Shown: one piece after another, positions 1 to 64,000 of the stretch
Numbering within the stretch: position 1 is the first letter of the stretch
Layout: each line of letters starts with the position of its first letter
NCBI GenBank assembly: GCA_013115145.1
Contig: JAAPAO010000106.1
Coordinates: 1-64,000 of the forward strand
Direction of reading: 5' to 3'
DNA: 64,000 bases
Source: Perkinsus chesapeaki ATCC PRA-425
Lineage: Eukaryota; Protista; Perkinsozoa
Notes under the pieces: generated by a model
Databases searched by the model: none
The model's input: only the letters and a program-made list of their open reading frames with translations
Told to the model about the DNA's origin: nothing
Translations under genes and position numbers: made by a program

Positions 1-347
1 CACAAGTGAACAATCGATCAAATGGGCGAGCGAGATATTGTCTGCGCAGATACACTATTAGTCACAGTATTAATACAATGTACAGGCGACATAGCAATTT
101 TGCTTGCACTCCTCTAATAGAGCAGAGTAGTCACCAGCCTGATCCAAGTTGAGCCCAACTTTCAGCGGAGGCAGCTGGGGGCGCGATCATTGGGCTGATC
201 AGTCCTGGTATGGTCGGTACTTCAAGGGCAAGAGAGGAAGCAACGGGTCGTTAGTGTACATGTTAGTGGGTGTGTTTCAGTCTATCGAGTTGTGTTGTTG
301 TTGTGTTCTAGTAGGGTAGTCTTGCTTAGAAGAGGCTAGTATCACAG

Positions 348-2966
348 ATGCCTTACTCTTCTCTGTCGTCTATAATATCAAGAAGGAGCCCCTATAAGGC
401 TAAACAGGCTTCCTATGCATTAAGTGATAGGATTAGAAAAGCACAGACTATCGATCAATTGGTGAGAATACTACGCACTTTGAAGGTAGGGACCTTTGCG
501 ACTGATTCATTCTGATGAGGTGGCAGGCAAGTGCCATAGAAACTGGAAGTGATATGCATGATTTAATGAGTACTCAGAATAGATTGGATTGGCTGAGCAA
601 AGCGGCTATCTTCGGTGGATGGCGATATGGCTATGATAGAGTACCAGAAGAGATAAAGAGTAAGCACCAATACGAGGGCGCATCAACCTTTCATCAGCTC
701 AGATATTTGAACCACTTCAACCAGATGACTTGTCTTTATCACAATTAAATCAATATCTTACTACCGTCATAAAACTTGATATTATCTCATATGCCCCCCG
801 ACCCTCTTCAATGGCTATTCGTTCTGCACTACATGAAGACCATGTTGACTTATCTGAATTGGCAATACTTATGAAAGCATCTGTTAAAGCTGATATCGAC
901 ACACGACCAGCACTCCAAGTTGCCAATGCCATCTTATCATCAGAGAAGTTGCCATCGGAGCCAGAGTAAGCAGCACCACTACCGAGCATATAGTCATCTG
1001 GTGTTGTAGGTTAATCCGTTCCTTTAGTTCACTCGCCTGGGTGGCAGCCCACATAGGGATGAATGATGGTGATTGTGTAACGCCATCAATGATCCTTTCA
1101 CGCATTGTTGAAATACTTATCCCCATGCTGTCTACTCCTGGAACTATTATCACCTTCACTGATGCATCGGAGCTACTGTGGTCATTTGCTAGATCATCTA
1201 CTTCGGACACACCAGAAGCACTGCATAGACTTGTTGAAGCCATTGAGATGTCACTCCTTTCTAGACCCTTGGATGGTACTGTTCGAGAGTACAGTACCAT
1301 CATGTGGTCCCTAGCAAGGCTTAATACTATCAACGATCTGTTTCGCCTGTGCGAAACTTCCCTTGTGAACTTTGGAGAGCTTCCTCCAGCCACCATTGCG
1401 ACGACTTGCTCCGCTCTTGCCAAGGCTCGGCGATTACCACCTCCTAAACAACTATGGCCACCTAAATCGTTCGATGGCATGACAGTGGAACACCTCGGTA
1501 CAGTTGTTAAAGCATCAGCTACTCTTGGTTGGGATGCTACTATACAGGCAGCAGTTGAGAGTGTTATAGAATCAGCTGATTCGTTCGAGGAGTTTATCGA
1601 TCTTCTTCTCGCTTTGAGTGCGGTACCAGCAGCACAGGATGTCTTCAACGTCTCCCTTGATAAATTGCTTCCATCAACCTTCCATCCACTACCATCTTCC
1701 ACTGGGGTTGCCCTTGTAACTTTACTTAGTCGTTCTACCAAGGAAGTCCACCAGCGAAGGGTTTACGAAGCCTGTGAATTAATTAGACTTGGTAGATTGT
1801 CTTGTAACGATTGTTGTACATTGGTATCTGCAATGGCAAAGTCTGGCCTTTATGATGGCAGAATAGTTGATGGTGTTCGTAAACAGATTGAGAATCGTCT
1901 TCTCCCGCAGCTCCTTCCTTACCATAAAGCCAACCTTATGAAGGCATATGCCATTTTACAGCCATCAGTGGTATGTGACTTTTGGGATGCAATCGGTAGT
2001 TCTCGTGACTTGCGTGACGCAAGAATAGTTGCCGCAGTGTGTTGGGCATTGGGCAACCGTTCCTTGCCTACAGCTGATAAATTAGGAGTCCTCCTCCCAG
2101 CTGCAAGTCAATCATTGGAGCGACTGGATGGTATAGAATTGGCCAATGTCGCTAGAGCCTTCGCTAAGCACAAGGTGAAGGATCATGCCCTAGTGAAGGC
2201 AATGGTAGATTCCTTATTGGCTTGTCCTCCTCGGTTGGATGATCGTGCTCGATGCTCGTTACTTTGGTCATTAAGAAGATTAGGTGGTCTCAGTGAAGGT
2301 GTTATTGGACGTATTATTGATGATATGGGAAGTATTAGAGATCTTGCTCCACAAGACTTAACAGCTATTGCCAATGCAACTGATGGTATGGTGTGCGGCA
2401 ACGATAAGGTTGATGAAATAAAACAAGTAATGGAAGAATTATTGGATCAGTTGGCAACGGCAATCAAGACTGGTGACATCTCGCAAGTCGAAAAATGCGA
2501 GGTTGGTAACGTTGGACCAGCATTTGTTCGTACCTTACTGGACAAGTTAAAGATACCCTACGAAGTTACCACTGGAAGAAAAGTGCCTCATCATCACATA
2601 GGCGTTGTCAATACAAACGTCAAATTAACTGTGTCTGAGCTGACCAACACACTCACAGGTGCCAATTCAACGATGTGTTTCGGGAGTGGCTCCGAGTCTT
2701 GCAGACCCAGAGCATATGAAGATGAGATAGACTCTCCTTCTAAAAGTTTTGGAGGTCATGACAGATCCCACCATGGTGAGCTGAAGGCGCTTCGATATCT
2801 TGTCGCGGTCGTTGGTGGTGAAACCTTTGAACGATTGAGCGGTGAAGTTGTAATTGAGATCGACAGTCAACATCCATGTGTATCATGCATCGCGGCCATC
2901 TGGAGGACCTCTAATATCCTCTGCCCAGATGTTACTATCAAACTCAAGTTTCCGTTAATTGCTTAG
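348..2966 (+). CDS. Helical-repeat (OPR/HPR/FASTK-like) protein with C-terminal zinc-dependent deaminase motif, 831 aa; join(348..485,527..659,698..965,1010..2966)
   Basis: Three GT-AG introns (41, 38, 44 nt) join the short ORFs 515..748 and 730..969 to ORF 1041..2966 in frame (2496 nt, no internal stop). The N-terminus MPYSSLSSIISRRSPYKAK is Ser/Arg-rich. Repeated helix motifs: LLWSFAR, IMWSLAR, LVSAMAK, LMKAYAIL, LANVARAFAK, LLWSLRRL. C-terminal HGE (2772..2780) and PCVSC (2874..2888). Confidence 0.8.
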
Positions 2967-3720
2967 TTTCCGTTATTGTGCGGTTCTTGCGTTTTATCAA
3001 GTTAAGCTTGCAAGTTATCGGATTGCATTATGAAACTGTATTATCGCGTGGTATTAGGAGACAATATGACATGTCCCTGCAGAATTATTGTGCCAGGATG
3101 AGATATATAACAGTTGATTTAATATACCTTACCAGTCAACAGCTACCTGAATGAGTGCCGTGCAGCAATATTGCTGGAGGCACAGTCGCTGGATGTTGAT
3201 ATGTGACCAAGTTGCCACATCCCAATTCTACTAAATAATGTAGTTTACCCCATGCACAAGAATTTGAGTAAACGAGCGTTGTTCTTTTGAACCCAGCGTC
3301 GTTTGCCTACAAACCCTCGGTATTGTTAACTAAAGTATCGTTTATACTAAACATACGACATTGATCGTGATCCATATTACCAGCATAATAGTCGCCAAGT
3401 GATAATTCTTCCACAGATTTAATTACCAATACCAGATTCAATTATAGGTGTTGAGAAATATAAGAACAGCTCTTTCGACGCTCAATTGTTCAAAAATCCG
3501 TTTTCACTAAAAACTCAACAAAAGAAGGATAAATAATTACTGTGGACGCGTTGTCATCGTTCAATAGTAGTTTTAATGCAACAATAGCACTTTTCATCCT
3601 AATCCAGCATAAAAGTAGGTAGTAGCAGCAATACTTCGTAACAGTCATAGTACAATGAAGAGACGTCACCAGTCTATCTCTGGTGACATGACGCTCCATT
3701 GATCAGATTGACACATGCAT

Positions 3721-4939
3721 TTAGAAGCATTTACGATGAACAATAGTCGGTCCAGACTCATCATACTCCTGCTTGGAAATCCACATCTGTTGGAATGTAG
3801 ACAAAGAGGACAAGATAGAGCCTCCAATCCAGACCGAATACTTACGTTCTGGTGGAGCTACAACCTTAATCTTCATAGTAGAAGGTGCCAAAGCAGTGAG
3901 CTCTTTAGTCATCCTTTCACCGATACCATTGAACATAGTAGTGCCTCCAGATAGTACAACATTGGCATATAGATCCTTTCTGATATCAACATCACATTTC
4001 ATGATAGATTGGAATGTGGTATCATGAATGCCACTTGCTTCCTTTCCAATGAAGTTAGGTTGGAATAGCACTTCCGGGCAACGGAAGCGTTCATTACCAA
4101 CAGTGATAATATTGCCATCGGGCAACTCGTACGTTTTTTCCTTCTCACTGCTCTCAGCAGCAGCCTTCATCTCAGTGTCGAAGTCGAGGGCGACATAGGA
4201 CAGTTTCTCCTTAATATCACGCACAATCTCGCGCTCAGCGGTTGTGGTGAATGTGTAGCCACGCTCGGTCAAAATCTTCATCATGAATTCAGTTAGATCA
4301 CGACCAGCAAGATCCAACCTCTGAATAGCATGAGGAAGAGCATAACCCTCATAGATAGGGACAGTGTGACTAACACCATCACCAGAATCCATAACAATAC
4401 CAGTAGTTCTTCCCGAGGCGTACAAAGAGAGGACAGCCTGAATCTGGACATACATGGCAGGAACATTGAAAGTCTCGAACATGAGCTGAGTCATACGCTC
4501 ACGGTTAGCCTTGGGATTCAGAGGGGCCTCGGTCAACAGAACCTGAAAAGGAAACACTTGCAGAATATTAAGATATCGCAGACAACTCACCGGATGTTCC
4601 TCGGGAGAAACACGAAGTTCATTGTAAAAGGTATGATGCCAAATCTTCTCCATATCATCCCAGTTGGTAACAATACCATGCTCGATCGGGTATTTCAATG
4701 TGAGGATACCACGCTTAGACTGAGCCTCATCACCAACATAAGAATCCTTCTGGTCCATTCCAACCATAATGCCAGGCCTGAAAAAACAAGTGACATCAAC
4801 GAGATGGAGTATCTTACATCTTAGGTCGACCAACGATTGAAGGGAAGACGCTACGAGGAGCATCATCACCAGCAAAGCCGGCCTTGCACATACCACTGCC
4901 GTTATCGATGACCAAAGCGGTAATTTCCTCGTCAGCCAT
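3721..4939 (-). CDS. ACT: Actin, 376 aa; complement(join(3721..4542,4591..4777,4818..4939))
   Basis: Canonical actin sequence ([28 protein letters not shown]...TIVHRKCF). Removing a 40-nt and a 48-nt GT-AG intron gives exactly 1131 nt. Confidence 0.99.
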
Positions 4940-6820
4940 GGTGGTTAATTCGGTTAGTGAGAGGACAGGGGAAGCTGAAATAGACGAGATAATTACTTAG
5001 ATACAGACAGATATCATATCAATAAGCGCTCTATTAACGGCATCATCACTATTTAATAAGACAAAGCATCTACCGAAGATGATGAGCTTGATGAGCGGGG
5101 ATCTTAAATGTGTACGTTGAAACGGCGGTAAAGCAATGCAAGTGCGCAAGATTCGCTGTTGAATGTGGCGCTCGCCCGCTTGCCCAAAAGACGTAAATGA
5201 TCGGGTTATGCAGGGTTGATGCAGCATCGGTAATCTATTCGTCAAGAACTTGATGTCCTGTACGATAAAGCGCTCGCCGATTTACTGCAGGAATAACAAG
5301 AAGCTATTATTTCCCCTTTTAACAAGAGAAGTACATGATTCATGAAGTAACTATCGGTATCGTACGCGTATTTTAACGGCCGCTCACTGTAATTGCTATC
5401 AATACAGCTCCATGTCTATAAATGGCAACCACTTGCACCGTATTTAATAACATAACTACTCTGTACTTAATAACTATACATGTCCCACTTGTAGGACATC
5501 TTATCCCCACTGATCTTCTAACTTGGTGATGGGGGTACTATGAAGTATCCCCAAACCACTTAAAGGCATCTATGCTCTAGTTATAATCCTACTAACCGAT
5601 TCCGGATGAAATGTTCATCACACTTTAAACTTCGAACCTACTTCGTAAGTCGCAGTGCTCGTGTGATGAGATGTTACTGGCACCCGAGCCATTTGTTACC
5701 TAACTTGTGCTCGATGGGGATATGATTGAAAATGATGACTGGTATACGATATCACCACGGCAATATAACGATTAAGTAAAAAATGGATCGGTTTTGCTAT
5801 AGCGTGAAACAATAAGAATTTTCAATAATACAATTCATGCAACTTCATATCGTTAAATAACGTAATGATAGCGCTGCATTCTAGAATATATGATAATGCT
5901 TCTTTGGTAGGGAGTGCACTGCAGCTTGAAATATTTAATCTAGGGATCGAGAGCCAGCAATAAAGTTCCACTAATAGTGTTGTGCTAGCATGACCAATAA
6001 GCATAGCAGATCTACATTCTGCGTCATTGATATACTCTTCTTTGTGGAGAACTCAACATTTATGCTTCTCCTAACCAACATATATATCATATTCCACTAC
6101 GGGCATCCCCAATTGCCAGAATGTTTATGCTCAAGGCACAACAACTCTATCATGAGGTGCGAAAGAGTGTAGCCCATTACTGGCACATATCAAGTTCAGT
6201 GCCATCACAGAAGGCCGCCGGCTTGAGGGCAACAACTCCCTTCGCCGAGTTAAATTCCCCCCATAAAATCTGCCGCCAACAAGTTGAATAATTGTTATCA
6301 TTCCCACACTGAGCAAAGTGGGCATCAGTTGTGAATGAAAGATGTCAGGTTAGAACAATTCTCCATCTCTGGCGTGTCACAAAGAAAAGTACGAGACGTG
6401 ATTAAACGAAAAATCTGTCGATTACACGGTTAACCCTTGGCATGGCAAGATACCATTTGCGTAATCAAGTGAGAGCCCTGCCTATCATATATCATTCGAA
6501 CAACTCCAGTCGAATCTTTACCGAAGGAGCAGAATTATACTCTATACCTTTTCAACGTCTATTTGGAGTAAAGTTCCATCGATTTGGACTGGTGAACGAA
6601 ATCGATGACAGTACATCACATGCTCTAGGCACATCTACTCTGTTATTTGAGGAGATGCTTCCGCATGCTTAATCATCGTTATTACTACTAAAAGTAGATT
6701 TAATCCGGTATATTATTGTGCTCCTATAATGAGTAGCTCAACAATTAATTATACGGCAACATTAACATTCATACATCTGGTACTATCAACAATGCCTCAC
6801 GTGAACATACAACATCATTA

Positions 6821-7652
6821 TTAAGAAGTGTCATTTATAGACTCTTCGTATATCTGACAGATTTTTTGAATGATATCATCACAGAAGGACATGGGCATGG
6901 GAGAAACGATGGCGTTTTCCTCCATAAACTTTGTCGCCAATGAATAGAATAACTGCGGGCATCTCAGTCCAAAGGCGTTGTTGTGGAAGTCCCTCAAACG
7001 GTCTTCAATTCTGAAATCATGCTCACCCGGGCGCGAAATGATTACAAAATCGGCCTCATCTTTGGAACTGAGGAGAATGAAATTGTCAAAGCTACTGGGT
7101 AAAAACAAATGGTAAAACAACTTACACAGTGTAATCTCGACATGATAAATCAGCAGTCCTAAACACGATTGGATTCCCTTTGTCTATGTATTTGTATTCA
7201 TTGTAAAGAATCCCAGCTCCTCCCGAACTAGGGAGATAGCAGGATGTCTTCGATACCTTCGTAGGGAGGCCAAAGTCCGAATCATTATACGACTCCTCGA
7301 ATGTTGTGCATTGCCGCTCCTAATACAAGTTGCTGCAACGCACTCAACCGCTTCGACTTGCTACTTTAGTTAGCCTCAGCTTTGATGGTGGTGAAGAGAG
7401 GGATTCTCGAGCCGATGGTCTCTTCCCCAACAAAGATACCCGATTAACAATTGGTGATTGGCTTGCTGTCGGTCTTGTTCTTCTATCGTGACTGGATATA
7501 CCCGATGGCTTGAGAACCTCACGCTCCTTCACAGCTGCTATATCATCAGCATCTACTTCCATTTCATTATCTCTATCAGCAGTAGCTTTAATACAGTCTG
7601 GGAGATATATGGTGAGATATATGATATATGGGATAATGAAAGACGGTGACAT
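6821..7652 (-). CDS. Secreted-protein family member 1 (intact, 251 aa); complement(join(6821..7094,7126..7319,7365..7652))
   Basis: Signal-peptide-like N-terminus (MSPSFIIPYIIYLTIYLPDCIKA). Phase-0 and phase-2 GT-AG introns give a 756-nt frame. Shares CYLP, IEDxLxDFH and CDxIIxKICxIY motifs with four paralogs in the window. Confidence 0.7.
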
Positions 7653-8060
7653 TATGATGGATGAAAGGTCTTACAACTGTTATCGATCCTCGACCACACG
7701 CCATCAACTGATCCTAGGCATCAGCCCTTCGCGACTCTCCGGTAGCTCCAAGCCTGCCGGCTATCATCAGCAACTGCAATATCTCTCTTCGTTGCCAGTA
7801 CGATCGATTAACAAAGTATAAAGTAAACATTAAGAATAACAACGACATTAAGAATTGTTGTGAAAACATTGAACGCGGATTGATCATAAGGATCTACCTA
7901 AGACCGTTGTAAGGACAAAAAAGGTTTTGTTTAAACCGCGACAAATGGTCTGACAAATACGATCAGCCGTTACAAGCTATCATTGTAGAACTAAAAAAAG
8001 TGTTTTTCGGAACAACATAACTTCATCATTGACATCTGTACAGCCAGATTGAGAGCATCA

Positions 8061-9000
8061 TCAATCCACGTCGTCACCGAGAAGACCATCGTCTTGCTCT
8101 TCATAAGCACCATACGAGCCACTACTCGTATCAAAGGCGTATCTTCTGCTAGCGTTGTCATAGATGTGACATATCTTGGTGATTATCTCGTCGCACAAAC
8201 CTATTGGCGCAGAAACAATGGAACCCGTCACCTGAGTGAATCGTCCGATGAGATGTTGGAACTTCTCTTGGCATGTCATAGAGAAGGCTGCAACGTGGAA
8301 GTCTTTTAAGGGATCATCCGTTTCGATGTAACCGTCCGTAGCAGCATTGAAAGCGGTGAGACTCTGCCCGCTACTGAAAAGAAGGAATAAGTTTCATCGA
8401 TTATACGCGGTTACGCACTACTGCTATGCATATCAACGATACTTACGCAATATAATTATAATCCCCACATGCAACGACAACTGCCAATCATCATAGTTGT
8501 CGTTAACATGGTAAACGAGGTGCATATTAAGCGAGTTAGGGAGATAGCAGCGGGTGGGACGGATTATTGATCCATGCCGGGTTATTTGAGAGGTTGCTTC
8601 TACAGCTCTGCATTCGTTGTTCTAAAAGGAGTTGAGAGTGAAGCTACTGTTTTGTTGTGCTCGTATGTCTCACCTCTGTACTTGATCTCATGGCCTTCAA
8701 CTCCGTGAAAAGTCCGGGCAACTTTGACTGTAGTGAAGAAGGTGATGATAGAGTTGATGGTCTTTTCCCCAATAGTGACATTCGTTCATTGGCTGCTCGT
8801 GAATAATGTCCCATTGTTGTTACCATACGGTCGGCGCCGCGTTTGCCCCATGGTTTAAGAATTCTACGCCCCTTCACAGGACTGGGCGTAATATCCTCAT
8901 CTACTTCCATTTCATTGTCACTATTAACAGTAACTTTAATACAGTATGGGAGGCGTAAGGTTAGATATATGATATATGGGATAATGGCAGACGGTGACAT
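8061..9000 (-). pseudogene. Secreted-protein family member 2, apparent 1-nt frameshift in exon 2
   Basis: Exons 9000..8674, 8621..8447, 8374..8061 are homologous to member 1. Exon 2 is 175 nt (phase 1 instead of the family phase 2); the shifted frame near its end reads AVVVACGDYNYIA, matching member 3 TVAVACGGDSYYA. Confidence 0.55.
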
Positions 9001-10053
9001 TATCGACAGAAATAACAAAAGAAGATCGTATAATTTGCCTTTATGGAAGCAGCCACATTGGCTATTCAATTAAATGATTAACGGATGAATGAAGATTTGG
9101 ACTGATAATACCAGTCTAATCGCCTGAGGAAGATGCGTGGAAAGTTTTAGTCGCAACTTTTCGAGCATTCCTTGGTATCGTCCAAGTTATCAAGATTCAT
9201 GCTCCTACGGAAGTTGGTCACGCACGAAATGGCCGCATTTCATCGCACTGAGCCATAATGGCTCAGCCATTTGGAAGGTCTGCGTCTCTCGGTCTACATG
9301 GATTCTCTATAGACTGACAGATCTATGACTCTCTATTAGAGAAGCACATTTAACTTGTACGCTTGCCTCTAAGGACATTTTTCAGGGTGAAGATTAGCGG
9401 TAGTCAACAGGATGAGTCTGAGTTCTGCTACCAGCTCACGATTGGTTTCATTATCCTTCGAGACGTATAAGAATGAGATGAGGGTAGGTGATCAAAAGAC
9501 AAATCATTATTCCTAAAATATTGGATTTGAGATCATCATTACGATTTGCATGGGACCATCATAATACAACCGGCTGTGACGTAAGACAAGACCTTCATGG
9601 CGCATGAAGCCCGTGGCATTGTGCAATGCAATGACCAAATCACTATCAATGCTAAAGATATCGGATATGATGGAATAATGGAGCCTTATAAGATATTGCA
9701 GGAGGTATGGAGCTAAAGAGTGATGATACTTGGAAAAGATGTTCTTACTTTTCAAAACTAACACGAGAGTGTCATGGTTATCTCTGCGCTTGCAACACCT
9801 AAAGTGTTGGTTCCGAATGGAACCCTTTGAGGTATAGTAATCAAGTCCCAAAGGTTAGCTTTGCAACCTCATTGGGAGCGACAGCGACTGATAACGAATG
9901 TTACAGTCTCTTTCTAGTATAATATATGTATCGTACTGATAATCTCATGATAACAATATACAACTCAACATTTATAATTCGGATAACAACACTCTTATCA
10001 TGCTCACCGTTAACATCCACGTCATAAATCATCTTTCATTAAGGATGCAAACA

Positions 10054-10863
10054 TCATTCATACAAATCTTCCTCGTACATATTGCACATTTTCCGGACTA
10101 TTTCATCACATTGGCTCATTGGCGCAAGTCCTTCGTCTGTGTGAACGTTCTGACCAAATACTGGAATTTCTCCTGGCAAGTCATCGGGAAGACTATGGCA
10201 TTAAAATGCCCCAAAGGGTCAGCTGTGACAACAGACGGGTAGTTGGTGAAGGATACGGTTGATCCGTCACTGCGAACTTGACAATCTATGCCTGTCAGTG
10301 GCAAGGATACCAACACTTACGCATAATAAGAATCTCCCCCACATGCAACGGCAACTGTTGGCTTCTCATTCTGACTACTGTAGTAAGTAATGAACTTACT
10401 ATTGTCAGAACTAGGGAGATCGCAGTATGTTGTATCTCCGTGTTTTACTTCAGTCATTCGGCATATATTTTTCTAACACAAATTTCGAGTTCTACTTTTC
10501 TGACTCCTTCGAAAATGTAATACCGCTCCTTACCTCTGCATTTGACCTCATATCACGTAAATCCGAGAACATCCTAGGAAACTTCGTCTCAGTAATCGAC
10601 GAAGTCGGCGATGATCTCTTCCCCAAGATTGACTTTCCTTTTCCAGCTGATGGATGACGTACACCCTTTTTGGCATGTATTTGCGAGCACTTACCTAATG
10701 GTTTGACAATCCTAGGTCTCCTCGCAAGACTATGCGAAATATCATCATCTACTTCCATTGCCTCATCACTCCTAACTGGTCCAGCAGCTTTAACACAGTA
10801 AGAAAGTAGTATGGTTAGATATATAATATATTTCATATAGAGAATAAGAATGGGGGGTTACAT
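10054..10863 (-). pseudogene. Secreted-protein family member 3, nonsense codon at homologous codon 2 and frameshift in exon 3
   Basis: The homologous start reads ATG TAA (TCA in paralogs). Exons about 10836..10534, 10472..10321 and from 10269. Exon 3 reads MTCQEKFQYLVRTFTQTKD, then the family motif APMSQCDEIVRKMCNMYEE continues in another frame near 10125. Confidence 0.6.
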
Positions 10864-11173
10864 CCAATGAAACTAAAGCCAATGGAGGGTAACCTATCAC
10901 CTTCCACCATCAGCGGAGGGATACCACCGTTGCGTGAGTGAGTTTATCGGTCAACGCCGAGAACACCTCAGACGAGTGCGGCCTTTATGGAGCCAATCGT
11001 ATTCAAAGGGGATGTATATAGTTTAGGCAATGCTGGGTAAAACCACTCATGAGTTGGGTCATGTAGCGCCAGGCATCCGGCATTTCACTCAAACATTAAA
11101 GGCATCCTCATTTAACACAAGAGACCACGAAGATAATAGAGTTTCGTTTGTTGCAAACCGTCTACGTGTCGAA

Positions 11174-11246
11174 AGCCTTCTGCCGGAGTCGAACCGACGA
11201 CCTCCCGCTTACTAAGCGGGTGCTCTACCAACTAAGCTAAGAAGGC
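11174..11246 (-). tRNA. tRNA-Thr(AGT)
   Basis: Full cloverleaf on the minus strand: acceptor GCCTTCT/AGAAGGC, anticodon stem CCCGC/GCGGG with loop TTAGTAA, T-loop TTCGACT; 73 nt. Confidence 0.95.
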
Positions 11247-11405
11247 TGGAAAAGCCTTTTTGGAAAAGTAGTTCGTCAAATTTACCCGAATAGACAATCT
11301 TGCAGGCTTGTCTTCTCTTGAGCTTTCCTCAATATTATGTCACATGGGATTCGGTCCTCTTCCTACTGTCCATTCTATTAGGGTTGTTGTTACATTCACA
11401 CAGCC

Positions 11406-14400
11406 ATGGCTACAATTGGTAATGAATCTCTCCTTCTCCAGCGGGAGTCTGGTATGCTACGCCCTCATAGAGTTATTGGTGTAGTATGTGGCCCACAAAG
11501 GGCATCAGTAACTAAGGTTGGATCACAAACCTTTATTACTGCTGTTACACACAAGTCGTGGCAGGTAAACCGGGTATTATTAAGCATTAGAAGTATTGGA
11601 AATCCGATTAGGTTTATGATACAGAAAGTCTCGATATAAGATATATTCAACCAATAAGAGAGGAGACTGTAAGTTGTATAACATCCATTGGTGACACTAC
11701 AATAGCTGGTTACGGTAATGGAAAGATAGCTGTATGGCATAAGATGATACCTATTGTAACGATGACTAAGGATGGACATAGAGGCACTGTTGAGTAGTAT
11801 AGGGTAGAGGGCAATACGGTTAATAACAATAATGATTTCGTCCGCTATTACGGTTTTAACCTCCTCTGGACATCCTCCTTTTATAGGTCATTATTCCTAC
11901 TTGGTAGTACATTCCTACTAAGTGTAGGAGCTAACGGTAATGAAGTATTATTATGGACACTACCATCATCATTGACCAAACCCGGTGGTGAAATTGATGG
12001 TCCTATTAGACTTAATATTGGTTTTGAGCTCACAGCAGCTACACACATACCTACATATCTTAACAAGATGCTAATAGCTGGTCGAGGGGGCGAACTTGAG
12101 CTTCGGAATTTGAAGACTCGTCGAAAAATACACACTTTTGGGTGTCTGTCTAATGACTCTGCTATAACAGCATTATCACCCTCGCCAGCTCTCGATGTTG
12201 CTGCTATAGGCTTCCAAAGCGGCCGTATATGCCTTATAAACTGCAGGACTGATGAGCTGTTATTTACCCTATCAACAACTGAGAGTAGGGCATCTGGCTC
12301 TATCACTGGTCTTACTTTCCGTACTGATAATGGCGATCATAATGGGGTACTGATATCGAGTACATCTGACGGTGATGTATTTATATGGGACTTGACCGAG
12401 AAGCTACTACACAGCTCTATAAAGCATGCTCATGATGGTAGTATAACAACTTTAACAGCTTTATCTGGCGAACCGCTTGTTGTTACTACTGGAGTTGATA
12501 ACACTATGTGTGTGTGGATATTTGATAAACCTGATGGTAGTCTAAGGTTGTTACGTCAACGTAAAGGAGCTAGTGAGCCTATTAAACACATTGAGATGTA
12601 TGGTAATGATCCTACTAATAATGCCGAATCAAATGATTTACTTATTACCTCTGGTAGTAGGGTTGGTAAAATAAGTCTCATTCAGCAGAAACAGAATAAG
12701 ATATGGAGTATGTCGAATATATCGAAAGCAACAGCAGGTCTAGGATCCAGGATGAAGTGGAGAAGGCCGACTGATGGTAATGGTGAGCTGGGCGAAATCG
12801 TGTCAATAGCTGGTACAAGAATACGCCAATATGACTGGCCGAATGTTATCACTGCTAATAAGGGATCTACCAACGCTACTGTGTGGAGTGGATATCAACA
12901 GGCATTAGTAAATCGTCAATTAGATGTACCAGATAATAAATCACAAGTTGTTAAAGTGGCTGTCAGCCCTTGTGGTAACTTTGCCTGTGTTGGGCTTAAG
13001 AATGGTGAAGTCCATCGATTTAACCTACAGAGCTGTCTTTATAGGGGATTGGTAACAAAGCATGAGAATGCTGGTGAGGTAGCGATCTTGGAGTTCTTAT
13101 CATCGACTAGTATATTATCGGCATCATCGACCTCACGTGACCTACGTATTACTACATTCGGATCTGGTATGAAATCGACACCTAAGTTGAGAAGTATATC
13201 TTTGCCGGAAGGAAACGGTACAATACAGTGTGCTGCTGTCAATGGGCCACTTGTAGCAGTTGCTCTGAATAAAGGGGAAGGAGTATTGGTCGTGGATATG
13301 GATTCGGGTAGGGTCGTGAGACGTATGGATGAGCTTAAGGGTGGTGTTACTGCTATGGGATGGTCACATAGTGGACAGCTGCTTACTGTTGCCGATTCTG
13401 ATGCAAAAATGGTAATATATGATCTACCAACAGCAAGTGTAGTTGATAGAGTCATATTTACTTCACCTGTTATGGCGCTATGCTGGAGTAATGGTGATGC
13501 ATTCCTTATCACTAGTCACCCACACACGGCGAAGTACGGTGCAATGCATATATGGACTAATACCAAACTATTAGGACATGATTCGGATAATAATAACGGC
13601 ATGCTTACAGTCCCTAAGGTGTATGTACCAATAGATGAGCCTATAAGGGAGGGGGATGAGGAAGACCGTGCTGATGATGATGATAATGTTCAGGAGGAGC
13701 CCTCAGCAGTCCTTAATAAAGCTGTATCGTACACCCCACAGAGTAGAGGAGCAATAACACTATCGAATGTACCGAGAACAAGTTGGCAATATGCCCTTCG
13801 ACTTGATGAGATTAAAGAACGTAATAAGCCTGTCGCAGCACCTAAGAAGCCAGAGAGTGCTCCTTTTTTCCTGCCGACTGTGTATGATGGCTCAAAGCCT
13901 TTATTCGCGCCATTGCAAGCATCTAAGGGTGAAGGAGACGAGAAGGAAGAGCCTGAAAAGAAACGGATGAAGTTTGATGATAGTGTTGATTTTGACTCAA
14001 CTCTGGACTCGGAGTTTGAAAGGGATATTGCTGCGAGGGACTGGGAGGCTGCTATGGAGTATCTTAAAAAGCAAACAGCAAGTGGACTTCATTTGTGTAT
14101 AAGTGAAATAAGAGATGATAACTTACGGTACGCTGTAGAGTACTTTGAAGCCATGGCGTCTACAGGGAAGGATTATGATCTAGTGCAGGTGATGGAGGAA
14201 TAAAGCATTCAATGGTTAACTGATTGATCATCTTCAGGTGCAGCTGTCTCTGTTCCTTAAGTTCCATGCTGAGACATTGCTAGAATCAACTGATGAGGAG
14301 CTACGAAACGCTGTTAAGCAGCTTAGTAATAGATTGACAAGCAACTTCAAGGTAAGATGATAATTATAATAGTATATAGTTATATTGTTATTCAGGGGTT

Positions 14401-14479
14401 CGATAAGGATTGCAGTAGACTGGAATGCCTGGTACGGTTGTTATCAGGGACACAGATGGTAGCTATGGCTGGACAATAA
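11406..14479 (+). CDS. UTP21: U3 snoRNP WD40 protein UTP21/WDR36 (multi-exon; main exon within ORF 11972..14203)
   Basis: Multiple WD40 repeats (GSITGLTFRTD, HDGSITTL, DNTMCVWIFD). The C-terminal Utp21 region has LDEIKERNKPVAAPKKPESAPFFLPT. First exon at 11406 (LRPHRVIGVV...SWQ); terminal exons run to a TAA at 14477..14479. Confidence 0.85.
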
Positions 14480-14590
14480 CACTGTTATACTACTACAACA
14501 ACAACGTCAATAACGTATTACTTATTTCCTTTACCATTTAATTGATATGTTGAGTTCAGTTTATATTAATAATAGTATTATCTGGGAGAT

Positions 14591-17500
14591 ATGTCGGAGG
14601 GTCGACCACATTCGAGAGGGTTTAATACGACCGGTGGAGGTTTACGGCAAGCCCCGCCACCGCAGGTAGGTAGCAGTCCGGGGGAAAGGAGAGGGAGCCG
14701 TTCAACAACAAGACTGAGTAATGACTGGGTTGTTGATTGATCATTCTGGTTAATAATAGGTGATATGTACTCTACTGGTGGCTCATCATCTAGTGGTAGA
14801 CCAGGCAGTCAAAGGGGGAGTACACCGTCACGTGGTAGTATAATACAACAACACCTACCAGGTAAATATGTACCATATATTCTTTCGCCCTCAAGGGCAC
14901 TGATTTTGGTAGTAAAGAAAATGACTTCCGCAGATAAGGACATCATTATTAGTGAAATTGTTAAAGATTTCTGAAATGTATGGATTCACTTGAACTTTGT
15001 CTAGGCTCACGCTCTGGGCTGGCCACTGGTTACTTGGGAGGAGTGGCGATGATGCCTCCTATGGTAAAGTGATGATAGACAGCGGCGGCTGCAGTAGGTG
15101 GGGAGTTGTTGTTGTGTATCAGGGACATGTAAAAGTAGTAGACAGACCAGTAACACAACAAGGCCTATCGGCAGCGGGGTCGATGGCAACTGGTGGGGGT
15201 ATAAGGCCTGGGACTGGTAGACAAGTACTGGATAAAAACTATTATAAAGCACAATTAAGAAACAAAATGTAAAAAATAATAAAGTTGATATTACTGATGT
15301 TTTTCACGGTAGCAATGAACTGACTTTGGAGATAACAAGATTTAACACCGAAATGGGACATATCGCCAAGGAGGCACAGTCTTATAAGCAATACGAGAAA
15401 CGTTATCACTCCCTACTAGCAGAGGTAATGATCAATACTACTACTATAAGGCATAGGATATATAGGTTAAAGCGCTAGAAGGGGACCTTGCTGATTATAA
15501 CTTGGCGTTGGATAAACAAAGGGTTAAAGTTAGACCGGAAGAGGTGGAGAGGCAGTAAGAGTTATATTACAGTATCTTAATTACTATGGTGAAGGTATAT
15601 CGATATTAAACAGAGGAATGCATTCGCTAGAGAACAGATTGATAATATCTTTCTTGAAAAGAAAGAGTGTGAGGAGGGTATAGCTCGACTGGAGTATGAA
15701 CTGAATGTAAACAACAACAGACAGAATAAGTCTAGTACCAAAGGGTTAATAGGAAAATCAAAAACATATTGAAGAGCAGTTGACAAGGTTAACAGATAAA
15801 CAAAAAGAGGAATATAGGAAGCTTATGGAGGAGCAGGACAAGATAAAGTATCAAGTCGTCATATATTATTGTCATGCATGATTGCATCAGTAACGCGAGT
15901 CATGAACTAGAGTCCACAATGGGACCAATGAGACAGAGGTAAATGTCATACACCTAAAGAGATAACAGTTATTAAAACAGACTTGCAACAACTACTGAAA
16001 GGCTCCATATGGACCCATCGAGACGCCGAATGTTGGCTCTTTCTAAAGCCAGAGGTGACGGCAATAATACCAGATTAGTAACAATTATATGATAATAGAC
16101 GAACTGTTTGAACGTAAACAAGAGCTTACTGAGGAGTTAGAAAAGATAAGCCTGCCTCTGCCGAAACAGCGGGAGATGCTTATAGAGAAGATTAAGGAGG
16201 AGAATAGTGAAATGGTGCCGCCGATGGCTAATATTCGGTCAATGCCACTTCTTGCATGCTGATAGGTTGAATTAGAAAGGAAATATGAGGAAATGAAAGA
16301 AGCATTAGAACGTTTCCGACGAAACGCTGCGGAGATTTCGGCAGAGTTGAACAAAGGTGTAGGAGATAGCTCACAGTCGGAAGGGGATGAGCAACAACAA
16401 AAGTAAACAGATCTGAATGATAAGTTATGGCAACGGCCTTGAAAGGTATAAATTGCTGTTTGCGAAAGATGCCGAGATGACCACGTTCCTTGGGGAATTC
16501 CCGAAACTGAAAGAAGAAGAATCAAGAAAGATAAGAGACCTCCAGAGCAGCATCAGACAGCTGACTCAACGAATTCATCAAGTCATAAAATAATGAACTT
16601 AGTAGTTTAATTCAAACTACCAGGCCCTTGGTAAAGCAAAGGAATTACCGACTCGGGCCAGATTTGAGGAGATGCAGAGCGATCTCAGTTTCAAAGATCG
16701 ACAGGTTACTGGTGACCTGGAGAGGGAAAAATGTTGACGTTAATAGGTTGAGGCGAGTGAGGCAACTGGGCAAAGGCTCGAAGTTGAACTACAACAGAGG
16801 AGGCAAGAGTTGGATAAAATATCGGACTTGGAGCATAAGGTATGTCAACAGTTAGAATGAGATTGACGTTATACGAGCCAGGTGGAAGAGGAAATCGCAC
16901 AAGCTGAGGAGTCAATGCAAACTTATCAAGATGAAATCGATAATAGATTCTCGTGCATTGATGAGCTACGCGAAGCTAGATTAAGGTAAGTCATGCACAA
17001 GTTGGCATGAGAAGTGTGTTGTGTAAGGGATATGGAGATATTAGCCGAACGAAGGCAAAAGCTGGAACGATCACTCCCAGCTTTGAGGGATACGGTGAGA
17101 CCTGATCCAGCTGATGGTGAACAAAGCAACGAATAGGTGGCGTCGCTACAACTGAAAATGGATGCTAAAAAACAGACGTTGCATGACAACTCAAATCATG
17201 CGGCTTTGGTTCATTTGGAGAACAAATTGAAACATCTAGAGCAGACAAATTATCAACTGGAGAGCTCCATACAGGTAAAGCGGAAGGTCACAAAAAAAGT
17301 TGAAAAAAAGTAACACGGAAAAAGGTCTCGAGTCTTCCAGTGTAACTTGACGACAAGTGAAACATTGAAATATAATAGACTGGCCGAACGGAAATAGTGC
17401 ATGGTAGCCGTTCTATATGCACCATATACTGTAGTTTTCTATAATTAACCTACTTACGGGAATTCGGTTAAAGTCGGGAATGTGTCTCTACCCTTGCTTT

Positions 17501-17694
17501 GTGGCATCGTGCCAGGTGAAACTTATGGAGTCGGATTACCAAGATGAGAATACAGAAGCATTAGAGATTGTTAATAAAATCAACGAGGTTGCTAAAAAGC
17601 AAGTGAGCTAGGCATTTCGTTTCCTATGTCTCGATGTCCCATGTTACCTATCGTATAGGCTCATATATCTATGCCAGTTGGTCGGGCCATGTGA
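14591..17694 (+). CDS. IFT74: Intraflagellar transport protein 74 (many short exons)
   Basis: Basic Gly/Arg-rich N-terminus, RPGTGRQVLDKNYYKAQLRNK motif, long coiled-coil exons, C-terminal MESDYQDENTEALEIVNKINE. Boundaries read by eye. Confidence 0.8.
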
Positions 17695-18012
17695 AACCCT
17701 GTCAATCTAATCATTACAGCAATACAATGCTTGTTGAGTTAGTTTTGATGAGGAAGTGTGGGGGCATATTGTGACACCAAGTTTGCCGAATAAAACAATT
17801 ACTGTTATTAACGTTTAAGAGGTAAATGGTAGTTGATCGCGGACCAGTAGAGGTCATGTGCAAGGGCAATCCAAGGAGAACTAAATATCGAGATAATTAC
17901 TTCATTGACGATACTGTTGTGCTTCACTCGTCAACGCGATACCTCTTTAAGACATACAAATAACATTAACATCACCTTTATGCAACTTCGCCGTTGGACA
18001 ATGCAAAATGTA

Positions 18013-18694
18013 TTATGTGGTAAGATTAACTCCTGCGGTAGCTTGCTCATATATAGAACAGAATTCATCAGCAATTTCCTTGCAGAGACTTGAGGGCCCC
18101 TCATCAACAGCAGCTCCCTCTTTCTTGAGGATCTCAGTTTGTATATTCCTGAATGTGACGGGAAACTCAGTCTCATCAAAGGCTCTCTTGTTGAAGTCTT
18201 TTAAGGGATCATCAATCTTAACGTCATACGATTCACCTTGATGTTCGATCTCTACAATACCATCGATTGTACTGAAAATGATGATCAAACAGTCATGACC
18301 TTTACACCACCGAACCGCACTCACACGGTGTAGTTCTTCCGTGGGCATAGAACAGTCAGTGCTTGTACCCGTTCATCATCTGTGACCTCCAGACTATATC
18401 CCAGACCGGTGAGCTCACCAGAATGTACATAACAATATCTAGACTCTCCCTCTCTCTCATCAATGGGCGTGCATTTTCCCTCCTGAGAGAACAGCGTTAC
18501 GGCTGCATTGATTGAGAATGAATGACCATAAGTCCAGTTTAACACACGCTGATTCATACCCCCTCCTCCGAATCGGATTCGGATTCCGATTCGGGTATTG
18601 TCTCGAGCCGAGGCTGCAGCAGCTTACTATAACCATCAACAGGAATCGTTGATGAAATGAATAGGGCGAACCAAAGAGCGATGAGGCGAGGCAT
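18013..18694 (-). CDS. Secreted-protein family member 4 (intact, 183 aa); complement(join(18013..18271,18325..18482,18560..18694))
   Basis: Signal peptide MPRLIALWFALFISSTIPVDG. Same phase-0/phase-2 intron pattern; 552-nt open frame; motifs RYCY, LCP, KIDDPLKDFN, LCKEIADEFCSIYE. Confidence 0.75.
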
Positions 18695-18891
18695 TATTCT
18701 ATTGAGGAGAGCTGACGGCTAGCCATCATTACTAGGATGTCATACAAATCACCGTTGTTTGTGAATGTGCCCCATATGAGCTATAACATAGATAAACCAA
18801 CTTGGTTGGTTGGCGCCGTTGGCTTAACCAACGCTCCTTACCAAACAAGGATACTCACAATGATAAGAACGCCGCAAAGATGAGTAGGAAC

Positions 18892-19150
18892 TTACAGTTG
18901 CTCGTTTTCGCGCGTTGAGATAGGAGGCAAGACAGCGAGATTCAGACCGATCTGGAATTTACCTAGCGCACGAAAATAAAGGTAGATAAGCAGCCAGATA
19001 CTACTTACCACAACTTGGGACTTAATTGCTGAAATTGTGGTCCCCTGCTCTTTCGGGAGACCAGAAGTTATTAATTGCTCGGACAATTCGTCACCTCCAT
19101 TGATCAACTCATAAGCGCTACTTTATTGACAGTCTATCAGTAATTTTATG
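18892..19150 (-). CDS. Possible COMMD4-like exon or fragment
   Basis: NKSSAYELINGGDELSEQLITSGLPKEQ resembles the COMMD4 SELQQLGLPKEH segment from memory. No convincing N-terminal exon found. Confidence 0.25.
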
Positions 19151-19449
19151 AGTCATAGAATGATATCAATCTATCTGAGGATTTTTACAGCGCATCAAAT
19201 GGTCTTGCCGAGAACGTTCCTTGATTCCACTAAATGTTTATTGAGCAGGCCAATTCGGACCCGCAATGTGCAAATGCGTCTTGCATTGTCTTTGAGCAGT
19301 AGCTAGGTTTTAGTATGTCTTCATGTTGAATGGTAAATTAAGGGGGTAACCAAAATGAACTACTTTTCAACACAATCCTTTCATTTGAACGACATCAACA
19401 ACCAGGCAATCACCGTTAGTAGTCACTGTAAATACCAGCCGTTACTCAT

Positions 19450-20130
19450 TCAGCTATACCTTAATTGACTAGTCGTAAATCCTTCAGTAGCTTGGTTGTA
19501 AATAGAGCATAGCTTATTCATAATCTCTTCGCAAAGACGCATAGGCCCAGAACTAACGCTTACGCCCTTCCCGAGTATCATGGTTTGTAAGGCTTTGAAT
19601 GTATCGACACATCGGCTCTCGAAAGCCTGTTTGTGGAAGTCCTTCAGGGGATCTTCAATTTTGACTTCATACGCCTCGCCTCGGTACTCTATCTCTTCGA
19701 TACCAACAACAGTGCTGAGATGGACAACCAAAATACTTAGAGACACAACGAATAACAACGAATAAGACAGACACCGGTGCTGCTGCTTAAAGCTATCGAT
19801 GACTTTCTCGGTCAGTTAACTTACATTGTGAAGACTATCTCTGGACACAATATGTGTAACACATCTAACTTCTCCGAGATCATCCTAGTATAGCCGAGAC
19901 CGAGCATGCCAAAGGACTGGATGTAACAGTAGCGTTCATCACCTTCTTGTGTTCCCCAAGGCTCACATACTTCTTTCTGATTACAAAGAATCCATATTCC
20001 TTGAAGGAGCGTAAAAGGAACCATTACATACCGTTTCAGTGTGCCTCCTTTTTAACCGTCTTCCGGAGCCTCCTGCATAAGTAACCAAGTACATTACGAG
20101 GAGCAAGCTAGGATTCGCGAAGACTGCCAT
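19450..20130 (-). CDS. Secreted-protein family member 5 (intact, 171 aa); complement(join(19450..19714,19825..19976,20032..20130))
   Basis: Signal-peptide-like MAVFANPSLLLVMYLVTYAGG. Same intron phases; 516-nt frame; RYCY, LCP, KIEDPLKDFH, LCEEIMNKLCSIYN motifs. Confidence 0.75.
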
Positions 20131-20784
20131 TATTCGAATAACACTTCTCGGCGAAAAGTTTTTCCAGTCATCTGTATCGAATACCAAGCAGCAATTAATA
20201 AGAGCATTCCGCGTGGAAAGCTTCAATTGCCGATTTTCGAGCGTTCGGATAGGCAGCAAGTCGGCGAGATGTTCCTTAGGGAAAATTGACGCACGAAGAA
20301 GATAGAGAGCTGACAGAATCGGCAATTCGTCACAGTTCACATCCACGCCGGTTGCAGACTCGATGGGTTCCTCTTTACAGAAATATCCGATCCAAAGCTT
20401 CATCCGCACTCGAAGCCGAATAATTGCTCAACATACGGGCCTCGTCAAGAACGAAACTCCTCAAAAATGGTTCTCAAAACTGTTCAAGTCGTACACGCAG
20501 ACGCTCATGAGAATGTTCACTCGTAACACTTGAGGTAAGCCAGCAAACTGGTTATTCGTGGACCGACCACTGACGGGGAAAGTCGTCACAGCGCTAGTTA
20601 GTATTTACGACTTAAGACTCGGAACTGCGAATGGGTTTAGAATCTGTACGCAATCCAAGATTTATGTTTCAACGAAATAACTTATCAAACTGACATCTTG
20701 ATTGTTGTAGGGTCATTTCGATAGAGCAGCATAAACAACTTGCAGCTCAATGCATGCTACTCTTCGGAGCTAGTCTTAGATGCT

Positions 20785-21048
20785 CTATGAACTGGTGGCT
20801 TCTAGGTCTTGAAACTCGATGCCACAATCATCAGTATCCGGCGACTGACAAATAGATACCTCACACGAGCACTTTGTCCCGAATGCACAACCGAACCTGC
20901 CCCCGCAGAGCCAGTTGTGAAACTCCTCACACACACGGTAGGCACCCTGCCCGCAGGGACAGTCGGTATCTTGTAGACACCTTCTTTGGTAACGAGCTGC
21001 ACGAGCAAGCACACAACGAAGAGTACACGAGAGAACCTGTGATGAAAA
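20785..21048 (-). CDS. Small cysteine-rich peptide ORF, possibly secreted and frameshifted
   Basis: Ten Cys within about 55 codons (CLQDTDCPCGQGAYRVCEEFHNWLCGGRFGCAFGTKCSCEVSICQSPDTDDC). Signal-peptide-like FSRVLFVVCLLV lies in the adjacent frame. Confidence 0.4.
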   Translation of the reverse strand, partial: FSSQVLSCTLRCVLARAARYQRRCLQDTDCPCGQGAYRVCEEFHNWLCGGRFGCAFGTKCSCEVSICQSPDTDDCGIEFQDLEATSS

Positions 21049-21899
21049 TATATTAAGCTGTAGAAATCAAACAGAGAAAACCGAAATTACGGAGCTCAGA
21101 TCCCGAGCTTCGGATACCACAACGCATACCTCATATTCCCGCGAGATATTCCTATATGGTAGATCTGGCTTGACACGATGCTCCTCGCTTTGTCGGATGT
21201 AAATAGATCAATAAACTGGATGGAGAAGTCCTTCTCAGAACTTTCCCAGCTGAGCGCCATTCCGTGGAAGGTCTACCAGACTTGTAGATCTCTTCAGTTG
21301 GACTTCGGTAATAGTTGTCCTTCGCTGGATCAAGCCTCCTCCGATCAACATAGAGCTTACAACATTGATTATAGTTGACGAGTTATTCGATTACATTTCT
21401 ATGACTAACTTAGTCAGACTGAGTTGTGCTATGCAGAGTGTGTCAAGCGTGGCCTTTGTATAAAGTGCTGATATGGCTCAAGGAACCACTCTGTTACTAC
21501 AGATGGAGCGGTAGAATGTCTCTGCATCGTGTGCATTCACCAGTTTTTCAACCTGGCTCCAACCTTTTTCAATTCGTCGGCCTCTCACGCTGGGTCAAGC
21601 AAGTACTACAGAGTTACCACTACTGCAGCCAACCGAAACTCAGGCTACTTCGAAACTGTATTTTCGAGTCTCATGAACACTGTGTTCGTTTACCATACGA
21701 TCATCGGTGATTATAATTGTTACCACCATTTGCAATATAGTACGAAGCAGTCGCTTCTGTGGGCAACGTGAATCTTAGTTAACTCTGATGGTTGACTTGC
21801 ATAACGCAATAGTTTTAGATCAAATGAACTTATCCGTCCGATAAGTTATTCCACACAAAAGAGTGACAGGAGTAATTGATGTATAATCCATTCTCAAAT

Positions 21900-23070
21900 C
21901 GTTGTCTAATGGCTTCATCTCATCTTGCAATCTACCCACCATTTTGTGAAACTTATCAAAATGATACCTGTGATGTAGTTGGTCATTCTATCGCTTAACA
22001 CCTACAATGCTTTTCCAGTGTCATTCATAATGTCTCTTGCTATCCCTTTAATATCGGTATGGCCTATAGTCGACTTTTCACCATCTAACTAAAACAGCAT
22101 CACAGTCTAGCTTTTGCTGGCACCCACAACCCTACCACCGCATTGAGCGCCATACTTGTTTGGAATCCTTGATGGATTGCTGGGAGCACCGCCTAGAACA
22201 TGATAGACTATCATTATCAAAATATAATCATATGGTCTAACACTTTAGGGACCCTCATTGCCTCTTCAAAGTGATGTTTCATCTCTGCGCGAATATTCGG
22301 CAAAAGTTGCTGTCGGAGATGTGCCTCATGATGGAGATATCTAATAATAGTAAATCTATTCTTCCGTGAATATGTTGTCTACTCCTCCAGCCGTTTGAGC
22401 TCTGGTGGCGGTTCCCTAAACACCGAACACTAAAGCATATCATTAACAAGATTTCTGCAGCACTTGAAGTATTTCTCGTTCAATTGCCGTATCGCCTTGG
22501 CTACATCCGATGGCACCTCATCTCGTTTAAGCGCCTAATTAGACTTACTATACCATCTACATGCTCACCAATACCCCAAAGTGATCCAGCTTTCTTAATT
22601 CGCTCATTTTGCCTTCGTTAGAGTTGACCTCTTTACTATGTACATGTGCTAATAATGATGGTGGCAAAATGTATGATCCAATCCATTGCTCTATGTTATG
22701 CAGCGATGTCGTTAAGTGTGTTGGAAATAGGTTCATCCAACTAGGAATACAGTTGCTGTTATATCCCTGTGTACGGGTGCTCGTCGAACAAAATGACAAA
22801 GAACAATCTAAAAGTGTCATAACATAACTTATCATGATGATACATTAAATGCTAACAGTAGAACGTATTGTCTATCTTCATGTAGCTCGATACTTCCTAT
22901 ACCGCTCTCTCTGAGAATGTATAAAGAACAGCGGAGTAGGGAACAACAATAGGTATACCTCATCAAAAAATAATTGAGACATTGACCAGATCAACATACC
23001 AATCTGCGCCGCAGTCAATATCATCTGACGCGAATTCATGTGACACACGCCTGGTTTGACACGCACCACA
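21900..23070 (-). CDS. Hypothetical multi-exon protein (boundaries uncertain)
   Basis: A series of short open segments flanked by GT/AG on the minus strand (e.g. ALKRDEVPSDVAKAIRQLNEKYFKCC, YLHHEAHLRQQLLPNIRAEMKHHFEE). No family recognised. Confidence 0.3.
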
Positions 23071-23504
23071 GACGTTGATATCAGTTTAATAAGAAAGTGT
23101 GATGCTGTGGGTTCTATGGAAACCTGTCAAAATTGTGCAATAGTGTGTCAGTCGGTGAGGCTCACTGCAGAGTCATCCGGTGTTGAGAACCCTATCGGTG
23201 GAAGCCCTATAGAAGGTGGTGATTCACTGACATTCCTCGGAGTCTAATTATATATTATTTCAAAGCCAATTAGCAGTATTACTGTCGTAGAGTCATCACC
23301 GATGACTAGTATTATAAGCGATGACAGGTATTTTAAACCATTCACGTATGTCAACATAAGTTATATTCTACTAACATTATTGACTGTAACTCAATGACAT
23401 GCAACCAGCAGCAGCAGTACAACAATAAGAACATCATGAATGGTCATTGTTGTTTATGATGATAATGGTGAGAATATTAACTTTGGTGATTAATGATATA
23501 AACT

Positions 23505-26074
23505 CTATTTACTAAAATCAATAGAAGTCGACATTCGCAGGGCCTTCGCAAGAGATGGCAAAGACTTCTGTACTCTGACATAAAACAAGGATCGTTGAAA
23601 TGTTAGTGTCATCATCTAACCTTCTCAATCGTTCCTGTCTGTGGAACTTATCTACACTATAACCAGCTGGACCCGGTGAATCCTCCACTGGTGGTATGAA
23701 GGAAGGCTCTCTACCATTCTTTACATAATCTCTAACACTAACCATTTAATCAACTTACAATCTGCTGACTCACCTGACAATCCGAGTACCATGATCTAAT
23801 TGCAATGACGACGTCTTCGATGCGATGTCGTAACTGTTGATGATGAATCCAATCTTTCTCTCTTGCATATCTCTTACGTTCCAGGGCCTGGCGCAAACTT
23901 CCGTGCAGCTTGTTCTTGGTCCAAATAAGTAGTCTTAGACCCTTTACCCATCGACACCTAGCGACCCATAAAAGCACTAGAGTGGTAAATTATGCAACTT
24001 TACTTTGACATCATCCCACAGGCCAGATCCAGAGGGAAGGACTTTAGGATCATACGCTCCCGGTGGTGGTATCGATTTAGCCTTCATCAATTCAAAGTCT
24101 GTAGCTCCTGGTATTAAAAGCTTAGGCTTAGATCGTGCTATTTTAGGGGCTGGGTTCTCATTGATACCTACACAAAAGAACACATGTTTGGGGAAAATAC
24201 GGTATGAAAATCTTACTATTCATGTGATGACTATAATCGGCCGGGCCAGGCATTATCTGCCTTATATTCATAGGCTTCCCTTTAACACATTCCTGTTGCT
24301 GGAGAAGCATCTAAATAAAATACCCTACCCGGGGTTCGAACCAGGACCGCTTGCACCTTTCGTTGTGCCATAACCAGATCCTTGGTGGATAACATCGTTG
24401 CTATCTTCTCCTCTTTATCATCTATCTGTTTACCAATCAGATCCCTTCGGTATCGATCCACTCGTTGAACTAAAACGCACCAGGAGGTCCCAGGTTCGAA
24501 CCCCGGTGACGGTATCTTACGTTCTTCTCTCTTTTCCTTAGCATCAATAATCTTAAAATGAGCTATCTTATGCTTCAAAGAACTATAGGAGTTCATAGCC
24601 TCATCACTTAAACAGTATATAACTCACTGGTGCGCTAATTCTGCCTCCTTTTTCTTTTCTACGGTATATACTTTATTATCAAACTTTTGCAGTATCATTT
24701 GACCCTGTAGTGCCCTCTCAACCTCCAGCTCGGCAATCTTGTTGCTCATTGCAATCCTGAACCATCAACAAGATACTTCTTGAAGCTGTATTGTTTAAAA
24801 ATCGACAGAAATGTATTCTTTACATTTTCCGAATAATCGTATGGAAAATAGGTTTGTGAGAACGCGCGTGTTGGTAGGGTCATCTGATGATGATGCCCCG
24901 CCTGATCGCCTACCGTTTCTTCTCCCATTCCTCGCTCTTCTCCGAACTTGTAATATTTTGCTGCATCTGCCACTCCTTCAATCTTTGTTCTTCCAGCAAC
25001 TGATGTGCTGTGACATCAGCCTGTCGTGCCATATAATCCTATTATTATTAATACCATACAGTAGTAAAATATCTCTTTAAGTAGCCTACCGCTTCTAGTG
25101 CATCTAATCTACTTCGATTCTCCTCCATCTTATTATCAGTAACCTCCTTAACTTGCTGTCCTTTAGCCTCTACTTGTTTCTGCGCTACAGCGACCCTCTC
25201 CCTTCGATACCTACAACCAGCGATGCCTTTATATCACTTTTCAAGAGGACAAATAACAACAGCAAGATAGAAGAGTTCAAACTTATCACAAAGTGAAGTT
25301 GTTCAAGTAACGTTCACCGACCTCATAAAGTCACCATCGGAATCGCCGAAAAGTTCGCGCTGCTGAAAAATGACTCACAAAAGGACATTGTGAGACTATA
25401 TAATTCCATACCACACTTTCTCCTAATCATCACTAACTTACTTCTCTCTCAATTGCAATTGCCCTTCCCTTTCAATCTGCTCTCTATTCTCCCTCTCAAC
25501 CGATATATGATACCTGTTCATAATATCCTAACAGTAGACATCATCAACGCCACCTACCTGGCCTGATTCTTAAGGTCCTTCTCTAACTTCGCAGCTTCTT
25601 TAGCAATCAGGCTCTCAATCATTTGTAGATTCTGCATTCCCTTACTCGCATGCGCCGAACTCGCTATTGGTGACTGCTCCCTCATTATTGCCTAAACCAA
25701 CCAGTTGAGCAAATAACTCCTCAATCTCCCTACCGCTCTCTCGGCAAGAACTCGACTAATTCTTCCTTGCCTCTTAGTTTCATAATGATTAAACCGCAAT
25801 CGCTGAAGCTCAATAGAGTCTCCGGGAATGTAGAATCTAACTAGTGTATCCCATCCATCCACATTTTCATGTTTACTCTTGAAACTGTCGAGCCTTGAGA
25901 TTGTCTGGACTCACGCCGGTGCGCTTCAGGGCCTCTTGTGTACCTATCCACCGTGAAGTAAAAAGGGTTTATCCTACTACACAATGTATGATTACGTGGT
26001 GTGATGGGTAGATCTTGTAGTGCATCGTTTGCTCCATCATCATCCCCTTCATCCTCTCGATGTCGTTTAGTCAT
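23505..26074 (-). CDS. Coiled-coil protein with C-terminal STPG/SHIPPO-type PGPxxY repeats (likely cilium/microtubule-associated)
   Basis: Spliced frame runs through LQRLRFNHYETKRQ, charged coiled-coil exons, then MPGPADY, IPPPGAYDP and SPGPAGY repeats. Consistent GT-AG introns. Confidence 0.65.
24311..24356 (-). other. 46-nt intron containing tRNA 3'-fragment-like element (sense)
   Basis: GTGCAAGCGGTCCTGGTTCGAACCCCGGGTAGGGTATTTTATTTAG. Removal joins AQRK to MLLQQQEC in frame. Confidence 0.7.
24470..24520 (-). other. 51-nt intron containing tRNA 3'-fragment-like element (antisense to the gene)
   Basis: Plus strand reads AGGAGGTCCCAGGTTCGAACCCCGGTGACGGTATCTT. GT-AG on the minus strand; removal gives KREELQRVDRY. 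Confidence 0.65.
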
Positions 26075-26199
26075 TTCTCTGATATTCGCGCTTTCGTGTG
26101 ACAATACCCTTTTATGACAAACACAACAACTGACAGGAAAATAAGAAAAATCAAACCACAAAAAATGTACTTCGCAAAAATAAGGAATTATCTCAATAA

Positions 26200-28336
26200 T
26201 TAGTAACCAAGATAACACTTGAATTCATTATTATTATGCACCTCGTGATGACAGGACAGCATTAGTTGGATCACCGCCTTGCAGGAACACCAGATTCTGA
26301 GGTGGCGGGGCCATACCGGGAGGGACCACATGTCTGAAACTGCACCTAAAACATCAACAGCGATGATAATAATAATGCAGCAGCAGCAGCCACGTATCAC
26401 CTATCACCGTAGTGACATTGACCTCGAAGCCAGTGGCGACATATCTTAGATACCCCACCAACATCACTTCGTAACCTTTTATAAGCCGGACCGGTCTGGG
26501 ACTAAAACACATTGGGGGTAGTTTTACGCACGCTGAAGAATTCAAAATAGGCATCATGAAACGGTTGATCGATTTAGTGACATGCTTTCAATTCTCGTTG
26601 AAGCGCTCGAAATTTTACGTCGCAACAGTCGCCAATATTGAGAGCAAAATCCAACTAAATACGGCTAAGTCGATCTCATTGCGTCGGGCCGTATTATAAT
26701 CCGCTCGCTTTTGTCGGAAACACGAGCGTTTGTAAATCGTAATATTAACTTGCTTACCGCGTCAAAGCCATGAGGCTGGTTCTCAGGAAGTCTCGGGTCC
26801 ACTGCTCTCGGCTCATTATCATCATCATCACCATCCGCCTCGTCCTCCGAGACTTCGCCAAATGCACCACCGTCACTAGGCCTCTTTTTGCCGTTCACTA
26901 ACAGGTTCTGGGCGGCATAGAGCTCCTAAGGACAGTCTGATAGGAAATGACACCAAGTCGCGGTCTACATGTAACTTATCCTCTAGTGACTCTTGAGTCG
27001 ATCCTTCAACCATTATCATCTGTATTGCCGGTATCTACCTCCATAATGTAGATTATCCATTAATATTAACAATACTGGTATTCCTCTCTGTGAACACCAG
27101 ACACCATAATCCTCGTAGACACCCTTCATCAAGTGTTCTACCATCTCGCACGTCCGTCTATACGATACCTACACCTTAGCCATACCACTCCTCCGCCAAC
27201 TTAGCCTACCTCATCATTGCTAGACACGCATAGATGCAATGGTTCATCAGATTCCTTTTGTTCTGGACCCTCTCGATAGTTACCTGCCATCAACAGCATG
27301 GTCCCTCGTCATCATATCACATCCGACCTACTTCTCCTTCCTCTAAGCCTTAACTTCGCGGCAGTTTTATTATGTATCTCTTTCATGTGCTCACCATTTG
27401 GTCCAATAATCCGCCCCACTATAGGGAAATCTTTATGCATTCGTTCAGCACCGATAACAAACCTATCAAACCATATAAATCCCCACCAAGCACCACTCAC
27501 CCTCACCTAGCGCACCATCTTCCTCCAGCACTCATAGCAGTAACGCCGTCAGTGTCCATACCAAGGCCGCAGCTTCCTGGGCCATCACCCCCTACCGAAA
27601 ACGATACAATATTATACGCATATCCCCACCCACCTTCACGCTGTAAGCTAGCAGCCGCTGCGGTTTCGAGGAGATTCTGAACCAGTAAGAATCTCCTGCC
27701 GGCCTTTACTGCAGTGTACTACTCTGAGCTCTTTCTCAACGTCCGCACTGAACCGTTTGAGGCGAACAACGCAGGTGTCTCCCTCTAACTTTAGCACCAT
27801 TCCTAATAATAATATATCAAGATGATAATAATGCTCCTAACCATCCAAGTGATGTTGACATTCTTGAGCATCACCGTTCTCCTGAAACTCTATCAGAGCT
27901 ACATCCGGCGCTGATACAGAGTCGAGGAGCTGCACGGTTTTCAATGGGCCGTATCTGTCGATGAGGTTATAGGTAAAATAAGGGGGACTTACTTGACGAA
28001 AGTGGACCAGAGATCATTCTCGGAGAAGGCAAAGTCATTACGCACACCCTCCAGCATCAATACCAATGCAAATGATGACAAATCACCTACGATGATGATG
28101 ATCTGACGGAAATTTGGTACGAATTATTACCAGCTTGGGAAACATTATTCTGGTATGTTAAAAATGGATTTACCTTGTCCTTATGTCTTGTGTATTGAGT
28201 CGATTCTATTTAATAATAATTAACAGCCTTACTTCATATTATTACTTCCACCACGAGGGTCCAATGGTGATGATGACGAGGAGGAGGAGGGGGCGATGCC
28301 GGTGGCGGGGGGCACTGGGTGGTCAACAACAGTCAT
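26200..28336 (-). CDS. RRM + KH (SF1/BBP-like KH) RNA-binding protein; 3' end uncertain
   Basis: RRM-like exons (FSENDLWSTFVKYGPLKTV...VALIEFQ) followed by KH DFPIVGRIIGPNGEHMKEIHNKTAAKLRLRG...EQKESDEPLHLCVS. Confidence 0.65.
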
Positions 28337-28423
28337 CATAAAACAATCTATAATACTATATTATTATAAATAACACAACAGCAAGATTTTACTATAATAA
28401 TTAACCATGACGTCATCTATTTT

Positions 28424-29023
28424 TTAATCTAAAAATTGCGCCAGCCACTTGAAGCCTTCCGCATACCCCATCCTCTTGACCACCGAACACATAAATACCT
28501 CGACCGGGCGGATTCCAGATTCCTGGGCGCTCTGAGCGGCTCCTGACTTCACTTCCCTACCAAACGTGGTGTGAGAATGCAACCCCAAAGATTGTCTAAA
28601 TTCCTCTTCACCAGCGGCATTTCTGATGTCGATCTTATTGCCCAGGACTACTATAGGAACCGCCGATAGCTCCTGACTCTCCATGAGGTGCCTCAGCTCT
28701 TCAGCTGCCTCGGGAAATCTTGTACGGTCCGCCGCATCGACCAGAAACACGATACCATCAACAGTGGCAAAATAATCTCTCCAAATCCTGCGGGCGGTTT
28801 CATGACCACCCAAATCGAAGGTTCTAAAGCGTATCTTTCCAATTAATAATTCTTCAGAGTGCGGGTGTAGTGTAGGGACATGAGTAGCGACCTTATCATC
28901 CTTCAACATGTGCAATAAAGTTGTTTTGCCAGCATTGTCCAACCCCAGAAATAATATCTTTGCATTCTTACGAGACAGGCCAAGATAGCCTAACACGTCC
29001 CAGATCCAATTTACTAGGAACAT
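28424..29023 (-). CDS. SAR1: Small COPII GTPase Sar1 (intronless, 199 aa)
   Basis: [10 protein letters not shown]-loop, [19 protein letters not shown] and CSVV motifs. Confidence 0.97.
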
Positions 29024-29415
29024 TTAGCGAGATTAATAAAAAGCTAATCAACAATAATAAATAACAGCAACAGCAACAACGACGACGATCAATTTGAATT
29101 CCAAAAGTGCACGAAAAGTTTTCATGCACTTTCCAGACATAAGAGGATGATTCCATATTAATTATGATCCCGGCAATAGTGATGGGAATATAAGAGTAAT
29201 AAGGTAGCAGACCGGAGAGAAGGGCACGGTTTGCCGAGCATTACACAACATTAATTTCGGTCAGTTTAGTAAATTCAGTAGGATTTTCGTAATAGAAAAT
29301 GACCGTTGGTGCGCCTTTTAGGCGACTTTGAGGTCAGATAGTAATATATCTTCTTCAGCAACATGATCGGTGAATAATTCAGCTCTCATTTGTTGTTGTT
29401 AACTACCTTATCAAA

Positions 29416-30877
29416 ATGGCACGCTCGGAGGAGAAGGCTATGCATCTGTTAAATCGATGGGTCGATCAACAAAGGAAAATTGAAAGTGGTACCTTATTTC
29501 GGCGACCAGCGAGCTCGAACAGGCCAAGGTATTACAGGCTGTTAAATAAATACTATATGACAATAGGTATGCCTCCGATTGCACTTCCCTGAAGGACTGT
29601 GTATATTGGAGGCAAACTTTGGTTCGAGATATCTCCAGGAACATTTCTGATATACAGAATGCGTCATTAGGAGAGCAGAAAATAAGGGATATTAATGACA
29701 CGATCAACAGATTGTTACGAACTAAGTAATAATCTATAATAGGTAGTGCTTGACTGTGTTGTAGAAAGCATTGGGAGGATCAAATAAGAGCTTTGGGAGG
29801 GCCAGATTACACCGCGATGAGAGCTGGAGCGGGAGATGCTGGTGAAGGTGCTGAAATTATTGGAGGAAGTAATGTCAAGTGAACATTGGTCTGATGGTAG
29901 TAGTTGTTATTAGATGGTTACAAGTACTTCGGAGCTGCTAAGGACTTACCGGGAGTAAGAGAACTGTTCAAGAATCAAAGGGCGATGCGGGCAGCTGAGG
30001 AGGCGGAAAGGAAAAAGAGGAAGACTAGGAAGGAGCTGTAATATAGTGGAGGGGGTTGGCAGCCGCAGCAGCAGCTCTTGCGGTCGAAAACATGCTTAGG
30101 TGGATTAGGAAATGAAAATTGACAAAGGTCGGAGTGGACTTTTCGTTGAGTCCAGAGAACTTCACGAGTCGATTGGTGTAGTTGGACTAGTATGCCGACG
30201 TTGATTTAGAGTTATTTAACAATAGGAAGATATAGGCCGACTTATCTTATGATATATCAACCTCGATACCATCTGAAAGGATTAAAGTCGGCTCATTAAT
30301 AGAGGGTTGTCTCAGATGACTTGTTGATAGGTACCAAGATATTGAACCAGACTACTTTGGCTGGCGAGCTGATGATGACGAGGTTCAGGTATGGTCTATT
30401 AAACACTTAAATCTACTCTGAATCAGTTACTCGAGGAATCTCAACGAGAGCTAGAGTTGCAGCTGGAGGCAGAGGAGGAGTAATTATATAATAATATTAT
30501 CATATTACCGTACCGTTTAGGTATCGTCGAACACACAGTGTTAGTCCTCACAAAAGGGCTCGAGCTTCCTCAAGTGGGAGTGCTGGGAGCGCTACTAGTG
30601 CGACACATGGAGGAGGGCAGCCGTCATCGCCAAGCCGCAGACAAACGACTGTTGCATCGACTAACAAATCGTGCGTACTAGTAATTATGTGTCGCGCAGT
30701 TTGGTATTCAGGTTCGTCGCGGTGCCTTCCGAGGGGGAGATTGATAAACTGATACTTGCCAAAAAGAAAAAGTTGTTGATGGAGCAATATGTTAGTGATA
30801 AAGATAAGGAACAGCAGAAGGAGACCGAGGCGATGCTGATGCCGGATGAGACTAGTAAAGCCCCAAGGGGTAGATAG
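29416..30877 (+). CDS. ISY1: Pre-mRNA splicing factor Isy1 (multi-exon)
   Basis: MARSEEKAMHLLNRW..., IQNASLGEQKIRDINDTINRLL, HWEDQIRALGGPDY, YKYFGAAKDLPGVRELF, and C-terminal ILAKKKKLLMEQY. Confidence 0.9.
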
Positions 30878-31420
30878 GAAATGTGTTTTCGAAAGTTCAT
30901 ACGTTAGTTATATTTCTAAAGGGACATGCTGTTGTGTTATCAAGTTGGTGATAATATACAAGACGATAAATATAGGTATGGCTATATAATAGTATCGGCA
31001 ATAATCTTGAGAGTCATCGAACATCTGGCAACTTCGGTGTTAGTTCGGCGCCCAGGATTTCAACAGTACTGCTAGTGTCGGGTGCTTAGCGGTCGATGTG
31101 GACGAATGTGGCTTGATTAAACTCTCCTTCCTACTTTAACGTTTTATTGCGCTGAGTTCAGAAAGCCAAATGACTTGGAAAAGGTGCAAGATTGAGTGCA
31201 TTCGCTCAAGGTTGACGATATGCGACCGAAATGGTGTACATCGGTACAAGGCATTGCTGAAACACATGTTGAAGGATTGTTGAGTTGATAGTTGATGATG
31301 GTATAAGAGGGCCTGCACGAAAGTATCTGCCCCGGTATGTGATAAAGTCATGTAATTGAAAGCTGGACCTACTAAACTGCGCTGAGGGAACGGGAGGTCC
31401 TCATTGAGACTGTAATCAAC

Positions 31421-31807
31421 TGGCATCTACGGTACCGAACTGCTGCTGTAGTGGCATCTACGGTATCGAACTGCTGCTGTAGTGGCATCTGCGGTATCGA
31501 ACTGCTGCTGTAGTGGCATCTACGGTATCGAACTGCTGCTGTAGTGGCATCTACGGTATCAAACTGCTGCTGTAGTGGCATCTACGGTATCGAACTGCTG
31601 CTGTAGTGGCATCTACGGTACCGAACTGCTGCTGTAGTGGCATCTACGGTACCAAACTGCTGCTGTAGTGGCATCTACGGTACCGAACTGCTCTAGTGGC
31701 ATCTACGGTACCGAACTGCTGCTGTAGTGGCATCTACGGTGCCGAACTGCTGCTGTAGTGGCATCTACGGTGCCGAACTGCTGCTGTAGTGGCATCTACG
31801 GTATCAA
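31421..31807. repeat. 31-bp tandem minisatellite, about 12.5 copies (unit TGCTGCTGTAGTGGCATCTACGGTAYCGAAC)
   Basis: Directly visible head-to-tail units with no spacers. One unit is shortened to 28 nt (about 31689..31716); variants GTATCG, GTACCG and GTGCCG. Confidence 0.97.
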
Positions 31808-32173
31808 CTTGTCACCGTTGTTATATATTGTACGTTACATTATACTATTAGTGAACTCAACAATGGTTGAGCAACAAAAAGTTCAGTGCTGCAGTTGAGC
31901 CGTTTGTAACTTTTGAAAATTCACAGTAAAAGGTTAAGGTAACATAGACTTTAGTACAAATGACAACATACCAATGAAGCTCATTGAGTGTAGATGTATC
32001 CAGATTTGCTTAGTAATCAAAAGCTGAAATGGAATTGTGAGACGGGATAGTAGAGGAGCATAGTGATCATCATCATGGCATCCTGGCACTTCCTTAGTTA
32101 AGCTACATGTGCGAATTGAAGTAGCCGGGAGCATGGTGTGGATAAATGAAAGATACCTAACTTGCAGTAAATA

Positions 32174-33322
32174 CTATAGTTTAGCTTTTGCATATCCAAT
32201 AGATCTACCATTTGAGGGGAAGTGGTAATACCTCCCAAAGAAGGCAGGCATACCAAACACAATAGCTTTATCGTCATCATCGAGATTTAAGCGTAAATAA
32301 CACTCACCTTCATGTTCCCAGACCAAGGCTTGAGGGGACACTTCAAGCAGGAATTTCTCGCCTTTAAGACCTTCCACAGTGAACGTCAGTGGCGGTACAT
32401 TGCCAGTGTCTGAGCAAGAGATAACCAACTCGGACTCTACTTGTTGAATTGAGAACTTCTCCTTCCCAGCTGCTTGTAGGTAACCAAGCACTTGGGACTT
32501 CCACTTTTTATTAATAAAGATATGTGAGCTTCCCGTATCGAAAACGGCAGGATAAGTCATATTGATGACATACTTGGGATCGCCGACCCCGACTCGGAGA
32601 CTATGCAGCTGTACAAATTGCTCATCTTTGTTAACAATTTTGAAGAGCTTCAATGGTCCTGCTCGTTTTGATGGATCCTCACCCCCGAGAATGATTTCAC
32701 CGGATGCGAAGTCTTCTTCATTGAAATACACAGTGAAAGATTCATATTCTATAACGTTCTTAGTGGCCAATTGCTGGACTAGAGATTGGTAAGCTTTCGG
32801 CTCTGCATCTGCAGCAGGCTTTAAGCCCAGTGACGCCCAGATATTCCACGGGTTGCCATTGAAGCGGGCCACCAGACCGAAGTCTATCTCCCCGGCCGAT
32901 TGTGCACGACCAAAGTCGAAAGTGCCACTGTGAAGGAAGACTGAAACGCACGCGTGGTCTTCGAACCAAAAGTCCTTCGTTGGGCCTCCCTGGCAAGATG
33001 GTTCACATTCAAAGCAACCGAAAATAATATCAACGCACTTTTGGTGAGGATCTTCGAACCAATCCTTCCACACAAGAGAAAGGACTGGTGTTCCGGTGTC
33101 GACCAGAAGCCTCACGTCTTGACCATCAACCTTTAACTTAGCCAAGGGTAATGGGTATACATCATGGAGATCAGTTAACGCTGATGAAATGCTTACCTTG
33201 ATCAACTGGACGGAGCTTACAAGTGTGAGCGTGACAAGGAATCCGAGCAACATCGACATTATCACAAATGTTTTAGACAATGTGCAGTGCCATACGGTGA
33301 TAATGTGACCGTGACATGACAC
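32174..33322 (-). CDS. Pepsin-like (A1) aspartyl protease, intronless; true start may be downstream (MSMLLGF)
   Basis: Two catalytic motifs LLVDTGT and AVFDTGSS, IILGGED, terminal IGYAKA, hydrophobic signal-like N-terminus. Confidence 0.9.
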   Translation of the reverse strand: MSCHGHIITVWHCTLSKTFVIMSMLLGFLVTLTLVSSVQLIKVSISSALTDLHDVYPLPLAKLKVDGQDVRLLVDTGTPVLSLVWKDWFEDPHQKCVDIIFGCFECEPSCQGGPTKDFWFEDHACVSVFLHSGTFDFGRAQSAGEIDFGLVARFNGNPWNIWASLGLKPAADAEPKAYQSLVQQLATKNVIEYESFTVYFNEEDFASGEIILGGEDPSKRAGPLKLFKIVNKDEQFVQLHSLRVGVGDPKYVINMTYPAVFDTGSSHIFINKKWKSQVLGYLQAAGKEKFSIQQVESELVISCSDTGNVPPLTFTVEGLKGEKFLLEVSPQALVWEHEGECYLRLNLDDDDKAIVFGMPAFFGRYYHFPSNGRSIGYAKAKL

Positions 33323-33899
33323 TACTTAGGTCACGGATTTTACACGATTCGATTATCAAACGCATGAAACGCAGAATCCAAACGATGATGACTAGCAAAT
33401 CACCAACAGAATGTTACGGGCTTTGTTCCTTACCGATAGGACTGGACCCTTTGTTAGATGGCTTAACTCAATTGTGGGTGTCTTAGTAGCAGGTACCGAA
33501 TATCATCTTGGCATTTACTGAGTTGTCGGTGTCTCTCACACACACTGGATCGTACTATTAGCCATCAATATCCTTGCTGAGTGGTAGAAGGGCATGACAT
33601 TGTCTCTCTACTTTGAGCCAACGGTGACTGACAAGGTACCCTTATTAGAATCAGCACTTAGAGTTACTGAAAAGCTAACCTAATGTGTATAGTGTAGCCA
33701 CCAGACATTTACGCGACAGGCGTGTAGGCTGTGCCACTATATGATACTTAACAAACCAAAATAACGTGATTTATCATTATTAGAAACATAAGTAAGTGAG
33801 ATAAGAATTTATTGAATTACAATAAAGCTGTTATTGCATTCCGCAGTAGTAATAGAGAGTCTGTAAGGTGATCCATACGGTGCAATCAACGCCATCATT

Positions 33900-35611
33900 C
33901 CGGTCACTTGACACTTTTGCTGTTGAGTACATATATAGCAGCAGCCGCGCACTACTCGTCTTTAGCAGCAATAACATTATATGCTATGAAACCAACAGCA
34001 GTAAGGACGGCACCTAGCAGGAGACGGTTGAATGGAGGAATGAGCAAGAGAGAGATGGTTACCGGCCCATGCGCCTGAAGACAGTCTTAGACCTTTAACA
34101 AGCATATCGAAGATCAGAGCTGTCGGGACACAGAGGATCGTACCTAGTTCGAGGGAAGGACTATAAAAATGCAAGACAGCCGATATGGCGACTTACCCAT
34201 AGTAACCCAAAGTGGGGACAGCGACACAAGGCCAATGCACATAGCAATATTAAATGCCCAATCGGCAAGGGTTACACATAACATAGCTAGTATATCACTT
34301 TGAGAATAGTCACTGAGATAATAGAGTATAAAATGGTAATAATAGATAGGTAGACGTACGGTAGATTATTATGATATGCTCCTATGCATAGAGTGAATAT
34401 AAGAAAGATGCAGGCTGGTACAGCACGGAGACCAAGTAGGAGTAGGATATCCTCCACTTGACATTTGATAGAATCGGAATCTGGAAGAACAAACTGTTCT
34501 GTTGAGTTATTTAGTTGTCACCTTTATCAGCAATGTTAGTATTAGATATTTGTGAACATACTGGTGATGCCCATTTAGCATAAAGGATATCGAAGATACC
34601 ATATAATAGCGTAGCTACAGATACCTCGACACATGAAGTAATGCTGTTAGTTATACCATCAGACTCTTTTGTATCTAATCATTGATATTGATACTTCACA
34701 AAACTAGGGTGGACTACCGGACGATGACATCACCACTATTCCGAACACCGCTACCACTATGCAAACCAACTTGGGTATATACGCAGGTGTTGCCCCGTCC
34801 TGACACAGTCGGCATGTGGAAAGTAACCAAGTCGCCCACTTACTATAAATAAATCTAAAAAGAATACCACAAGAGGAGTCGTTTGATATATTATAGTATT
34901 AAGTGCTACGGACATGCCTTTAAGGGACATATACCAGAACCATATCTGAACCAGCCACATCGTACCTAAAGCACAGTGAGCAAGAGGAGGGGAAAGTGTA
35001 GAGGTGATCCAACCTAATATTAGCATAATATTATTGAGATGCAGTATTGATTGTTTATTGGGGAGTCCGAGTCCACGACTTCTCCTCATTATCGTCCATG
35101 GTATTAACAGTAATATATAGGATGTACAGGATACTCCAGCAAATACAGCTGGGAAATGGGTCAAGTTGGGAAATGCCTGACATAAAGTACAATACTTTAC
35201 AATACACATACACTCTCACCTGTGTAGTCTCACCCATGAGAACCCAACTGCAAACAAGAACGACTTCAATTGTTACTGTAAAGATAACTCCATGCACCTT
35301 TCTCGACGACCCTCTTGACTGCGTATTAAGGGTATCTTAGGAGACTAGTATGGTGAAGAGTTACTCTTGTATTGTTACCGATAGTGTAATCTCCAGCAAG
35401 GAGAGGGATATCCTTTGAATACTGTGTTGTCATGATAAACGATGTAAACTGCAACACTTTGTGATCAGGGAGAGGGTTGAAATCGTTGAGGATATTGACA
35501 TTGCTGGCAAGCCTTCCGTGCTCAAAGCATCCTTCTCTTTAATACGTTTTCTCTCTACATTTCGTCGTAGGTGTTTATGCTCACGTTCGTGTCACTATCG
35601 GTAATGACCAT
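33900..35611 (-). CDS. EamA/SLC35F-like drug-metabolite transporter (multi-exon; boundaries approximate)
   Basis: Hydrophobic exons including WFWYMSLKGMSVALNTIIYQTTPLVVFFL, typical of the SLC35F family. Confidence 0.6.
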
Positions 35612-35693
35612 TAATAGGTTCGCATGAATACTTTAATGATGTCGGAGGGTACTCGGCACGCAAAACCGTAACAATACAGGAAAACTGATTGGT

Positions 35694-36725
35694 TTATGCT
35701 TCCATACAGGATGCTATCGCGTCAACCATTTTAGGGAGATCATCTTCATCGAGGAAATTATGATGTGCCTCGATGGTGCGAACTTGACCATGACCTTCCG
35801 GCATCTGATCCATGAACAACTTTTGTACTTTTTCTCTCAATTGCGGGTTAGTGTATTTATCAATAGTAGGATGTATAATAAATGCTCCTTGAAGCTTTAC
35901 TAAGGGCTCAACGCTTGGCTCAATAGGCATATCTTTCAGCTCCCATGCTAGCATTCTTTCAATATTACGCAGGAATTTACCGTGGCAGATCTCCCTACCA
36001 GCATCACGCATTGGAACGGATGAGGGAACGAGGGCAAGAATACCACTTAGTATGGGACGGAACCATGACAGAACGGACAAGGTGGGACGGGTACCATAGC
36101 GAAGGCGATTGTAGTTTGAGAATCTACAAATTGTCGGAGCAAGTAGACCAACTTCGAACTTAACCGTGGGGAAATTGTGACGTATCTTACCGATAAAATT
36201 AAGCAATATAAAAGCACCGATAGAATGACCTAGTAACAGAACTCTTTCATGTTTGGTTGGGTCAATTCTTCTAGACAACAGACGAACATGATGATCGACT
36301 TGCTGCTGTAGAGTGTCGAAAACCCTCTCACTTGTCTGGGAGTGACCGGCATGACCTTCCACCAGGACTTCTGCCCCAGGGAACTTGCCTACCAATAGCA
36401 TGGCGAACTCGCGATATAAAGATACGACCGCTGGATTACCCGGAATAACAACAATCAATAAACCAGTATAAGGAGCTTCCTTGGACTTATGCATATCTTT
36501 ATCGGCTAACCAAAAAGAGTCAGAATTCACGTGACTAGTGACACGCCGTCGGACCAAATGACGAACCTTGCCCTTGGTGATACCATTACCCTTCTGAACC
36601 TTGGTACAGGACTCAACAGACAGATCAGAGGCAGTTGTCGTAGCAGCAGATGAAGTATCACTTCTACGACTCTTAACGGTAGCCGTCATCATAAAGGGAA
36701 CTAAGAATAGCTGAAAGAGGAACAC
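35694..36725 (-). CDS. Lipid droplet-associated hydrolase-like alpha/beta hydrolase (intronless)
   Basis: VVIPGNPAVVSLYREF, GHAGH and nucleophile elbow GHSIG motifs. Confidence 0.8.
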   Translation of the reverse strand: MFLFQLFLVPFMMTATVKSRRSDTSSAATTTASDLSVESCTKVQKGNGITKGKVRHLVRRRVTSHVNSDSFWLADKDMHKSKEAPYTGLLIVVIPGNPAVVSLYREFAMLLVGKFPGAEVLVEGHAGHSQTSERVFDTLQQQVDHHVRLLSRRIDPTKHERVLLLGHSIGAFILLNFIGKIRHNFPTVKFEVGLLAPTICRFSNYNRLRYGTRPTLSVLSWFRPILSGILALVPSSVPMRDAGREICHGKFLRNIERMLAWELKDMPIEPSVEPLVKLQGAFIIHPTIDKYTNPQLREKVQKLFMDQMPEGHGQVRTIEAHHNFLDEDDLPKMVDAIASCMEA

Positions 36726-36739
36726 TACAACCCACCACT

Positions 36740-36821
36740 GAGTGTTTGTCCGAGCGGTTAAGGGGTCAGGCTCAACATCCTACGGGCAGCGCTCGCGTAG
36801 GTTCGATCCTCGCAGGACTTA
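36740..36821 (+). pseudogene. Degenerate tRNA-Leu(CAA)-like sequence
   Basis: Leu-type D-loop TCCGAGCGGTTAAGG, CTCAA anticodon loop, long variable arm and GGTTCGATCC, but several mismatches in the anticodon, T and acceptor stems. Confidence 0.5.
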
Positions 36822-37144
36822 TATACCGCAGAAGAACTCAAAGACTTGTAGAGGGTTGAAGAATGGATAACATTTAATAAAGTTGCCAATAAAAAGTCAA
36901 ACATGCTGAGGTAACATCATCACTACTCTTCAAAAACTGGATCATACTCCCCCAGAGGAGCGCGTGCCTGACAATACAGGATAACGCACCACAAGGAAAG
37001 TGACAGATATACGATTTGACATTCTCTATCATGGCCAACTGAATCCTAGACGAACCGAGAAGGCATAATGATCTCAGACGGTGGAGTTTTTGGACCCATT
37101 CCGAAGCCCCATTAAATGCCTTTTATGATTCAATGCATTAACTC

Positions 37145-39017
37145 TCATCCGAGCTCGACGACGACGACACTCTGCCCTACCTTCCCCATATCTCGTGTTA
37201 TATTCTTTTGATGAGCTTCTAATGTACCTCCACCTATCTCCAATAACTTGGCATCCCGCCATAGTCTTTCAACTACATATTCCCCAACATAACCGTATCC
37301 ACCGAGACACTAATAATCATCAACACTCTCCATGTCACCTCCTTCACCCTCACCTGTATAGCTCTATCAGCTACATCCTTCGCCATACTTGTTGCAAATA
37401 GTTTCACGCCATCTGAATCCGATCTCGACCCACTAGCTGTATCCAACCTCAACTGCCCAGCAACAGCATACCTAACCCATCCAACCTAAACCGCCTAGAA
37501 CCCCCGAAACCCCTACACATATGCCCGCGCTGCTGCCCACTGGGCGTAGGAGTCTGCAAAATGCCTTTGAATTTGGCCAAAGTCTGCCAAGGGCTTTCCA
37601 AAGGACTTTCTTTCATGTGCGTAGGCCAACATAGCATCCAGACACCTTTATAAATAAGCTCTACCACCTCCATTGCTAGTAGGCAAAACTACTACCTGCG
37701 CGCTATACCCAAACTCATAGCCGCCAAGGTAACTCTTTCAATCTCTAAATTACGCATCATTGGCACCAATCCTTTACCTGATAAGACCAACTTAGCAATC
37801 TAATCACCACTAACGATGCCACCTAAATCACCGACAAGATTCTCTTTGGGAATCTTAACTCCATCAAAAACAAGCTCAGCAGTGCTAGATGCTCTCATAC
37901 CGCACTTATCAGTGATTTTCTGCCCCACTTTAAATCCTACAACACAACGATCATACAAACACTCTGACAATCTAACCTTCCATCCCCTTCTCCACTATGA
38001 ACAATGACAGCCCTTCTGGCGCCTTGGCATATACCTACCCAGGATGCATGCTGTTAATCACTTAATTGTTATCTTCACTAAACAACAGTCACCAAGTTGA
38101 ACCCCTTCCGCTTCGGTATCAATACACCCATTTGTTATCCACATTTTGCTACCATTTAACCTTATAAAAATACCCCATGCGAGGATCGAACCAGGGACCT
38201 TTCGAATACCAACCTCCATCCATCCCCATCTGGAGTAGCCTTCGTCGTCATTGCCATAACATCCGTACCGCATCCTGGCTCACTCATGCCCATACTGCCA
38301 ATAATTTTCCCAGATATAGCCGACGGCAGTAGCCTACAGAGCCTGCCTCCATTCATAGTTATATCACCTTTACCTTTCTTTTTGCTCCTCTGATCCGTTG
38401 TGATATAAATTATTAACAAACAGCATAGAGTGTGCCAGATAGCTCAAGCATAAGCCTGGATCAGAATACGACAGCTCCTGACAATACCGTCAATTGGTTC
38501 GTATACGTGCTCCTCGCCAGAATACTGTCCTCCTAACCTCGGCTCCAACTCAGTCTACAATCCCTTTTCTCTCTCTTCTATATAAAATTAACTCTTCACC
38601 ACCCGGAAAATTATCCGAAATTTTCCCAGTGACTTTGAAATTATTAACCCTACTACTTCATGCGCTATAACAGCAGCAACAGCATCCATACCACTACCAC
38701 CGTACTCCTCCGATACACAGATGCCATATAAACCTATGATAAGGGAATCATCTGACAGCTTGCGTCAGATAAGCGTCCCTCTCGTACCGAGATCTCCTAG
38801 CTCTCTAAGTAGAGGTAAGTTACACTTCTCCAGGCGATCGTGATGAAGAGCTTGTGGTTCAACCTAGGGAAATATAGCTCCCCAAAATATAGGGAAATAT
38901 CACTTTATTAGCCACGAAGGATCTTAACATATTTCTCAAAGCACTGTGGTCTGAGGTAGGTGTAAGGAGCTTATGTAGCAGCCCAGAGGTGGTGGTACGG
39001 ACTACTTTTGATGACAT
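37145..39017 (-). CDS. Acyl-CoA dehydrogenase, isovaleryl-CoA dehydrogenase-like (multi-exon)
   Basis: MGMSEPGCGTDV, RLNGSKMWITNG, EEYGGSGMD, WRDAKLLEIGGGT motifs; mitochondrial-type N-terminus. Confidence 0.85.
38161..38213 (-). other. 53-nt intron containing tRNA 3'-fragment-like element (sense)
   Basis: GTTGGTATTCGAAAGGTCCCTGGTTCGATCCTCGCATGGGGTATTTTTATAAG. Its removal is required to restore the conserved ACAD motif DGDGWRLNGSKMWITNG. Confidence 0.85.
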
Positions 39018-39129
39018 AACAGTGGAAAAGCTAAATAAATTAATAATAACTACTAACACAACCGACTTCATCATTATCTTCATTATCATTATCAATTGTG
39101 ACCGTTAACCATGACCATCGTGCCCATCC

Positions 39130-41298
39130 TTCATCCACTTCTACTGCCTTGTCTCTGCTCTGTCTACCCTCCCTATCATCCATCTCAGGTAGCAAAGAGC
39201 CCCAGGAACTGCCTATCTAGACTGGTACTAAATGGCACCTGTATATCCTGTCCATCCTGCCCCCTAACTGTTGTCGATGTTGACCATTGCATAACTTGAC
39301 CACCATTAGCACTACAACTAACCGGTCTAGTGCCCCCACCACCATTCCCTCTCGTACTCCCCCTACACCTGGTCTGTGGTCTACCATCTGTCACCTATAT
39401 CACGAAAATATACTATCCCCTGCCATTCCAGTCATTACATCACTCCTAGCCTGCCTTCCTGACCTACTCCTAGTCCCTCTACTACCAGTACTGGTATCTG
39501 GTCTACTTTGTTGTTGGATATCATTTATCTATAATAAGCACGATAACATTCATCACTGCTCCTCCTCTACCTACCGCAGCTCTATCAGCCGATGGTATCC
39601 TAGTCTGCCTCCTCCTATTCGCTGTCGACATCACAGGCGGCGGCCTCTGTTGGCTTGATCCATCCTACAACCAACCGTCATCCACTCCTTCAATCACATA
39701 CCAACCTGTTCCCGTCTAGATGATGACCGTCCTTGAGTTGATCGATTCGATAATCTCAAGGGTATTGTCAACGGTTCTACACCGTTACGAGTTGTTACTG
39801 ATAATGGTACCGTCTCCCCGCAAGAAGAGGATGAAGCTGATGGCGGAGAGAACTCGTTCTCCTGATAATTAAAGATAAAAATACCCCTACCAGGGATCGA
39901 ACTCACGTCAGCACAGAAGTTAGGGGGCGGTATTTCCTCCCCTCCTCCCTGACCATGCTGCCAAGGGAACTGATCCCAATGTGAGCTATAGTCCCCTTCA
40001 GTGGATGATGATAACGGTTGCTGCTGTCTTAAACCATTCTCATCTGGTTCCTCCACCAATAGACCTACAACAGATAATACTCAACCACTACGGGTGGCCT
40101 TAACCTAATACTATTGGTTGGTTTCACTGCATTAGTCGGCTGTGACCTCCTATTACTTTGTTGCTGCCCTCCTCCTCCTCCAGTATCTACTACTTCATTA
40201 TCCCCCTTATCGCCCTCTATAGGACCTACCTCTTTGGCTCCTAGATCTCCTATTCCAACTAGAAGGCCGCTTTACAGTAGATGTAGTGGTAGAGGTAAAG
40301 TCTTCGATTAAAATACCATCATCATCACCCTCATCATCAGATATGTACGCACCAACGGTACTACTACCATCATCACCTATCCAACATGAATCTCCATCAA
40401 CCCTCTGCACCTCCCTACCTCCACCATGTGCTCTAACCTGCTGCTCCCCACCCGGCCGGCATCTTCTCGACCTTGGTGCTGCCCACGAGCCCTAAGATAC
40501 TTCATCACAATAAGTAATAAATGTATTATTACCCCTGTAACCATTTGACCATTGATATGTGCCAATAGTGCAGGATTGCTCCTCCTTGCCGAGCCCCCTC
40601 TCCTACTAGGTGGTCTCTTGGCTAGGGTAGCGACCGATTCTGTTGTCAATGGTCCCGGCTTCCTTTCCCTTTCAAATGCATCAGTAACCCTTTGTATGGT
40701 AAATAACTGAGGTAATACTATCCCACTTTGCCCTATATATTCTCCTACCCCAGCAGCTGTACCATTTTTTCTCGACGGCGGTCTCTTCACCGGTCTCTTA
40801 TCTATATCATCATCCACCACCACCGAAGAAGCATCGTCAGCATTATCATTAATTCCTTTACAACTACTAGATGCTATTAATAGACCACCCATACCCCATT
40901 CGTTATTCGAGTGATGATGACGACCTGCATTTATTAATTATTCTGACACCTCTAGCTGTCCTCCTTACCACCATCCTTCTTTAATTGTTGCATTGACCTT
41001 AACATTTGAGCCCCTTGTTGTGCTACTAAATTAGCCCTATCAATAACCCCATTAGCTCCACCATCCTTGGCCATAGTTCCTTTACGAGCCATCTTAACAG
41101 GCTTTGCCATATTACCACCAGCACTCCCCCTGGAGGCAGGTGGCCTACAGGAAGTACCTAAGTCAACCTAAAGATACGCCTCCTGTTTAGGGTAATACCC
41201 TGCCCTCCTCTAGTGCTGGTTTGCCTGGTCTCTGGTGATGATGTAGCTGGACGACGATACTGTCGAAGATCGTTGCTAATAGGTGATATAGTAGGCAT
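39130..41298 (-). CDS. Low-complexity Ser/Pro/Arg/Gly-rich hypothetical protein (multi-exon, boundaries approximate)
   Basis: A chain of open segments (ORFs 39694..40059, 40207..40410, 40377..40892) with GT-AG flanks. No domain recognised. Confidence 0.4.
39862..39906 (-). other. 45-nt candidate intron beginning inside a tRNA T-arm-like element
   Basis: GTGAGTTCGATCCCTGGTAGGGGTATTTTTATCTTTAATTATCAG; strong GTGAGT donor and CAG acceptor; in-frame length. Confidence 0.6.
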
Positions 41299-41418
41299 TG
41301 TAATAAAGCTCAATGATCGCAGCACGACAATTAAAATGGTCAATTACAGCGGAGCGAAGCGATTCACGAATACACATTTTGTTTTTCCGTTCTTCATCCG
41401 ACATAGAATTGATTATCA

Positions 41419-43500
41419 ATGAAGTTTGGCAAGAATATATCAGTACAACAAGAGCAGCGACCAGACCTGCATTATCTACAGTACCACTTGGATGCACGCG
41501 TATCAACCTCGAAAATATCTTCAGGTACAAGCCCCTTAAAAAGGTTCTTAAACGGTCATTGCGAAGTGGTAACGATGGTGACCAAGCTGGAGCATTCGAG
41601 CGGGCTCTAGAGGAAGAGGTAAAAGGGAATAGGAGAAGGGGCTTTGTATTGCTTTCTATAGATTGATGAGGTCAATAAATCCTTTAGTGAGCATGCACAG
41701 GAGATACAGGATCAGATAACAGTACTGAGCTCAGAAGGATCTAGTAAGGATCAACCTAAGATACTCAACCACATGCTTATTAACCTTAGCGGAATCTTCT
41801 GCATCCGATAGACTACGAGCATTGATGGGTTTAAGTCGGGCAGTTGATGAATTAAGAAAGTTCGCCGTGTGGAACGCCGTCGGTGTCGTAAAGATACTGA
41901 AGAAAAGGAATAAGCTCCAGTAGGTTAACACCATTAGATTCCATAATACCTATGAATAGGTCAAAGCTGATGGAGAAAAATGGTCCTGGGGAATTGAAGG
42001 ACCCAACTCAGGTCGATGAGGAAAGGGCACGATGGTTGAGACGCCAGACGTTCTTCACCGGCACTGATTTTGCTGAACTACAGGTCAGTGAGGGCTGGTT
42101 ATTAAAGTAAATATACTACATTGATTACTAAGTCGATGGCTAACTACGTCAAATTCGGCCCTCGGAAATTTCGTGACGACACGGCTCAATCAGGGCAGCT
42201 TTGAAGTTTTTTAGCAAAGCCCGAGTTAATGGCCGCACCCGGGTGGAGAAATCCATATTAGAGGTAGCCCAGCAGTAGCAGCGGCCTCCACTTTCAGGCG
42301 TCTATAGAGTCCCTATCGAACGCCCTTTGCCGTGAAAGGCTACACGAGCTCGGCCCTGAGAAGTTACCGTCTCAGCTAGTCCTCGCTGAGGATGACGACT
42401 GTCCGGTCGGAATGTTCAGGGATGAACGATGTCCAATCTGCCTGGAGAAGTGCAGTGATGTTGTGGAGCTGTCGACATGTGAACATAAATTTTGCTGGAA
42501 ATGTTTCGTCCTCGGCCCCATCGCCTTCGCTCCTGGCGAGTACCGTTTTGATCGGTGTCCGATTTGCCGAAGAGAACAGCCACTGGATCCCACTGTTAAT
42601 TTTAAGACCGATACCAACTCCAACTCGACGACTAATATGCTGCTCCGAATGGCCAAATACGTGGATGTAGATGACTCCAACGAGCCTGCTGATGATAAAG
42701 AATCTTCCGGAAAAGAGGACGGCTCCGTTGCAGCAGTTCACCAGCCCAGCACAAGTTCCTTTTTCTCGACTTTGCCGCCATCAACTGGGCATAAGTCTCC
42801 CGAGTCCGGTATGTCATCCGAAAAGAGCTCTCAGCAAAACGCCGCGTGGACGGGTAACGCCGGAGAAGGCATGTATAGTCAGTTTTGCTCCTTGTGTTGC
42901 GAGCCATTACTTCTGGACGCTGTGGTGACGACTCCATGCAAGCATCACTTCCACAGACACTGTCTTCAGCGGCAGACAACAACTACATGCCCCCTGTGTG
43001 GAGCCAAAGACCTCCCTCTAGAGCTCTTTATGCCGAGACATATGCAAGCACAAGTTAGGGCTTTGGGGAGCTGGAAAGTATGTTCCTGTGAATGTCAAAG
43101 TGAGGATATTCTTCCTGACGGGCCTTGTTGCCAATGTTACGGTTGGCGTCTTCACTCACCACCTCCGAGCAACCTCTACACCGTTAATGGCCCGGTCACT
43201 AGCTATCTCCATCTGTTACCAAAATCAGCATGGTCTAAAGTCAGTCCAATGCACACTTACGGTAATGGTATCTTTCCGTCTGATTTTGTTGGTGATAATG
43301 ATTATGATGACGAGTCCAGTAGTGACTCTAGTAGTAGCTATTGTGACTCAGTGTGCGGTATGGATGACCATAATGCCTACTTCGCATCCTGTGGACCGTT
43401 GCCGTCGTTCAATAAAGATCTTGCGGAAATCACCGCTAGTGTTCATCGCCGCAGAGACCTGGCTGAGGAGGAATTTATGCACTCTGGTGTCCCTCATTAA
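41419..43500 (+). CDS. SPX domain + two RING fingers (NLA/BAH1-like E3 ligase architecture)
   Basis: SPX N-terminus MKFGKNI...YLQYKPLKKVLK and ELRKFAVWNAVGVVKILKKRNK, spliced in frame to RING 1 (CPICLEKC...CEHKFCWKC...CPIC) and RING 2 (CSLC...CKHHFHRHC...CPLC). Confidence 0.75.
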
Positions 43501-43650
43501 CAACCCTGGTTAACGTAGTTACTATAAAACTCACTTTGTAAGATAATCTCATCGGTGCCTAGATTATAAATATTGTATACTTAACCATTCTTGGTCTCCG
43601 AGTTCAACAATATGCCCTATCACCAATTAGACTGTTATTTTACATTAGTG

Positions 43651-44875
43651 ATGACTGATACTATCGCCACTTCAAACAGCACTTCCTGTTCATCGGTGCT
43701 TCGACGGGACAAGTCCGGCTTCAGTCCTGCTGGGACCTGGAAACCAACTGCCGAGTAAGATTGATATAATATCACTAACTTACATCATACGCAGGTTCAG
43801 AAAGCGTGCTGGATGTGTAGTTTTCAATCAAGCTGGTAAGTAGCTATTGCATATCTTTATTATGCAACTTATTAGGTGATTCCGTTTTACTTGTCAACTC
43901 ACGTCGACATGGTGCCTTAACACATACCATACCGAGTGGTAAAGTAGAAGGATTTGATCAGACTCTAGAAGCTGCAGCGGTACGAGAGACCCTTGAAGAG
44001 GTAGTCTTGAGCAATAATAAAGCTCCCGCCGCCACCGCCGCCGGAGCTCGACCCAAGGCATCTCAAGGCATGAAGATATATTTTTGTGTATCGGTATTAT
44101 GCGTTTATCATTTCTTTTTGCATATGGCTGAAAAAGCATACCGAAACTCCATCGTCCAAGCAGGCAATACAATCCCGCTTGTGCACGGTTAGTTTTTGTG
44201 GGATTCTCCCCCCCTTAGTTTTCTCCTTAACCCCTTCTCTTATTTTTATATTACATACCGACCATCGAACTGATCATTGTTAGTCTTATACTATCCAAAA
44301 ATCATCACGCAAGAGTTCACAGACACTTCATGTGCCGCCAGAATATTCGAAATAATTAAACTCTCTTTTGTTGCTCAAAATGCTCAATTGTATCTCCACA
44401 TTAAGACAGCTTTTTCCTTTCCGAGGAACATAGACTCCTTGTTGGAAGACCCAGCAGATTGTAGTTGTTGTTTCTTCTTCTTTCAGGCCGGAGTAATGTG
44501 TACCGTTATGGGTGACCTTGGATGGTTTAGATCACATGACAAGAGCGGCAGCCCTAAAGCTACTAGAGTCTTTTATGGCCGCTGTGAAAAGATACTCGAT
44601 AATTGGCGAGAAGTACGCTATTACATCCAATGTCATTCACCTTTTATTTTAGGAGCGTTTTAGAGACCGTCTGTGGTGTACTATTCCGGAAGCCATGGCT
44701 CTATTGGGCAGTGATCGACCTTTATATCAGATGGCTATTAGCATGGCCCATGATGTAGATGGTAGTTGTTATTAATGTCATTTATCTACTGTTATAGGTT
44801 TACATCCACACACCGATGGAGCTATTGGATTTGCCTAACAACGCTTCCTCTAGTACGACTGATTCTCAGAATTAG
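43651..44875 (+). CDS. Nudix hydrolase, DIPP/NUDT3-like (diphosphoinositol polyphosphate phosphohydrolase)
   Basis: FRKRAGCVVF...VLLVNSRRH...GKVEGFDQTLEAAAVRETLEE|AGV...ILDNWRE...RLWCTIPEAMALL parallels the NUDT3 layout; the Nudix box is split by the 44001..44486 intron. Confidence 0.75.
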
Positions 44876-45554
44876 TTACCAACAACGACGAGGTCGCCGC
44901 CGTGCCACCTTGATTTCGTATTTCATCGAGACTACCATTCGTCCATGTCGTCGACCTTCCATTTAATTGCCTAATTCTAGAGTTAATTCTCATCATCGCT
45001 TGGCGCTTATCATCATTATCGAACCAACATAATCCAGCATCGCCGTAATCACCCGTAAAGAACCGCCGTAGTCATCAATCCTTATACCATCATACCCTTT
45101 TGTTTATTAGTCTTCTTCTTCCTCCTCCGGTGGTGGTGGTGTCGATGGTATGAGATATAGCGCTATAATGATAGCTAGTATCGATTGTGTTGTCCTGACG
45201 ACGACCACTCACAGAGTTCTGAAGGGTCATTACTTCTACTAAGTGGCCGTTTGTGTCTAAACTTATCGTACTGTTTGTTTGGTAAGTTTCATTTATTAGT
45301 ATAATAATACGCAGTGACTGTTGCTGTATTATAGTTCATCTCATATTATCCATCGTATCTCGTTCATCATCGTCAATCTCCTATAAACTGCTTAAACCAA
45401 TCATAACGATCGTCATCGTTATTATGGCTTGGATGTGTGTCCTGGTATCCGTCCTGCACCTCTACATTGTCATACTTAGTATTCACCACCCACAGTTACT
45501 CAATTTCCTATCACTGCACCTTTTTGTTAAACTAAAGTCAATTAATCAGTAATG

Positions 45555-47861
45555 CTATAATTTGCTATAAGGACCGCGGCCTTGGATCAACTTATTCGCG
45601 ACAGTTCGTAACAAACGGTCAACCTCTGGCTGCTTTACGTAAACCTCAGCGATCTTGATTAATTCATCTAGACTAGTATCATCAGCCTCGTCCAGTTCCA
45701 CGGGTCTCGGAAGGTCTGGTTGCAGTCTATAATAGACCTCTGTATCTAATATGTCCGCTAGTATATGAGATGTTACTTCAGTTGAGGTTGCACTGTATAC
45801 CATTGCCAGAAGATCTCTGGTGATCGAATATAAACCTGCTTTGGCAGTGTAAGTAGCACCAAGCTTCTCAATAGGGACTCTACCAGTACCAATGCTTAAT
45901 AGACAATCGACACTTCTATTAGGGAAGATTCTAGCAGCCTCATGGAGAGCAAGGTGAGCAGGGTTATTAGCAACAAGAGCACCATCTTGGATCACTCTGC
46001 CGTCTTCGAGGACAACAGGAGCAAAATAAACCGGAGCTGCGGTGGTGGCACGAGCACACTGATAGATAGGCAGATTGCGGTCACCTTGATACCGGCTGCT
46101 GTTAGACTCGGGGTAGTTGTAATTGCGAAATAGAAAAGGTTCCGGTGGTGACACAGTTGTTAAGGCTGTCACCACAGCTACCTTTGTTGAACTACCACAC
46201 AGTGCAGTTGTATCCAACATAGATAGTTCACCGTAAATCTGACGGAGATAACGACTCATCGCACGACTGTCATGCTTTTCCCCTTTAAAGAAGATTCGTA
46301 ATAGCTTTTCAAGTGAGCCTAGGGTGCCTCCTTTTGAGAACGCAGCCACACTTATATCTCTGGCAACTGCCGAGCTGGTGTCCAATGGTAAATTAAGACA
46401 CCCAATACCAAGCGCCACAAGCCCTCCAGCACTTGTACCAACAATCAGATCGAAATATTGGCTTATACGTTGACTTGGAAGGTATTTACCTAGAGCTTTG
46501 AGGATCGCTAATGTTAGCAGAGATCGGCTGCCCCCGCCGTCCAGGGCTAATATACGAATACCTCTATCTTGGTTAGATGGAGCAGAAGGAGGAGGAGGTG
46601 GTCTGGTATATCCAACAGCACGCTTGAACCATGAGCCCAATGAAGATAGAAAACCATATGTGTTGTTGTTGTCAACTTCATCGATTGCAGTTGGTGTTAA
46701 AGTCGATAACAGTTGTAACCTCCTCAGCAACAACCCTTGCAAAGGCCCTCCTCCACTGCTAATAACGGTATGTCTGATGATAGGGTATACATCAGCCACG
46801 GCATTGATATAAGACAGCTCCTCCAATGAGCCAGCTCCAGTTAGGGTTGAAGGCAGCGCGTCGAAAGGAATCAGAGGCACCAACGCTGTCGCCAATGCTG
46901 CGCAGCTATCCTTCACAGCTCGGAATAACCGCAAGGCATCGAAGTAACTGAGGCGACATCCTTCTCCACCAGGAGAGGGTAGTAGATCTTCTACACCAAG
47001 TAGAGGGCTTCGGACACCGTGAGCTGCAAGGATTCGGGAGAGGCGTACGAACTGGGGAAGGACCGCCATAGACCCACGTGGTAGTGATGATAAAACGACA
47101 GCACGAGCGATGGTGTCGCCTCCTATCGCCAAGCTGATGAGGATATCGAAATCTACTTGGTCTATTCGACCGTTGGTTTGTACAATGATACAGAGGCATT
47201 GATCCACCAAGACTGATGTAAGGGATGACGGAGGGAGAAGTCGACGTAGCTCATGAACGGTTAACCAAGGATCACCGAGTCGAAGACTGTAGTATGCCCT
47301 TATGGTACTGATGATAGGGGACGGCTCCGGCCAAGTGCATTGCGACAACATATCCACCAGGATGGAACTGATCTTTGGTAGCCAATGGTCGATATCGATT
47401 CCTGCCAGGAGTGAATGCCTCAGCAACACAAGTGCATCCTCAGGCGTTGGTTCTAGTGCATAAAGCACAATACGTCCGACACATAGTCGACGAAGGAGCG
47501 GTATGGCCTCGGATGGTGACACCATAGTAGCAAGGGCGGCACTTAGGAAAGATACTTCGGAAAGTACTTTATCATGTGGCAGATGAGGGATGAGAGTAGG
47601 CCAGTGAAATGCATGAAGCAATGTTGGCATAAAAAAACTAAACAATCGAGGCTTGCCATGGTCTTTATTGTACACACCGGAAACCCGAAACCCAAAAACC
47701 CGGAACTGCGTACCATCACTAATGGCATAATTTCTACTACGAAGGTCCATAGGGTTGGGAGATCGTGATATGATGTATACTGGTAAGAATGTTTCCATTA
47801 GATATATTACTACTCTATGAACTGTGAAAATGATTATGCATAATAATATATAAAGGTACAT
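45555..47861 (-). CDS. Patatin-like phospholipase (PNPLA8/iPLA2-gamma-like); true start probably downstream of the ORF start
   Basis: RILALDGGGSR, GTSAGG nucleophile and DGALVANNP motifs. Confidence 0.9.
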   Translation of the reverse strand: MYLYILLCIIIFTVHRVVIYLMETFLPVYIISRSPNPMDLRSRNYAISDGTQFRVFGFRVSGVYNKDHGKPRLFSFFMPTLLHAFHWPTLIPHLPHDKVLSEVSFLSAALATMVSPSEAIPLLRRLCVGRIVLYALEPTPEDALVLLRHSLLAGIDIDHWLPKISSILVDMLSQCTWPEPSPIISTIRAYYSLRLGDPWLTVHELRRLLPPSSLTSVLVDQCLCIIVQTNGRIDQVDFDILISLAIGGDTIARAVVLSSLPRGSMAVLPQFVRLSRILAAHGVRSPLLGVEDLLPSPGGEGCRLSYFDALRLFRAVKDSCAALATALVPLIPFDALPSTLTGAGSLEELSYINAVADVYPIIRHTVISSGGGPLQGLLLRRLQLLSTLTPTAIDEVDNNNTYGFLSSLGSWFKRAVGYTRPPPPPSAPSNQDRGIRILALDGGGSRSLLTLAILKALGKYLPSQRISQYFDLIVGTSAGGLVALGIGCLNLPLDTSSAVARDISVAAFSKGGTLGSLEKLLRIFFKGEKHDSRAMSRYLRQIYGELSMLDTTALCGSSTKVAVVTALTTVSPPEPFLFRNYNYPESNSSRYQGDRNLPIYQCARATTAAPVYFAPVVLEDGRVIQDGALVANNPAHLALHEAARIFPNRSVDCLLSIGTGRVPIEKLGATYTAKAGLYSITRDLLAMVYSATSTEVTSHILADILDTEVYYRLQPDLPRPVELDEADDTSLDELIKIAEVYVKQPEVDRLLRTVANKLIQGRGPYSKL

Positions 47862-50729
47862 AATAATAGGTATAAAATAGGTATATAATAATAGGCATAT
47901 AATAGGTATATAAAGGTATAAATATATAATACATAATAATATTTTTGGTTCATATTATGGTAAGTCAATGAGCTACCTTATTGATCACCAACTGGGCCAC
48001 AGAAATGTGTATCTGGTAGAACTGGAGTAACAAAGAAGACTATCAAACTCATCATACCGATATACTGCAGGCAGGGTTAGTAGAAAAATTACTAATATTA
48101 TCTTAAGACGTGTCACACTAAACTACCTGGAAGTGCTCGCGCCCGGATGATGACTATCAACTCAATTGAACGAGACAAGAGAAACTATTATTAATGGTGA
48201 TGTTACTCCGCAGTGCCCATAAGGTTGAAGTCGAATATATCTCTACTAGGATCGTGCAGATGGTCATCAAGGTCGTAGAGGTCGACGTATCGTAGTGAAG
48301 ATATCATATCAATCACTTCATCACCTAGCATGAATCATGATTTAACAAAAGTGTGGTATGACTTACCAGCCCCTTCCGGTGGCACGGCAGCACAGTCGGA
48401 TGAATCTTTTTTCAAGCCCTCAGATGAGTAACCAACTAGGGTAACCTTCTTGGATCGAACTGGCATCTAAACAAAGATCCCAAAATAATATTTTTTCGCT
48501 CAAGTTTTGTGAGTTGAAATTTTCAAACGTGACAGTAAACAGTAAATCGATCAACCGTTTCATGACTAACTATTGATATCTCGGCACGCGGAACCTGTAT
48601 TAGCTGCGTCCAGTTGATAAGGAATATCACTACTTTCGAGAAGGGAGTGTTATGACTCCGCACAGCTTGCAGTATACCGAATAGTCTAACTCAGAATTCC
48701 TGAGCGTCGAGCATACTATCTGATTTTCAACGTCAAGAACGGAAAAACGGTATAATTTTGATTAATACTTCGAATTTAAAACTGTCATGGGTTTGTGCAG
48801 AAGACTCCAGGATTCTATCCACCACTGGGAAAGGCTTCTAAGTTCAAACGCTTTCCTCTAGCACCATTTGAGAGTCTACGAGGTTGAAGCTCGAATCAGT
48901 GAACCAAAAAGATATCCCCACTTACACAGTATACAATAACCGCGCCATATTTCCCGAGAGCACTAGCCATCTGACGCACTGCTGCAGTAGGCTTAGATGA
49001 CGAGGTGTAACTGATCACTAGTAACCAAGTGAAAGTATTATATTACTACATAGCCAGAATCTTAAGGCTCCCCTTCTTATCACAGTACGTCTGAACCAGG
49101 GACAACCCCAGCTTCATAACAGGGGTCCCAATTACACCACAGTGAAATAAAGGCACTGCCTCGGTTATTTGATCTGGTAATAATAAATACTATAATAATA
49201 ACGTAAATAATACTACCTTCTGAAGGCCCCAATAACAAACCAACGACTTCATCCTGCTCGTGCCTGAATATACAGTACTCATCTCTCAACTTCCTATATA
49301 ATACGGCGCGGCCCCCGGCGGATGACGAAGGCTTCCCGTATTTCACTATGTGTAACCAAAAGTGGGTTGAATACATACAACTTGGTTCGATAATAACAAC
49401 AATGAGCCGTAGACTGTTCCAATATAAAACTAGTAGTAGTAGTTAAAGAAAATATGTGTAATCACGGACGACATATAATCTTGCCTGCTTGCCAGGGAAT
49501 GGTTACAAAAAATACAAAATTCATATCTTGATGAAAATAGGTGTGAATATCACCAATGACAGCGATCCTGCCGATTCTTTCGTTCAACATTAATTCCCTT
49601 TTTCTACCCGACAGTCCATTAGTCGATCCTTGAAAGTAGAGACAACTGTGAGCACTGTGTGTAATAGTATACCACCATTTACCCCTCCCGCCCCTAATAT
49701 ATTACTTAACAGCATGCAGCTGTGGCTTAGCGTAGGCCTCTAGACTAAAGGTCTGCTTAGTTGGTGACATATAACAATAGTTAAAACTGTTTTATTAATA
49801 GAAGTCAGTGATGATGTAATGTCGATGTGTTGTAGAAATGACAAACAAATCCAGGTTGGAAAGAGTCAGAGAAGCAAGGTGCAAATACTACCGCAGACCG
49901 CTATTATATGTTTTATTGGTTTTTAGTAATTTATATACCATAATCAGTGATACTACGATTACTAGTAAAAAGTTACTTGTAAAAATTCTTCATATTTGTT
50001 TACTATTAAGAGTATCCCTATTTATAACCACTTCAACTCAATAACTCGACCCTCCTGGTGATAGTAACAGAAATGCCATTGTATACAGTTTGTTATCATT
50101 AGTATTAATCACTCTGTCGAAATTGAGGTAGCGCTGTCGAGCCCATATCTTTCAAGTCCTTCGTGAACTGGTCGAATATACTTGCATTCAGGGCCTATAA
50201 ACGAAGACAACCAGCTATAAATCAACACTGTTAATAATCAACTTTGCCGATACAGAGAATCCCATGGCACTACTTCCGAAAGTAAAACTCATGAGTATGA
50301 TATAGCAGATATCAAACAGAAGCTATAGAAAAGGGTTTATATAAATATAATTAAGTGACATCAATAATTATTAATATAATATCCAAAAAACATTATCGAC
50401 TAGACCACAATATCATATTAATTCGAAGTACAGAACTTCTATTGCCACGCATGTGGGAGCATATACAAGCAACGGTGATATCGGTTATGTAACTAGTATT
50501 GAGGATGACCGAGCCGAAGTACAGTAGTAAGAAAATAGTAATGTTCCCGGTGAAGTTCGGTGAAGGTATATCCTATCACACTGGGACACCTTCGTTAAAG
50601 AGACAGATATATATTTTAGTAACAAAAAGCAGTTACTGGTATTATACTGTAATAAAAAAAACATACACTAGTGACAAATTAATATTAATGATTACGAACA
50701 GGAATAATAGTTATAATTATTAGAACTAT

Positions 50730-51337
50730 CCCAATCTGAGTTCCCATTATTAGGCACTCCTCGCCCTCCCTTTATTACCTCACTCCACCATTTTTTACCG
50801 TCTTTCATTTCTGGGGCAAAGTATCCAGGTCCACTGATGGGAGAGGAGTACCAAAGCTGATGAAGATATTGTGAAACTATTCAAAACAGCAATCACATTA
50901 CAAGCTTGCTGGCGTCATGCTTGTTAATAACAAAAGTCTGACCGTCGTCTGTTTCTACCTCCAACACTCCACCGTCGTGGAGATCTACGCCCGATATCTT
51001 TGATCCTAAAGTTCATTATAAAACACAACCTACGGCGATTTTAATACCGTCTTTTTCACAGGCCTGGTCAACAGCATCAAAAAGAGTATCCAATACTCCA
51101 TCAGCCCGGGAATCATACTCATCACCGTCCATCTCGATGGCATCTGAGGGTGTCACCTAATTGAACATGATTGGAGGAAAGAGCGGTATGACTTACCGAG
51201 CCATGATGCATTTCTGTAGAGAAGAATCTACCTGCCGTTGTTGCTGTTGCTCTTGAAGCTACTGTTGTGAATGCCCCTCTGGCAAGAATTCTGGAGCAGC
51301 TCCTGGCGGCAGACTGGCGAACGAGGCTTGCGAACAT
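50730..51337 (-). CDS. FXN: Frataxin (CyaY family), multi-exon; 3' end uncertain
   Basis: Mitochondrial presequence-like MFASLVRQSAARSCSRILARG, then DGGVLEVETDDGQTFVINKH...LWYSSPISGP after splicing. Confidence 0.8.
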
Positions 51338-51597
51338 TTAAGAGGATAAATTAATAAAAACACTCCACCATTAACAATTTTGCCGTTATTAGTTATAACT
51401 AGGCAACTTAGATTAAAAATTTTTCAATCCAAATCGATCATCAGTGATTTTGAAACTCAGGTGCACTGGATTGATGCTTCGCTTTTAAGCCTGAAGTTCA
51501 AACGGTGTAGACAGACTCTGCCCACTAAAAACAAAATACAATTTCCAGATCAGAAATTTTGAGAATGTTGAAGTATAATGTTTGTCATTAAAAAGTC

Positions 51598-53175
51598 TCA
51601 TGACGCAGCTGCTCCGCTTTCTTGGTCCAATATAGGAGCGTACAGGGTTAATCTCCTACGACTCCGCCACGCCTCCACAGCTGATACCGCTCTCTTCCCC
51701 AAGCCTCTAAAACTTAACAATATGACCATGGTAACATAAGTACAGCATAGGATAGGCAGTAGGTCCCCTATTATAGTATATATAGTCCCAGAGCCACCAA
51801 GCTGTACTTCACCAACTAGAGCATTTTCAAGGGCCTCTGTGCTTTGGAAATGTGCCACTACCTTCCCTTTGCCGTCTACTATGGCCGAGTCCCATGCCCC
51901 GTCTGCTTTAACAATTGGTATATTATTCTCGATCGCTCTAAGAACACTCACACCATAATGATTACGCATGGCACTCCAGTCATTCGACGGATTTAGTATA
52001 ATCGATGCCCCCAGAGCAGCGAGTTCTCTAGCTGTAGCAGTAAAGTCCATATCGTAACAGATAAGAGTTCCGGCTTTTCCTATAGTGCCAGACACAGGGA
52101 CATCTGAAGTGATAGAGCCCATAGATGAGGGCAGATGAAATAGAGGATAACCGTATTTAGCAGAGCTCTTCTCTCCTGCAACCCAGAAAGGATACTGCTT
52201 ACCATAAACACTAATAACTTGACCTTCGTTATTTATAGTGATAGCTAGATTTTGTTGAGGGTAAACAGTAGCTCCTAATGTTAGGAAAATACCTAATCGT
52301 TCAACCACAGGAGATATCTGTTTGTCTATATAAAGATGGAGACTAGATTGATCAGAGAAGCCACTAAGCCATGCCTCGGGCCATACTACTATCTTGGCTC
52401 TACCATCTCCAGCGGCCCATTCGGTCAGGTTTAGCATGCGCTCCACGCTACCGTTGCAGGGCAGGCGACCACCCACATGGATGATCTCCGATCGGCCTCC
52501 ACAAGCGTTAGGTAGGAGAGCTCCAGGTGTGATAGTGGCAACTGTGATGGCTTCTCGACCGACGTTATGGTCTACTGAGAATAATAATATGCTTACCACA
52601 ACCCAGACGGTAAGGTCAAACGCTGCCCTAGTTATGTACTTGTAATTTTTAGATGATACAAATGACGCTATAGAAGCGTTGGTGTACATTACCATGAGCT
52701 CAAGGCCAAAGACACCGAAGATTGATATTGGCTGGAGTAAAGCAGGCGCTACATATAGAGGAGTGCACAGGAGCTCGAAAGTACCCAAAGGGCCACTGAG
52801 GCCATACCACATAGCTGTCCACAGAATAGAGCAACGGAGAGGCTCTGATTTGGTATTAGGTTGAGCGAAGACCAGCTTATCTATTATCACTAATATAGAC
52901 CATAAACCTGCTATAACTATTCCAAGACATAGACCTATTAAAAGAGGGAAGCCTTGGATTGAGCATCTTATCATAGCTGTTACCGGAAAAACTATAAGTA
53001 CTGTTATAGGGGCCTTGTCTTGAGCAACAAGTAGGGGTACTAGAGCTATAAAGCACAAAGGCCAGAGCTCAATTATAGTACTAGTAGTCGGTAAATGGAC
53101 AGATCTACAGTTATCTAATATAGCAGTCGACAATCCTAATAGTAACAATCTCCATGGTGGGAATTGAAGCCTCAT
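51598..53175 (-). CDS. Apolipoprotein N-acyltransferase (Lnt)-like membrane protein with carbon-nitrogen hydrolase domain, intronless
   Basis: Multiple N-terminal TM segments, then the nitrilase triad motifs VVWPEA (E), YGKQYPF (K) and LICYDMDF (C), LRAIEN, and a C-terminal TM (TIYTIIGD). Confidence 0.8.
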   Translation of the reverse strand: MRLQFPPWRLLLLGLSTAILDNCRSVHLPTTSTIIELWPLCFIALVPLLVAQDKAPITVLIVFPVTAMIRCSIQGFPLLIGLCLGIVIAGLWSILVIIDKLVFAQPNTKSEPLRCSILWTAMWYGLSGPLGTFELLCTPLYVAPALLQPISIFGVFGLELMVMYTNASIASFVSSKNYKYITRAAFDLTVWVVVSILLFSVDHNVGREAITVATITPGALLPNACGGRSEIIHVGGRLPCNGSVERMLNLTEWAAGDGRAKIVVWPEAWLSGFSDQSSLHLYIDKQISPVVERLGIFLTLGATVYPQQNLAITINNEGQVISVYGKQYPFWVAGEKSSAKYGYPLFHLPSSMGSITSDVPVSGTIGKAGTLICYDMDFTATARELAALGASIILNPSNDWSAMRNHYGVSVLRAIENNIPIVKADGAWDSAIVDGKGKVVAHFQSTEALENALVGEVQLGGSGTIYTIIGDLLPILCCTYVTMVILLSFRGLGKRAVSAVEAWRSRRRLTLYAPILDQESGAAAS

Positions 53176-53271
53176 AAGATAATAACCTGGAGGACATCAA
53201 TTCATCTAAGAACCGACGAAGCCAGTACAACATGATAAGATACGCTGAGGCAAGCGAAAAAGTTTGCAAAC

Positions 53272-53343
53272 TGTCCAGCCCGAGATTCGAACTCGGAGCC
53301 TAGGGCACGAAAGTCGGCCGCTCTACCGCTACGCCAAACCGAC
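53272..53343 (-). pseudogene. Degenerate tRNA-like sequence (Glu-TTC-like loop)
   Basis: 72 nt with A-box TGGCGTAGCGG and perfect T-arm CCGAG-TTCGAAT-CTCGG, but poorly pairing anticodon and acceptor stems. Confidence 0.5.
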
Positions 53344-53518
53344 GGAAATTCCGAAACTTATTTTTTCGGAGGCCGTTTGTTAGCCCACTTTCGAATTCAA
53401 TAACTTGCATGATTCAAGAGAATGTGTTCCACATAGAGATGCCCATATAGTCATCTGGTTATACTCAAAAGGAGACGATATGAGAAGGTGAGACGAAGCC
53501 AAGACATGAATAGCCAAA

Positions 53519-53622
53519 AAATTGACACCCGCGGCCGTACTACTTGATAAATTAGGGCTGCCGGGGGTGTCAAATTCTGAGTCAACATTTTTGACCGTCA
53601 AAAATGTTGACTCAAAATTTGA
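53519..53622. repeat. Two abutting inverted repeats (17-bp arms with 2 mismatches; 26-bp arms with 1 mismatch)
   Basis: 53519..53535 pairs with 53560..53576. 53570..53595 pairs with 53597..53622, including a perfect 18-bp core TGAGTCAACATTTTTGAC-C-GTCAAAAATGTTGACTCA. Confidence 0.9.
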
Positions 53623-54136
53623 TTTATTGGTTGCAAGTTTCATCCCGGGCAATTAGTTGATGACTTTAGTGTGATAGTGGAGGATACCCCATATAGAAGG
53701 AATTGGTATTAATAGAGTACGCACGATACTCAAGATACTGCATGTTCATTATTTTTCGGAGTGCATTTTTAACACAATTCCATCACACACTAGCGATGTC
53801 CTGTTGTATATACTGTTACTAGGCAGCCATCCCATGGTCGCTTGGAGCTTGAAGAGGCTGAAGGATTGAAATTGTAAAGTCTTGAATCATTCGAGAGAAT
53901 GTGCCTCGCATAGAGATCTCCGTGTGATCGACTGACTCCTTACAAAGTCGCCAACGTAACATATTATTCGCCAATTGTAGTAGGAAGGTCATCAGTGATG
54001 AAATTCTGACATATCTGAACAATCCACTTGAAGCCTCGTGACAGACTGGCACGGATCGTCGCGACTATCATACACTAGCGCTGTCCTGTTGTTGTATATA
54101 TTGTTACTAGGCAATTGCCGTATAGTCTCCTCTGTA

Positions 54137-55718
54137 ATGTCGGTAAGCTCAGTCAGTGACGGCATAAGCTGCCCACCAGAGATGAGCTTGAGTGAGAAGA
54201 TGAAGGCTCTAGAGCCCCAAGAAGACCTCCTTAAACCTAATCCACATAGATATGTCCTCTTCCCGGTTCATTATGATGCTATATGGAAAATGTAGGCTTA
54301 TATTAACAAGTATCTTTCGCTATCCCTTATTCAGGTATAAGCAGCACGAAGCTTCGTTCTGGACAGCTGAGGAGATAGATTTGGGTCAGGATCTTAGGGA
54401 TTGGGACAACCTCAGTGACAAGGAGCAGCACTTCATCAAGAATGTAAGCACTTCTCATAGCAGAGTTCTCAGCAACTACTTGAGCAGGTGTTGGCATTTT
54501 TCGCGGCAAGTGACGGTATTGTTATGGAGAACCTAGCTTCCAAGTTCTCCTGTGAAGTACAGATACCCGAGGCCAGGGCATTTTACGGCTTCCAGACGGG
54601 GATGGAGACCATACATTCTGAGACGTAAGATAATTCCTGTTTAGTACTGCTACTACCTATCTCCCGACAGTTCTCAAAGATGCTACTACTACCTCCTCAG
54701 TTACTCGTTACTCATCGACACCTTTATTGATGATGCTCAAGAGAAGGAGCGTATCTTCGAGGCTATCGAGACGATCCCCTCGGTGCAACATAAAGCTGAG
54801 TGGGCTCTAGCCTGGATCAATGACGACAACTGTTTTGCTGAGAGACTGGTAAGGGATAACCACAACAGTGCTGTGCTGTAATGGCGTCCTCTTTAGGTGG
54901 CCTATGCATGTGTCGAAGGTATCCTATTTTCTGGATCGTTCTGTGCGTTGTTTTGGCTTAAGAAGCGAGGACTTATGCCTGGTTTGACATTCTCAAATGA
55001 GCAGATATCTCGTGATGAAGGTAAGCTACCTTGGTGATGTACATTGTCAATGAAATGCCATGGGTAGGAGTGAAGTTTTTCAGAAGTATGCATTAATATA
55101 TCATCATCATTCGGTTAATAACATATCTATTACTATATTACCATCAATAACATATCTATTACTACCGTTATTCCCTCTGATTAGGTCTTCATACCGACTT
55201 CAGCTGTCTATTATATAATATGTTAAAGTATACTAGACTACCTGAGGATCGAGTACATGATATTGTTAGAGTAAGCACACACACCACCAAAAAGAGTATC
55301 TTATGAAAATTCTTCAGAGTGCGGTTACCGTCGAAAGGGAGTTCATCACCGATTCCCTCCCCGTCGGTTTAATCGGTATGAATTCTGACCTTATGTGCCG
55401 CTACATTGAATTTGTTGCAGATAGATTGTTAGTGGTAATAATATTAATAATACCGTATTTCCGTCAAATCATCGTCAGGCGCTGGGGTACAATAAGACGT
55501 ACTTCAGCACTAATCCATTTGATTGGATGTCAATGATATCCATGCAAGGGAAGACTAACTTCTTCGAGAAAAGAGTTGGTAAGGGCATTTTCATACCAGC
55601 TTTCTGCCAACTCTTATCAGGGGAATACCAGAAGCACGGCGTGATGGCGTCAGTTGCGGCCTCCGGCGGTGATTCCTCGGAAAACGGCGCCGAGTTCTCG
55701 TTGGATGAAGATTTCTAA
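54137..55718 (+). CDS. RNR2: Ribonucleotide reductase small subunit (class Ia R2), multi-exon
   Basis: [85 protein letters not shown]. Confidence 0.97.
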
Positions 55719-58700
55719 ACCTTACCGTAATTGGTATGAAGCTTAGTAATGGTCAGTAGGACCACTGGTACATTCCTTGGCTGTGAGTATCTTATTATTG
55801 TTGTTGTCATTGAACCACGTTATCAGATTTCTTATTGAAAGTGGTATTGTGTGAATAGTGCAGACTGGCAAGTGTAATATGGATTCCAACACAAAGAAGA
55901 ACAAATGAGCTTATCACTGCTGAAGTGTCATCAATGTTGATGCACTTTATTGATCGCAAGTATATCCCATAATAGTGATAATCTTACTACTAATCTTCAA
56001 TTATAAATATATCACATTCTCAGCAACTTACGTTTTCTGAGGATTTGGGATATATATAACATATCTCGCCGTTCTGACCATCTGATCACTTAATCCAATT
56101 CATAGACTCAATTCTTTGCAATGTCCTCCTCTTTAATTAATGAAGTAGATGAAAACGTTGAAGTAAATAATACTCTGTATCGTCTCTGTACCAAACCAAT
56201 CTTCAGTCCCTTCAACGTTTAAAGCTTCACGCAGCAGCAACCTGTAGTGAAGATATTTCAGACGAACTAGCCCAGGCCTTTTGGAAGTAGGGCGCTTGCC
56301 GTTTACTAATTTGGCTTATGATTTTCAAATTTCAAGTTGGTCGTCAACCTGTGCGATAGAAACTTTTCATAAAGCTTCATAAACTGAGTAGTAGTTGTGG
56401 TAGGTTGGTGCTAGAAGGCTCAGCTTGCATCTCCTACCTGAGGAGGATCTGCGTGGATCGTCAAAGTCGATTAAGTGACGAATCCTCATGGGAAACGGAG
56501 AGCTCATTTACATCCTCCACGGAGCAGGATGGTTAGAGAGGGAACCGATTGAGTAGATGGCAGTGTTGTAGGTGACTTTATACCGTGGCTCGATGACACA
56601 CCGTCGGTCAGTAGACAACCGATTTATAGTGGAAATAGCGGAATGCAACCCCAGGTAAGGTTATGGTATTACGGAAAATATTTTCCTTGAAATGTTCAAT
56701 AATTTGACAAATAAGTTAATTAAATATATCATCCCATTTCCAGTCGCAACTGCATCCCACAGCACGACAGAATCCATCCTCATCCTCATCATCATCGCCA
56801 TCAGTCTCACCGCAGTCATCACAATCTTCGTTTGAATCCGGTAGCCATCATCTGCTCTGGCACCGTTTTAACTATTTATTTTAGTGTCATCATCCACGCT
56901 AATGATAGAAGGGGCGAACCGACCACCCGCAGATAAAGAACCAGCTGAACTGGTCGGATATGATAGACTCTTCAACTTCCTATTTCATTCTGAATCTCAG
57001 GGTAGACCGTCTCTTGATGAGCCGATTGCTGTAACACAGCCACTGCAGCCATCTGATGTTGCCCTGCCAACAATGGCCCTTACAGTGGGCGATCCCGGTA
57101 AGTGAGTCATATCCCACTTAGTAGTAATTTTTACTATGATAAAAAATACTGTAAAATATCTCCTTAGTAATCATAGAACATTCCCGTCGTGAGTCATCTG
57201 ATGACGGCTTGAAAATTATAATATTGAATAAAACAGGATATTGCTGTGAAGGAATTAGAAGTAGAATAATATACCTTATAATAGACGAGCAAGTTAATAG
57301 TCCAATGCCGCCAAATCACGGGAATCTAAGTTCAATCGGATCAATCTCGGATCAACCTTGGATATGCGATGGTGATGTTGAAAACGGTGATCGCAAAAAA
57401 TGATATATGTTGGAATCTCAGTCTAAGTCTTAGCGATTTAATACTGTCGGTGTTCTATAGATAATATAATGTCAGCAGGTGGAGGCTCATGTGCTGCAAC
57501 AATAGCATCATTGAGCGACTTTCCTCCAGAACTGAAGATTAATGGGAAAGAAGAGCTACTACCGAGACCACAGGCATATCAGGACACTGCGTGGATGAAG
57601 TTCGCCGCCAGTAAGGGTTCACGAGCAACATTATTTATTATTATATTTAGATAACGATCAAGAGCAAGATAAGACAGAACGTGTACCCAGGGTAAGAGGA
57701 GTTACTTTTTTAGTGGCTGTCGTCGCGGAGCGTAGCAAAATGCTGCTATTACTTGTTGTTCATGCGTGCGTCTGTAATCGGCCTTCCGTAGCTTTAAGTT
57801 AAAGGTACGGAAGGTCATTAATCGTCACGCCTTGAGCCTCTAAGTATAGGGATACTAGGAATGATAGGAGAACCCCGGTAACATTAGATCCTACTAGTTT
57901 GCGAGTGAAAACGTTTTTTTCTTGCCAAAATGATGGGCATGGGATTCGAACCCGCGACCGCCTTGCGTTTCGTATCGAACTGCAAAGCATCCAGAATTTC
58001 ACCGCGAACGCTCGGGCGGTTTTTGTATATTATTAACTCGTCGTAATTAGAACCGGAACCCCGGGACAAAATATGATATTTTTCCATTATTTTTTCAACT
58101 CGGCGCCGAGTTTGAGAATCAGTTGCATTTTATTAATTGTAATGTAATTATTCCGTAAAGTGGTTCACGTGAAGTAGATCAAGATTCGCTTTTAATTTGT
58201 CATAGGCGGTCCCACCTCAGGTGAGTGGCCGGCCCTCCAGTGACAGTAGCGGTAAACATCCACCCAGTAGTAAGTCTCCGTTGACTTTCTGTTATCAAGA
58301 TCTATAAGTCCGATATTATATTAATTATACTATATTGAACATACCGGTTCATCGGCGACTTTCATTTTCATATCATATTTCCGAATGAAGGCGTTAGAGT
58401 ACTATCTCGTCTTATCAACTCTCTCGATCCGAAATACGCTAGATCTACATCAAAACTGTCTCTTCCTGCTGCATGCCGGCCCATCTGTCCCCTTCTAGGG
58501 CCAACTGCATCTCGACGGAGCAGTTCTCAGATGACGCCGATCCGCTGCCAAGAACCACTGTTCACGGTGGGGAAATTTGGCATGACAGGCTGGATGGTAT
58601 TGTTATTATTAGGATGATGATGATGAGATGACAGACTTTGTGGTGCCTCAGTTGGATGAAGAGTTAGATGATGATGGTGAGTGGACAGCTGGGGGCAATC

Positions 58701-59039
58701 TATCTTCGTAGAAGTATCTTACCTGTACGAAACTAACGCGGTGAAGATATAAAGCAAACTCTTTGCCTGGACCGGAAGGATTCATCAAATACTGGGACTA
58801 ACATTTCTCAACGGAGACAGTTACGGTGTCGTCGGCATCTCTTCACGAAATCGATTTTTGCGGTTCAAGTCGATCTGAAATTCTCGGATCCGCCGAAGAA
58901 AATCCCGCGGAATTTCGGCGTAAGAGTTTTTTTTCGCTCTCTGTATCGCCTCCGCCCGATTCGGCATTCCTAAACTTTTTCGGGATTTTTAATAATTTCT
59001 AAAGTAGGGTTTCTATATATCTCTATCGGTAGCTTTACT

Positions 59040-60700
59040 GTGATGAATTTTTCGACTGATATTATGTTGACAGATGCCTCCTCCTCTTCATCGTGTGGAG
59101 GCGTGAATCAGACTAGCGACTCTGAAGAGGATGATGAAGATTATGAACCAACAGCTCCTGTGAGAGATAGCTCATCATCATCGGAAGGGAGCAGTGCGGA
59201 GGATAGTGTTAATCATCAAAATACGCCAGTAAGCTTGACCAAAATATTACTCGATCATGCGGTGGCTACGTGGTGGAAGGAATACCCGAAAGTCGTTTTG
59301 ATTTAGCATTTCAAATGACAACCTTTGAAAGTCCACATCACACCTTCCGCAGTTTCGGACTCATGTCGAAGCGTTCTAACGCAGCTTTGCACATGCGTGC
59401 AGCTCCTCGAGAGATAATAATATACAGATCGTAAACGAGGGAAAGTGTATTGCGGTGAGGGCTTAGGGTGAGAATAGAAGGCGGACCCGGGGATCGAACC
59501 CGCGACCACGGTGACGAAGACTCACAACGTATTAGTGTATCCTACTTCAGTTAACGAGATCCGAAAAACGTCGGCGGAAGGCCGGGTATAAAAAACAAAC
59601 ATCACCACCGAAACGGAGGGGTAGGGGGTTCACCTTACCACGGTATCATTCAAGTGCTAGGTCATGACGCGCCCCGGCCACGGCTATCCCTGGTGGACCA
59701 GGGGATCATCATTGATAGTTTCAACACTGAGCTTGGGGACATCTACGCTGTGGAGGTCAAACCAGCGGCAAAAACTCCCCGCTATATCAGGTGGTTTGAT
59801 CGGAAATCATCGGATCCGGACTTGGCCGGACCGGCGATTGCTGAGATGAAGAGAGTGAGGAGAACGTTCCAGAATTGCGCTCATTTTTCTCCAGGCTGAG
59901 ATGCCATTGCACCGGAAGATATTTTTCCTGCTCGAACAGAGGCTTCCTGATAGAGAGCTTCCCCAGGCACCTTTGGACTTGCTGGCGGCAGCGTTCGGAC
60001 GGGCGAAGCTCGGCGACTTGGAGGTAGGGATGGTGGTTTGTTATTATCAATCATGATTCAGAGTGATGCTGTCATTGCTTGGATCGCAACACAGGACCCA
60101 GCTAAGATGACTCACCGCGTTTGTGCCGCGGCAGTGATCGGTTGCGGTGGACGGCGGAGCCCCGGACACTCGCCGAACTTCATCATCCGGCTTTTCACAA
60201 CATCTCGGGATGTGTCCTTCGGACGAAGAAAAGTGAGTGGCAGGCTGTTGCATGTGTTGGTCAATTGAAACTTGTAAAATCGAGCCAGCGGCGAATTATG
60301 TAAGTAACTTCGGACGTATTTTGTGGCGCGTGACGCTTGAGGTTGGTGTATGATAATGATGGTACTGCTAGGAAATCCTCAGTGTCATTGGCGCAATGGT
60401 TAAAATGGATGTCACTTATCAGATGATTCAATAGTAAAGAAACTCAGCTACGTAATACTTCCTTTGTTTAATACAACTTTACTGGGTTCCAGACAAGCTC
60501 CTAGGATTTGCCTTCGCATGATGAAGGACATATTTCATCTGATCAGGTTAGAGTCCGCGGCAATGGTTGGGGAAAGCTCCTACTACAGGAGATAGAGCAC
60601 CATCTAGTGGCAGCTCGTAACTGCCCATACCTCCTAGTTGAGAGCGTTGCCGAAGCCTGGGGGTGTGTAACCCATCTGTCCTCCACCTTCAGATGAGTCA
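59040..60700 (+). CDS. Hypothetical multi-exon protein with possible GNAT acetyltransferase motif (structure unresolved)
   Basis: Acidic N-terminal exon, basic NLS-like exon (EKRRRKAGYKK) and VRVRGNGWGKLLLQEIE resembling GNAT motif A. Confidence 0.35.
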
Positions 60701-61400
60701 GGTTCTGGTCGCACCTCGGTTTCGAACTGAAGAGCTCCAGAACCACGGCGACATCCTCGAGCGACACAGAGGGGTGCGAGTTTGATACCATGCGGATAGG
60801 TGTCTACGCCCAGACTCTCATCGGCGCCAAGCCAGTCAGATCGTTTCGACGGGTATGACAAAGCTGGCCTTCCCCTTGCAATGATATTGTCCATTATCTT
60901 TCCACCAAGTCCTCCTTGAATTCGAGGGCGAGCGATGATAACTCTGCGCTGATGAGGGCGGAGCGAAGCGATTTTTGTTTTACATTTTTGTGGGGGTGCG
61001 CAGTTACTATTGATCGTTGATGACTAATTCAAGCGGTGCTGCTCTATTGAACCTTCTGAATGGCGGGGTATCATCCTCATCGACTAACAAACCGACAGAT
61101 GATGGTGAGATCGCTAACCACCATTGCAGTGTAATAGTTCGTGTCAGGTAAGCATCTTTTGGCCCTTCTTAAAGGTGGTGGCTGCTCTAAAACCGCCTGG
61201 GAGCAGGCCTCGGCAACAACGACATCATCTTCGTCCGAGTCTACTATGTCCCCAATTCTGGACAAGTTGTTTAATAACACCACCCACGAAGAGTAAGCTT
61301 TTCTAGGTTCAATCTTTAAATAATTCTCTTTAGTGAACATGACTGCAGCTACAAACGGTTCCTGTGTTGGTATTGGGAGCATGATCTACCATGCGTCCAC
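60634..61400 (-). CDS. Hypothetical protein (exons approximate)
   Basis: ORFs 61077..61382 and 60634..60894 on the minus strand with GT/AG flanks. No family recognised. Confidence 0.3.
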
Positions 61401-61519
61401 GGCGACAGCTGCAGATTCGCTCATGGCTTCGGTGATATGGGACCAAGTCAAGTTGATGGTGCGTTGGTGACAATAGACGGCTCTGACTTCCCCGCGAGAA
61501 CCATGATTAAGTAAAAGAG

Positions 61520-62305
61520 CGGTATGAGATTCCAAGCAGTCGTGTGATAGGTTCCCTTTGCCGGGCTGTGATGTTCGCTATCAAAGCGGGGTCTTTTCTA
61601 AAGAGGAAAGCGAGCTATTTCTGTCAATGTTAATAAGTGAAAAGTATGTATCCTGGAATAGGGTCGGATATGGCAGAGATGTGGTGCAGTTCTCCAGTCC
61701 AAAGGGGATGAAGTAATATAATAATATAAAAAGTTATTCTGACACCTCTAGCTGTTAATAGGTATAGTTTCTCTGATGAGGATTATATAGCAGATGCGTT
61801 CCCGCCATTTGTTCTTGGAATAATGCATCGGGTGAAGAGTATTATAGAGTAACTCCAAATCCATCTCCACCTTATCTTAGCCTGTCCAATTTAGGCCAAT
61901 ATATGGTGAAGATAAAGTACAGTTCAATTACTGCGTGGCTAATGTTTATCGGTCCGGTAAAGCAGGTAAGTTAGATGGTATCAGTCTTTCTCAAAAAGCT
62001 CTTTGTAGGCGTTACCTATCACAGCGATAATGAACCGGAGCTTCGGCCAGACTGCCCGATTGCTTGTGTCAGTTTCGGAGCGGAAAGGATATTTTCATTG
62101 AAGGCGATGGGAGCAAAGTAATATGGTTGGAAGTATGGGTGGCTTTGAAAGGAGCGGTAGGTCGGAGACAGCATATCATGTCCGCCTGGAGGATGGAAGC
62201 GTTGTGATTATGGCTGGTGATACGCAGAAGAATTATCTTCATCAAATCACCAAGGAGGATCATATCTCTTCACACTATCCGAGGGTGTCGCTGACATTTA
62301 GGTAG
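61520..62305 (+). CDS. ALKBH2/3-like 2OG-Fe(II) dioxygenase (multi-exon; start approximate)
   Basis: YSFSDEDY, FNYCVANVY, HSD iron motif (YHSDNEPEL), IACVSFGAERIF, GSVVIMAG, YLHQI, RVSLTFR. Confidence 0.85.
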
Positions 62306-64000
62306 TAATAAGGCGGTGATTCAGCTTTGGAGGGTCGGGGGGGGGGCTAGTTTGTTCGGATAGGCGACAGTTGTGTGAATTGATAGAGCAGAATCGGATC
62401 AACTATACGGTTTGGTAGAATAATAGGAGTAATACTAGATATATTATAAAGCCATACAGTAGTACTGAGCTGAGTAATAATGTATAGTGTTGCTGAAGAA
62501 TCGGATGAATCGGTGATGGATTTGGCGTGTTCTGAAAAGTATACATTCCTCTTAATTTCACGGCTTCGTGTCGAAACCCTCCTTATTTATTCCATCTTTG
62601 CATTTTTTTCGAATTTGCCTAGTTGGGAATGTTATCTACTATAACTATTATTAATTAACATCATTAATGATCATAATATATTGTTTACTACTGATAAAGC
62701 TATTATATTAATAATGCATACCACTGGGGTCATTTTAATAACTTGTCTCGAGTACAAGACGGTGAAGTAGAGAGGTTTTGAGTGATTGATAGTAGAGGAG
62801 GATTGTTGTTGTTGATATAATAATATGCTTATTTAGGGTACATCACACGGGAAAGAAGGATAAGCTATGATGTAGCTACTGGTCAATAGCCTTCTCGATT
62901 GGAATTGTTGTTGCATTAATATTACCACAGTTGTGTGGTTGTTGGCTTGCTTTATTTACGAATGACACATTTTTGTTGAAGTCGAAGTAATAGGGAGGAT
63001 AGCACGCAAAAGACCGATGTTGAGTTATAGTTTTCACGTGGGTTCGATCCGCAGCAGGGGCATTTTTAAAATGTACAGGCCTAAAGGACGTGTTATGATG
63101 ACTAAGGTGACGGGGCCTCGGGAAGATAATGCTGCTGATGGTGGAGGGTCATCATCACCACCTGGGAAGGGTAAAGGAAATAATAGGGAGGGCAAGACAG
63201 CAGAGAGAAAGGAGGACTTGATGGTAGTATGGGAAGGGGGAGAGAGAAGTCCATGACCGGTGGTTATGGTGCTGACTGAATTCATACATTCAAGTAGGGT
63301 GGCATGGGATGATATAACAATATAAAAGCCACGACAAGGATTGGTCTCTTTTCAATTGAATGGAATCGAATCGTTTACATCCTTACTATTATTTTTATAC
63401 TTTCAAAATAATAGAACTGGAACTAGTTGTTATTCATAACCAGCAACAAGTAAGTGATTGGAAGCGATATAACTGATTAGGCAGATAGAGTCTATTAGGT
63501 GTTGTTTCATAGGCTTATACGGATTTGTTACTCATTGTGTGATGATCGAAAAACTAAAGGTATAGTGGTATACTATAGAAGTGTTGATGAGATACGAGAA
63601 GGTGAATGTTGAATAGATTGTTGCCGTTGGTAGGCAGTTGAATAAACGTTGTTATAGTCTTCATCTAGAATAGGTTTGATAGCTTTTAAAAGAATAGTGG
63701 AGTGGCACCTATAAATTGATAAAATGATAAGGGGTATTGGTATGTTTTTATGATACCATGTAGGTTAATAAAGAAAGCACGCCACCACCTGGAAAGGGTA
63801 ATAGAAGGGGAGGAGGTAAAGGAAGGAAAGGAAATGATTACGATAATAATAGTAGCAAGCCACGTGGAGGAAAAGGGTAATAAAGGCTGAGGGGCGGCAA
63901 GATGTCTTAATTGAGGCTGCTGCTGCTGGTTGGGGAAGCTGTTCCGAAAGTATACTTGTTAAATATATGTCTCCTGGCTTAGCTCCTGATGAACTGTGTC

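Follow-up and report, generated by a model that had tools for sequence, protein, structure and literature searches.

We found that a nuclear gene of Perkinsus chesapeaki, located at positions 348–2966 of the window (the whole 64,000-nucleotide stretch of DNA analysed here), encodes a protein composed of two modules, a solenoid and a deaminase. According to structural models, the N-terminal ~680 residues form an alpha-solenoid of the HPR/OPR/FASTK type, with ~14 repeats of ~37 amino acids, and the C-terminal ~150 residues adopt a deaminase fold. The fusion is independent of the DYW family and is a non-plant analogue of the PPR-DYW architecture. To our knowledge, the enzymes of organellar substitutional editing are not known outside land plants and a few protists with PPR-DYW proteins, and the dinoflagellates are the most striking case. 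Perkinsus, an oyster parasite, belongs to the lineage sister to the dinoflagellates. As the dinoflagellates edit organelle RNA, the protein of their Perkinsus relative is a candidate RNA editor, and its gene shows that this lineage arrived independently at the same design, pairing a programmable-looking repeat array with a deaminase, from different components, HPR/FASTK repeats and a bacterial-toxin deaminase.

The reading frame was open after splicing of 348–485, 527–659, 698–965 and 1010–2966, giving a coding sequence of 2496 nucleotides. Its translation reproduced the 831-residue product with H768-G-E770 and P802-C-V-S-C806 that had been proposed in the initial annotation. The features of the gene and its product are as follows.

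348–485, forward strand: exon 1, residues 1–46; basic and hydroxylated, then a conserved first helix; putative mitochondrial presequence.
486–526, forward strand: intron 1, 41 nt, GTAGGG...CAG; the join restores RTLK/ASAIE, a sequence shared with P0003 and P0011 of P. olseni.
527–659, forward strand: exon 2, collinear with the P. olseni orthologue.
660–697, forward strand: intron 2, 38 nt, GTAAGC...CAG; the join reads EEIKTQIFEPL, where P. olseni P0011 has EEIKSQIFEPL.
698–965, forward strand: exon 3.
859–2516, forward strand: predicted alpha-solenoid, residues ~145–682, with ~14 HPR/FASTK-like helical hairpins; intron 3 lies inside this span.
966–1009, forward strand: intron 3, 44 nt, GTAAGC...TAG; the join SEPE/LIRSF is also present in the NCBI model P0001.
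1010–2966, forward strand: exon 4, including the TAG stop codon at 2964–2966; 100% identical to P0001.
2517–2963, forward strand: predicted deaminase-fold domain, residues 683–831 (~150 residues), from AF2 models, VIA, Foldseek and Atlas shape matches to PF14424.
2685–2771, forward strand: insert of ~30 residues (739–767), nearly invariant in orthologues and modelled with low confidence (pLDDT <50).
2772–2780, forward strand: H768-G-E770, at the start of helix 2; predicted to supply a zinc ligand and the catalytic glutamate.
2874–2888, forward strand: P802-C803-V-S-C806, at the start of helix 3; predicted to supply zinc ligands.

All three introns have GT..AG boundaries, and exons 1–3 are joined in a way that matches the N-terminal sequences of P0003 and P0011, the P. 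olseni orthologues. The NCBI model FOL47_000378 (P0001; 683 residues) lacks the first 148 residues of the 831-residue protein. Because no RNA-seq run containing the locus was found, the case for expression and splicing is drawn entirely from this comparison with orthologues. The N-terminus, which had been described as Ser/Arg-rich and devoid of acidic residues, is presequence-like in composition and may serve as a mitochondrial presequence: its first 26 residues include 4 K/R, 8 S/T and no D/E. Residues 1–46 are identical to those of P. olseni at 41 of the 46 positions, with 29 of these codons differing synonymously. This segment is conserved far above the level of a typical transit peptide, an observation that counts against the presequence and organellar reading. 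P. olseni has a tandem paralogue; no trace of one was seen in the first 347 nucleotides of the window.

Motifs of the type LxxLxW[SA]xA[RK] occur 14 times between residues 145 and 631 with a spacing of 32–48 residues (median 37), confirming the recurrent LxxLxWSxAR/K motifs seen initially. The AF2 model of this region comprises ~27 helices with pLDDT values mostly of 80–94. Foldseek matched it with RESC6 (E = 5e-7) and RESC8, with mitoribosomal repeat proteins of T. gondii (E = 2.6e-5) and Chlamydomonas, and with PPR10; its Atlas features led to FAST_1/RESC6/RAP-protein clusters at 0.95, with 200/256 shared. The AF2 model, the Foldseek matches and the repeat spacing, taken together, support the N-terminal helical solenoid that had been anticipated and point to the HPR/OPR/FASTK type. 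At the level of Pfam sequence HMMs, the PPR HMM gave no match in the repeats, FAST_1, FAST_2 and RESC6 scored neither in the P. chesapeaki protein nor in its orthologues (E up to 1–10), and the RAP model gave no score. HPR/FASTK-type proteins usually end in a RAP domain. The P. chesapeaki protein resembles FASTK/HPR-RAP proteins (human FASTKD1-5, apicomplexan RAP/HPR proteins, trypanosome RESC6/RESC8) in the shape and language-model features of its solenoid, in its presequence-like N-terminus and in having a C-terminal enzymatic add-on, but carries a predicted deaminase in place of the C-terminal RAP (PD-(D/E)XK-like) domain.

The AF2 model of the deaminase domain (pTM 0.71) runs from helix 1 through strand 1, the strand-2 hairpin, the ~30-residue insert, helix 2, strand 3, helix 3 and strand 4 to the protein end, which is the order of the three-layer alpha/beta deaminase (CDA) fold. 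H768-G-E770, part of a wider helix-2 motif R765-x-x-H-x-E-x-K772, opens the predicted helix 769–781, and P802-CVSC806 opens helix 804–817; the protein terminates two residues past strand 4 with the sequence ...KFPLIA. There is one HxE and one PCxxC in the protein. Shuffling the protein 200,000 times yielded an HxE with a PCxxC 20–45 residues after it at a frequency of 5e-4, and a six-frame survey of the window revealed the pair at this site only.

We compared the domain model with 48,161 PDB representatives using VIA, without Foldseek. The best 17 matches were all deaminases, with Z scores of 8.5 for DddB (9k3e), 7.5 for a synthetic PPR-DYW protein (9kfx), the second-best match, and 6.1 for DddA; AID, APOBECs, TadA and CDA were also among the deaminase matches, and TadA and ADAT2 scored 4.7–5.0. 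DddB and DddA, the closest solved structures, act on DNA, which counts against an RNA-editor reading. In a Foldseek search of the PDB, the best 50 matches were all deaminases except TOD6 (9lcx), whose title is silent on the fold. Language-model features led to the PF14424, MafB19, SCP1.201 and SsdA clusters, with the PF14424 cluster as the top match. Against PF14424 members, the AF2 domain model gave TM scores of 0.60 and 0.56, and the ESMFold model that the Atlas provides for P0012, the P. olseni orthologue, gave 0.64 (CdiA toxins) and 0.54. The AF2 model and the VIA search of the whole PDB thus agree with the initial proposal of a C-terminal deaminase fold, and the RAP reading was rejected on this unbiased fold search. 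Among curated models, no relevant Pfam (E up to 10) or NCBIfam family was found for the exon-4 protein, its C-terminal pieces or the orthologues, and single-sequence and profile searches of the PDB by sequence gave chance matches only. Because no sequence HMM or profile recognises either module, the fold assignment rests on predicted structures, which were derived from only three sequences with pLDDT values of 68–76 (<50 in the insert).

By shape, the nearest named family is the bacterial toxin clade BURPS668_1122 (PF14424), members of which deaminate C in single-stranded DNA. Compared with the RxxDxExK motif of this clade, R765-S-H-H768-G-E770-L-K772 fits at R, E and K and has H in place of D; helix 3 reads CxxCxA and departs from the clade's CxxCxS. 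The conserved insert of ~30 residues and the protein end two residues after strand 4 are as in the clade. The H-G-E-L-K sequence also fits the [HD]xEx[KQ] motif of the SCP1.201/DddA-like family (PF14428), for which no HMM match was obtained; at the end of strand 3, where this family has N, P. chesapeaki has D and the other two lineages have N. Unlike the toxin deaminases, the protein is eukaryotic and the domain is fused to a solenoid where the toxins have modules for secretion or delivery; an immunity gene is not to be expected.

Like plant PPR-DYW proteins, the P. chesapeaki protein combines a putative targeting region at the N-terminus, an array of helical hairpins of ~35–38 residues and, at the C-terminus, a predicted zinc deaminase that carries HxE...CxxC. 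PPR-DYW arrays can read single-stranded RNA, and by analogy the same design logic may apply here. Unlike PPR-DYW proteins, it has repeats that belong to the HPR/FASTK/RESC type and not to PPR, and its deaminase ends after strand 4, resembling the BURPS668_1122/SCP1.201 toxin clades. Membership in the DYW family was ruled out, as the protein has HGELK and not HxEK, no PG box, no C-terminal CxC, no DYW tail and no DYW Pfam match.

Deaminases of the BURPS668_1122 clade with transit peptides (e.g. gi 294948387) have been reported in P. marinus, where two clade members were described as 'apparently inactive' and an organellar RNA role was proposed (Iyer et al. 2011, PMC3239186). The present protein is from the same genus and is assigned to the same clade. 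Unlike those P. marinus proteins, it has its catalytic residues all intact in three lineages, and its gene includes a helical-repeat module not described by Iyer et al. We found no paper describing the repeat-deaminase fusion. The presence of such deaminases in Perkinsus was therefore already known. The analogy to PPR-DYW proteins drawn in the initial annotation stands for the architecture, in both folds, with a novelty smaller than had been hoped.

Across three Perkinsus lineages whose proteins are 52–62% identical overall, HxE and PCxxC (with H768, E770, C803 and C806) and K772 are invariant, and so, or nearly so, is the insert as a whole; the conservation of the H/E/C/C set, left to be checked at the outset, is thus complete in these orthologues. 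Helix 3 reads C-V-S-C-I-A in all three. Identity is 72–77% in the catalytic core versus ~50% in the solenoid, and dN is 0.18 versus 0.43, with dS saturated. No other part of exon 4 evolves as slowly as the catalytic core, which, by these sequence comparisons, is under purifying selection. In P0009, the tandem paralogue of P. olseni, the catalytic half is gone and the solenoid remains.

Word-indexed homologue searches with the whole exon-4 protein and with the C-terminal region alone returned three Perkinsus clusters only, and a search with P0009 gave no match; no search brought up a P. marinus protein. A C-terminal profile compared with 1.84 billion representatives identified no relative outside Perkinsus, its sole other match, the RTX-like repeat protein P0004, being spurious. 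Scanning metagenomes with conserved peptides gave 566 pattern matches and 0 relatives.

Beyond the gene model, folds, conservation and selection described above, we infer RNA binding, organellar location, catalysis and substrate as follows. We give about even chances to the reading that the solenoid and the intact deaminase constitute an organellar RNA editor, probably mitochondrial, that converts C to U. The solenoid would most likely bind a single-stranded stretch of organellar, probably mitochondrial, RNA. The deaminase module would replace RAP and would descend from bacterial polymorphic-toxin deaminases of the BURPS668_1122/SCP1.201 group, cut off after strand 4; the repeat array would position it on a defined RNA site for C-to-U conversion, as in plant PPR-DYW proteins. 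Because Perkinsus mitochondrial transcripts show no RNA-DNA differences (Gornik et al. 2022, PMC9550989), a mitochondrial mRNA would be a less likely substrate than an RNA that is encoded in the nucleus and imported into the mitochondrion, for example a tRNA or a relocated piece of rRNA. Perkinsus imports all of its mitochondrial tRNAs (Gornik et al. 2022, PMC9550989). C34-to-U editing of imported tRNA-Trp for UGA decoding was down-weighted, since Perkinsus has nuclear tRNA-Trp(UCA) genes (Gornik et al. 2022, PMC9550989), which remove one obvious need for tRNA editing. An intact, strongly conserved predicted deaminase is a puzzle in an organism with reportedly unedited mitochondrial transcripts.

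These unedited transcripts (Gornik et al. 2022, PMC9550989) would be expected if the protein were a non-catalytic RNA-binding or mitoribosome scaffold, an HPR 'joint' protein for fragmented rRNAs, with the deaminase fold acting as a zinc-stabilised RNA- or protein-binding module. This reading, which we consider unlikely but by no means negligible, also agrees with the Perkinsus clade members judged inactive and the binding module proposed for P. marinus (Iyer et al. 2011, PMC3239186), with the T. gondii mitoribosomal repeat proteins among the best solenoid matches and with the retention of the solenoid alone in P0009. Yet E770, which is not a zinc ligand, is as invariant across three divergent lineages as H768, C803, C806, K772 and the insert, and the slow evolution of the catalytic core likewise speaks against this reading. 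It is improbable that the enzyme is a TadA/ADAT-like A-to-I deaminase acting on imported tRNAs: HxE with PCxxC is the TadA/ADAT signature too, TadA and ADAT2 are among the fold matches and all mitochondrial tRNAs are imported, but the nearest proteins by shape and features are cytidine deaminases (DddB, DYW, AID/APOBEC and PF14424 members tested on C), and the C-terminal helices of the helix-4 division, the group that includes TadA, are absent from the domain. DddB and DddA, the best-matching solved structures, and the tested PF14424 members act on DNA, which raises the quite improbable reading of a cytosine deaminase that targets DNA of the mitochondrion or the nucleus, either as a mutator or in defence, and has the solenoid for a protein scaffold; this solenoid class, however, occurs almost only in organellar RNA metabolism (RESC, FASTK, HPR and RAP proteins, mitoribosomes), and an unregulated DNA deaminase kept as a housekeeping-type gene would be mutagenic. 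That the C-terminal domain has a RAP or other non-deaminase fold with a coincidental motif pair is hardly credible, for although no deaminase family matches at the sequence level and the models are of moderate confidence, the unbiased PDB search was topped by deaminases only, with no PD-(D/E)XK or RAP fold, two independent predictors (AF2 and ESMFold) agree, and the pair, with its chance of 5e-4, is sited exactly at helix N-termini.

Structural look-alikes with the same two-part shape were found in the AlphaFold DB (A0A812PEI0, A0A813IYQ7, A0A813FCG5, A0A812R305, A0A7S4RR88, A0A812XTS1 and A0A1Q9DJE6) and in the ESM Atlas (a cluster of 790 aa). They are probably from dinoflagellates, and it is through these modelled shapes that the protein may be linked to dinoflagellate editing. 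Returning to the RNA-editor reading, a doubtful extension of it is that an ancestral dinozoan family joined a solenoid to a toxin deaminase, that its expansion in core dinoflagellates catalyses organellar substitutional editing (at least the C-to-U class) and that Perkinsus keeps one or two intact members for substrates such as imported tRNAs. With this fusion there is a concrete family to search for in dinoflagellates, where its members can be counted and tested. The deaminase is compact and naturally truncated, spanning ~110 residues between strand 2 and the C-terminus, and may be of interest for enzyme engineering as well.

The 831-aa spliced open reading frame of the initial annotation was reproduced, with both halves of the deaminase signature at the residues named there. 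The gene and its downstream neighbour occupy the following positions:

348–485, 527–659, 698–965 and 1010–2966, forward strand: exons of the deaminase gene (spliced CDS of 2496 nt, 831 aa)
486–526, 660–697 and 966–1009, forward strand: its GT..AG introns (41, 38 and 44 nt)
2772–2780, forward strand: H768-G-E770, the HxE of the deaminase signature
2874–2888, forward strand: P802-C-V-S-C806, the PCxxC of the deaminase signature
3721–4896, reverse strand: actin gene, tail-to-tail with the deaminase gene

The exon-4 translation was 100% identical to the NCBI model FOL47_000378 (P0001), and across the exon joins the N-terminal sequence agreed residue for residue with the P. olseni orthologue models P0003 and P0011. 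FOL47_000378 (683 aa) takes a Met within exon 3 as its start; exons 1–2 are missing from it and 148 residues are lost. In the full-length P. olseni orthologue model, P0012 (838 aa), intron 2 is left unspliced and adds 17 residues. All three introns of the P. chesapeaki gene are very short. An antisense ORF of 285 aa (884–1741, reverse strand) lies entirely within exons 3–4 and shows no sign of being a gene; sense-strand codon usage is its probable source.

The C-terminal domain (residues 683–831) had no family match in Pfam and NCBIfam scans and no relative in the PDB by sequence, and a profile search covering 1.84 billion representatives detected none beyond Perkinsus. An AlphaFold2 model built on a three-sequence alignment (pTM 0.71) has the order helix 1, strand 1, strand-2 hairpin, an insert of ~30 residues, helix 2, strand 3, helix 3 and strand 4; HxE lies at the N-terminus of helix 2 and PCxxC at that of helix 3, which is the canonical geometry. 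A VIA-align search over 48,161 PDB representatives, independent of Foldseek, returned deaminases as its 17 best matches. These were led by DddB/BadTF3 (Z 8.5) and a synthetic PPR-DYW protein (Z 7.5), and included AID, TOD6, DddA, APOBEC3G/3H/1, guanine deaminase, a T6S cytidine-deaminase toxin, CDA, ADAT2, blasticidin-S deaminase and TadA. No RAP or PD-(D/E)XK fold was among them, and a RAP reading of the C-terminus was rejected. The 50 best Foldseek matches in the PDB were likewise deaminases, except TOD6 (9lcx), whose title names no fold, although at E ~0.1 or more they are weak. By ESM features, the domain adjoins the PF14424 Toxin-deaminase, MafB19, SCP1.201, MsddA, SsdA, YwqJ and OTT_1508 clusters. 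PF14424 matched the AlphaFold2 model in shape (TM 0.60 and 0.56), and CdiA toxins bearing PF14424 matched the ESM Atlas model of the P. olseni orthologue, made by the independent predictor ESMFold (TM 0.64). Thus, structure and language-model methods agree on a predicted deaminase fold where sequence methods find nothing, and the models bear out the fold originally proposed from the motifs.

The N-terminal region is predicted to be a helical solenoid, as had also been proposed. The repeat 'LxxLxW[SA]xA[RK]' occurs in 14 copies, spaced at a median of 37 residues, and the full-length AlphaFold2 model (pLDDT 76) contains ~27 helices followed by the deaminase. Foldseek matches of this module in the PDB included RESC6 and RESC8 of trypanosomes (E 5e-7 to 1e-5), mitoribosomal repeat proteins of Toxoplasma (E 2.6e-5) and of Chlamydomonas and Polytomella, and PPR10. 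ESM features placed it with FAST_1/RESC6/RAP-protein clusters (0.95; 200/256 features shared), and the great majority of its neighbours in AlphaFold DB and the Atlas are 'RAP domain-containing' or FAST-kinase-like. These matches, features and neighbours point to the HPR/OPR/FASTK class, which is expanded in alveolates (Hillebrand et al. 2018, PMC6212722); as no Pfam HMM scores on the solenoid, the assignment is one of similarity in shape and repeat pattern. In the models, the deaminase stands in place of the usual C-terminal RAP domain.

Orthologues were found only within Perkinsus: in P. olseni, and in a Perkinsus-like genome contig from a Logan assembly (L001/P0002). The three lineages are 52–62% identical, and the H, E, C and C expected to be conserved are indeed invariant, together with P, K772, R765 and almost the entire insert. 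The catalytic core is 72–77% identical versus ~50% for the solenoid (dN 0.18 versus 0.43, with synonymous sites saturated).

Iyer et al. (PMC3239186) link the BURPS668_1122 clade to SCP1.201 through a K or Q placed two positions beyond the catalytic E. In 2011 they also published Perkinsus members of the clade that have transit peptides, judged them inactive and described no repeat module for them. With the motif R765-x-x-H768-x-E770-x-K772, the insert, CxxCxA and a chain that stops two residues past strand 4, the protein fits this group except for H in the place of D and A in that of S. We file the domain as one that would work like the group; with no HMM scoring, membership in the strict sense is unproven. 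A DYW domain is ruled out by the lack of an HxEK motif, a second metal site and a DYW tail. Repeat array plus deaminase is a known kind of design, here made from other parts than in PPR-DYW, and full-text searches on deaminases or RNA editing in connection with Perkinsus, heptatricopeptide or other helical repeats, or FAST kinases and dinoflagellates, and on the clade's names, gave no account of an HPR/FASTK-deaminase fusion.

In four Perkinsus mitochondrial genomes aligned with RNA-seq and cDNA there were no RNA-DNA differences; all mitochondrial tRNAs are imported, and candidate genes for tRNA-Trp(UCA) are present in the nucleus (Gornik et al. 2022, PMC9550989). A classical role in editing mitochondrial mRNAs is therefore unlikely in Perkinsus. 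The reading that we favour, at about an even chance, is an RNA cytidine deaminase directed to specific sites in an imported, nucleus-encoded RNA or in some other target. That the protein is a non-catalytic scaffold or RNA-binding protein is a lesser possibility, against which the conserved non-liganding glutamate argues for catalysis over a merely structural zinc site. PF14424 members deaminate cytidine in single-stranded DNA (bioRxiv 10.1101/2023.05.21.541555), which supports cytidine as the likely base; A-to-I activity on tRNA is improbable, and DNA deamination slightly more so. The HxE and PCxxC pair arose in 5e-4 of composition-matched shuffles of the protein and occurs once in the window in all six frames, and a chance motif or different fold is very hard to credit.

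Acidic residues, described as lacking at the N-terminus, are absent from the first 26 positions, and from the N-terminal composition only we infer that the protein may be organellar. Over the first 46 residues (348–485), P. chesapeaki and P. olseni share 89–91% identity (41/46 residues), with synonymous differences in 29/41 codons of identical residues, and the pattern ASYAL[SR]DR..[KR] is kept even in the 28%-identical paralogue P0009. Such protein-level constraint is unusually strong for a transit peptide; a functional element in addition to targeting may therefore lie here.

The best AlphaFold DB match of the full-length model was A0A812PEI0 (residues 206–871 versus query 12–679, E 4e-12), whose alignment, like that of A0A813IYQ7, runs from solenoid through deaminase. 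Both also matched the isolated domain, for which the best matches were eukaryotic entries (E 4e-6 to 1e-3), several auto-named CMP/dCMP-type deaminase and one 'pentatricopeptide repeat-containing protein', ranking above bacterial 'deaminase of polymorphic toxin system' and 'BURPS668_1122 family' entries. The accession blocks A0A812, A0A813 and A0A1Q9 probably represent Symbiodinium and Polarella proteomes. In the ESM Atlas, 109 eukaryotic proteins (~790 aa) with FAST_1/RESC6 repeats form a cluster that matched the full-length protein at TM 0.58 and the domain at TM 0.74–0.75. As these look-alikes are undetectable by sequence, they represent structural likeness, not established common descent.

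In P. olseni the gene belongs to a tandem pair on contig JABANN010000477.1 (L002):

8001–10432: paralogue P0009, upstream
10491–13020: orthologue, downstream

P0009 (766 aa) is 28% identical over the whole solenoid (E 1e-33), and the orthologue's ATG lies 59 nt downstream of it. P0009 keeps the solenoid, but its frame closes just past the strand-2 region, and the catalytic half, with HxE and PCxxC, is missing. The annotation of P0003 is cut short, and the DNA encodes an intact HxE...PCxxC at 12904–13020. Within the window, the 347 nt that precede the P. chesapeaki gene showed no tandem paralogue. An actin neighbour also stands at the end of L001, indicating synteny across Perkinsus lineages. 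The 90%-identity protein cluster of P0003 brings together P. olseni proteins that are unrelated (DDB1-like, RRM and the paralogue P0009), apparently linked to one another by fused gene models, P0010 (2049 aa) among them; in homologue searches a paralogue can thus go unseen within a representative's cluster.
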